Assembly (NCBI GenBank): GCA_964106915.2
Contig: OZ066917.1
Origin: Podarcis gaigeae
Lineage: Eukaryota
DNA: 64,000 bases
Direction: 5' to 3' (one strand)
Below the pieces are notes generated by a model. It was given only the letters and a program-made list of their open reading frames with translations. It ran no database searches and was not told the origin of the DNA. Positions within the stretch are counted from its first letter, which is position 1. The number at the start of each line of letters is the position of its first letter. Of this stretch, positions 1 through 64,000 are shown piece after piece. The position numbers were made by a program, and so were the translations under genes.

Positions 1-323
1 GTTTTCACTAGCAAGATTATAGATAATGTTTGCTACAAATATGGTAATGATAGTATTGAAGTATGTATTGTTTATTGTTTTCAGTGTATTGCCACCTTCC
101 CTGTTATGACTCTAACAGGTACTGCATATCCACTGGAATCACAGATCAGCAGCAGTATAAAACTATCCACAGCCATACTGAGCATTTCAATAGGAAAATT
201 ATGAAATTAAAATTACATATTGAAATAGTAACGTTGAATGATTTCCCACCTTATGGATTGTCTTCTGAAGCTGACAACTAAATACCATATTTTCTAAGCT
301 CGCTAACTAGCTGGACTAGAAGA

Positions 324-470
324 ACGAGATAGCTTAGCTGGTAGAGCATAAGACTCTTCATCTCAGGGTCATGGGTTTGAGCCCCATGTTAGGTAAAAGT
401 TCCCAGCATTCCAAGGGGTTGGACTAGATGACCCCTGTGATCCCTTCCAACCTTATGATTCTAAGAATTC
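324..470 (+). mobile_element. tRNA-derived SINE with CR1-type 3' tail
   Basis: A-box TAGCTTAGCTGG, B-box GGTTTGAGCCC, and tail ggttggactagatgacc...cccttccaacc...atgattcta. Confidence 0.7.
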
Positions 471-2012
471 TAAGTGTTGAGACACATTTAATCAGGAAAT
501 GCTTATTCTCTTGTAGATGCCATAATGAAGTACCAATGGCAACCTTTTTGAAATCAACTCTCAAGAAAACATTTTTTAAACAACAACAACCAAGTGATGG
601 TGGGGAGGAACTACTTTAGGGGAGATTAAGAGGCAAAGTTTAAAATTCCATGTATCATTTCAGATCATAAGGCAGCCAAATGAATAAACTGATCTTACTT
701 AAACATATTCTCAGCTAGCATCACCTTACAGATCCTCATGCCCTCAATGATTGTTCATTTATTTCTTTTTTAAACACATGGGTGCTAAACTCATATCAAA
801 CCTTAAAGCAGAGGTCCAAGTATCAGTGTATAAGTCTCGAATTTAGTGAACAGCATATATTTGTAATTAACTCACAAGTAAATTATATAAAACAGCTGTG
901 AATAAAAGTTTGCAGCAGAGCCTCAATGAAGCATTTAGCTGGTGTTGTCTACACTCAGCTCTAGTGGAAAAGCGTAAGCTGCAAAAAAAAAAAGTGCTGC
1001 TGAGAATTTCAAACCATATTGTACAGAAGTCACATCAAATTAATACTGAGGACCATTTAGAGCTTTTATTCTGAAAAGCTTTTTGAAAAGGGATTAAACT
1101 ATGAAAACTCGCATGATACTAAAGTACCTATTAATGGGTTTAGAAGGGGGGGGGAGGAACAATGAAAGTGTTATTTTTAGATAAATCGTTACTTTGTATG
1201 TAGCAGCACAAAGCATTTGCTAAGGAGATACGGCAACAGTTCTCTGGCAATATCCCACACATCTGAACACTGATTAGCAGGAGTCTTTTTGTTGTCGTTA
1301 AGAATAATCTTCTGTGAAAACGGGGTCTTACCCATTCCCCCCTTTCCCCCTCCCGCCATGACAATTTTAGGAGTTTCACTTACACTCTTGGGCAAAACAT
1401 GAGAAAGCCAAGGCAATGGAACTGCTTAATGGGAGACAAAAATGCAACCCGATGAAAGTATAAGGTGGCTGTTCTGTCTTCCTCATCCTACCAACACAGT
1501 TGGCCCAATTATATGTATAATCTGAACTAGTCTGTATATCCTACATCTCCCCAAGATCTCATACCACTGTTATTTTAAAAGTTTCAATTGTATGATACCC
1601 CTAATGTGCAGGAAAATGGTGTGTTATTTATATATATATAGCCAGAAAACAGCATGAGCAACGAGAAGAAGGAAGCTGGGTAGCTGTCATCTCGTCAAAA
1701 ATAATGAATTCTCAAGAGACTTCTAACTTTATGTCTTCCCAGTCATTTGTCCAATAACAATAGGCTACCAGGAGAGAAATGAGTAGGCGTAGTGCACACA
1801 CTACTTCGGCTCTGGCTCGCACCTGTAACCCCCAAACAACTATGTACCAGCTGAAACCTACAAGACAACAGGCCCAAAAGACAACTGGAAATGTTGTTCC
1901 TAGCCTGCTGTGCCTCCATTCAGTTAAAGGATGCACCACATGGTGGATGACAGCTTTGTGTCTATCCCGTCTTGCAGCCTTCCCTTCCCCCAGCCCCTTG
2001 ACAGTCATGCAC

Positions 2013-2144
2013 NNNNNNNNNNNNNNNNNNNNNNNNNNNNNNNNNNNNNNNNNNNNNNNNNNNNNNNNNNNNNNNNNNNNNNNNNNNNNNNNNNNNNNNN
2101 NNNNNNNNNNNNNNNNNNNNNNNNNNNNNNNNNNNNNNNNNNNN
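2013..2144. other. Assembly gap (132 N)
   Basis: Run of N. Confidence 1.
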
Positions 2145-2968
2145 CTTTTGCCCAAGGAAGACCAATTTACAAAAGGCGTCCACTTTGGCTGTGGGACACC
2201 AAAGAACAAGCAATGAACTGCAGCTGTCACTTAAGTTAAAAATCTAATCGACTGCTTTTTTTTAAAGAAGAAGAAGAAGAAAGGTAACTTTTTGAACAGC
2301 TTCTTCTTTGTGCAACCCTTTGGAGTGTGTTTGACCCAAATTTAATAAGCCGTTCTTAAAGCAGAAGAGCAGCTGTACAGCAAACCTTGTGGAATGATAC
2401 TAGTGTGTTCGGCGTCTTAATTATTTTAAAATGATTACAACCACTGCTTCATTCAAGAGGCAAAAAGCTTAGAGCTCTTTGCCCAACAATGTCTTAACAC
2501 AAACTGTCTGAACAGGCAGCATTCATTCGTCCTTCATGAACCCCAAAGGTCAGCTGCATTGCTGAAAACAACTCAGCAGTTTAATTGTGTTTCTTCTGAA
2601 GGAAGAGAAAGGGAGGGGGGCAAAAACTTGAGGATTCATCCTCTGTGTGAAAACTAGCCCCCTTTTTTTTATTTGCAAGGAAATATACAGCTTAAGTACA
2701 GAGACAAGGAGTGCATGATATGCAGACAGGTGTAAAACATGAAGTAATTATAGAAGCTCAAATTAGTTCCTGGGCCTGAGGCAAAAAAGAGAACAGTGCC
2801 TTGACAAAAGGGAATAGCAAATAAGGATAGCAAACAAAAAATCGCTTGAATGTGTAAATTAGCAAGAAAAATGAGACAGAAAAGCAGCTTTACTCTACTA
2901 TTATTCCCCACATGAGAACAGAGCAGCTGAACATGATCAAGAGGGCTTTGGAAGAGAGAGGCAGGCAT

Positions 2969-3140
2969 NNNNNNNNNNNNNNNNNNNNNNNNNNNNNNNN
3001 NNNNNNNNNNNNNNNNNNNNNNNNNNNNNNNNNNNNNNNNNNNNNNNNNNNNNNNNNNNNNNNNNNNNNNNNNNNNNNNNNNNNNNNNNNNNNNNNNNNN
3101 NNNNNNNNNNNNNNNNNNNNNNNNNNNNNNNNNNNNNNNN
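2969..3140. other. Assembly gap (172 N)
   Basis: Run of N. Confidence 1.
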
Positions 3141-3845
3141 GTGGTACTCCTTTTGTGTATAGGCACTTTAGAAGTGCTGCCAAATCCAAAGAATTGACAC
3201 CATAATAAAACAATTTGAATTTCAACCAGGTAAATACTAGGCTTTCCAAGGGAGGAGGGAGCAGAGTGTAAGCACTACATCCATTTCATCTTATTTGAAA
3301 TAAAGCTACAGGACTCTGACTTGAGACTACAGCAAGCCTATTTTTCTCAGCGCAGGTCTCTTAAATGCCATACTGACAGGCTTCTAATTAATATAATTTA
3401 ATGGACAAGATCTAAGATCAAGAATAGTAAGTCAACTGTTCAATATATCTGTACTGAGCAATTTTATACATTCAATGGGTGGGGAAAGCCTATGTATGTT
3501 ATGTATAGCTGGTATATCCATGATCAGACAATAAATGAGGATGTGTTTAATTGTTGCTTTATCAGATCCAGTATCTAACCCATCATTTCCTTCCGGCTGA
3601 TGTGGTAACAATATTGTAAATATGACTACAGCTTTATAAAACACATAATGGCCAGCATCCAGAGAACTCCCTGCACGAATGGGAGGCAATTTATCTTAGT
3701 GCAAGGGAGCGTGTCCTAATTCTGTGGATTGTTTGTTTTCCCCAGTAGTCACTTGCACCATATTTCAATGCTGTTCTGGAGGTTTTTTTTGGAAAGAGAA
3801 CAAGAAGCTATAGTGGAAAGGAGGACACAAGACATCCCTGTTATA

Positions 3846-3925
3846 CAGGGTGAGTCTTTTAAAAGAGGCCCTGTGAAACATGTGTACTCTGTATCTACAG
3901 GGCCTCTTTTAAAGGACTCACCCTG
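3846..3925. mobile_element. 80-bp Tc1/mariner-type MITE
   Basis: 29-bp TIRs (CAGGGTGAGTCTTTTAAAAGAGGCCCTGT, one mismatch) and a TA duplication at 3844-3845 and 3926-3927. Confidence 0.8.
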
Positions 3926-4245
3926 TATGAGCAGAAGCAGCTGGCAAGTTTGGGGTGTTGGCACTAAAATGTCCTCTGGGCAGTTGCATCACTGTTGCCT
4001 ACCAGAAGGTGGAGGAAGTGGCTGCAAGGTGATAGGTCAGGCGCAAATGCACCAACAAAAGCCATCTGGTGCTCCCACCTGTGCGTCTGCACTGCACCAA
4101 GCTTGTTGCTACCATCCCCCACCTCTTCTACCACCTAGTAAACAGCAGTGAGGCAACCTATTGGAAGCTGTGAGTGCCACTGTCCCACCACACTCTGCTA
4201 CGAATGTACAGAATGGTTCTGATGGCTTTCTGGATTTCATCCCAA

Positions 4246-5660
4246 AATCAGGGAATTGGAATGAACCCCAACGGCTATCAAGTCTAACACTCAACTAAAG
4301 CATCTGTGACAGGTGGCCATCCAACCTCTGCTTAAAAGCCTACAAGGAGAGTCTACTACCTTCTAAGGGAGTCCATTCCACTATCGAACAGCTCTTACCA
4401 CCAGAAAGTTTTTTCCGCCTGATGTTTAGTTGGAATCTCCTTTCTTATAACATTGGTTTGAGTCCTACTCTCCAGAGCTTGCTTTGTCTTCCATGTGACA
4501 GCCCTTGATATTTTTGAAGATGGCTATCATATCTCCTCTCAGTCTCCTCTTTTCCAGGACAAACATATCTTGTCTGGCCCAATTTTTTCCAACTTCTCCA
4601 CAAGAATATCATGGGGGACTTTGTCAAAAGCCTTACTGAAATAAAGATGCACTTTGTCCACAACAGTTCCCTGATCCACCAAACTTGTAACTCTAATGAA
4701 AAAAGAAATAAATGAGATTTGTCTGGCATGACTCGCTTTTGAAAAAAAAACAAAAACATTCTAAGTGCTCACAGACCAATGGTTTAATTATCTGTTCCAG
4801 GACCTTTCCTGGTATCAATGTTAAGCTCACTGGTCTGTAGTTATCTGGGTCTTCTTTTTCCTCCATTTTGAAGATGGGACAACTTGCCTGTTCTCCAATA
4901 ATTTTTGAACATTATAGAGGCTCTGAGATTACATCTGCTAGCTCCTTTAGTACACTTGGGCTCATCAGGCTCTGAATATTTGAATTCATTTAAAGTAACT
5001 AGGGACGCAGGTGGCGCTGTGGGTTAAAGCCTCAGCGCCTAGGACTTGCCGATCGAAAGGTCGGCGGTTCGAATCCCTGCGGCGGGGTGCGCTCCCACTG
5101 CTCGGTCCCAGTGCCTGCCAACCTAGCAGTTCGAAAGCACCTCCGGGTGCAAGTAGATAAATAGGGACCGCTTACCAGCGGGAAGGTAAACGGCGTTTCC
5201 GTGTGCGGCTCTGGCTCGCCAGAGCAGCGATGTCACGCTGGCCACGTGACCCGGAAGTGTCTCCGGACAGCGCTGGCCCCTGGCCTCTTGAGTGAGATGG
5301 GCGCACAACCCCAGAGTCTGTCAAGACTGGCCCGTACGGGCAGGGGTACCTTTACCTTTTAACTAGGTGTTCTCTTTTCCTATCTTGGGCTGCTGCTACC
5401 TCCTTACATCATTTATGTTATCACCAGGTTAGGCACTGCTTTCCTTTTGGGTGAAGACAGAGGCAAAAGTAGGTGTTGAGCAGTTCCACCTTCTCTCTGT
5501 CACCCAACAGCATTTCTCCGTGTTCCCCACACAAAGGACCTACCACTTGCTTCTTGTTCTTCTTACTTCGGACATTGCCGAAGAAACCTTTTTATATTAT
5601 TTTTAACCTCTCTTGTAAGCCTGAGCTCATTCTGAGCTTTAGCCAGACTGACTTTCCCCC
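4246..5660 (-). mobile_element. Degraded CR1 LINE fragments, interrupted by a Sauria SINE
   Basis: The minus strand near 4590-4645 encodes FSKAFDKVPHDILVEKL, a CR1 reverse-transcriptase motif. A CR1-like 3' end lies near 4250-4440. Confidence 0.75.
5002..5359 (+). mobile_element. Sauria SINE, full length
   Basis: GGGACGCAGGTGGCGCTGTGG head, B-box GGTTCGAATCCC, and (ACCTTT)n tail. Target duplication TAACTA(GG) at 4996 and 5360. CpGs are retained, suggesting a young copy. Confidence 0.9.
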
Positions 5661-7922
5661 TGCAACTGTTTGGGGTTATTATTAAGATAAGACATGATTG
5701 TCCGAATTGGACCACTCTTAAAGAAGGCAATCACAGTACTTTAATATATTTTTATTTGCTGTTGTTCTTATGTAATTCTGTTTAACATTGGGGGGATATG
5801 CCTAAAATATGATAAAAGTAAAGATTCCATCAGAGTTAAATTATTGTATAGTCCTTCTCATGGGACTATAAAATGATCTACTTTTAAATAGAGAATAACA
5901 CAAATGTTAAATATCTCTTTAGTTGCACAAAATATTATAAACTATTATTTAACCTGTAGAATGCAATGGTTAAATATTTAGTGCTTAATGTAAGGAATAT
6001 TCAGTGACTTCATATAATACAGATTTAGGCAATCACATTGCAATACAACCTAGTTTATCTTTTTAAGATTTTCCTGTCCGAGGCACCTGTTTAAGAAAGT
6101 AACTTGTCCGCCATATTGCTTGGGCAATGTGAACCAAAATTATTTCTGAGTTTAAATGAAGCACAAGAAGAATTCAAATTCTGAGTACAATTTCAGAAAG
6201 CAAAGCTTTATAACAGTGTGAATAAAGGATGACATAAAATATTTCATTCATTTTAATTACTATTATTCTGTGTACTGATCTTATGATATTCAAGCCTCAA
6301 GTATGAAATTTTTAAAGCCCAGGAACCCTTTAAAACATAACATTTCAAAAAGTAATTCATGGAAAACGCCACTGATTCCCTGCTTAACATGATAATTTGC
6401 TTTCAGTCCCCTCTCAGATGACCTGATTTATTGTGCCATAAGCTTCTGTAGATAATACACTAACTTTTGTCAGTCACCAATGCTACCACACTCAAATTAT
6501 TTATGCTGCTATAGACTGTTGCTTGTCTCAAATTATAGTTTATGTGGGATTTCTGCCTCCTGATTCAGAGGTTACAATACCTCACCTCTATTATTTATTT
6601 ACCTTTCTCATTTATAGTTTAATAACATGCACAATAACTTCCCTCTAAATTAAGCTCTCTTACACACATATTATTTTATCCTAAATCAGAAGATTCTATG
6701 TTGCATAGTAAAGTTGATATTCCACCTCATCTTCTCTGTATTCTTTTACAAAATTGCCTCCCCAACAAATTTGAGTCTCGTAATTAATTACCCGGGTTCT
6801 AAAATTTAAGCTGACTTCTTGAGCCTATGGAAATGGAATGGTGCCAGACACCCTTAGGCATGTCCAAAATATTGTGCATCATGTAACAGTCTTGCAGCAA
6901 CTTTCAAGAATCAGACAAGAGACGAATAAATTACTCAGTGAACAAGCTGTGTTCCAGGCTCCATTAGTTGTAATTACACCCCAAATATGCTCAGCACAAT
7001 GCACACATGTCAGCTGGAAGTGACACACAATAGAGCAGCCAACTTATAAACTCCTTCACGCACAGAAAGGAGTCCATAAAGCAACTGACTTTATGCATTT
7101 GGATTCATGTGATAACACCTCCTCCTGCATAAACCACCAGATCACACAGATGGGGCAAATCCAAACATGAAAATGCTTCTTTTGTTTCGGCATTGATATC
7201 TATTCAGGCAACAAACTGCGGAAAGCTGTGGACAAAGCACCACAATCTTTGCTCTTTTTACACCCCAGACAGTGTAACTGTTGCATAAAATAATATATCA
7301 TAACACACCTGCGGCTTGCAAGAGCTTTAAACAACAACAAAAATAATTGCTGGAAGTTCTGTTCTAAAAATGGGCTACAAAAAGGGAGCAGATTAGAACA
7401 CATGAAGCTTGTAAAAACAGTAACATTCGTACATATGCACGTAAGCTTGCTGCTGATTTGACCTTACCAGTTTTTAAAAATAAAAATCTCTCCTGCCAAC
7501 AGATCTTCAGAGTCTACTGCAGTTCCATATTTGTTAAGGATGAAGATCGCAGGTCAGTAAAACGTATGCCTGAATAAAATAGTAAGATTTAAACTGAGCT
7601 CTGTTCTGTGGATGAGGCCACATTACAAGTGTTTCCACAGAGTTACTCTGGTCAAACTATGGAATTGCAATGTTTTAATCACAAGGCTGACATGTTCTGT
7701 TCTAAGCAGCTATTGCTGTTTTCTCCCTTATTGGCTAGGAATTCCTATATTCCTCCAGGGTCAACCTGGCAAACTAAACAAAATGGGAGGATACCTCTTA
7801 TAATTTAGTTTCCTCTTTGCTACATGATGCAGCCTAGTCATTAAACCACCCACTTCATAGTGTATTCCTAGCTATGCTCTGGCAACTAATAACATTACTA
7901 TTGTTTATTTATAAAATATATA

Positions 7923-8441
7923 CAGTGGGACCTCGGATTAAGTACAGTGGTGCCTCGCAAGACGAAATTAATCCGTTCCGCGAGTCTCTTCGTCTTGCGG
8001 TTTTTTCGTCTTGCGAAGCACGGCTATAAGCGGCTTAGCGGCTATTAACGGCTTAGCGGCTTTAAGAAAAAGGAAACAAACTCGCAAGAACTCGCAAGAC
8101 GTTTCGTCTTGCGAAGCAAGCCCATAGGGAAATTCGTCTTGCGGAAAGACTCAAAAAACGGAAAACTCTTTCGCCTTGCGCGTTTTCCGTCTTGCGAGGC
8201 ATTCGTCTTGCGAGGTACCACTGTACTTAATTCGTTCCGGAGGTCCATTCTTAACCTGAAACTGTTCTTAACCTGAAGCACCACTTTAGCTAATGGGGCC
8301 TCCTGCTGCCGCCGCACCACCGGAGCCCGATTTCTGTTCTTATCCTGAAGCAAAGTTCTTAACCTGAAGCACTATTTCTGGGTTAGCGGTGTAACCTGAA
8401 GCGTATGTAACCTGAAGCATATGTAACCCGAGGTACCACTG
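7923..8441. mobile_element. Tigger/pogo-like MITE (outer element) containing a nested MITE
   Basis: TIR CAGTGG(G/T)ACCTCGG...CCGAGGTACCACTG with TA on both sides. The same family occurs uninterrupted at 18361-18586. Confidence 0.85.
7945..8223. mobile_element. Tigger/pogo-like MITE (inner element)
   Basis: TIR CAGTGGTGCCTCGCAAGACGAA / TTCGTCTTGCGAGGTACCACTG, TA duplication, and repeated TCGTCTTGCG internal motifs. Confidence 0.85.
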
Positions 8442-9367
8442 TATACTGTTTAATATTTAAAAATCTCTTTTTTATTTAAAAATCTCTTTTTTAAAAAGCA
8501 GTTTATGTACAATATAATCGGAGGGGTCACTATAAATTCCAATATATACAAATAATAAAAGCTAAATAAGAGCAGAATAAAACTATGTCAAAGAAAGAGC
8601 TGAGAATTTCACAAAAAATGGAAATAATCATAATAATTTTGTAGCAAATTTCAAGATACTTCCATTCTCTAATTCACTGGTATATTTTGTGGCATTAATA
8701 TACCTTTGGCCTATGACTACACTCTTGTTTCTCTCACTGCACACATCCAACACATGGGTTTCCCAGATCACATAATTATGGCTTTTTGTTTCCTCACCAT
8801 TTACATACTGAGCCTAATTCCACCAAGTCTAGACATGGTTCAGAGCTCTTAAAACCAAGCACATATCACAAATCTATTATGGCTTCCATTTAAGGATTAT
8901 TTGGTCCACCAGTTTGCCACCCCTAAGCAAGATCAACCAAGGCCCAAACACAGTAATTCCTGTGAAGTAGGAGGAATTTATTATTTCTTCTTTCTCAGTT
9001 TTACAGTGATCTGTCACCAATAGTGAAGGTGTAGCCAACTGCAAGGTTTTTGCAAAGTGTGGAGAAAGCCTGCAAGACAAGCTCTTGCAATTCCATCCTT
9101 CTGGCATTGGCCATAGCTGATAGAAAGACCTCTCTGTCTGTTGCTCCCTGGCTGTGATCCCTCTAGGGCCAAATGCACTCCTAGAATGCTCAGCCTGGCA
9201 GAACCACTTCTAGGCAGACCGTCAGTCTGCAAAGTATTTACTGGAAGGATGTCAAAATCTTTGGAGGCTCCACTGTGGTTTGAGGCAATTATGGGCTTCC
9301 TAGGAAAAGGCAGGGGGAGGGTGGTAAACCAGGTAAGACATATAAGACACTTTCTCTACAAAAAACA

Positions 9368-9640
9368 GGTAAAGGTCTAGCCGTGCCGACTCTGGGGTTG
9401 TGGCGCTCATCCTGCTTTATTGGCTGAGGGAGCCGGTGTGACCAGCATGACTAAGCCGCTTCTGGGGAACCAGAGCAGTGCACGGAAACGCCATTTACCT
9501 TCCTGCCAGAGTGGTACCTATTTATCTACTTGCACTTTGCCATGCTTTCAAACGGCTAGGTTGGCAGGAGCAGGGACCGAGCAACAGGAGCTCACCCCAT
9601 TGCGGGGATTCAAACCACCAACCTTCTGATCGACAAGTCC
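9368..9640 (-). mobile_element. Sauria SINE, truncated and diverged
   Basis: Reverse-complement similarity to 5002-5359, with a GGTAAAGGT tail and gcggggattcaaacc B-box. Confidence 0.8.
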
Positions 9641-9879
9641 CATACCCTTCCATTATTGCTTGAAAAGCACTTTGACTCTCCAGCTATGCTCCAGCCTCAC
9701 ATAACTTAGTTTCAATAAGAATCGTTTTCCTTTAACTCTTTTTATGCAAACACTTATGTGTTTATATACTTATAATAGCAGCTGAAGCTATGACAAATTG
9801 TTGCCATATGAGATGCTCCTGTTCAGGGTTTCAGTCATCTCAACATGCCCCTTTCCAGTATACTTCATCCCACGCTCCT

Positions 9880-10390
9880 TGCCTAGGAGAGCATTTTACC
9901 ACCTTTGCCTGATTTACCAACTGTGGCCATTCCTAGACAGAGACGGCTTAGCAACAACGATTCATACTCTGGTAATCTCAAGATTGGATTATTGAAATGA
10001 GATCAATGTGGAGCTGCCCTCAGGTTTGCTTGAACACTGCAGTTAGCACAAAATGTCACAGCTAAGTGGGACACCACACCACATGCACATATTACCAATG
10101 CTTAAAGAATTGTACTGGCTGTCAAGCCAAGTTTAGTTGACAAAGTTTGAGATAAGGGTATCTGAAAGAATGGCTCTCTCTGTGTAGAACTACCTATCCT
10201 CTACACTTATCAGAAGTCTTCTGGGTCAGGCCATATCCTATGGAAATACAGCTTAAGAGACAGGCTGCCTTTGTAACAGCATCCATCTCAGGGAATGATT
10301 TCCACCTGGATTTCAAACAGGTACAACAGTATAGATACTTCATTGGCTAGTAAAATATGCCTGTTCACTCTGGTATTGAGGGCCTTTGAT
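9880..10390 (+). mobile_element. L2 LINE 3' fragment, degraded
   Basis: Encodes QLWPFLDRDGLATTIHTLVISRLDY, a typical L2 ORF2 C-terminal motif. Confidence 0.65.
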
Positions 10391-12254
10391 ACATTTTTAT
10401 TGTTCCTTAGATATGTCAGATGTAACATTTTATTCTCTAATGGTGTTTAATGTGTTTAGTGGATTGTCTTAAGTTACTTTATTGTACACTGCCTTGGTAA
10501 CTTGTAAACAAAAGATAACATAGACACAGTTGTCATGCTTGTAACAAACAAATTGCCTTTCTGCTTCCTGTTCAACTATCAGTCAGCACATTCTGTGGAC
10601 CATTTTTCAGTTTTTATTAGGTGCCCCCACCCTGCCCTAAAGATCTTTCAAACTTCTCTATAAAACCCTGGTATTTCCCAGACTTCTCTGCAGGGATGCC
10701 CTTTTGAATGCATGAAGGTCCATAGTCAAGAGAATGAATTCACTCTAAGATTATGGGATCTTGTCGCAAAATATGCCCATTATTTAAAAATTCACTTCAA
10801 AATATGCAAAACAAGTTTGACAAACTTTTCTCATTTGAAAGCTTCTATGTTGAACATTGACAAAATGATTACACCAGAAAATATAATCTTAACCTTTTTA
10901 CTCATACAAGCCCCCTGAGTAAAATGCAGACATATAACACTAGGGAAAAAAATCAAAGACCTTGTTAAACTGAGGCATAGAACTTGGAATAAATGGAATC
11001 TGGATGAGACTACTGGAAGCTCCCACACAGAATCACAGTATGAACATCCAAGAAAACAAAAATATAAATTTAAAAACACTGCCCTAGCTATATCTGTGAA
11101 TACAAGTGGTGACGGTGGGACTGGGGGTATGACACTGCCTGCTACCGGTGGAAGCATAAATATAGCCTTCCAGGTTTCTTCCAGATAGTACAGATAGTCT
11201 CTATCCAAGGTCAGTTTAAGAATTCATGCTGGCAAAGTGCCTTTACTGCTTATAGGTACTATCATGTTGATTTCCTGTTCTTGTAGCACAACAGGTACAA
11301 GAACTATTTGTGAATTTATTACTGTATTAGCTTAAAAAGGGGAGAAAGCAATAGTTATTGAAAATAACCCGGCTAATAATTTCCTTCTGACACTTGAGTT
11401 TAAAAGGTTAAATTACTATCTGAGGAAAGGTAATCTGGCTGCCTCTCACAGCAGCCTGCAAACTCGGCAATCTGCATAGAGAGGAGTATTTGTCATCATT
11501 AGCTGAACTGTGACAGCTGGTACCCAGGGTGTCCCAGATTCAAGAAGTGGCAAAGGCACTCTCTTCTTTTAACTTGCCATTAGGTGTAGCATGTTTCATA
11601 AGCAACAAGATATTTTGCAATACAGCATGAGACAACAGCCCTGAATACATCTGCATTTTATATGGCATAAAAACACCCTGATGCTGCATAAATAGTATTA
11701 TTTGCCTTAAGGCTACTAGCTCCAAGCCGAACAACCAATACTTTCCCCAGGAAAAAAAATGGCTTGTATGAAGAACACTTTGGTCATTATTTTTTTTTAA
11801 ACTATTAAATTCCGGTTTTTAAATGCAGTTTGAACCCAATAATGATCACATGTTAGAGGACATGTAATAAGCTGTGAAGCAAGAAACTCAAATTTATTTT
11901 CATGATCCTACTAAATGATAATGCAGCAACTGAAAGCTTTTAAAGAAAAGCTACAGATAATATCACATCAGTGGTGTTATTAGAAACTTAAAATGTGTTC
12001 TTAATGTGTACTTTGCAAACAATGAACTGACTTGCAGTCTTCTATTCAAACTTGGAAATAAACTTCAAAACAGATCAAATTTAGCATACATTTTTTCCAA
12101 ATGGGTTTAAATGTGTTGGGGGGGGGGGAGAGAATGCCCAAGAGATTCCAAAAAAGGCTTTCCCTATGAAAATCTGGAGTCAGTTGACTAAAAATCTTTC
12201 AAAGACTTTTTCTTTTTTTAAAGAGGCATAAAAATAAAGGTTTGTGGGGCTTGA

Positions 12255-12258
<4 letters not shown>

Positions 12259-12295
<37 letters not shown>
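12259..12295. repeat. (TG)n microsatellite
   Basis: Directly visible. Confidence 0.95.
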
Positions 12296-12297
<2 letters not shown>

Positions 12298-14979
12298 CTC
12301 AAACCCTTGACAAGATTTTATTTTGCACAGGCTTCTACAGTTTCTTCCCCTAGGTTAATAAACATAATTCATACTACACTTTGCATTATTATGTAAACTA
12401 CTTTTCACAAATAAACTAATTTTTCTGTTAATGTAAAATCTATGCAAATACATGCAGTCATTTATCAGGAAAGCTGACAAGCATTCCATATTGGAAAAGG
12501 AAAATGAAACTGCCTAAAGAATAGAGGCAATTAATTATTTCTGTATTTTCTCTCCGTCTGACTTAAGGCACAAAAGTTATCCATCCAGTTAAAACAGCAA
12601 ATGAAATAAAGAGTTTCTTTTTTATTATTTAAACACATATGGCTTTTGCCTGCAATACTGATCACCGCAAGGTCTGCAGATGCCCATGGCTAAATTGTAC
12701 ACTGGCAGATGGACACAGGGGAAAACTGTGCTAATGCGGCATGGTGAGCAAAACAAATGAAGAACTGAATTTGGTGGTGGGAGGGAGTCTTTCCCCCCAT
12801 TGAGATATGCCATTTGCTTATAAAGTGCAAATTAGGTCAATAATAATTTTTGTACAATAAATATTCTAGTGCTTATTCCATCAGGAGAAATTTAAGAAAT
12901 CTTGTGCAACAAAAATTCAAAAGGCTGAGACAGAGATACCAGCGGCAGTGGAGACGGAAGTGTGTTGGCAAAGTAAATTTCCTACACAGTTTTATTCTGA
13001 CTGCTAAATGCTAATAGCACAAATAATGAACATGTTTAATGAGGCAACTGTGTCCTACGCGTGTGCTGTTATTTTACCTTGGTAAGAGGCAATCTCTCAA
13101 GGTGCAGATGAAAATTGCAAACATTAAGGCACAACCTAGCAAATGTGATATTACTTACATATACTTCCTACTGCCAATGAGAAGTCTTTATTTATTAACT
13201 GTTTCGTTTTACAGGGTTATTAAAAAAACATGTAGGGTCTAAGTTAGCCTTTGATATACTTGAGAAATGATTTATAGGAGGGAGAGAGAGAATGTGAGTA
13301 TGGCAGAATATTTACTGGAAATTGTTCAGTATTATTTTTCTAGCAATAACTTTTCTGCTAATAGGCCTGTAAACATGCACAAAGTTGACTTGAAATTACT
13401 CTTTCAATTATAACTGAATGTCTAAAATAAATCACCTATCCAGTTTACTGTTTTGTACTGTGCTAAATTTTTAAATGAATTTCTAGAGCACATTACACAA
13501 GCAAAATTGCTTCAAAATAATTTAGTGACACCATGCAATATTCTTAAAATACCAAAGTATTTCTACTCTAACTTTATAAACTACATCTGGAAAAGAAATA
13601 TACAACCATTCCAACCAACGGCAAAAAGCATTACTCAGAACATAATGATTCTGTTAAAAAAATGTTTGCCATTGGTTGAAACGGGTATACATTTCTTTAT
13701 AGAGGTGACCATGAATAAGCTGTTTCCAGAGTTAAATTGGAAGCACTATCATACATTTTACAGGGAAGAACAAACAAAGGGGATGGAAAATGGTTAAGAA
13801 ATGAGCAAAGATATCCATTCGGAAGAAGGACTTTTTAATGGAATCTATCACTTGATTGTATCACATTGTCTGAATCAGATTTCACTTTTATAGCTACAGA
13901 GTTTGTAACACTGTTCAAACACATTCATGTTACTCATAAAAATGTAAATGGCTTGTTTTATATTTCAAACATCAAACCCTTTTGGAAATCGCATTCCTCT
14001 CTTCAATGTACTGAATGCAACCATGAGCCCCATGCACACAGGGCTTTCTAACTGGGGATGTGGAAAAGTGCCCTCTGAAAATTTGATGGTTTTATCAGAA
14101 CACGTATGGCTTCCCTTGAGATTCATCTGATGTTCTGCCATAGAAATAACTCCTAAACTCACTTCAAATTTTGCTTTAGGACTCCTTTTCTTTTCAGTGG
14201 AAGGAATATTATCTACACTCTACACAAGCTTTTCGTCTTGCATGTGCTGAGAATTTCTCTCTTGTTGAAAACAAGAGATTGCTACTAGGCAGACTGGAAA
14301 TGCATTCAAGAGGAGTGTATCGATATAATACTTAAAATGAAGTTTGATTCCTGAATTTGAAACATATTTATCTTTTTTCTTGTTTTAATATGCAGTATGA
14401 ATTTACTTCCAGATGAGATACAACATCAAAGATTCCTGTCTTTGTAGATCTGGTTCTCCTTTTTCTACTCCCTCTTTGTTCACAAATAAATCTTCTGTGT
14501 ATGTGAATAATAATACAACTCTCCAAACGTTACAGTATATGTGGACAATAAAACAATTTCCCAAACAATATAGGATGAAATCTCCATTTTGTACTTTTTC
14601 AAACACCAATGGGAGATTATGCATGGATGGCAGGTTATTGTCTCATTTCCCCCCCTTCATTTCAGAGAAATATCATTGCTCTAAATCCTGTTTAAATTTT
14701 GTTACATGTTCCTGTGCCTCTCAATACAACTGAGAAGGTTGTAACTCTAAAGAATGTGGTCCAAAACTGAATAATTCCATGCAAAGAGGAGAGGAGTTGT
14801 TAGCTGGAGAAAGACACTCCCTGTCATCAAGGCCATTTGGGTCCCAAATGATAGCATTAACTCAGGAAGCACCCTCAGACTATAAACTTACTCTTTTCAG
14901 GAGGAGTGCAGTTCCTATTCAATTAGTGGACTTTAGAACTACCCATAATCCATGCCCAAAATCTTGTAAGGAGTCTTTC

Positions 14980-15259
14980 GAAGAAGAAGAAGAAGAAGAA
15001 GAAGAAGAAGAAGAAGAAGAAGAGTAGTAGTTTGGATTTGATATCCCGCCTTTCACTCCCTTTAAGGAGTCTCAAAGTGGCTAACATTCTCCTTTCCCTT
15101 CCTCCCCCACAACAAACACTCTGTGAGGTGAGTGAGGCTGAGAGACTTCAGAGAAGTGTGACTAGCCCAAGGTCACCCAAGCAGCTGCATGTGGAGGAGC
15201 GGGGAAGCGAACCCGGTTCCCCAGATTACGAGACTACTGCTCTTAACCACTACACCACA
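14980..15259 (-). mobile_element. Squam3-like tRNA/CORE SINE with (TTC)n tail
   Basis: The minus strand has a tgtggtgtagtggttaaga head, a ggttcgcttccc B-box and a (TTC)n tail. A near-identical copy lies at 55797-56115. Confidence 0.8.
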
Positions 15260-15264
15260 TGTCC

Positions 15265-15770
15265 TCAACCACCAGTCCAGCACGTGAACAGTCTCTCCTG
15301 ATTCAGATGGAACGGAGACACAGAGTGGTGTCATCCACACACTGATGATAACACACTACAAATTCCCAGATAACCTTCATCAGGGCCTGAATGGAACCTT
15401 GTGGGGCCCACAACATAACTGTCAAAGAGCCAAGCAGAAATCACCCAATGCTACTTTGTGGCATTGATCCTGCATTTAGGAACAAAACCACAGTAACAGA
15501 GTAGCCTCAAATGTCAATCCCTAGCACTGATACAGAAGACTGCCACAGCCAATGGCATCAAAATCTGCTGTGAGAGCAATAAAAGTAATCTATGCGGGTG
15601 ACCAAGGCTCTGTCAATGCCAAAACAAGGCCTGAAACCATATGGAAATAAGCCTCAAAACAATTTCCTCCAGGGACACCTGAAGTGGACTGGAAACGACC
15701 TATCCAAAAAAGAAGGCCTTTCTGACCAGGTGGTCGTTGTCTAATACTTCAAAGTCCAGTGATGTCCTCT
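15265..15770 (-). mobile_element. L2 LINE RT fragment, degraded
   Basis: Resembles the L2 RT region (GFRPCFGxETALV-like segment near 15600-15640). Similar to 36170-37290. Confidence 0.5.
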
Positions 15771-17099
15771 TAAAGATACACACACACATGTACAAATATT
15801 CCTCAATCACATTCCCTTCAGTTGCATTTTTATATAAAACCTAAAAAAGGTAAAATTTTAGCATTTTTCTTGGATGAGGAAGATTCCACATCCTCTCTGA
15901 TGATTTCAAGTGGTTTCGTCAGCATCTCAGCTTTATACTTTTAAAACTAGAGGGTAAAAAAGCACTATATCCATCAGGGGGGCTTTGGCAAAAGCCTATT
16001 TGACAACCCAAGAAGATCACGTCTACTGGATGTGTTCTGTGTAAATGAGCAGCTACTCTTACCCCTAAAAGAAAAAGGAAAGAATCCCTTTTAAGGTTAT
16101 GTGTCTGCACCAAATTGTTTATTTCTGGGACAAGTAGGGTCTCTCACATTTGTCTCTCTTTGCCCTGATAAAGTCCTGTGCTATTAGTTTTCATGGCACA
16201 GCATAAAGAAACGAACTGCATATCTTTCCTACCAACAGATGAGGCATGGAGATGCATGTGAAGATGGACTTCACCCTATAGAGAAGAACAGTGGGGGAGA
16301 ACTGCATTAAGTAGAAAAGCTGGAAAAACCTTTCGCTGCTGCTGGTGTGTGTGTGTGGTTGTGTGTACATGTACTCCAGCCTGCTGTTTGACAGGCATCC
16401 TGAGACAACATACAGATAAAATGAGTGCTTCCTTTAAAAAGTACCCACTAACCCCCTCCCTCCAAAATCAATCCTAATTAAGGCTAGTACAGTGATGAGG
16501 TACAGACTGCACAAGCTGTTTTCAGTACATCTCTCAAGAAAAGCAGCTGGTGTAGAAGAACTTAAAACGTTAGTGAGACAAACCTCCCTTTGTAACAAGC
16601 CACATTGACCGTTCCTCAACAAGATTGGCTCTATGTACCATTCTAGCTTTCATAATGCATTCTGTGCTTGCCTGGAAAAGGGGTTAGGCGGATAAGTCTG
16701 TAGTTTTCTCGTTTTTAAAATAAAATAAAATAAAAATAATATCTTGACCACTTTCAAGTCTTTTAACGAGAAGCCAGATTTGCATACACATGTAAGTTCA
16801 GGTATTTCACATCCAAGTTTTTTCGAGAATGTATGGGTAAATGTTATTCAGCTTTTAATTTTGTTAGTTAGCTTTAAGTGCAACCTCTATTTGACGTGGT
16901 TCTTCTGATGTACTACTAGAATAAAAGATGCAGCAAGGGGTTTCCCTTTGACATCTTCCGTAGTAAATTTTTAAGATTTATCTACACTTAAATATTTGGA
17001 GAGAAAGAAAAAGGCACAAAGAAGAACTATAAGGAAGATCATGAAATAAGCTGTATGTGATTGAAAATGAAAAGTGAAAGCGGGCGGTGAGGCCTATGA

Positions 17100-17182
17100 A
17101 AATGTATCCCACAATAAACCTGTTAGTCTTCAAGGTGCCTGGGGACACTGTTGTTTTGCTGCAATAGGGCAACACAGCTACT
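17100..17182 (+). mobile_element. Degenerate Penelope-like 3' end remnant
   Basis: acaataaacctgttagtcttcaaggtgcc...gttgttttgctgcaa...aacacagcta is similar to 32645-32704 and to reptile PLE-derived ends as I recall them. Confidence 0.45.
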
Positions 17183-17840
17183 GCTGAAAGTTACAGACCA
17201 CAGAGACACTGAGAGTGAGTTTTACCAGCACAAAGCAAGCAGCAGAAAGCAGCAAAGAAAGAACTGCAAATGGAGACAGGATGCATGGCTGTTCACCAGT
17301 TATATAGCAATGACATTTAGGAATGGATACCATATTTTATAGACCGTTGAAGAGCACGGCTCAAAAAGGAAGAAGCAGCAAATCCTAGGTGCTAGCTTCA
17401 GCTTTTTGCAAGCCAACAACAGTTATTTACCTTCTACCCTAAGCCAATATTTCAGATTTTTATTTTATGATGCCCAGGTAAGCAGTTGCCTCCAGTCCTC
17501 TTGACACACTGAAGTACAATGTGAACAGTTGCTTCATCCAGTCAGTAAAAGAAGAAAGGCAGGAAAATGACATTCCATCAGGACTAACCCTACCACTAGG
17601 CAGAAAAGTGTGGATGCCATGGAGGGGGTTGGGGACAGATGTAGCAAGGTGTTGGCTGACAGAGCTTTGTCTGTCCTGCAACCCCTAAGCAGATTTTCCT
17701 CAAATTTCATGTTGTTTTGATTTTATTAGTTGTTGGTCTTAATACTGTGTTGCTTTTATGTTCACCGTCCGATAGACTTCTGAATAAAGGTGTGGTTCAG
17801 ACATTTTCTGAACTGCCTTGGGATGCAGTGGAAGACATTG

Positions 17841-17944
17841 GCAGATGGACAATGTTGAGGTTAAGATTCAGTTGTCAGTGCAGCTGCAAATTGCAGATGG
17901 ACAATGTTGAGGTTAAGATTCAGTTGTCAGTGCAGCTGCAAATT
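17841..17944. repeat. Perfect 52-bp tandem duplication
   Basis: gcagatggacaatgttgaggttaagattcagttgtcagtgcagctgcaaatt occurs twice in tandem. Confidence 0.95.
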
Positions 17945-18360
17945 GTGGAACACAGGTTGGGGGAGCACCATCTTGTGCTTTGTCTCAGGCAGCTCAGTGA
18001 CTTGGGCCACCCTGAATCCCACATTTTTAATCACAGCTTAATCTGCTTTAAAGTGTAGTTTGCATGAGTGTTGACTTTTTGGATAATCTGTCATGGCTTC
18101 ATCCGGAATTTGAATATTTAAAGAATGTGTTCCAGAGGAGATGCATTTCATATCACTCATCAAAATAATTTCTCCAGCAGTCATTAATGGGGACATTTAG
18201 AGACATTCCTCACACTGGCAAAGGAAGCATTACTTAAAGCACTGCTGCCCTGTATATTTTAAAACAGTCATTAGGGTTGCTATTGCATACTCACTTATCT
18301 GGGAGTATATCTCACTGAACTCATGGAGATTATTTCTGAGTAAATGCATGTAAAATTATA

Positions 18361-18586
18361 CAGTGGTACCTTGAGTTAAGTACTTAATTCGTTCCGGAGG
18401 TCCGTACTTAACCTGAAACTGTTCTTAACCTGAAGCACCATGTTAGCTAATGGGGCCTCCTGCAGCTGCCACACCGCCGGAGCATGATTTCTGTTCTCAT
18501 CTCGAAGCAAAGTTCTTAACCTGAAGCACTATTTCTGGGTTAGCGGAGTCTGTAACCCGAAGCGTATGTAACCCGAGGTACCACTG
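18361..18586. mobile_element. Tigger/pogo-like MITE (same family as 7923-8441, uninterrupted)
   Basis: CAGTGGTACC...GGTACCACTG termini, flanking TA, and internal AACCTGAAGC repeats. Confidence 0.85.
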
Positions 18587-18787
18587 TATCACAGATAGAG
18601 AGTTATAACCATTGAAGCTCAGCAAGACCCATTTCCAAGTAAAGATGTACAAGATCATTTATTTTGGAGAACCATAGGACAGTGGAAATTCTGCTTTAAG
18701 TGCTCCCGCCTCCCACAAAGAGTAGATAGTCCAATACTGAGACTTTGCATATTAGAGAGAGAGGTTTACTATGGGGCTGCAGTTTAT

Positions 18788-19500
18788 ATTGTTGCTGTTG
18801 GCATCCATCTGTCTCGAGAGTCAACGGAGTGCACCTCCAGGAGTGAAGTCAAACCGCTGTGTTAGCAGCACCGAAGTGACCTCCCTGGGGAGCAAACCTG
18901 GGCAGTGTGCACAGAGGACCTGGGCTGCCCAGACAACAAACACCCCTCTAGGCCTTGCTGATGTGGTCCAAAGGAAAGCAGAGCAATACCTTTTGCACCA
19001 GCTTAGCTGCAGGAGTTGCTGGAAGGAGGCACACAAAGCACCATCCAACTATCTTAGGTACAAGTACCCCACTCTAGATTTGTGTAGGGTTTACTCCTTA
19101 GCCCTTTCTTCTCCTGAATATATCCCCCAAAGCAGTACAGGTTTAGAACTAGAGTTTTCCTTCTCTTAGATGGGCTATCTTCCAAGGTGGACAAGCCCTA
19201 GCTGGACCTCACTTCCCTCAACAGAATGTGCATAAACTGCCTTATTGGACCCACTACTGGTCTCATCTGTTCAGTCTGCTGCAGCCTGTCTTCACATGCA
19301 GGGAAAGTCCCTAACTCACCGAGGGTTTGAGACCCCTTGGCTACCCTCACCTAGTTTAACCAGCCAGTTGGAAGTCACTCCTGGGGTGTGGCTGCTGTCA
19401 CATGCTGAGAGCTTCTAGGAGCCATAGGTGAGAGCTGAGTGCAGCATGGGGACCAAAGATGGACACACTATGCTAGAAGGATCACCAAGGGTACTACCCC
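18788..19500 (-). mobile_element. Probable non-autonomous RTE-clade retroelement
   Basis: Begins with tgttgctgttggcatccatctgtctcgagag (reverse of an RTE-like 3' end) and contains gagttttccttctcttagatgggct (RTE-like 5' region). The family call is from recollection only. Confidence 0.45.
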
Positions 19501-22500
19501 TCCCCTAACACCCCACAAACCCCAGTTAAGACTGGTGCTTGCTACTTATTTTAACTGGACTTTTTTGTTCAGATCTGCCATTGTTGGTTTCTATATTGTG
19601 TTGCTTTAATATTATTCTAAGCTACTTCAAGTGGACTATAACTCAAAAGGTATGACACAAATGATTTTTAAAATACATTTGTTAGTCTACCATTAGGCTT
19701 CAAATCTGAAAAATTGATTTGCAAAATAGTTTCCAAATTTCAACTAAAGAATTATTAGATCATGGTATATAGAAGTCACTAAAATAAAGCTGCTGTGTTA
19801 CTATTGTTATTGGCCTTTTTTTGGCATAAGAGTGTGTTACTATTCATTCCTGCCAACTCTATGGTTCTACCATGCAGTATGGTCCATACACAGCTGTGTT
19901 GCCATGACATTTCCCCTTTCTAATGCCAGTTCAACCAAAACCTCTCCATCTACAAACGTATCAAATACCATAATGTCCATAAGTCATACAATGGCCTGTG
20001 CTGTTGCAACTACTGAGAAAAGCTGCAACAATGCCCAATTTGAAAAAAACTAGTGCCACAGGCTAACAATGGCTGAGCATATATGGTTGATACATCTTCA
20101 TCAGTTGCAGCAGTAACAAGGATTTTCTACCAGCCTCTGGACCTTGGCTTAATTGAATCCAGATATTTCTTTGGTTTCTCAGGATAAGTGGCTTCTTGTT
20201 AATGGCTATAAGGAGTAGGAGTATAGTATGGAGGTGACTGGTGGTGGAGTGCTTTTGAATTTGCCTTGAACTATCCACTAAATTCATGACACTTCTAAAA
20301 ATCAGGTGTACAGCAATGTGTTGCCTTGCAGATTCTCAGTACCTAGGAATTTCACAGCTTAAATCAATGTATTTTTTAAAGTTCAAAATCACAGCATAAA
20401 AGTTTGAAAATACTGTGTTGCAAAATCCGGTTCTAACTGCAGACTTTTAACTCCAGAAACACAGATGCTGTGTGACTCTAGGCACTACTTCCAGAAACAC
20501 TGGTTTCAGCCCAGTGTAATGCATGCATAACTGTGGCCTATTAAAACTCATGCTCAGCTTCATACCTACAATGATTCATTTACAACTTCTGCCTCCGAAT
20601 ACTTGTGGCAGATTCCATGTGACTAAAAGAAAAGCTATGTATTTTTCTCACACTGGTTTCTACCTAGTATCATGCATAATAGTGGCCTTAGATGTGAAAA
20701 ACAGATCTCAAAACAGCCCTTACTTGGGAGCCGAATTAAACTAAAATCAGTAGGACGCTTCCGAGTAAATGTCCTTAAGGTGAGGTAAAAATCCATTTAA
20801 GCACGAGTACTTCACAATAATTAAGGCAGCTTGTGTGCATCGTGCTAACCATCCGAATAACATCTGATAGTATATGAATGTGTTTTAATCTTTTGTACAT
20901 TTTTACTTATGTCTGCTTCTAGGAATTCAGTTCCCTCTTACAAACGATGCCTTTCTGGTCATCCTGTTCACTCTGTTAAACAATACATGTTAGAAATCTT
21001 GTTTATAGGAAAGATTACTTTAAGCTTTCAAAGCTGTTTATCCAACACATGCTGCTTCATTTTCAAGGTCAGTATTGAATATTTTAGTCACTTAATCTCA
21101 TACAACATGAAACAGTAATGAAAGTTCTGTTGGATGACCCACTGCAGATGCAGTAGATTAAAGGGAGCTAATCCCCTCTGATTCCATGGACCATTCTGGG
21201 TTCAGGAAAAAAAGAGCATTCCCAAAGTAGGATTCTTAAAACGTCACTGTTGGACTGCTTTAACTGAAATCTGGCATGCTGAGAATGTCTGCTTTTGATG
21301 CAGTTGATAAATAAATAAACCAAACACGGCAGTGCATTTCCCCATATTATCCTGCCTGCTATTTACTTGCCAGCACTATACAACCTGTTGTTGCAAAGAA
21401 GAAAGTGTGTTTGTCTTAAACATTCTTCTAACAACACTGAATGGTTTATTTAAAACATAAAAGAGAGATCTTAGTGGTTGTTCTCAAGTGTCCAGAAGAA
21501 CAGAATGTAGTATAAATACCATTTTGGAAATTTACGGAGATACTTTGGCTTATTTTTGGCACAGTGCCATAACTAATCTGTGAGAAACATTATTTGGATA
21601 TTACCCACTATGCCTGAGCTCTGTAAGTGACATAAGACTCTGTGTGATACACAGTACTCATATGCGATTTTTGCTTGTACTGTTTTAATTCTTGCTTCCC
21701 AAGAATCATCGCACTAAATTATATATATATGGGGAAAGCAGTTAGGATAGTGCTTTGGCAGAGGAGGGGGAATGAAAAAACTGCATTTCAAAGAGACAGG
21801 AGAAGAGGCTTGAGCAGCCCATGGCAGCTATCAAAACACAGATTATAAAATTACTACATGCTGTGATGGATTATCTGGGACATGGGAAACAGGGAAACAG
21901 ACAACAACCATCCCTAAACTTCATTACAATACTGGGTTTAGGGTCCAATTTGTGGGGGCACTTCTCAGTCAGAATGCAAAGGAGGCAGGCAGAGAATTAG
22001 AAAACTGTATCAACCTAACCGCAAACAGAGTCACTGTGGAAATAACCATGTTCAGCTTTTTTCCCAAAAGCCGAATGACACTGCTGAAATATTTGTAATA
22101 CATTTGCAATGTTTTGGAGAAAGGAAGTAATGGGGGGAGGGAAAAGAGCAGAGAACATAATTCTTTCTAGACTAGCCATGGAACACTCCCATCAGCCTCA
22201 GCCAACATGGCCAATGGAATGATGGGAGCTGTAGTTCAGCAAAATCTGGAACAGAGAATATATGTGTAAAAAAGCTCTGGGACTGTAACTGTCAAGTACT
22301 AATGGTATGGCCACAGTCTTAATTTTTGCATGAGTCGTACCCTGTGAAATTTCTCTCTAAGCAACTGTAAATAAATAAACTTATGCACAAGTCCTTTGTA
22401 ATATAATAATGCATTCTATCTGCAGATAAAGTACCGTATTTAATAATTATAAACATGAAAAAAGCATTATGAACATTACTCTGATTACCCTTTTAATAGT

Positions 22501-24639
22501 ATGTTTCCCCACTCTTAGTTTGAAAGAGTCATAACAAAAGAAATACAAAAACTCAAAGTCACCATAAATTAAACTGGAAGAAAATACACCTTTATTTTTT
22601 TCCCCAATGACAGTAAAAGTGAATCTGCTACAAAGATGTATGCTTCATTTCTCTAGTGGAAAAAAGAAATTTATTTTGGCTTGCAGGATGATGTGTAATG
22701 AAATGGGTGGGGGTGGAGAACTGTTAGAATATCAGATACATTAAATGAGCCTTCAAACCCACTCCAACAACAGGGATAAATAATTCAATAAAACCCACTT
22801 CATATTCTGTTTCCCTAGTGCAATACACAGATATTAAAAAACAAGACTTTAAACTTATGAACAGTGGTGTGAAGAATCACAACTACACAAAGAGAATTCA
22901 ATGTGGCATAAATAGAAGAGCTTGTGCATTCAAAGCAACCAACATGTTTTCTCTAGCTGGAAAGCCAATATTCGTAAAATTAAAAATGAAGTTGCTAATT
23001 AATAAATTATGTTTGCTGAACACAAAATCAGTCTAGGCACACTTCTTTTCCAACTGAGATAGACTTTTTGAATAATACTGCAACAATATTGCACAAAATA
23101 TTTTATGTGAAAGTATGGGAGCGGGAGTTCCCAGCAGAGTCTGTAAAAGTGAGCAAGACTGTGCAACAGGAACAACAACAGCAGAATTTGAAGAAAGTCA
23201 CTCCTCAGACTTTCCTACACCTTTAATTCCTTACACAATTATCAATCCTAATTTCCACTTGGTTATTTTCATCTTGCTGTGCTGACAGAAGTCCTTATCG
23301 CTAAGACCAAACTTGATTCAGTTGATAGGTGGATGTAATGAAACAGAAAACTGACTATTTTAAATATAGGAGCATATGTAAAGTGTGCTAACCACCTTCA
23401 AACCAGCATCTTAATTTATATTTGTTCATCTAATGTGAGACTTCTGTATGACTATGAAGTGTAAAAGTCTTTGTTAACATTCAGTCCAATTCATCACAAA
23501 GAGAAGCACAGGGATTCATTCAGTTTAGTTGCATTTGTTTTCAGTGCAATTAAAATTGGCATAAATCCTGGAAGGACTAAATTTTTAAAATAAAATTAAA
23601 GTTCACATTGAATTTTGTATCTAGGCTAGTTTTAAACACCCTTACTACAAGTGGATGTGAAAAACTTCCAAACACCTTTAAAAAAAATGCCTTACAAAAT
23701 GTTTGAAAATTGGAATTAATTTTAATCTAGTATGCTAAATTCTATAACATCATTGTTATGTTACACAACTTTTCTCAGTGCCTACGTGTTTTTTGTATGC
23801 AACAACAAATTCAATATTTTTAATATAATAATAATATAATCCCTAAATGTTATCCTTCTATATTTATTAGATTAAGTTTACAGTTCAAATAAATCAAAAT
23901 ATCTGGACAAACTGCATCAGTTACTGAATTAATTTTAAAGAATCAAAACTTTTAACACTATGTGAAAAGCAGCTTGATCTATAAATTTATAAAGGAATAT
24001 TTATTCTAGTCAAACTGGAGTTCAATCATTGCCTACAACAGAACCTACTCTCCCAAGTACACAAGCTTGCAGTTTTAGTCTCCAAATCCAAACATAGTTA
24101 CCAAGTAGTAAGTTCCACTGAATTAATTATATTTTACATACAAAGTAGAGATGCACAGATCACAATATGAGGTGTAGCAACATTTTGCTAATGCAGGCTT
24201 ATAAATTGCTGTAATTATTTTATATTTAATGACAATATTCTGCAAGAAACATTAACAACTTTGTGGTGTAACAGATAATTCAACCCATTTACAGCTCAAT
24301 CCTAACCAATGTAAGGAATTTGAAAGGGAGTTGATTCTAACCTTCACCTTATCATTATGGAAACAAGCTAAATATAAGTCTAAAGACTTCACTGTGTGTG
24401 TCATCTCAGCAGCTAGAAGAGCATAGAGGAACCACTTCAGGAGAGTGCTTTGTTGTGAAGATTTTCAGTTATCACAGAGGAGTTTTGTTGCACCTCCACT
24501 GAGAACCGAATTTCAATTTATTACTATGTGTTTTCCCCTGTACTAAGCGGTTCAGTAGATCACTGCACAGTTCCAGCTAAATTTCTGTATTTGGACAACA
24601 CAGCTTGTTCGCTGCTAATACAGTACTGTTAAAAAGAAG

Positions 24640-25400
24640 TGCAGGGACTGTGCTCCGGGGCCGGGCTCCCGGTTCAGAGGAGCAAAGTCGAGATGCTTTC
24701 CAGACTTTCCTTGCGCAGGACTCTGGTCCCTTCTCCCACCGACCCCAAACACCCTCGGGATGAAGGAGATAAAATGTGAGAGCGCCACGCTAGTGCCTTT
24801 TCCCGTCGCAAGCTCAAGCCTTAGTTTCTTAGAGGCGAGAGGGCGAAGGGAAATAGCAGGACCGGATGCAGACGGGTCTCTTCTCTGCGGGAAAGAGATT
24901 TGCTTGCGCAGCGTCTCTCCTGGCGCCCCTCCACCTGTTGTTGGGTTGATCGACCCCAACCTATCCGCTCGCCCACGATCCTTCCCTGCCCCACGCACAT
25001 TTCTGAAGCTAAGCTCAGGCAAGGCCACGCTGGTGAGCTGCTGTCTGGAAGCGTCTCGACGCCGTTTGCAATCCCTGCCCAGACAGAAAACGGCCGCGCA
25101 GAAAATGCGCGCCCCGCCAGATCCTCATCCTTGTCCACTGGAGGATGCGCTATCGCTGCCTCCCCGCGCCCTGGGCGGCGGCTCCAGTTTCTCCTCCTTT
25201 CGCCTCTATCTAATTCAACGACCTAACACGCCCGGAGAAGTGCACAGTGAAGGCAACCCAAACAGATCGCTAGACGCAAAGGTGATCTGAAGGGCCAAGA
25301 AGCCACAATAGGATCCTAAAGGGACCAAGTTGCTGCAATACCCAACACGCGACTTGTCGATGGACTTGCTTGGAAGCAAATGCCTTTAGGGCCGGGCGAT
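24640..25400. promoter_or_regulatory. CpG island (upstream satellite island)
   Basis: Abrupt rise in GC content and CpG density compared with the AT-rich flank at 22-24.6 kb. Confidence 0.7.
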
Positions 25401-25446
25401 AAGGAAGTTCACCATTATCTGGAAGTAGGTCTAATCAATGCAACGA

Positions 25447-25484
<38 letters not shown>

Positions 25485-25500
25485 TGATGATGATGATGAC
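25447..25500. repeat. (AAT)n(GAT)n compound microsatellite
   Basis: Directly visible. Confidence 0.95.
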
Positions 25501-26939
25501 ACCCGAGAAACGAATTCTGCAAGAGTGCAGGAGGATAAGGTTGCAATCCTATTCCGTTCCTTGGCAGTAAACCCGACTGAACTCAGTTGGCCTTACTTCT
25601 AAGTAGACATGCATTAGATTTAAGGGAGCAACTGATAAACAAAGGGGCTTAAATTCAGGGCAAATCAAGCGCGCCTGATTTCTACTGAAATCCATGGGGT
25701 TTAGGCACCAGCCTAAGGCTCTAAAATTCTATATTCATGTACTTGAGAGTATGTCCCATTGAACTCAGCGGGGCTTAATTACGAGTAGACGTATATAGGC
25801 TTGAGCAGCAAATATTTTTTTAAACACCCATCAGTCTAGTTTTATGCTTATTAATTGATTTTAATGGATATTTCTGAGCAACATCTTTAGGATGCAGGCT
25901 TAAATCCCATTGATTTCGAATTAACTAAAGCGCGCTTAACTTTCCCTAGACAGCACCCAATTAATTTTAACATTAAGATGCTCATAGATGCTTTTGGAAG
26001 CCGTTCAAGGGAGAGGGGAAGGTGGAGCTGCTCCAGGGCTCCCCTCCCAGTTCCGAACTGTGTTGCTTCTTGGAACAAGAGAGCAGGCGGCAAACCAAAA
26101 GGTTTGGCCGGCTATGCGCAACCAACAGCCCTGCTTGGAGGCGCTGGAGGGGATAGTGGCTCATAACTAGAGCTACCCTAAACCTGGACTGTCCAAATGG
26201 GACAGAAAAGCTGCCTGCCAGCTTGACCGCGATTTCTCCCGCTCCTCCTCAGTCCCGCGTTCCTATTACAATCCACCCAGACTGCAAATACAGTCCACAC
26301 GGGGGTGAGGTGGGGTGCAGAAACCTGCCCACTTCAGACCATTAAGAGTTGCCATTTACTTTGCCACAGTGTTGCTGCTAATGACAGCGCAGGTGGCTGG
26401 GCACCTTTGCGACACGTACGGTACACAAAGGCGGCAACGAGGCAACTAACTCATTGCTCGCCCGGGCTGCGCGTCTTCGGAAACTCAATCCGGAAAACTG
26501 TCAAGCCCGCCAGCGACTGGTCGCTTCCTTCAGCTGCTACCAATCTAAAGAGCCAGGTAAAAAACGCGCCTCCATTTGCATCCAATCGATTGAGACCCGT
26601 CAGCTCGCCTTTTGTGCTATTTAATTGGGGAGGAAGAAGAAAGAGGAGGAGGCTGCTGCTCCTGGTACATATTTCCCCTATATCGTACAACCGGTGACTT
26701 TCTAACACTAGGCTAGCCCGGTTGACAAGCGGAGAACTTCCCAGCTGTTTCCAACGTCTATCAGGCAGCGCCAGTTGAAGCCAAGTTTTCGCCTGTGATG
26801 TCTCCGCTTCCTTTTCCCCGGAGCTAAGCGCCTCTCCAGTTCGCCGGGAGAAGGGTGCCGGGTTCCTGGCACCTGCGGTCCCCTTTGCGCCACGAGCAGG
26901 CTCCGGAGGACGCCTGGCGAGAAGAGTGGCAAGCAGTCC

Positions 26940-27200
26940 TTTCCCCAACAGCCGTAGCCGCCTTCCGCCTCCTCGCCTGCCCAATGGGTCGCTGGCCTGG
27001 CTGGTCCCTTTCTGCCACCAGCCCCCTACCTTGAGTTTGTGCGTTTCTCTGTCTCCCCGAGAGGGATTAATTAACCAGGCTGGAGCTGGAAGAGGCTGCC
27101 GTGACGAGCCCAGTGGCGATTGGCCGCCCGCCTGCCTGGCCCTGCCTTTATAATTTCCACGCGAGTGCATCTGGGCTCTTATACAAACCAACAGCCAGCT
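26940..27200 (+). promoter_or_regulatory. MAB21L1 proximal promoter (approximate)
   Basis: Inside a CpG island upstream of the CDS. Contains CCAAT at 26981, GGATTAATTAA homeodomain site at ~27063, ATTGG at 27119, TATA-like TTTATAAT at 27147-27154 and TTATACAAA at 27179. The TSS is inferred, not observed. Confidence 0.55.
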
Positions 27201-27371
27201 TCTCCTGACATATACACACACTCAGAGACAGGGAGACACACACACACACAGAGAGGGGGAGAGAGAGAAAGAGAAACACCCAGAAATCTGCCCCCCCCCC
27301 CATCTGACTACCAACATTGCGCGCAGACACACACACACTCACACCCCGTGGTGACTCCAGGAGAAAAATAA

Positions 27372-27452
27372 ATGCCTGCTCCGATGTGTTATTATTTTGA
27401 CTGGTGGGAGCCTGGCTGCAACTGGGCGCAAACTTTGCTTCCCTTTTTTTAA
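27372..27452 (+). other. Candidate uORF in the MAB21L1 5' leader (MPAPMCYYFDWWEPGCNWAQTLLPFF*)
   Basis: ATG at 27372 with A at -3, and TAA at 27450-27452. A second short uORF follows at 27466-27486 (MLSSAP*). Both depend on the TSS lying upstream of 27372. Confidence 0.4.
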
Positions 27453-27816
27453 CTGCAGCTCTTCCATGCTTTCCTCTGCTCCCTGAAGGATCCTTTCCAA
27501 CAAAAAACCCAGGGGTTTGTGTGCCTGTGCGTGTTTGGGAAAGACTCGGAGATCTGTCCGGGGCAGAAGTGTCCACTTCCAGCCTGCAAGGAGAGAGAAA
27601 GACAGCCTGCGAGCGAGCCTCGGAGCTGAGGAGGAGCAGAGCAGCAGAAAGAGCAGCGGCGGCGGCGAGAGCAGCGCCTTTGGGCGGCCTGGGGCTCCGC
27701 TTCCCCGCGCCGGGCGTCCGGATTCCCGTCTGAAGTTGGCTCCCGCCTTAGCAGCCGCATTGGATCCCAGCGCCTACTGCGAGACTCCGGTCTACAACCC
27801 GGATCTCTGTCCCAAC

Positions 27817-28896
27817 ATGATCGCGGCGCAGGCCAAGCTGGTGTACCACCTCAACAAATACTACAACGAGAAGTGCCAGGCGCGCAAGGCGGCCATCGCC
27901 AAGACCATCCGCGAGGTGTGCAAGGTGGTGTCGGACGTGCTGAAGGAGGTGGAGGTGCAGGAGCCGCGCTTCATCAGCTCCCTCAACGAGATGGACAACC
28001 GCTACGAGGGCCTGGAGGTCATCTCGCCCACCGAGTTCGAGGTGGTGCTCTACCTCAACCAGATGGGCGTCTTCAACTTCGTCGACGACGGCTCGCTGCC
28101 CGGCTGCGCCGTGCTCAAGCTGAGCGACGGACGCAAGCGGAGCATGTCGCTCTGGGTGGAGTTCATCACGGCCTCGGGCTACCTGTCGGCGCGCAAGATC
28201 CGCTCGCGCTTCCAGACGCTGGTGGCGCAGGCCGTGGACAAGTGCAGCTACCGCGACGTGGTGAAGATGGTGGCGGACACCAGCGAGGTCAAGCTGCGCA
28301 TCCGCGACCGCTACGTGGTGCAGATCACGCCCGCCTTCAAGTGCACGGGCATCTGGCCGCGCAGCGCGGCGCACTGGCCGCTGCCGCACATCCCCTGGCC
28401 GGGGCCCAACCGCGTGGCCGAGGTGAAGGCCGAGGGCTTCAACCTGCTCTCCAAGGAGTGCCACTCGCTGGCCGGCAAGCAGAGCTCGGCCGAGAGCGAC
28501 GCCTGGGTGCTGCAGTTCGCCGAGGCCGAGAACCGGCTGCAGATGGGCGGCTGCCGCAAGAAATGCCTCTCCATCCTCAAGACGCTGCGCGATCGCCACC
28601 TCGAGCTGCCCGGCCAGCCGCTCAACAACTACCACATGAAGACTCTGGTGTCGTACGAGTGCGAGAAGCATCCCCGCGAGTCGGACTGGGACGAGTCGTG
28701 CCTGGGCGACCGGCTCAACGGCATCTTGCTGCAGCTCATCTCGTGCCTGCAGTGCAGGCGCTGCCCGCACTACTTCTTGCCCAACTTAGACCTCTTCCAG
28801 GGCAAGCCGCACTCGGCCCTCGAAAACGCGGCCAAACAAACGTGGCGGCTGGCCAGGGAGATCCTCACCAACCCCAAAAGTTTGGAGAAACTTTAG
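27817..28896 (+). CDS. MAB21L1: Mab-21-like protein 1 (cGAS/Mab-21 nucleotidyltransferase-fold developmental regulator), single coding exon, 359 aa
   Basis: ATG at 27817 (cccaacATGa) to TAG at 28894-28896 gives 359 codons, MIAAQAKLVYHLNKYYNEKCQARK...ILTNPKSLEKL. Residues YYNEK, SLNEMDNRY and C-terminal SLEKL match MAB21L1 rather than MAB21L2 (YYTER, SLSEIDARY, SLDKL). Nesting in NBEA agrees with the known NBEA/MAB21L1 arrangement. The ORF-track start at 27517 is a GTG and is not the canonical start. Confidence 0.98.
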   Translation: MIAAQAKLVYHLNKYYNEKCQARKAAIAKTIREVCKVVSDVLKEVEVQEPRFISSLNEMDNRYEGLEVISPTEFEVVLYLNQMGVFNFVDDGSLPGCAVLKLSDGRKRSMSLWVEFITASGYLSARKIRSRFQTLVAQAVDKCSYRDVVKMVADTSEVKLRIRDRYVVQITPAFKCTGIWPRSAAHWPLPHIPWPGPNRVAEVKAEGFNLLSKECHSLAGKQSSAESDAWVLQFAEAENRLQMGGCRKKCLSILKTLRDRHLELPGQPLNNYHMKTLVSYECEKHPRESDWDESCLGDRLNGILLQLISCLQCRRCPHYFLPNLDLFQGKPHSALENAAKQTWRLAREILTNPKSLEKL

Positions 28897-29800
28897 AGGG
28901 CCAGCCAGCGGCGGCCTGACGCTATTCTCCTCTCCCCCGCGAAAAGAAAAAACTGCCTTTCTCTTCGGAGGATTCTGCTGGGTTTTACGGGGCAAACGTC
29001 GCCATGCGTTCGGGGAAGAGGCTGCCCGCCTGCGCGCACACGCACACCAAGCCAACTGCAAGTATTATGACTCTTGCCGGTATCCCGGTTTTAAAAGCCT
29101 GCCCGGAAAACAAAGCGAAACGAAACCGTATATGATTACCACCAGGGGAAATGCAATATTGGCTGCCGTTTTTAGCCTGATTGTGACCACTCCGCCTAGA
29201 AACCAGACCAATGGATTATAACGAGGCCGGGATTTTTGTGCGAGTAAGAGAGAATCTGAAGATGCCACCCAAATAACCACAACCGTTAGATAGGAAAAGA
29301 AACAAAACAAACCACAACTGTCCCAACTCTTCCCCTGTACATTTTTTTAAACAATTTGTATGGAATATTGTGATCTCACATTGTCTTTGAAATTGTGGGT
29401 GTTAGTGTTTTGTGATTTGGTGAAAAGAAGTTAAATTGCCATTTTGGATACTTCAGGACATTTTCTGCTCAAGAAGATACCGCTTTAAAAAAAAGGTAGA
29501 TTTTATCATGGTACTTTTGTTACTTGTCTTTTGAAGTGTCTAAGCTAAAAAAAAGTTTACATTTTTTTTGTTTCAAATATATTGCTTGTTCTATTTCTAC
29601 CATTCCATAAATATACTTGAAATGTTATTTAAATATATTCAGAAGAAATTTGGGTTTTGCTTATATAATTGTGAATATTGGAATTATATATTGGAAAAAT
29701 GCACTTGAAATACACTGGATAATTACTTTTTGTGATTTAAATTTCTGTTGCTGATTTTATTTAATTACAAGCTAATAAATAAAAGTAAAATAAATATGCT
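28897..29800 (+). other. MAB21L1: MAB21L1 3' UTR (AU-rich)
   Basis: Runs from the stop codon through an increasingly U-rich tract to clustered AATAAA signals. Confidence 0.65.
29774..29794 (+). terminator. Clustered polyadenylation signals of MAB21L1
   Basis: AATAAA at 29774, 29778 and 29789, followed by GU/U-rich sequence at ~29805-29870. Confidence 0.65.
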
Positions 29801-30089
29801 TAAGAGTTTCAGTGCTGGATTCCATCTGGGTTTGTGCAAGCCCTCAGTGTGCTACATTCTGTCTTTTTGGGGGGCGGGGAGGGGCGGTGTAAAATGGGTC
29901 TGAAGCCCTTGACGGCCTGTTAAAAGTAGCATAATTTAAAATGAAGATAAAAATCGGTGTAGCCTACCCTAAAAAAATGGGGTCCTGAAGGCCATCGACA
30001 TCGGTCACACTCTGGTGTGTGGCAATTAAGCGAGTAACATTTTTACAACCCTCAGGAAATAAATCTACTTCTCAAAAGATTTAGTGGGC

Positions 30090-31700
30090 CAGGCTAACGC
30101 GGCTGTCCGGTTTTGAACCAAGCTGAAGGCACGCATTACCCAAGTGAGCCTAGTTTGTAACAAAATTAACAACACTTGGAGAGAAGGGAGGGGGAAACTG
30201 CAACGTTCAGAGATTTGCGGGGGTCAGGCCAATAATCGGCAGGTAAAGAATGTTGCTACCTTTGCCCTAAACATCACCAGCCTGGCCATAAAGCCGCCGC
30301 CAGTTGTGTTTGGGGAAAGCGAGCGCCGGCCTCTCCGGAGGCCCCGCCGGAGCAAAGGAGCCGCCTCCGCCAGAAGCCCGGTCCTGCCCTTGCAGAGAGC
30401 GCAGCAGGCAGTTCCTTCCGGATGCAAACCGTGATTCAGCCAAAGGGCAAATATCCCGGCAAGCATTGAGGGGGTGCAACAATGTGCTCAAGATCTGCCC
30501 AGGTGATACTGTTTCAAACTTCAGGGCGCTCTGCCCGCGCTTGGATGCGCTGCAGCAAAACCGTTAGACTCGCCATGTTACCCAACTCCATGTTTTGTTT
30601 TGCTTTGCTTTGCTTTGCTTGCGTGTGTGTTTTAAAATCCGGAAGACACTTTTAATTCTTCCTGTCAAGGTTGGCAGGCGGGCAGCAGACGGATGGCCTC
30701 GACATTGAGGCCACAATAGTGTGTACTTACACAAGGCTAGGAAAGTGAAATTAAAATAACAATATCACTATAGATCCGGAGAGAAGGAAAACGACATGGA
30801 CGTGAACTTTTGAATTCTGTAACAAGGCAAATCTCCGCTCTATCTCCTTGCTCCAGGGGTCTTCGGGAGAGAGTCTGTCTTTGCGCACCCCAACCTTGCT
30901 AGTTCCTACAGGCCCGGGCTGTGCAATTGCTGCTCCGCGCGCCCCTGCAACGCGCACCCGTGCAGAAGCGGAAGCTCCAGTCCCTGGGGACTGCGTCGAA
31001 GGCAGACGGAGAGGGAGCGCGTCTCCTTGTCTGCCGCGGGTGCCCGAGGAAAGAGGCTGGAGTGCGGGCCCGCCATTACCTCGAGGGATTTCCGAGCAAT
31101 TGGCTTAACTGCTAAATCTGCCCACGTTCATACAAAGGCCTTCGGGGGGAAGTGCGGGGGGGAGGAGAGATTTGTTAAAAAGCGAGCGCGGGAGTAAGAG
31201 CGGATTTTACATCATTAACGCGCCGCGCTCTTAAATAAAACAGCCACGGAGTCAGACGAAGGGGGGCGCTTCCAGGCACTTGGGAGCATTCCTCAATTCA
31301 TGGTTATGGGAAACCTCCCCCTCCTCCCCCCAACCCCCCCCCCCAACTTGGTCCTGTACTCACTTTAGGGTCGATCTTTTTGAAGGCCGGGTCTTCCTCG
31401 TCTACCTCGAAGTAGATCTCGGTGGTGGTGATGGAGAGGGTGCCCTTGGCCACCACCACCGGCGCGATGAGCTGGGCCGGCGTGCTGAGGACCACGGGGC
31501 CTGCAAGACAAGACGGAGCGGCGTGAGGAGGCTGCGAAAGAGAGGCCGGCTGCTTTGCCCGACGACAGCAGAGCGGAGCAAGGAAGCCGTCGGACTCAGG
31601 CGAAGGATGCCTACGGAGCGCTGCCGGGACACCTAGGCTTCAGGAAGCGGGACGCTGTGTATGCCTGAACCTCAAAGGATGGTCGACGGACCATCGGAAC
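30090..31700. promoter_or_regulatory. CpG island overlapping the NBEA exon at 31364-31500
   Basis: CpG-rich sequence, and the NBEA exon codons here are GC3-rich. Confidence 0.7.
31364..31500 (-). CDS. NBEA: Neurobeachin internal coding exon (137 nt, phase 1/0), start of the BEACH-type PH domain
   Basis: Translates (G)[45 protein letters not shown]. Acceptor is tgtcttgcag| and donor is AAA|gtgagt. The next expected exon (VLAYTEGLHGKW...) was not found in 1-31363 and presumably lies left of the window. Confidence 0.95.
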
Positions 31701-32479
31701 AGTAGGCCACTTTATAGGTCTTTCAAACTAAACAACACCCATGAACTAGGTTGTGTTTAGGAAGATTGATTTGAGAATACTAGCGGGGTTCGGGTGAGGG
31801 GATCACAGCCCGCTGATGAAAATAGCCCCTCTCTTCCTATCTCAAGCCCGATCCCATAAAGGTCGAGTGCAGTTCCCACTCAATTCAGTAAATTCACCGG
31901 TTTGCACGTGTGTATGAAGAGCAGCCTAAGACGGGCAGCGAATATTTAGAAAAGCGGCGTCACGGAATAAAAATCAGAGGGGCTTCCAATAAAATATATT
32001 TAGATTTACGCTTCCTGTATCTAGTCATAAAATTACAATACAAATTATGCGCCACACATATCGAATATCTTTTACTTCTTTTTTATTATTCTGGACGTTA
32101 GGCAATGCAGTGTTTTCTACATCATAAAACTATCTGCGAGACATCAGATGCCAGACGAGGGCTCTCTGTGTGAAGAAAATGTGTATGTGTGTGTAAAATA
32201 AAGTGCAGCCTTTATTGTGAAACAAACAGCTGTTATAAAGAAAACGATTTGTCTCCGCAAAGACGCCAGGAACAATCGCTCTCCCTCTGAAATTTATTGA
32301 AATGTTAATGCTGAGAGCATAATTACTCCAAAACAAAAATATTCAGTTATTCTAACTTGCTTACACGCATGTATATTCTACAGAATTCATCGGGATTTAG
32401 TCCCAAATAAATGTGCACAGAATCGTAGCTCAAACCTGCAAGAAAACCCCGAAATTATTTGGGCATTTCTAGTACTGTG

Positions 32480-34460
32480 CAACGCAATCCTCTGCGGGTT
32501 TCCTCGGGAGGCGGATCCGGCTGTATTCGGCGAGTCAGGCTGCCTAGTTAGGGTCCTGGCGACGGCAACCTTAGAGCCAAGCGCCGTGGGGCTCCTCAGA
32601 GCAGGAGGACCAGTAATAGGAACCAGGCATCTGATGGTCTGACAAGCGTATGCCATAATAAATGTGTTAACATTTAAGGTGCCATAAGGCTCTTTGCTGT
32701 TTGCGGACCTTTATTACATTGACTCTAAGGAGACTTTCCATCCGGATCCAAAACGAACTTAGTGGAAATTCCATCTCGAGATCTATGCAGATCGCATAAA
32801 AATAAATGCATGGAATAATGGGATATTGAGCCAATATGGATAAATAAACCGAGACATCTATTCAAATAACATGAAATGCAATACACTGATGCCACCTTTT
32901 AGAAACTGGGAAATAATAAGGCATAGTATTATCTGGCTGCTGGTATTGTTGTTTTTTCCTTTAGGTGCTGAGACTGTTGATTCCGTGTGTGTGTGTGTGA
33001 AATGTTGTGCTCGGTCGGATTTGGTTTCTGGTGTCTCTCCAGCAGCCTTTCCCCGGCTTCTTTTCTGTGGGGAAGGCAGCTGAGGTAGGGGCTGGCTGGC
33101 TGGCGCTCGGTCCGACCACCATTTGAGCTGCCAAGCTCTGCCCTCCTCCAGGGCCCAGTCTCCTGCCTCTACGGATCCCCTTCCTACCCGCCACTTAGCC
33201 CGGCCTCAGCCCGTCTCTCGGCCTGACGGAGAGCGTGGCAGGCCTCATTTCAGCGCTAACTTCCCTCCCTTCCAAGCATCGCCTCCTTCCCTCCTCTCCA
33301 CCCAGCCCTAGGCAACGCTCGGCTTCCCGCCTCTGACAGCTCTCAAGCCAGCCCACCAGGGGCTGGATAATATGGAGACAAACTCTATTTTCGTTCATTT
33401 TCTTGTTTTCCCCACGCCTAATAGGCCAGCCTGGCCTCTTCACCCCGGTCAGCTGATGCGGACCATACGCGCGGGGCTTGGGCATCGCCCTTGCTCCGTC
33501 CTCCTTGCCGGCTCCCCCTCCGGCCGGACAGCGCCAGTGGCGCTCGGCGAGCGAGCGAGCAAGCAGGCCGGCAAGCGGGCCGCCCTTCTGGCCGGCGGGG
33601 CTCCTGCTTAGGGCAGCGGATCGATCCGAAACGGCGCTTTAAAGGCTCATCAATCTTAATCTCGGTCGCTCGAGTAATTACGCGCGATTCTCTCGTGCGA
33701 TTACAAGTGGATTTGGGTTTCGATTCCCCAGGCCCCTCGCCTTTGTGCGTAATGGCAGGCCGAGCTCTCCCGGCAGCGGCAGCAGCAGCTCCCGGGCCCT
33801 GCTGCTGCTGCTTCTCTCCGCCCCTCTGCGATCGCCACCCCGGCCCCACTCCTCTCCTCTCCCCGCCCCCGTCTGCCTTTAACCCTTCCTCGCCACCCGA
33901 GCGCCGGGGCTTTATAGGCCTCGGCGAGAAAATTAAAAAAAAGTCCCTTAAAGATGATGCAGTTGGGGAGCCGCGTGATAGTCGATCATGATAAGAAGGC
34001 GTTTAGTGGGCCTTGCGCGCTCCCAGAAGGAAGATCAGGTAGTTAACCCAATTACCTCCCGGCTCCCCGCTTGTTATATGGGCAAAATAAAAAGGAAGTG
34101 GCTGGTAGTTCGCGGTCAGGAGGCCAGAGACTATAACAAGAAATCTTTTTCTTCATCGAGAGAGAGAGAGAATGCCTAAATCTTTTGTGTGCGGGGCGTG
34201 GGTGCGCAAGGGAGAATGACAGTGGCGAGCCGGGTTTAATTTTCAGAATGGCTGCTGGAAATAAGTGCATCGCGGAGATTTCCGAGCAAAAGGCCTGCGA
34301 GGAACCCCTCACACTTCCAAGCGCTCTGAACAAACGACCTTGTGAAATCCTATACGAGCCTGAACTAGGCAAAAACAGCTACCACTCAAACCAGCGGCTT
34401 TTCGAAGGATCACAAGATGTTTCCATTAACTTTTTTTCCCCGCGAAAGGGAAGAAAGCGG
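32480..34460. promoter_or_regulatory. CpG island with an embedded AT-richer homeodomain-motif core (~33640-33720)
   Basis: Dense CpGs. The core reads catcaatcttaatctc...gtaattacgcgcg...gattacaag. Confidence 0.7.
32628..32704 (+). mobile_element. Degenerate Penelope-like 3' end remnant
   Basis: catctgatgg...aagcgtatgccataataaatgtgttaacatttaaggtgccataaggctc shares the aataaa-gtta-aaggtgcc core with 17100-17182. Confidence 0.4.
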
Positions 34461-35043
34461 TGGGGGGGGGTGTTACTTAGCAGCATGAATATTCCTGATT
34501 AGTTCATTATCAAAACCCATGTAAGTAAGCAAGCCTTGATATTATCCCATCGAGGAGGTATCAGAGATGGAAAGCAGAGTCAGCACTCGGCCCTTGTGTC
34601 TGGGGGTGGTGTGTTAAGTACTGGTCCTTTTACCCAGCCACCACTCCTTGCTTTGGGCTTCCAGCCCATTGCTTCTGCCATCCCCCCGAACCAGAAGGCA
34701 GCTGCTTCCTGCTCCCCAACAAAAAGTGGGTGACTGAGCGGTGGCTGCAAGGAGCTACTTCCTTGCTTTGATCACTGACCATCTCTTATCTGGCTCATGC
34801 AGGGGAAAGACATTTGGCCCAGTGGTGGCACCCGAAGAAAGTGTAATGAAAGATGGTGGCTGCCCTTTGCAAGAACATCTGTACCTCTCTCATTTACCCC
34901 CCGCCCTGGTCTGCTGGAGAGTGGGGACTGGGCCCTGGAGGGCCACCCAGGGAGAGGTGGCAAGAGCAACCACCACTCCACTTGCTTGCTTGGCCCTCTC
35001 TTGCTGGGTGGGGTGGTAGGGCAGAGTCCAGTAAGGGAAATCC

Positions 35044-35180
35044 ACATAGAATCATGTAATTGTAAAGTTGGAAGGGACCACGGAGTCATCTAGGCTAATC
35101 CCCTGGGATGCAGGAATACTTTGCCCAACATGGGACTCAAACCCACAACCCTAACATTAAGAGTCTCATGCTCTACCAAG
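35044..35180 (-). mobile_element. tRNA-derived SINE with CR1 tail (same family as 324-470)
   Basis: Reverse-complement similarity to 324-470. Confidence 0.7.
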
Positions 35181-35381
35181 TGATACTTTCCTTACTGTTG
35201 TTTTATGGTCCCTTTCCTATGGAACATGGTGGAATGCCCAAACCGGGAAGTTGCGTTAGATGTAATATTTTAGAATGGAAACCCTTCAAATATTATGTAT
35301 TAACCCCTTCACAACCAGAACCCATCTGTAAGAGAGGAATGGCCAGGGCACAACAACTTCAGAGCTAACTAGATCTATCAC

Positions 35382-35801
35382 TAATGATGTGTGGAAGTGA
35401 GAGCTGGACCCTCAAGAAGGCTGATCGCCGAAGAATTGATGCTTTTGAATTATGGTGCTGGAGGAGACTCTTGAGAGTCCCATGGACTGCAAGAAGATCA
35501 AACCTATGCCTTCTGAAGGAAATCAGCCCTGAGTGCTCACTGGAAGGACAGATTGTGAAGTTGAGGCTCCAATACTTTGGCCACCTCATGAGAAGAGAAG
35601 ACTCCCTGGAAAAGACCCTGATGTTGGGAAAGATGGAGGGCACAAGGAGAAGGGGACGACAGAGGACGAGATGGTTGGACAGTGTTCTCGAAGCTACAAA
35701 CATGAGCCTGACCAAACTGCGGGAGGCAGTGGAAGACAGGAGTGCCTGGCGTGCTCTGGTCCATGGTGTCAACGAAGAGTCGGACACGACTAAACAACAA
35801 C
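35382..35801 (+). mobile_element. Bov-B (RTE) LINE, 5'-truncated 3' end
   Basis: Open frame ESWTLKKADRRRIDAFELWCWRRLLRVPWTARRSN...RRRGRQRTRWLD, with a (CAA)n tail and an 11-bp TSD AGATCTATCAC at 35371-35381 and 35802-35812. Confidence 0.93.
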
Positions 35802-36169
35802 AGATCTATCACATTCACAAGTCACATATATAATATAAACCACAAAAATATTCCACAGAACTACCTGCTCTGGGTCATAAACAGAGTAAATGCTCTGGAA
35901 TGTTAACTTCTGAGCTCGCCTAATTATCTATATCCACCAGTCACACATAGCTAGATGGGTTTCATGCATTAAGCCACCTGCTCAGAAAACAAGTTCCAAT
36001 ACCTCTTCAGGGCTGTAAATGATATTCTAGAAAAATGACATGGAACACCAACTTCTCAGTTAGTCATACTATCCCAGTTTACAGATGGGATTCATTCCAC
36101 AATACACAAAAGGACTAGGGAAACCATGCTCTGAACTCCTGTAATTTGTGCCTAGCTAGGAATTCTTAC

Positions 36170-37290
36170 CAGCCCCTTGGCCGCTGCATTTTGCAACTGC
36201 TGTAGCTTTGGAACAGTCTTCAAGGGTTCATGTATAATGCAGGCTTCATGTATAATGCAGTACTGTAGTCCAGCCCTGAGGTTACCAGAGCATGCAGCAC
36301 TAGAGCCAGACCATCTCTCTCCAAAAATCAGTATTCCTAGTTACTAAAGCCAGGCTTCCAGTGGCAGCGTTTGGTCTAGGAACATTTTTAAGCTTCAAAC
36401 TTGTTATTTCTACAGCAGTGCCACTCCAAACTGAACAGGTTGTTTACTCACTTCCCACAGGTGAGAGCCTGCAACACACAACACCTCCATTTTGTCTGGA
36501 ATCAAATTTCAATTTATTGGTCCACATCAAGCACCTGAACTGCATTTTCTGATTCAGGTGGTAAAGCGACATAGAGTTCAAGGTGATCAGCTGATACCTC
36601 ACTCCAACTCCCCTGATGACATCCTCCAACAGCTTCGCATATGTTGAATAACATGAGAGCCAAGAGTGATCCCTGCGGGTCACCAAACTTCTATGATGTC
36701 AAGTTATAGTTCAACATTGATAAGTCTCTGGAAGCATGAAGGTAGGAGTGAAACAACAGCAGTCTGGTGCAGAGGGGGCTCCATTTCCAACCCATGAAAC
36801 TGCTCCAAGCTATGGTGTGCAGTATAAAATGCCTACAAGGTAGCACTAGGACGACCATGGCAGCTTTGGTGTCATAACTCGGCCTGAACCCAGACTGTAA
36901 TCCACTTCTTCCAAGCACACCTGCAAGTTGAACCCACACAAAAATCTTGAGCATCGTGCCTGAAAGGGATTGTTAGCAATTGGGCAATAGTTATTCAACA
37001 GTTCTAAGCCCAGGAAGGTCCTCTGAAGGAGAGGACACAACACTGTATCTTTAAAAGCCAATGGTACCCCATCCTGCAACATGGCATTCACGACTCCCTG
37101 GACCTATGCTGTTAAAACCCCTCAGGTTCACTCTCGTACATCACAATGGGCAAAAGTTGAAAGGACAAGTGATCAGTCAGACCCTCTTCCAAGCAGTTTG
37201 TCAACATCAGGCTGCAACAATTTAAACTCATCCAAGTAAACTGGAGCAGATGGTGCTCTAGACACCTCTGGATTAGTCCAGATAGTGGCA
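36170..37290 (-). mobile_element. L2 LINE ORF2 fragments, degraded
   Basis: Minus-strand peptides LQSGFRPSYDTKAAMV, NNYCPIANNPF and YAKLLEDVIRGVGVRYQ resemble L2 RT motifs. Confidence 0.7.
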
Positions 37291-37446
37291 TCTAATAGTG
37301 AGCCCACAAAACAATACAATTAAACAATTTTTTAAAAATCAGGCTTTTAATTCAGTGCTTGAAAAAAGTACAACGATGAACAATATACTCAGCAGTAAGA
37401 GCAAATGAACATTTGCTTATCACTTAGAGGTAAGTTCAAGATATGG

Positions 37447-37548
37447 TTAGACTACAGCTCCCATGATTCCTGGCCACTGGACTTGTGGCTGGGGCTGATG
37501 GGAGTTGAAGTGCAGCAACATCTGAAGGGTACCAGGTTGACTACCCTA
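37447..37548. mobile_element. Degenerate palindromic hAT MITE (family of 48973-49108)
   Basis: gactacagctcccatgattcc...gctgatgggagttgaagt hairpin core. Further relics lie at ~22185-22250 and ~63548-63645. Confidence 0.6.
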
Positions 37549-38129
37549 GATTTATAACCAATGTTTTCTACAGACCTGCACACTTTGAAGAACTCCGTAT
37601 CTATTTGGCTGGAATAACTATAAGGCATATCAAGAGATTTATCAGATTATGTCCTTCCAAGATTTCTTAAATCCACAATCTGCATCCTTCTTAATTTTCA
37701 CCTTTCTAGGGTATTCCCAGTGCTGATAGCCTATCCCCCTCAAACAATACTGTACCTGATTATGTGAGTCTCATCTCTGGAGTTAAAACTGTGAAAATTG
37801 CAACCTTTGCCTTATGTGCAGAGGTGCACTGGTCTCGGTGGCTATTCCTATAGGAGAACTCAACCCCCTCTACTGAAACGAAGGGGTTAATGGCATAGTC
37901 AACAGATATCCAAGAAGACTACACTTTTCTCAGGGTGAGCAAGGAGAGACGATGCAAATAACATGGCTAAACTAGACTGCACTAGACTGATTAGCCAGAA
38001 ACTGTTTTGTTGTCTTTATCACACCAACTGATGACCTCCCTCTTAATTTGCTTTTATAACTGCCTTGAATAAACTTTACGTAATTGGACTGCTTCATTGG
38101 AGTGTATTTTAAAAAGCACTCCCTGGTCG

Positions 38130-39800
38130 AATTCCGCCTCGCTGCCACCACTTGAGGTACCCTGCTGGCTTTAGCACACAGGAAGAGGAGAGGTCAGGCT
38201 TAGGCTTGGCTAGGAGTTTCCGCTACTGCTTCGCAAATATGCCCCACCCGTGGCGTAGCACTCTCTCCCAACTTAGGCAGGCTGTAATAAGGCAGAGGGC
38301 GTGTTGCCAGGGTCCAGCTTGTAGGATTGGCGTTGGAACGGTGGCTGCTCCTCCAGCCGCTTCGAAAAGGGGCTTCTCGCCCAGGGCCTGCAGGAGGAGA
38401 TCATAGGATCCGGGAACGCGTCCAGCGCACAAGCTGCCAGGCAAAGGCAGGGACGACTGCTCAAAGGTCAAGCAGCCTCTACCTGCGCGCAGGGGAGGAC
38501 GATCTCCGCCGGACACGCGGAGGGACAGCGCAAGTAAGGAGGTGGCAGATGCCCCCTTCCCAGTAGCCCCTTGGTATTACAGCGGGATGGATTGGGCCTT
38601 CTGGGCGAGGTTAGCAAAAGGACAGGGATCCAAAGGCACTTGGCGCCCCTCCCCCACATCATAACCTGAGTGTAACATTTCACATATTTCACTCGGAGCC
38701 TCTGAAGCGCCCCCCTCCCGCCCGCCCGCTGAAAAGGAGCCGAATGAAACGCTCCTTCTTAATAGTGTGTCATTTTTACACTTGTCCTTTGGAAATCTCC
38801 AATTACAAGTCCCAATACCACGGCACATTTAAGGAGCGCGGAGTCTTTTTGTTCGAGCCTTCAGGGAGCAAACCCGCCACTGAGAGAATACGAAATTAAT
38901 CCACTCCAGCTATAGAGCGAGAGGATTATGTTCTAATCCCCTTTGGGAGAGGCTCTGGATTTTAAGGATCCGACATTAAAATGTTTACACCAGGCGTAAT
39001 CAAAATAGTGCAGCTTCTCCATATGGCCCCGAGATAGCAGCGCGGCCTTGGCTCCGCTTCCCAAACGGCTCCCCAAAACAATACCGCGGCGCACCGGGCA
39101 TGGACTGGATGGAGAGCGCGCCAGGCGCTGCCGATCCAAGCAATTCCACCCCTTTGGGGAGGGGGGAAGCGCCACACTCCCAAGTCCAAAACAGCAGGGG
39201 AAAGAAGTGCGACACCGCCACCCCCACCCACTTATCGGCACAAGCTTGGGCGCTGCCCCTGCGGAGCCAGGAGCCTCTTTCCATGTCCACCGGGACCGTG
39301 CCAAATCGCGCTGCGGAGCTGCAGATGCTCCCACCTGCGCCCGCCCGGCCCCGGCGGCCGTGACTGGTCCAGGGAGGCCCGTCCGCTTTGTTGTCCCTCG
39401 GCGGACGGAAGAACAAAGGGCGTCAGGCCGAGGCGAGCCGCCGCGCCGGGGCTTGGACGGAGGATCCCCGCTTGGGCGTCCCCAGCAGCCCAGCCGAAGA
39501 AGCGGCCGGCCGAGCGGCGGAGAGGCGCCAGGGCGCACAGAGCCCGCAGCGCGCAGCCAAAGGGCCCCGGGGCGAGTGACGCCTGGGGAACACGCGCGCC
39601 GCGTCTCCGGAAAGAAACGGCGAGATTGACCTTTAGACATCTTTTAAACAAAACACACGCAAGAGTCACAGGGAAGAAAGAGTCGGGTATAGATTCAGGA
39701 GGCAACACCTTCTGAATTTCGTTTGACTTGTTGGAAGACTCCTAATGAAGGTCGCGGTCGATGCAAACTAAATTGTACAAGCTCACACAGCTTAAAGAGC
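38130..39800. promoter_or_regulatory. Orphan intronic CpG island
   Basis: Very high GC/CpG content, especially 39050-39630. No coding exon was recognised. Confidence 0.7.
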
Positions 39801-42800
39801 AGAAGCCACGAGGGAGTTCTTCGACATGAGCCCCACTGAATTCCTGGTGCGCATTGCCAGGTATGGATTGTAGCCTAAGGCAGCAGTTCGGGGCACAAGA
39901 CCCACCGAACTCATTGGGAATTACTTCCGGGAAAACAAAGACAGGATTTGTTCTGCTAAAGACGGGAGCACTTTCTCTACAGTGCTCAACAGGATGTGCA
40001 TTGGGAGTGCTGCTGCTCAAGTCCTGCCGCGAATAAATGGAAACGCAGGTTGCACAGAAGTAGCGCTTATTGGATCACTCCCTTTTCCTGTTAATCATTA
40101 GCCCCAATTTTATGTAGCTGCCAGAATAGTGTTTCTAATTTCAGTGAAGGCATTTAAAGCATAAAATAGCTAATAAAGCAACTAAATAGTACCGGACCTC
40201 TTGGTGCTATTGCAATTAAATTCTGCAGATGGCTTTACACATATTAATCCACCAGCATGGCTTTGCAGGGTTTGTTTAAAAAAGAAAGTTTTAACAAGCT
40301 GTTATGTTCCAGTGTAGTATCAAATCATTTAATAAATAGGTAATAAGGATTTTTTATAAAGTTAAAATAATTTAGGCACTTTAGAATCTAATGCTTCTTT
40401 TAACTAAAACAAAAAAAATAAGTTGACCCTGAAAAGACATGTTTTCAGAAGAACAATAAATTTCCAAAATATTAATGAACTTAAGATGTAAGATCAATTT
40501 TTGTCTCTCTAAAAAAGAAGTCAACCTGAAATACTCAATTTCCCCAGATTACTATATTAAAATTGGCATTTAAAAATTGTTCAAGACTAAAAAGAAGACA
40601 GCTGAAGAACAAAATAATTTTCAGAAACAACCCAGATGTGAAGATGTTTCTCCCAAAATGACAAGGTATAGAACTTATGGTCCATTTTCAGATGGGATAC
40701 CTACTGGTGGACTGCCAAACCACATCAAGCACTGTTAACTAGAAGCAATAGGATTTGGTTCTAAATACTGTAAGTAACTTTAAGATCAAGGTGCTATTTA
40801 GTTTAGAATAAACTTTTTAGGGCTCCAGTTGTAACCACACTTAACTGGGAATAAGCCCCACTGAGTAAGATTTCACTCCTGTGCACGGCATGGTTTAGGA
40901 TTATGCTGTAAGTCATTTTGAAAATCTATATATATAACCAGCAAGATTCTAGGCTTACTATACTGTAAAGTGGCAAGAATTAGAAGGGTGGGAGAATGCA
41001 AAGACAGTGTCAATGAACTTGTATAAAAGCCTAATAGCATATTCTTCTACAAGATGTAGACACACAGGGAACAATCTGCCCACTGCACATGTAGTGCTCA
41101 CATAGAGAAGACTGCCATAGGCTCAGAACCGTATTTCTCCCCTCGTCTACAGAAATACATGTGTGAACACAAATGCACAAATGGGATAGTAAGGGGAATC
41201 AAAGGCGCATGTCTGCCTCCTATATCCCCATCTGGCACTTTGTTTTCTGTCAATGTAACTCAGCATGAGAAACATGTATTGGGGCAAAAAAAATGGTTGG
41301 ATGGGATAAGGGAGGTGTGCACAGACCATTAATTCCATATTTGCATTGTCCCAGTATGTGAGGGAGAGAGTGAGAATGGAGACAGGGCTCTACTGAGCCT
41401 TTGGGAATACTCTGTGTGAAGACATAGCGTCCATGGTCTGGATCCCACACTTTGTTTTTATTTTTGCTACTATTATGTACTTACTTGGGAGAATTTCTTG
41501 GAACTATGTTTTATTTGTATCAAATGAAATTAATTGATTCTCAGTATGGTTTGTAAAGCTATGGAAACAAACCAGTTAGATGCTGGAGAATTCCCTTGCT
41601 GTGTGCACAGTATTATTTAAAGAAAAATAGTCAACAAATAAAATAAGTAATATTCACTAACATGTAGTCTGTAAAGTAACGGTTATAGAAAACAATGAAC
41701 TCTAAGCTCATGCAGAAATTCTAAGAATATGTAACACACCACAATTTCACTATTTTTGTTCTTTAATACTAAGATCAAGTGGAATTTGACTTTTGGCTGC
41801 ATAACTGGTGAAATTTAAGTTTTCAAGAACTTATTTCCACCCAAAACTAAAACTAAATGCAAAAACTAAAAGCAAAAACTAAATGTTTCCAGCAACTCTG
41901 TTCCTGACAAACTGGCGAATAAACGGCTTCAAAAATGAATTTATCAGTGATGTACACAATAAAATTAACTGTGCAAAAGTGCAAAAAAAAAAAGACTATT
42001 TAGCATTAAAGGGGAAAATCTACCACATGGTGTATGCATAGTCTAGATGTCAAGAGTAACTTGCATATAAATTCAGGAGCCTGTTATTTCTTCACACTTA
42101 CACATATTGTGTACGTTTACAGAGAAAGCATTTCCTTTCGATATATTTATATTGCTGCAGACATTGGGACATACTTTTGTTATATATACCTGAAGGCATC
42201 TACTGAGTTGTGCTTATTTTAGTAAACTCTGGGTATTTTTCTCCCCTACAGCAAGCTCATATAGTTATTTGCTCATTAAAACAACTTAAATCGTACTGCA
42301 GAGCCAATATACACTATAGTTTTGCCCCATGACACTGTGAAAAATGTTGGTTCTTCCTTTCTAGTGCAGATAAAGTTGAAACAATGCTTTTGAACTGTGC
42401 TAAAAACTAACAGTTCACATGGATTTAACATGGCTGTGGACAAAGTTAAAAGCCCCTCTCATCTGATGCCAGGTGATCATGTATCAGCAATGGCCAAGAA
42501 CTACTTTTAATCATCTGCATCTGGCACAGAAACTGTGACCATTTTGGATAAAGAGTTTCCTATAAGATTCTAGATTTGTTCTTTTGTCCTCTCAACGTTT
42601 CACAGGAACATGAATGAAAAATATACTAATAACGTTTTTGATAAGTGATGATAGATGAGCTAAGGCTGGGCCAGAAAAAATGCAGCTTGCCTGCCAATCA
42701 AATTTCTGTCTTGTGCTTTAGAACTTACACTCCATGGCTGCCTATGGGGTTGCAGATGATAAAGGTACTACTGTCACTTGAAGCAGCCCTAAATGAAGTG

Positions 42801-43182
42801 GTGCATTTGAAAGGTCATTCCACATCTGCTGTATGGTACTAAGCCTGCGATCTTGTGGGGATAAACCCCAGCGAACTCTGTGAGACTTATTTCTGTGTAG
42901 AAATGTATAGGATTGTACTCTTAAGTAAAGACCCCTTACCTCCAATCAGAATATCATATCTGAAAGTGACAGAAATTTTAGATTTTTACTATTAAAGTGA
43001 TGGTGGTGAATTAGTTAGCCACCATCTTCTAAATCATGAACACTTCTAAATTTTAAAATGAATATACCAATTATACATGGCCATGAACTATAGTTAGTTC
43101 AGTCTTAGTCACATAAAATAGTGACTGAAGAAACATGATGAACACATAGTATCTGTATGTGTGTGTATATATATATCTATAT

Positions 43183-43802
43183 ATGCAGGTTTTGGTGTCC
43201 TCGGGTGTCTTCCCGTGTAAAAGTTGGGGTGTCTAGGCGACGTTTCGACGAGGTCTCACTCGTCATCTTCAGGCTGGTGCTTTCGGCTTCTTGTTACTGG
43301 AACAGAGCGGGATCTCAATGTTTGAGTTCCTATAAATACTGTAGAGGGGGTGTGGTGTCTAGCCTCCAATGTTCTGGGCAGAGAGGAAGTTCCCAGGCTA
43401 GTGTGCCTTTTCTTCTTTTGTTCCTTAATTACTTGAGAGATACCTTGAGTGATTTCTTGAGTGATATCCTGAGTACCACTTAGGATATCACTCAAGAAAT
43501 CACTCAAGGTATCTCTCAAGTAATTAAGGAACAAAAGAAGAAAAGGCACACTAGCCTGGGAACTTCCTCTCTGCCCAGAACATTGGAGGCTAGACACCAC
43601 ACCCCCTCTACAGTATTTATAGGAACTCAAACATTGAGATCCCGCTCTGTTCCAGTAACAAGAAGCCGAAAGCACCAGCCTGAAGATGACGAGTGAGACC
43701 TCGTCGAAACGTCGCCTAGACACCCCAACTTTTACACGGGAAGACACCCGAGGACACCAAAACCTGCATTCCTGTACCCGTGAAAATCTACGAAAGCAAA
43801 TA

Positions 43803-43804
<2 letters not shown>
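43183..43804. mobile_element. Penelope-like retroelement remnant: two inverted pseudo-LTR copies plus a short 3' tail, inserted in (TA)n
   Basis: Arms 43183-43470 and 43482-43769 are reverse complements (the ORF track gives the same peptide on both strands). Only the right arm carries an extra ~35-nt tail (tcctgtacccgtgaaaatctacgaaagcaaatatc). TA microsatellite lies on both sides, and each arm holds a hammerhead-like motif typical of PLE termini. Confidence 0.8.
43672..43720 (+). ncRNA. Minimal type I hammerhead ribozyme-like motif (mirror copy on the minus strand at 43232-43280)
   Basis: CUGAAGA (43680-43686), U, stem II GACGAG/ugagac/CUCGUC, GAAAC (43706-43710), GUC (43711-43713). Stem III is reduced to the palindrome ACGU. 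Stem I pairing is weak (CAGC vs GCCU). Confidence 0.6.
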
Positions 43805-43843
<39 letters not shown>

Positions 43844-44589
43844 TTTCATTATAAAACATCCTGAAATAGAACATGGGGGGGGGAATTAAACTGCTGGACA
43901 AAAGCACCTGTCTTTCTATTCTTTATACTATCTTTTCACAGAACCTCTTGGTAAGACTGCCTTTATTATTTAATTTCTGCCATTTTTGCCTCTAAGGAAC
44001 ATTTCAATATATTTTAATGTGGATGTTAGTATCAGAGTACGAAATTGATGCATCATCTCATATAAGAAGGGCTCATGGATGTAGGGATGTCCACTGGCTC
44101 TGTGTGTACCCTAAATAAGGAGACAGATTGAAGTGATTCTGCACTAGCCTCCACCTCATTCAGTCACTGTCCATAAGCAGCCAAGACTTCACTCTTGCAT
44201 CCTATGCTATGTTTCCACCCAGTCAACACAAAGTCACGTATAAAAGTATTTTCAGTGGTTGCCACAACTGAATAGTTCTGCCAGCACAAAAACTTTCAGT
44301 GGCCCAACCGAACTTCCTCACCCTCTCTTCTCCCCATGCACACCCTAAATCTGCTCTGAAGGTGAGTGATCCCTCAGAACAGGGAACTAAATTTCAATGA
44401 GCTAGTGAAACTGTTTAGTTGAATACTGCCCTAGGTTTGGGGGAAATGGCGAACTTCCAGATGTTTTTAATTTGGGCTCATTTTCAACGAATGGAGTTGT
44501 GATGGTAGGGGGAAGGAGAGGCTGGAATGATAGCTTAGTTGATGTTTTCTGAATTGTTTCAAACACCGCATTTTCAAATAGCCCTACAC

Positions 44590-44835
44590 CAGGGGTCAGC
44601 AACCTAAATCCCATAGGCCAGAAGCGGCCCGCGGAGGTCGTTTGACCAGCCCACAAGCTGCCCCTGAACCAGCGCAGCACAGAGCGGGGGCTCGCTTCCG
44701 CGGTGCCAAAAATATTGTCTGCGCATGCACAGACACTGAAAATCGTGAGCACTCACACACGCGCATGATCCGGCTCACAGAGGGATGTCTTTGGGACCGA
44801 TCCAGCCCAGGCAAGATAAACCTTGCTGATCCCTG
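44590..44835. mobile_element. hAT non-autonomous DNA transposon (246 bp)
   Basis: TIR CAGGGGTCAGCAA / TTGCTGATCCCTG with a perfect 8-bp TSD CCCTACAC at 44582-44589 and 44836-44843. Confidence 0.9.
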
Positions 44836-47371
44836 CCCTACACTGAACTAGAGGCCTCTCCAGTCTTCAGGATCGACTTTTAAGAAGTGCAAGGGCTGAA
44901 GCAGGAAAGTGCCAGGAAAGCCCTAGTGGGTACATAGGCCACATCTCTATATCTAAATCTGTGTTGCTAAAAATTGCTGATGCTTGTCCAGAGGAAAAAA
45001 AATTAATTTACAAATCTTCAAACAAAAAAACCAGACAAATATTTCAATCATGTAAATATGCGTAGCCATTTAAGTAATTATCTAAGGAGGAATCACCTAT
45101 TTCCTGCTCTGCTTGCCTTCCCCAATCCCTCCATCTGCCTTCAGGATGGACAGGCCCCACAGCAGTGTGCTAAGCCAGCTGTTCCTGCAGTTCTGTCCTG
45201 CCTTCAAGCTGGAAGCCAGAAAGACAGGAGGGAGCTGGAATCAGATAGAGATGGATGACATCCATCCCTCACTCCTCTCCCTCTGCTAAGAAACGAGACA
45301 GAAACCTCAGATATAACCTGGCACATCACACTACTGTCCCACTTTCTCTTTGGCTGCACAGCAGTGAGCTATAGTTTCCCTAGAACAGAAGCTCTGTTGA
45401 GGCTAGAGGTAAGAGCTAGACACGGATGCAGAAGACACAGAGCGCTGCTTTGCTTGCCACCTCTCAAAACTGTCAGCCACCTGGATAGCAGGCAACAGAG
45501 TGGGAAAGATGAGCGCTCTGAAAAAAATGACACCCAGCACCCAAAGAGGAGGATGGGGGAAGCTAAGTGAATGACTAATGAGACACTTACCTTTTGTGGT
45601 GGCAATACCTATGTGCACACAAGGGGCAAGGGAGCTAGTAAGTGGCAGACACCTGGGATGAGCCTGGGGTGGAATAGACAAAGGCAGGGACGCAATGCCA
45701 CTGCAAGATGGGAGGTGTTTGTGCCACATCTTAATGAGTGCTACAAACAAGCTTGGAAAAGGGCCAACATGCAAGGTACCAGAGAACCAAGAAAGCAATT
45801 TGCATAGGGTAATTACAATGTTGCAGCTTTCTACAGCAAGTATCATACACCTGAATAGTTACTAAATGTTTTTCTTTCTTTATTACGGTATTTCCCAGTA
45901 AATCAACCATTAGACCTTTCCCTAGCCGAAGAAGAGTTTGCAGTCAATTTATGGATTAAAGAAACCAAAAGAATGTTACAGAACCCAGAATCACTTGGGA
46001 GGTGCATCTTAGTGCAGGTGCAGAGTTTCTTATTCAGTCTGCATAGCACACTGTCACCTACCATTTTGTAAAAGAGGGGGGAATCCTTAAAAGATCTACG
46101 CACATGTGTGCAACTGACACAATTCTAAACTTAGGGTTTTGCTTTTAAAGCTCAGAGTGGGTGTACCCTCTGGCACCAGTATGCCAACACAGAGGTACAA
46201 AATGAATTTACTCTCTGCTGGCTCCTATAAATTAGTCCAAAGTATTGCATGGGTGCTTGTGCTGGGAAGGGGGATGAGTGAAAAGGGCAGGTTTGCTACC
46301 TGGGCAGTGGTGCAGACTTGCTTATTGGACAGCAGCTGACCATTTTAAAATGTCACACCTTCATTCTCCCATCTGGAGGAGAAAACAGAATTGTTACGAC
46401 AGGAGAAGACTGATGGGAAGAGATCCTCCTGCCAACTTATTCTGAACAGAACAGGAAAATATGGAGACCAGGCAGAAAAGACTTGGGAAGACAGAGCTTG
46501 TGGTTCGGAAAAATGGGAAGTTTTCTTTTGGGGGATGGGCTGCAGATGGAAGCGTTAACTGGGGGCATCTGGGGGCATGAATTATTGGAGACACTTGGGG
46601 AGTACATGGGCCAGCCAGATTTCCCTGGAAACTCAAAGATGATAGCTTTCCCCCATTTTCCTCTAGCACCTGATATTCAGAGGTACACTGCCCCCTGAAC
46701 ATGAACTTTCCATTTAGCTGTCACAGACAATAGTTGTTCATAACTAATCTTCCACAAATTGATCTTATCATTTTTAAAAGCCTTCTAAGCTAGCAGTCAT
46801 AACATCTGCAGCAGCATATTCTAAAAAGGAAAAAGAATTTTTTCCAGGGTGAAGAAATACTGCTGTGTGAGGCTGCCTGAATTTGTTTTTCCCTCTGGCC
46901 TTTTTTAAACATGAGAAGTTGGATGAGGGGGAGCAATTCAGAGCATGGCATTCAATGGCATTGCAGCAAATCAGTCAAGAGGAGTCATTTTTAGAAGGGG
47001 AAATTATTTGGGGAGGGGGTGTTTGGGGCTCAGACCTCACCTCTGATTTGTATTTGGTGTGTGGTCTTGAGAATTGTTTGTATCCATCTTTTGTCCAGCA
47101 CTCTCTTTCCAACAGTGGCCAGTCAGATGTCCCCCGGGGATCTTGCAAAGAAGGCACAAGCCAACACTATTCCCCAGTGGCTTGTCTTCAGAATCAGGAA
47201 TACTGCCTCAGAACATGTAGGCTTGCTCACATATCATAGTTGATAGGAGATACTTTCATGAGAGAGCAGGGTTGGGAGCCACAGATGGAACCAAGTGGAA
47301 AAGTAGTAGGCCTGGCTCAGCAGAGTGGGACTTGTAACACTCCTGCTTTTTAAGAGATACCAGGAACTCCT

Positions 47372-47556
47372 GTGCAGAACCTATGCTCTGCATGCAGAAG
47401 GTCCCAGCTTCAATCCCTACTGCCTCCAATGAAAAGGATTTCAGGTGGCAGAAGAATCACCTCTGCCTAAGACTTGGGAGAAGCAGAACCCATTTGCATA
47501 GACGGGTGTAAGCTAAAAAGGCCAGTGGTCTAATACAGTGTAAGACAGCTTCATAT
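47372..47556 (+). mobile_element. Old tRNA-derived SINE (Squam2-like)
   Basis: tgcatgcagaaggtcccagcttcaatccc B-box region and a tail ending gtaagacagcttcatat. Confidence 0.5.
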
Positions 47557-48972
47557 ACCCCTGTAAATTTAGTGGATGGCCTTGTTTACTATTTCTGAAT
47601 CACCATCAAGGGTTGGGGCCGACCCAGATCTCTGGGGTTCAAAAATAAAAGTTGCGGTAGAAGTGCTTTACAGATCACACTTGTTATAGAAGTTACTGAT
47701 TATTCAATATTCAGCCCAACGTTCAAACCAACTCTTATTATCTTTACACTATCTGTCAGTAAGTGACCATTGAATGCTAGGAGCATACTTCTAAACTACA
47801 AGTTAGTAGAATAGTTATTCAGAAAATTAATGAAAATCATGTTTTAAACATTTATGACATAGAAAATAAATGGATCAGATAGACAAGTTAATAATAATCA
47901 ATTCGCTACAATTGTGCAAACTGAGATGCTGCTGATTCATAGTTTTAGACACCAAAAAGTACTACTAGTTATTGATTTTTCTCAAGAGATTTATCAGTAA
48001 GCAACTTGCCTCTTGAAATGAACAGTCTGGGAAGAAATTTAGGAGCTAAAATTGAAACAGAAAATTATGAAATATTTATTATTATGAAATAAGGTGATGA
48101 AATACAAAGTTTTTTTTTATAAAGTTGACTGCAGTTCATTAGGTGGCTACATTATTGTTGTTCTTTAAACCTTAATAACATTTATCAGATTTTAAACACT
48201 ATTTAACTGTAATAAGATTTCAGCCACGCATGACTCTAATATTAAAGACACTGAAAGCATCCCTATGTACTTTAGTTTTACACAAAAAGTAGTCAAGCTG
48301 TGAAACTTGAAAATAACCAGAAAGCTCAGTGTACATGTGCTCTAAAGGTATGGCCCTTCTCTTTTCCTGTGCCAAATGCAGAGTAGCAACATGAGAGCCT
48401 CTGAGTTAGGCAACTACAGCACAAACTGTAAGGCTTCACCATAGGTATGGGTAAAAGTTATCTACATGTGATCAGTGATTGTTGGGCAGGAAGGAAAAAG
48501 AGGTAGCTGCAATGGCTGTGCAGGGAGAAAGGACAGTAGCAAGGGCTGCGAAAATAGTAGGTAGGAATGAGAACCAAAGCAGCACAGATGTGGAGGAAAC
48601 GCTGGTAAGATAAGCAGGAGAGATAGATGAGAAATTGATTAGAAGTACCGGCTGGGTGTTTTGTGGCATTTACCCAAATGAAGGTTTTTGGAAACTTTGG
48701 CTCTCTCTTTTACATAACGTCATGCTGCTGCTGTATTCATTGAAATAGGACCGAGACTTCAGTTAAATTAAATGTAACCAATGTATGTAGATTTTGCATT
48801 AGTTAGGAATGCTATTTTGTGTAGTCTCATCAGTTTTCTTCAGAACAACAAGTGGGCATTTCTTAACAAAAGAATAATAAAATTTTGCACGAACAATTGC
48901 ACATCATTTGTTTGTTTGGGGTCAGATTTTGAAAGTGTATCTTCATAAAGTGGTAAATCTTGTAGTCTAAGG

Positions 48973-49108
48973 CAGGGTTTCCCAAACTTGGGATTCCAGC
49001 TGTTTTTGGCCTACAATTCCCATCATCCCCAATCACTGGTCCTGCTAGCTAGGGATGATGGGAGTTGTAGTCCAAAAACAGCTGGAGACCCAAGTTGGGG
49101 AAGCACTG
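48973..49108. mobile_element. Palindromic hAT (URR1/Charlie-like) MITE, 136 bp
   Basis: The whole element forms an imperfect hairpin, with an 8-bp TSD GTCTAAGG at 48965-48972 and 49109-49116. Confidence 0.88.
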
Positions 49109-50548
49109 GTCTAAGGTATTATGCCTATAGTTATACAAATTAATTATGGAATAAATACTTAGCAGTTCAGTTATCTAATATTGTTCCATCTGTGCTACAA
49201 TAAGCTACTTTGTTATTCCATATCATATTAAACTGTCAGAACAACCCTGAAAATGTGAAGTCATTTTTCACACTTACTTCACAGAATGTGCAGTTTCCCC
49301 CTCGCCCCTGCAGCACACCCACCAGAATTCGCAAGACTAAAACCTGTCTGCTGTAAAACATAGGTACAAAGGTTTTCCCTTTGAATCTGAAGCCTAGCTG
49401 AAAGTTTCCTTTTGATCTCTAACAACTGCCAAGCACCTTCTGCTTCCTTCAGCCTATTGAACTTTAGGAGAAAATGTGAGTTAACCTAAAACTTGTCAAG
49501 ATTAACTGGTATGGGGAAATGGGAAGGAGTAATTACACTGAATGCAAGACAGATGACAGAGAAGTATGGGGTATCTGTTAAACCATACTTTTCTCCAGGA
49601 AGAGATTCTCCACCACTTCTCATTTCAAGTGTTGAAGCTACTATTAACGCCCCAGAATTAACTGCTTTTATGTTAAGAGGATCTTAATGACATTTATTTT
49701 ATCATTTTATTTATGTTAGGACCAATTGCTGTGCTGGACTCTGGTTACAACTTCATTTGTGAACAAATGGTACTTATTATTTACCAAAACATGCTTAGTC
49801 TGAAGCCCTGGAAAATGTTGTCTGATCTATATATACAGCAGATTGCTATGAGCCTGTAACTCTCTTCACTGGCAGTGACCTGGTCTGCATCTCACATTAA
49901 ACCATAGTTAAAATAAAGTATGATTTAAGGCAAACAAGCAGTGTGATGGTGCACGCCAGTGAAATCATAGGCGTTATATGCTTGTCCTGGTCCTGCTATG
50001 CTGTCAGGAAACAAGCCATGATCTGGCTTGCCCTGTCATTCAAACCCAGGCATGGGGTTTGTTTTCTAATCTTGTAATCCAAATGGGGAAAGTTTTGAAA
50101 ATCACCCCCCAACGCCTGAATAAAATGTTCACATGGGTGGGAATACTTCTAAACATAACTGGTCAGGCTGATACATCTTATTTTCCCTTTTGTTACATTT
50201 TCACAATAAAAATCCTTTAATACATCTAATTTACTGCACTCAAAATATACTTTCTAAAACATAGATCAATCTTTTTTTATCAGTGTATTATGACAGATGG
50301 CGTGATTGATTGGGACATGAGTCACCCAGGTTCATCAGATCTTTGACTAACCAGTATTTTATAAAGTTGTGAGGATAAATTAGATGAACAGTGGGGAACT
50401 TCTGCAATCTGTACCAAGCATTTCCAAAACAACAAGGCTCACTATCTCACACAAATGCCAATACCAGACACAGTTGGCAAAGTTTAGAAAACCAGCTCAA
50501 TTATATATGATTTATTTACATCTAACTTTTTTTAAAAAAGATTTTTAC

Positions 50549-50692
50549 CTGCAAGATTGTCAATCTCCTTCTCTTGGAGCAAGCTGACAGCATCATCATC
50601 TCCTTCCAGCATGAGCTCAGTTTCAGCATTCTGATTGACAACAGCTTGACTTCGGAAGGTTTTCTTTGACTTCACGACGTCTTCCTCAGTGC
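50549..50692 (-). CDS. NBEA: Neurobeachin internal coding exon (144 nt, phase 1/1), region just before the PH domain
   Basis: Translates (G)TEEDVVKSKKTFRSQAVVNQNAETELMLEGDDDAVSLLQEKEIDNLA(G), recognisable NBEA sequence. Acceptor is ttttatag| and donor is CAG|gtaaaa on the minus strand. Its phase joins the 31500 exon (G|GC = Gly). Confidence 0.93.
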
Positions 50693-50776
50693 CTATAAAA
50701 ATGGTTACAAACATTTTAGAATTCTGTTAGGTCTTTAGATCAGTCTCAACAACCTGTTTTCCAATACAAAGCAAAT

Positions 50777-50971
50777 TAGGCTTGTCATATGTCAGGAAAA
50801 TTCCTGACATGCCCTGGTTTTTGGATGTATGGCAATGTGATGGAAAAAGCAGTGAAAACAGCTCCAAAAGGTTCCCCCCAAAAAGCTCAACAATTTTGGG
50901 GTATTCCTAAAAAAAGCTAAACAACAACTTTGAGTGTCAGGGATTTTACTTTTTGAAATATGGCAACCCTA
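50777..50971. mobile_element. Probable hAT (Blackjack-like) MITE
   Basis: Termini TAGGCTTGTCATAT / ATATGGCAACCCTA form an imperfect TIR. The TSD is not clean. Confidence 0.5.
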
Positions 50972-53900
50972 AACAGATGGAATCTACCCACTGATACAAA
51001 TATCAATTATCAAAAATACACTTCAAAACAGCCTTTCAAGAACTTTTAATGCATGGGGATGTGTGCTCTTAGAGAACAAAGGCATGGTAGTAAACTTCAA
51101 AACAGAAGGCTGGGCTCCAACTTGTTTTTAACTAGCTTGTCATTGCTGGCAGTAATCCTCTCACATCAATCTGACAATGCATTGTAGCAGAAAGGTACTG
51201 TACTAGACACGCAGGTGAATGTGGCAAATGTGCTGATTAATGATGTAGACAAATCTTTCTGAAATCAGTTTTGTTTTACAATATTAAACATACATTTATC
51301 TGAAAGACATATAAAACTAGCCTGCTTTGGTTTGATAGAAGCTTGTTGGCTTGGCTGTTCTTTAAATTTATCACTCAGTTGAGTATACCTCAGTTTGCCA
51401 CAATATACCAGGCATTTATCTAAATGAAAGTGTAGGAGACCGAAAGTTGCCCTTCAATCACTGTATCCTTTATGAATTAGAGTTCCATTTATCAAAATTA
51501 CAGAAAGAAGAGGTAATGTCTCAGAAGGCTGTCTCATTACAAGGCTTATAAACACTGCCCTTACAAAGAAGTGGTTTAACACCTAACAAATCAAAAATTG
51601 ATTGGGAATAGAATTTATTTGAGATAATCTATCTTCGGAAGACATGCCGTACTGAGTGCACTTCTTGGCCTCAGTCCCCATTCATCAAGAAATTAACAAG
51701 CAAGTTCCACAGACCACCAGACTTCATTGGATTCTGAAGTACGAAATATGTTAAAAACAGATCTGTCACAGATGTTCTAATTGCATACTCCTGAAGGTTT
51801 TTTGTTTCCTTAAAGGATCTCAAAAGAAAAGATACAAGCTGATTATTTCTAATTTCTCTATAGAAGTGCACTGGCAAGGTTGCAAATATGCATTTGGAAT
51901 CAAACTGTACTTAGTATTGTTAGCATTTCTAAAATATAATAAAAATAATTTTATTTATTCTAAAATAGCACAAATACCAGGGAAACATCTAGACAGTGCA
52001 ATCTATCAAGGACCGGGGAGCTGCAGAGTGGCAGATTCCAAAGCCCAGTCAGCTGCAGGCAGCCAAGGCAGAAGAGGTGTGTGAGTGAGAGAGGGAATCT
52101 TTCCTTTTTTGCTGCACCATCTGGGGTCCTCAGGAGATTTGTGGAGCTTTGGATCTCATACACACAAAGGCTCTGCCATTCCGCCCTGACATGCCACATT
52201 TGAGGTCTTCAGCAGTGGGGTCTTCTATCAGCAGTGGGAGAAGTGTCAGTAGCTTTCTGTCTGCTAGGGCATTGCTTGGTTCTTCTGCCATGGCAGAGTC
52301 CTGCCCTGCTAGTGAAGAGGGGCCTACGTACCATCCTAAACTCATTCTAAAGACATTACCATCGTGGGGTCAGGACAGCAACTTAAGTATGCTTATTTAA
52401 CATGTTTCATTAGAGGTAAAAATATGAAAGCAATTTAAAAATCTCTTCCTTGTAGCTTTTACAAGCTGCCAGCTTCGACAAAGATAGTATCTGAAGATTA
52501 GGAAGCTACGAGAAAAGATCCAGGAAAATGGCTAAGAATGTTTTTCTTGATTATCCTGGATTTTTTTGTCCTTTCACTATGATTCGTAAGACAAGGTGAC
52601 GATCCAGAATGCAACCCTGTTGATAGTATGAGAATCCAGTCTCTAGGTTATATCACAAAGTGCTTTTGCGAGTATCCTTTGTTTCAAAAGCTGCTATGAG
52701 AAACAGGAGTTATAGTTTGAGTGACACAAGCACTGAAGTCCCTTAGACCTGTAGACCGAGTTGTGTGGGTCTTTGGATCCAGACCATGGGCTACAAGCTC
52801 ACGAGGTATCTTTTGGACACATAAGTGACAATGCACAAACTGGGCACCCCCCCCCCCCCGTTTCCTTACTTAAGGGTATGCCCCACTGCATGCAACAGGA
52901 CTTACTCCTGAATTGGCATGGTTATATTTGCACTGCAAGGAATATGCAAAAGAGGAGAAAAGCAGGTCCCTCATACTGATTTTTACTCTCTGTTTGGTTC
53001 ACCTAAATGATTACAGATGCCAGGTTCCTTGCAGTTTATTCTAGCCTTAAAACTTTGACCTGTGTACCTGTATTTAGGACCTTACGTAAGGACACTGGTT
53101 TCCTGTTTGAAACCTGAACTGGATAAAAAACTACAAATCACTTTCTCTAGTATATTGACAAGTAAGTATATGGGCCTAGTGCAGAATAAAGCAGCTCTGG
53201 CTTTGTTTTTTGGTTGTAAGTGCATAATTTAAATGGCTGAAATAATAAATGTTTTCCTAAGATGCTTACATCTGACAGAGCACTTGTGATGCTACCAAAA
53301 CCACAATTAAAAATGAAGGATGGTATTCAGTTAAGTTTTACTCAAACTAGACGTATTGAAATGAATGAACATCACTAAGCTAGGTCTAATCTGAGTAGAA
53401 TCTAGCTAAAAGTTCTATGGCATGATAAAGGAATTGGAATTTACTAGTCTCTTGTTTTACTAACATTTTATTTGCGGAAAACCACTAAGTAAATAACCAC
53501 AGAAGAAACAAATGTTGAAATCTTGAATAAAAGAAATAGAAATAAAGGATGGGAAATATCATTCTAGACTATAACTCAGAATATAATGTCTGAGGAAATG
53601 AGAAAAATAAAGGACAAATATACGAGGAGTGCTGCAAACCATGTTAGACTTAAACATACCATTTTTTCTAGGATATATTAAACAGGGTTCAGTATCATTA
53701 GTCTTCTGCAAAACATGACTGAGATAATATTGCCCCAAAAAGGTTTTTATTAACTAGGTCAGCCACACTCTTGATCCGAGACTAAATATTACCTGTGACA
53801 AGTAGATCCCACAGTTCTTCATACCAGTTTCTAATTTTGGAGGTATTGATACATTTCTATGCCTTTGCTGTCTGAAATTTAGCTGCAGTAAGTAACTGGG

Positions 53901-55436
53901 TAACTGAGTCAATGAATTATCTCTGAAACAAAGACACTGAAGAGCCCTATCCATGGATCAAAAAGAATGGTATATCACTTTTGATATGAGACAGAATCTC
54001 CCTTCAGAATTTTAATAGTTTAGGGCATTTATGGACTATACTATGTATAGATATACGTTCAAACCTGACCACAGCCCTATCAAGGCAAATTTGAACAACT
54101 CTAATGTAAATGGCTCAGTCTGCTCGGTGGGAGATACCATCTTGTAAATAACATATAGGTGGCCTCCTTTGTTTTAGCAAGGGAAATGTGAGCACCACTG
54201 TTTTCTTTTTAAAGGGTGTATGAAATTGCAGTTAAGAGTTTAAAAGTTTAATCCTTCAGTTTAATCTCACTGAAACACAAATTCTACTCAAGGAATCACC
54301 TGAGACCAGTATATATTATGAGCAGATAGACCAAGGTACAGACCTGCATTAATCCAGATTCCATCAAATCAAAGGGAATGGGGCCTCTGATTCAGTGGAA
54401 TAAGGAGTGCACTCATTATAAAGAATATTTTCTCTCTTTAAAGTACAATGAAACAGCAAGAAGCATGAAATATAATGACAGAGAGCCTTTTGAAAACGGT
54501 ATTTGGCATGTCAACATTTATTTTGATAACATCCATATTTTCCTCTCAAATTTCATTTAAACTTGTAAATTCTCATTTGGATTCTTCAGGTCACAGCTGG
54601 TACTAGGTATGCAAGCTAAGCTTCAAAGATAACCTGCTGTGTCCATGCTTACAAGAAGTCAGTTCAAGGCTACTTGAATAAATGTAGACTCATAACGTGG
54701 CTGATTTCAGACATGGGTAGACTTTCTGAGAGGTAGAAGCAAAAAAAATACAAATACAAATACAAAATTCAAACCAAGCACATAACTCAGTTCAAACAAA
54801 CCACTCAACATCATCACTCATTAACATCCATTCAACTTTTAAGGTCACTAATTTCATTTTAAAAAGAGAGTGGAAATAAAAGTAAAGTTTGCTTAGAGGC
54901 CATGATACAAGCCAAGGGAGAGTCCTGCGTCTTTCAGAGTTCATTCCACAGCTTACTTCAGTGAATTATAGATAAGGCAATTTATGCAGAGAGTTCTCTT
55001 TCATCTTTGAAGAGGGCTGGCAGAATGGAAAGTTAACTCATTTTAGTGTTACCTAAATGTACTGACAGGAAATTCTAATGTTTCCAAACATCTGGAAATC
55101 AGCTTCATGGGATGGTGATTTCTTTTCTTAAAGAATGCCTTTTCATATACCGTCTTTTACAGCTTTATGTGGCTCCTAAAAGAGTGTTTTGACATAACTA
55201 AAGTCTGTCTGCTTCACAATAAAATGCTGCATTTAATTTAAAAAATCTTTTACAGAATAAAGATGTTTTTGTGAAGTTCTACTCTCTTGGACACTTATAC
55301 GACGTTTCTTATTTCTTATTAAAGCATCTTAGCCTGTGTTGCTTTTTAGCATAACGTCCCTGTTTCAGTTTATAGTCAAGGGTACTAATGAATTAACTCT
55401 TAAGAGATAACACATTTCATTACCTCAGGTATTTGC

Positions 55437-55471
55437 GGCTCTGTGGCGCAATGGGTAGCGCATTGGACTTC
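55437..55471 (+). pseudogene. 5'-half tRNA-Arg(TCT) retrocopy (tailless retropseudogene)
   Basis: GGCTCTGTGGCGCAATGGGTAGCGCATTGGACTTC resembles the 5' exon of vertebrate tRNA-Arg-TCT and stops in the anticodon. It is flanked by a 17-bp direct repeat TTCATTACCT(C/G)AGGTAT at 55416-55432 and 55469-55485. There is no B-box or 3' half. Confidence 0.75.
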
Positions 55472-55796
55472 ATTACCTGAGGTATGAAATGAGAGCAAGA
55501 AAACGTACACATTTGGCATGTCTTCCTTCTTTAATATTGTAAAAGTAAAACTGCGTCAGGCGGTAAACAATTTAAAAGATGCAATCATGAGAATGCAAAG
55601 TTCCGGCAGGCACCAACTTGCAGATCTAGCAGCAGGGCTCAGGGCAACGTTTTGGAAGAATCAGGGCAGGTCACACACCAAGAAACTGCTGGACTGGTTA
55701 TTGCTGTATAGCACCTCCCTAATAATGGCCAGAAGGTGTACTGCAGTGTGTAAGCCCAGTTGAGAATCCTGGTTTGGTTTGGCTTCCAGTCTGAGC

Positions 55797-56115
55797 GAAG
55801 AAGAAGAAGAAGAAGAAGAAGAAGAAGAAGAGGAGGAGGAGGAGGAGGAAGAAGAAGAGGAGGAGGAGGAGGAGGAGTTTGGATTTGATATCCCGCTTTA
55901 TCACTACCCTAAAGAGTCTCAAAGCGGCTAACAATCTCCTTTTCCCTTCCTCCCCCACAACAAACACTCTGTGAGGTGAGTGAGGCTGAGAGACTTCAGA
56001 GAAGTGTGACTGGCCCAAGGTCACCCAGCAATTGCATGTGGAGGAGCAGGGAAGCAAACCCGGTTCACGAGATTATGAGTCCACCACTCTTAACCACTAT
56101 ACCACACTGGCTCTC
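55797..56115 (-). mobile_element. Squam3-like SINE with (TTC)n/(TCC)n tail
   Basis: Near-identical to 14980-15259, with an intact head gagagccagtgtggtatagtggttaagag on the minus strand. Confidence 0.85.
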
Positions 56116-59100
56116 AGCTAGTGTAGTAGCTGTACAGACTCCCCAAAACTAATGTTTTGTTGCTTGAATATCAGCTTTGCCTCACCTCACCAGAGGCCTA
56201 CTTGAATCTTCCCTACCATTTTGTCTTGCTGAAAGTCTTACCTGAATGTTTACTGAACTACTGGAACAGGTTCATAGTCTCCTAGATCAATCACTAACAC
56301 TAGAGACTTCAGTGGCTAGGAGTGCCTTTTACCACCTTTGGCTGGTAGGACAGCTACAGCCATTTTGGGGCTAGGATAGCCTGACGAATGCCATCCATTT
56401 GCTGGTAACCTCCAAATTAGATTACCATAATGTGCTCTAAGTGAGACTGCCCTTGCAGTTGGTGCAAAACGTAGTGGTTCGACTATTCACTGCAGTGGGA
56501 TATTGCCACCATTATCAGTTGCTAACTGCATTGGATTTGAAATTCAAATTATATATATATAATTAATTGTTTTTATACAGGTTTTTTTATTGTTTGCATA
56601 TATGTAACTGTTTTAAATATACTTTTAATTTATTGTGAAATTATGTCAAGATAGGAAGCAATAACAAAAGATAGGAAGCAATAACAAAAGAAAGTATAAT
56701 AGTAGTAGTAATAATTCATACAGGAATTATGCCCATAAGCATAAGATCCCTCAACAGAATCTCATCTCTTAATGAATTGTTAAGAGTTCCATAATTTTCC
56801 AGAGTTGAAAAAGAATTCTAAAAACCCCAAAAAAACTAGGGAGAAAAGGATTAAGAGGAGAAATAGCAGGTAACCTATATTTGAAATAAAAAGAATACTG
56901 GGCACTTAGATTTTCTAGGCTCTGTATAAAAAATAAACTACAGAGAGGATATAGGTACAATCTAAAGTTAAAAACAGATAGATTTAGAGCACAATCAACA
57001 ATTCTAATAGGAAATATTTGATTCTACTAATTATGAGGAGAATTCATTTTTTGCCCTGCTTTCCAATAAACATGCCAAACACTGGTGGTTATTTTCATTT
57101 TGAGAGGTGTTGTACTTAAGAAAATTCAGTACTGTAATGCTGGAACAGAGCAATGACATCTGACCTTGTAAGCAGCATTTGTCAATGAAAATCTCATAAG
57201 GGATATGTCCACATAATTTAACCCATATTGTACATACCTTTCATTAGTTAACATAATGTCTTAAGTTGCAGACATTCATTATATAGCAAAGGCTAGCAAA
57301 TAAGGAGGTGATTACTTGTGATTTAATGATCTTATATTACAAAATATTGAAAATGAGAAAATAATGACAAGTAGCAAAAACTACATTAATAATAATTATG
57401 CTTGAATACAGTTTACAAAGAATAGTCATAACTGAGTTATTTTCCCAAATATAACAAATAGCTACTGCTCAGTAGCAAAGGACATCAAGGACACTTGCAA
57501 GAAAGAATTGGATCAATATTAACGTGATTTTCATTTCATGCTTCCCCAGCTCCAGTAAGCTGACAATACACTCTGATTATGTGAACTGCCTGTGAGTAAC
57601 ATAGAAAAGGTTATTAGAGCAAGAGGTGGAAATGGAATGCACTTTTTATATTGACAGATTTGCTAATAGAGTGTACTGACTTGCAAAAGCCATGCAATGC
57701 GTTTTTCACAATTTGCTTTTCCAAATACACCCTACCTACCTTCTAATACTAGTTCAAAAATATATTTTTAAAAGAAGACATATTTTATATTTATATAAAA
57801 GATAGCTTTTATTGATAGGAAAGTTATTTATAAAATAGACCAAGAGAAAAAATACAATTAAAAAAGCTAAAATGTGTTCTTGAATTTGCAATATGACTTG
57901 AACACTTGTAATGTGATTGTATACTATGGAAGTGCAAGATAATGTAAGAATACTCTTAAGAGAAGGTAGATAATTATTTTGAAATAGAATATAATAAAAC
58001 TTGCCTTAGAGGTTACACATAAATGATAAGTATAGAATCTTCTAGTAGGGTTAAATGTAACAAGCAAAAGCTAAACAAAACTAACTAACTAAGGTTCCAA
58101 ACCTGATAATTAAAATGCCCCCTATCAATGCTTCTTGCCACTTGAGAATTAAATACAACTTGGGTTTCCTTCATTGAAAAAAAAATGAAATTATAGAATG
58201 AATCTGAAAGGTTGCTGCTAAGTCCAGGGAAGTAAAGGAATTCATTCACAGGACTGGAGATGAAACCTCTGAAAAGCTCCACATGTAAATTTTGATTCTG
58301 TATTTAAATTGGCAGTCACAAGAGTATAAATGAGTATAAATCATTTTATCTTTAGAGGGGAAATTCTAAGAGTAGACAAAATATTCTATACCTCACGAGG
58401 TCATTCACCACACATAACAAAGCAAAAGTCTCCAAAGCAATAAAAAAAAAAATTCTCACAAAATGGTGGCAGAATGGGACACTGTGGTGCACATAGCTAT
58501 CTTGTCAAAAGAAAAACCCAACAGGTACCTATCACACCTGAACAGCAGCAGTCCTCATAAAAATCATAGCAGTCAATTAATGAACATTTGGGGGCATTTC
58601 CCTACATTCACAGGACTGTGCTTGGAAAGTGCAATATTCTCACAAGAGAACAGCAACCTCAAACAAGACACACTGTGCATGGGAAATTATTAACAAATCT
58701 GTACTGTACTAAAAAAGATGAACATGCATCAATGCAATGAAATAAATTTTGGATAGCAAAGATGCAGGGTGAAAATGGAAAAGTTGATTGATAAATGAAC
58801 CAAAAGCAGCAAAAAAAGAAAGAAAGAAAGAAAAAGGAAGAAAATCTGGGGAAGACAATGCTCTTTAAGTAAAACGGAATGGTTTACATGCCTGTCTTAC
58901 ATTGCTTCCTCTGAGATCATCACATTTAGACTGAAGAACAGAGAAGAGTTATTTGATGACATCTGGAAGCCCTTTACCACTGAATACACATTTTAAAAGA
59001 GCTCGTCACTGTAATATCTAGATTAGTATCTACATAATCTCTGTCCATGAAGTGGATGCCACTCCATAAAAGTTCCAGAAATATATTCTCATCTTGTACT

Positions 59101-60735
59101 TATATAGAAGTAAAAGCTCAGCATAAAAATGAACAAAGAATGTTATGCTACGTGCTATGCTTTGTGCACCGTTACATTTGAAAATATTATTTTCAAAAGA
59201 CACCGAAAATGAAAGTAGCTTTCCCCCCTGGTAGGGGGAAAAAATGCATGATTCACTAGTAAGAAACTGTAGTACACATGCACAGATGGGAATGCTTAGC
59301 CATTTTAGAAGGAATGATTATCAAAGCAGTTATTTCCCCCCACTTTATCTTGTAGCATTCTTTTATGAACATTCCTAATTCAAATTGTAAGTCACAAGAC
59401 TAAAAAGGCATGAGCAAATGATAAGTTGAAATCAAAGAGAGATTGCGACATTCTGTTTGCAATGGAAATCCATGTGTGCGCAACCAATTTCTCTTCACAA
59501 ATAGGAACACATGCATAGGATGCTGGGTGGTATAGATTTATGCTCCTTTAAACTAGGCACTAAATTCTATAGCTAAACGGCATAGATTCAGCTTGAAGCT
59601 GGTCATTGTTATCCCCCCACCCCAAACAGATCCATACAAAAGATCAAGACAGTGCCATGCCCTATTCTTTGCTTCAAGCCTGCATATCAACCCTTTCTAT
59701 TTCCCAGTGACTATCTGCTCCCCTACATACGATTTTCCCCACCCTTCTAGATCTTTGGGGAAAGCCCTGGTCTGCCACCAGCTTTGGAAATTATGAGGAG
59801 TAGGACTTTTTCTGCGGTGACATCATAGCATAAATGGCTTCAGTCATACATATATTAGGGGCCACCTTTATTTTCATCACCACTGTTGAGACAACTCAAT
59901 AATGCTTTCTTGATTATACACCATCCACATACCAAGTAAAGATATGTTATTGGAAGCTGATCCAGAGTTTATGAAACTCCTATGCCAAATTACATACATG
60001 AGACCTTCATATATCCACAATTTACAACACAACCATCTGAGAGAATACACAGAATCACGAGCACTTATATCCACGTGGCAAGTAGAAATTAGTGAGCTTT
60101 CAGAAGGTCTTCTTGTATGAACATGGAATTTTGCTGCCACAAATGATACATGATCAAGTAATTGTATTGAGCCAATCTGACGGTCATTGTCAGGAACCTC
60201 CTCACTTTCCAAAGTGGTATTTGTATTTAGTTCCTAAGGGGACTGGTGTGTGTGGGTGGGTGGGTGGGTGTGTGTGTTGTGGAGCAAATCTGGGGTTGGA
60301 GACCAAAAGCCAGATGTCTGTGGATAGCCCCACTGAGGATCAAGGGAGCCAGGTCACTCTCCCATTTTATACCTGCGGTGTTTCTCCTCTCACACACAAT
60401 CTCAGTGCTAGTGGATGGAGCCGCTTCACAATGAATTAGCTTGCATCAGAACGGAAGAAATTAACACGGCGGGTTCCTTTGCTAAGTGCTAGTATCTGGA
60501 AGGCTCAGAAAAGGAAGCTTACAGATTGGAAGGCTCAAATCCAGTTTGGACTCGGGTCCAAGCCAAGCTCAGCCAAACTCTCACATAATCCCTATTGGCA
60601 AGGAAGTTATACAAGCAGCTCTCTGCACAGTTCACGGTCATTTTGACCTTGCTAGATTGCATAAACTGCTTAGAACACTAACAGTTGTACTGTTAACAAA
60701 CCACTGTACTCTGGGGACTGTGTCGTAATTTGCAA

Positions 60736-60738
<3 letters not shown>

Positions 60739-60788
<50 letters not shown>
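60739..60788. repeat. (CT)n(CA)n microsatellite
   Basis: Directly visible. Confidence 0.95.
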
Positions 60789-60789
<1 letters not shown>

Positions 60790-63385
60790 AAATGAAAGGA
60801 AACAAAAGAAAATAAAATTTGATTTGAAAAAAATTAAAATATAATTTTACAGAAAAAAGAAAGTTCTCAATGATGAGCTGCTATCTTTGCATATAATTCT
60901 AAGAATTGTCATAAGAACTGCAGTTGACTGCTTCAGGTAGGCAGACAGTTCAGTGAATGGGTGTCCCAGGAAAGCAGCACAGGTGGTGGGCAAGCCACAA
61001 AGGAACAGTCAGAAATCTGGGAAAGTTCCCCAGCAACCACGCTGCCGCTGCGTGCCTCACAACAAGGCCATTTTGGTTGCAGCAGCATTGGAGACCAAGG
61101 AGGAGGAAAACAGAAGCGGAGCAGGATGGTTGTTGGGGAGCTGCCCAGTCCAGTGGTGTGTCAGAGGCTTGGTTTGGCTGAGCTTTAAGGGGAGAGAGTG
61201 TGACCTGGCCTGGTGAGTGGGCAGGTGGGTAGAGAGGAAGGGGCTGGCAGGTGGGTAGAGAGGAAGGAAATGGAAGCAGGTGGGGTGGAAAGGGGAAGGT
61301 CTAAGCTGCCCAATGCCAATCCTTTCAACCTCTGGCTTCCTTCTGTGGCGGTGCCTGCAGCAGTGGGAAGGGGCTACATATGACCCCCCTCAAACTGAAT
61401 ATCAATTTTTCTACCAACAAAAGATTAATTGGATGCATTTTACAAAGAATCAAAAATTCTTATGTTTTTTTATGGAATATATAGAATATATAGACACTCG
61501 AATCATCTAAGTAATCTTCACCACATTTTTGTGTGTTTCCGCTCACTAGTTAACAGCTGACATTCTCCCCCCTGAACAGGTGCAAAGTCACAGACAATTT
61601 TTGCCATTCTCAAGATTTTCCTGTTCTTTGGTGACCGTGACTATCATATTGTTACTGTATCCAAGCATTCACTATCAATACTGATTTAAGTCGAGATTAG
61701 TTAGAGAGTGCTCTTTTATTCATCAAGGTCATATCTTGATGGCTGTGCAAGCTTAGATAAATCGGGTATTAAGCAGGCACATCTCCAAGGAACCTAGAAA
61801 TTCTCTCATCTGCAGACCTCAGCATATCTTGTTATTTATTGCCAGAGAAATGACTGATTAATTTTGTCATCTTTGCTCTGTGTTTTTTGCTCGGCTGAAG
61901 CTGCCTGCCCTCGTCTGCAATGCCTGATCAGACCTATTTAAGCTGATGCCTTTGATCGTAGACACAGAGGAGCTTGCTGACTTAGGCTTTGACTAAACAT
62001 TCCTTTGCTGCAATATTTATGCACAACATCCCTAAATGATAACTGACAGTCAATGTAGATAACGAAAAACTACTAAGATGTTTCCCACTATTATATGGAT
62101 ACTCAAAGCAGCATTCATGGTACTACATTTAGAGGCAAGATTTAACAAACAACAACCCCCACAAAAATGCGTTATGCGACTCATTACTCTATCTGTCATT
62201 TTCCACTAAGAAGATATCCGAGGCAAGTAAACTACCTCCCTTTAAAACAAAAAAAAACCCAAACATTTTATTTGTCTAATGTGATTTTCATTCTTAAAAC
62301 TAAGAGTAATTTTGCTACTATACCAGACAGCTATAAAAATTATCAAAATAACACTGATGAAAAATCCCTAATGAAAGTTAAGCCCCATGGAAAAAAAAAT
62401 CTGTGCTTCTAGCGCTTTATTAATCACATTCCAGCACCAGAGGCTGAAAATACATCAAACTGCACCAAATCCTTTTCACATGACAACCTCATAAATTATT
62501 CAACTCATTAGTATCACCAAGAGGCATAAAAATAACATCAGTGTTAAGGATGTTTTTTTATAAAGTAAGGTCAACTAAAAGTTTTAATATTAAAATCCAC
62601 AAAAGCACAAGCCTCAAAAAGTCCATCAAGGTAAAATCTATGGGATTTAATCTCACAGCAAGCTGTTTTAAATTCCTCTAGAAGGCTGTTGTTAATTTTG
62701 ATACTGAAAGCTTCAGAAACATTTATGTTGGCGACTTCCTTCTGTTGTGATCTGAAATATAACCAATAGTGACACAGCCAACATTTCTCCATATATGTGC
62801 CAGTTTTATTTCTTTCTTTATCTGAATACAATATTGGGAAAACAATATGAGGTTCTCTTAATTTTACTCGGCAAGGGCCTTTTTTTTTTGGAGCGGGGGA
62901 GTTTGCTATACCTCTTAATCACATTTCCTTGTATACTTGTTTGCTGGGTGCTTGGCCCTAAACATGCTTGGCTGAAAATCTTGCTGCCCCTGCTCCACAT
63001 GCACCCCTCAGTTTTAGGCTGCTTGCTTCTAGGTACAGGATTCAATCTGACACTACAGCTATGTCAATGTATATCTTATACAGCTCCACAGTTGTGATCA
63101 ATAGTCTTCACCCTGTACAGATCAGGACCTAATTTTAGCCCAAATATATTACTGATTCTTTTCATTCCTCCCTGCTTCTTTCACCATCTTATTTGGTTTT
63201 GTCCCATTATGCCCACAATCTTTCTGCTTTACTGTCTTTCCTCTTCTCTATAAAACACAAATAAAATAAAATGCCCAAGGAAAGTGATGGAAGTTCAGTG
63301 TGATACAAGCCAGTTTTGAGGTACGGCTATATAGCTCACTGGTAGAACACAAGCTGTACACACAGATGTTGCATTTAAAGCACTA

Positions 63386-63546
63386 CAGTGGTACTTCTGG
63401 TTACGAACTTAATTAGTTCCAGAGGTCTGTTCTTAACCTGAAACCATTCTTAACCTGAGACACCGCTTTAGCTAATGGGGCCTCCTGCTGCCGCCGCGCG
63501 ATTTCTGTTCTCATCCTGAGGTAAAGTTCTTAACACGAGGTACCGG
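63386..63546. mobile_element. Tigger/pogo-like MITE, internally deleted variant of the 18361 family
   Basis: taCAGTGGTAC start and the shared gctaatggggcctcctgctgccgcc core, ending cgaggtacc. Confidence 0.75.
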
Positions 63547-63699
63547 TGCCCTCCAGATGTGGAGGACTACAACTCCCATCAGCTCTCATCAGCATGGAGA
63601 ATGGTTAGGGATAATGGGAGGTATCTTCTGAAGGGTACCACACAGTTGTATCAAAGGGCTCTGAAATATCTACACAGAACAAATAATAGCATGGACCCG

Positions 63700-63996
63700 A
63701 TCTGGTGGGATGCTCTGCCACAAGAGACTAGGGCCCTGAGGGACTTGACATCTTTCTGCAGGGCCTGCAAGACAGAGCTGTTCCACCAGGCCTTTGGCCA
63801 AGGCACAGTCTGACTCCCTCCTTTGGTAATCCTCACAGAACTCTAGCCCAATGGTTGCCATTAATTTGATTTTGAACTGATTTTAAAATGAATTGATTTT
63901 AGAATGTTGTGTTACTTTTATTGTTGTTAGCCGCTCTGAATCCGGCTTCGGCTGGGGGAGGGCAGGATACAAATAAAATTTTATTATTATTATTAT
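63700..63996 (+). mobile_element. L2 LINE 3' end with (TAT)n tail
   Basis: WDALPQETRALRDLTSFCRACKTELFHQAF resembles the L2 ORF2 C-terminus, followed by a 3' UTR, AATAAA and (ATT)n. Confidence 0.8.
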
Positions 63997-64000
63997 GGAG

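Follow-up and report, generated by a model that had tools for sequence, protein, structure and literature searches.

The 64,000-nucleotide stretch of Podarcis gaigeae DNA analysed here (contig OZ066917.1 of assembly GCA_964106915.2; hereafter, the window) carries a minimal hammerhead ribozyme on both strands within an intron of NBEA. Our preferred reading—to which we assign a probability of roughly 80%—is that this ribozyme comes from a young PLE, that it was doubled by the head-to-head joining of two element ends, that the two arms pair as RNA and are edited, and that any silencing this brings is a by-product. The copy in NBEA is an ordinary member of its family with nothing special about it, and both its architecture and the hyper-editing of lizard Penelope elements have already been published. 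Young, abundant and near-uniform, the family nevertheless provides a good test system for the in vivo role of PLE hammerheads.

On the plus strand, a minimal type I hammerhead extends from C3 to C17 at 43680-43713; its exact mirror lies on the minus strand at 43272-43239, which exon matches identify as the NBEA-sense strand, as the earlier note had proposed. The parts listed there—CUGAAGA, stem II, GAAAC and GUC—are all in place: the core CTGAAGA (43680-43686) is followed by an unpaired T (43687), a 6-bp stem II (43688-43693 with 43700-43705) closed by a loop of 6 nt, GAAAC (43706-43710) and a GTC ending at C43713. Cleavage is predicted between 43713 and 43714 in this motif and between 43239 and 43238 in the mirror. 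The CUGANGA core, the GAAA, the GUC/NUH cut site, the long helix II closed by G10.1-C11.1 and the additional base after A9 are all those of PLE-type hammerheads, as is a palindromic helix III allowing dimer formation, here ACGU. In folding calculations, ACGU forms a self-duplex of 4 bp at -3.1 kcal/mol, making the dimer a predicted possibility, and the closing pair of stem II has a probability of 0.85 in a single arm. The looser pattern CTGANGA..GAAA occurs 13 times within the window. A covariance-model search did not recover the motif: Rfam models run over 40000-47000 at E ≤ 10 returned 16 matches, none of them a hammerhead. The microRNA matches among them were dismissed as hairpin artefacts with scores under their gathering thresholds.

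Stem I consists of two base pairs (C43679-G43714 and G43678-C43715) with a mismatch beyond, and is thus shorter than the PLE-type helix I of 4-5 bp; its pair probability on folding is 0.002, and folding offered no convincing alternative register. The weakness of stem I had been noticed before and holds, but it is no mark of a decayed copy: identical 8-nt flanks to the left and right of the motif are found in 93 of the 100 copies sampled, and decay specific to the NBEA copy was rejected. Because two base pairs are the state of the family (93/100) and a 2-bp helix I also occurs in Drosophila virilis Penelope, we do not regard the weakness as decay.

The exact 34-mer is found 6,685 times genome-wide (3,367 on the plus and 3,318 on the minus strand), compared to zero for a reversed control; these copies, together with the reverse transcriptase and GIY-YIG domains of the parent element, confirm the initial identification of a PLE minimal hammerhead. 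Our family sample comprised the first 100 matches listed, all from contig C1 and so not random, which were grouped as 54 clusters, all of them fetched. These 54 insertions are 99.84% identical over 75,431 aligned bases to L081, a natural full-length copy that serves as our reference and in which +1 is the A of the ATG. L081 is a direct tandem with a unit of 2,965 nt and an ORF of 991 amino acids (region L081:4007-6982), which matches RVT_1 (E 7e-16) and, weakly at its C-terminus, GIY-YIG (E 7e-4, under the curated Pfam cut-off). The protein has one cysteine (683) within residues 458-710 and a linker free of any cysteine cluster, as is characteristic of Penelope/Poseidon, while pLTRs from partial tandems, inverted 5′-truncated copies and a tail are the structural marks of EN+ PLEs. 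The family is a young EN+ retroelement of Penelope/Poseidon type, where the clade name is assigned by domain layout and by likeness to the described Anolis element. We rejected an alternative classification as a non-LTR retrozyme, as the copies here are inverted and come from a coding element, whereas retrozymes are non-coding tandem direct repeats with hammerheads.

The L081 ORF begins at one hammerhead and stops 11 nt into the next, in its loop II, which means that translation passes through the ribozyme in two frames. Projected onto the window, the overlap covers 43686-43696 (+), from the start codon in the ribozyme core (43686-43688) to the stop codon of the preceding unit in loop II (43694-43696). 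The 2,965-nt unit is one open frame throughout with no untranslated spacer, and the hammerhead encodes the last residues of one protein copy together with the first residues of the following one.

With copies of such high identity, the family is too young and uniform to show covariation in helices I and II. Two pattern searches for sister families yielded fewer hits than their controls (1 versus 18 and 43 versus 226). A recurring sister-family candidate was discarded: in the five loci checked, stem II was unconvincing and tblastn against the PLE protein gave no match. These loci (L126, L128, L132, L140 and L146) represent an older repeat of ~300 bp, with copies 77-89% alike, that carries CTGA(C/T)GA...GAAACGTC but no good stem II, and that resembles a Sauria SINE.

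In the window, two 5′-truncated PLE ends, both delimited by blastn against L081, face one another. The left arm (43183-43484, minus strand) spans element positions -218 to +84, is ~100% identical to L081 and has no tail; the right arm (43482-43803, plus strand) spans -204 to +118 and is tailed. The arms overlap by 3 bp (AGG, 43482-43484) at a head-to-head junction that falls in the element's self-complementary 17-mer (43468-43484). They form a nearly perfect inverted repeat of 292 bp (43183-43474 and 43478-43769), with a single G.T pair (43471/43481) near the centre, and the tail (+85 to +113/118; 43770-43803, plus strand), found in the right arm only, is left unpaired. The insertion lies in a (TA)n tract between the two copies of what is probably a 12-bp target-site duplication (43173-43184 and 43800-43811), whose boundaries are made uncertain by low complexity. 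In another insertion, L002, the left arm shares the -218 end and the right arm starts at -187. At L002, L039, L050, L060 and L071, several insertions are stacked in the same (TA)n tract, which suggests repeated targeting of TA flanks.

The element is intronic in NBEA, which is encoded on the minus strand: it lies upstream of the PH-domain exon (~31361-31501; PDB 1mi1, E 8e-22), and DUF1088 exons directly beyond the right end of the window show that NBEA spans it. At 43612-43623, the element sense strand reads TATTTATAGG, and its antisense reads as a TATA box (TATAAATA); a bidirectional pLTR promoter has been suggested for rotifer Penelope (PMC3846280). Elsewhere in the window, there is a MITE-like inverted repeat at 48973-49108 with 57-bp arms that are 88% complementary. 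An intact intronless ORF at 27487-28896 (+), on the opposite strand within NBEA and in a GC-rich stretch at 26-40 kb, is presumably MAB21L1, as judged from how it reads, and we take a reading-frame fragment at 35365-35833 to belong to a LINE of RTE/BovB type.

The 54 C1 clusters contain 46 inverted junctions, of which 41 pair a short end (~+84) with a tailed end (+108 to +121), four pair like ends and one is unclassed; short/tailed pairing in 41 of 45 departs from even odds with a binomial p of 9e-9. The shortest arms measure tens of bases and the longest nearly 3 kb; 27 of the 46 junctions overlap by 1-5 bases. We infer that both ends of a cut (TA)n target would prime reverse transcription, at two sites ~30 nt apart, and that the two cDNAs would then be joined by microhomology. 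The antisense-first geometry would arise because both target ends are primed, with a +84 end joined to a +113-118 end in 41 of the 45 pairs, and insertion in this manner is likely to have produced the mirror layout as a by-product. The Anolis Poseidon protein is reported to cut and extend both target strands in vitro and to reverse-transcribe from two sites, one of them 111-118 nt into the ORF (PMC11167929).

It is very unlikely that the palindrome instead moves as one non-autonomous unit or results from the snap-back of a single cDNA. The position of the junction at a self-complementary 17-mer and the -218 end shared with L002 would fit such an origin, and self-priming on an antisense template is the explanation preferred for head-to-head junctions in PMC3846280. 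However, the hairpin-crossing strand has its start at +84 while the other arm extends to +118, so the second arm is not a plain copy of the first and plain snap-back is a misfit; moreover, junction positions vary among the 46 inverted junctions, and the right arm of L002 has a different start (-187). Priming from both target ends thus remains our preferred account of how these insertions form.

Any head-to-head pair has antisense-first order by its geometry alone. The earlier note had held that the ribozyme is always transcribed after its own antisense, which is true of the NBEA insertion, whichever strand is transcribed, but not of the family: of the 100 copies sampled, 83 have a full antisense ahead of the ribozyme, 16 lack a full antisense partner within the stretch fetched for them and one has antisense only afterwards. 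The unprotected copies include both ribozymes of full-length L081. Where the antisense arm is present, its effect on the predicted fold is drastic: in equilibrium (not kinetic) folding, the probability of the stem II pair falls from 0.85 to ~1e-21 on either strand, and the whole insert folds at -608 kcal/mol with stem II lost. Sequestration by the antisense arm, as originally envisaged, is therefore supported, both by folding and by strand-specific A>G and T>C changes in family RNA.

Those changes come from four raw RNA runs from a related species, in which the reads of every family copy run together and have no DNA of the same individual for comparison; X23 and X24 are bulk, stranded runs from one study, X22 is single-cell, and the sense class comprises reads with the first mate on the minus strand. 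Mapped to the L081 unit, the runs contain transcripts of both strands. Over the last 205 bases of the unit in X23 and X24, A>G mismatches are nearly confined to the sense class and T>C mismatches to the other class, whereas fixed species differences occur in both. In the sense class, A>G was seen at A6 in 14/82 reads (X23) and 40/95 (X24), at A13 in 17/91 and 44/110, at A14 in 34/90 and 55/110, and at A15.1 in 33/90 and 56/109; the corresponding counts for the other class are 0/49 and 0/55, 0/47 and 0/70, 0/44 and 0/72, and 0/44 and 0/70. At these core sites, A>G thus affects 17-51% of sense reads (Fisher p 1e-3 to 4e-16), so that at each site some 50% or more of the sense reads carry no edit; A9 is not among the 40 rows shown of the 67 in the mismatch table. 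Conversely, T>C at U4 occurs in 14/49 (X23) and 21/52 (X24) reads of the other class versus 0/75 and 0/81 of the sense class. In the single-cell run X22, only 1-2 of 24 reads are edited at core sites. Strand-specific A>G together with T>C is the signature expected when both strands of a duplex undergo A-to-I editing, and these data support duplex formation as well as editing for the family in the related species, with reads that are not assignable to the NBEA copy and that fit a hairpin and a sense-antisense duplex equally.

Genomic sequences bear on whether these mismatches are variants in the DNA. One contig with the same species label as the RNA lacks the A>G and T>C changes, and the copies fetched from the window's genome have no excess of A>G (A>G 8, G>A 12, C>T 17, T>C 21). 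A search for edited RNA that had become fixed in DNA found none among the alignments L039-L122 with at least four A>G or T>C changes, in a set where picking copies by exact pattern under-samples edited ones. In X24, 12 loose-end reads at L081:6993-7022 have C at nearly every T of the 3′ half of the ribozyme and make up a hyper-edited antisense class.

Hammerhead positions A6, A13 and A15.1 matter for cleavage. So does A14: the A14G change abolishes cleavage by the sTRSV hammerhead (PMC4889925). Lizard Penelope is described as massively hyper-edited, at over 40,000 sites, and palindromic repeats as prime ADAR substrates (PMC5625713). In an NBEA read-through transcript, the two arms would pair into a hairpin that would then likely be subject to A-to-I editing, presumably by ADAR acting on the intramolecular duplex. 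The paired, edited ribozyme would stay unfolded and mutated, and so be kept from cutting, provided that the NBEA copy shares the fate of the family. Sequestration and editing are probably real at the level of the family and most probably a by-product of insertion.

That much of the family RNA is likely to be double-stranded and edited in the ribozyme core would also account simply for the fact that bulk RNA shows no cut ends. No pile-up of read ends marks the cut site in X23 or X24, where sense depth stays flat across it (93 to 91 and 111 to 111, respectively), in data of a standard kind that misses cut products that decay fast. A tentative possibility, compatible with our preferred reading, is that the ribozyme nonetheless acts in vivo upon RNA of the element itself, with cut RNA sometimes serving as template. 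Hand counts from the listings of genomic arm 5′ ends, obtained with patterns that differ in capture efficiency, place 61 ends at +25..+29, including 29 at +29 itself, which directly follows the cut, with 26 among the 52 listed for +30..+34, 26 at +37..+41 and 93 in total at +1..+12. This roughly two-fold step just downstream of the cut, the inclusion of +29 in the junction interval of 21 of 30 fetched loci (although chosen from the +25..+29 window) and the retention of the ribozyme core despite double coding all fit such activity. However, the profile, with its uneven capture, has no dominant peak: +20..+24 is as rich (58 of the 95 listed) and -5 (window 43681) richer (25 arm 5′ ends among the first 100 listed of 206), so a hotspot at the cleavage site is not established. 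Furthermore, 29 copies amount to ~0.4% of the family, and the lack of RNA ends at the cut site in X23 and X24 is matched by a similar report for Anolis (PMC11167929).

Position -5 lies at the 5′ boundary of the ribozyme core, and -4 to -6 is also where several C1 insertions end; the arm-end peak there may reflect a place where the RNA starts or where reverse transcription stops. Two separate tiny palindromes on C1 (L093/L094 and L097/L098) have both arms stopping at +29/+30, the base after the predicted cut. In vitro, PLE minimal hammerheads are reported to be uncleaved as monomers and weakly cleaved as dimers (PMC4209133), while the ribozyme of Anolis carolinensis Poseidon (PAc) is reported to need the element protein and to be dispensable for insertion (PMC11167929).

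These in vitro reports also weigh on the proposal that the palindrome is a built-in silencing geometry that lets a self-cleaving motif sit in a host pre-mRNA: if monomers are uncleaved and protein is needed, a host intron may need no protection. The proposal was overstated on structural grounds too, as the layout is a known one for PLE insertions and 17 of 100 sampled copies have no preceding full antisense. Its strong form—that the ribozyme can cut host pre-mRNA and that head-to-head intronic copies survive through being neutralised by the antisense arm and by editing—strikes us as unlikely. Geometry, folding and the editing of core adenosines are just what selected silencing requires, and tandem hammerhead retrozymes are reported to be under-represented in Xenopus introns after size normalisation. 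Nevertheless, the same source places 42-44% of retrozyme copies in introns (bioRxiv 10.64898/2026.07.22.740005), the unprotected 17 include both ribozymes of L081, the monomer and protein results recur here as objections, and insertion alone accounts for the head-to-head geometry. Improbable to a like degree is a genome-wide off-switch, in which head-to-head insertion would supply most of the thousands of ribozymes with an antisense guide from birth and host ADAR would then rewrite their catalytic adenosines, deciding which copies stay in genes, with unpaired sense copies purged from introns and paired copies tolerated. We therefore keep to the reading in which pairing and editing follow from the way the element inserts.

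Insertion of this kind has a counterpart in L1 twin priming, in which both target ends prime, each cDNA is made from a different part of the same RNA and a 5′ inversion is joined by microhomology. Here, by contrast, both cDNAs would copy the same region, from starts ~30 nt apart.

The closest described relative is PAc (PMC11167929), likened to our family by description rather than by sequence identity. Both have a reverse transcriptase followed by a C-terminal GIY-YIG domain, AT-rich targets and an ORF that starts at hammerhead stem II; the cut site lies ~26 nt downstream in PAc and 28 nt from the A here, reverse transcription starts 111-118 nt into the PAc ORF compared with ends at +113-118 here, and neither shows RNA ends at the cut site. 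The available text on PAc contains no count of start-site pairing in inverted insertions and no mention of editing (PMC11167929). Likewise, the available account of hyper-editing in lizard Penelope does not link it to head-to-head structure or to the hammerhead core (PMC5625713), and our literature search, which reached a minority of subscription journals, found nothing tying such editing to either.

The ribozyme itself is that of metazoan PLE minimal hammerheads, with a long helix II, an additional base after A9, G10.1-C11.1 and a palindromic helix III, for which pairs on opposite strands 100-700 bp apart have already been noted (PMC4209133). Its helix I, at 2 bp, falls short of the usual 4-5 bp and matches the D. 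virilis Penelope variant, in which a helix I of 2 bp is accompanied by a helix II of 6 bp and a palindromic loop III of 2 nt (PMC4209133). The insertion as a whole resembles those described for EN+ PLEs, with head-to-head arms, a tail at one end, a target-site duplication, a microsatellite target and microhomology or a palindrome at the junction, and differs from them in that the NBEA arms are only ~300 bp long and lack a direct pLTR repeat (PMC8557442, PMC3846280). The PLE tail has itself been described (PMC8557442, PMC11167929); what we add is a quantification of the one-tail rule, which at 41 of 45 junctions cleanly constrains the mechanism by which inverted PLE insertions arise.
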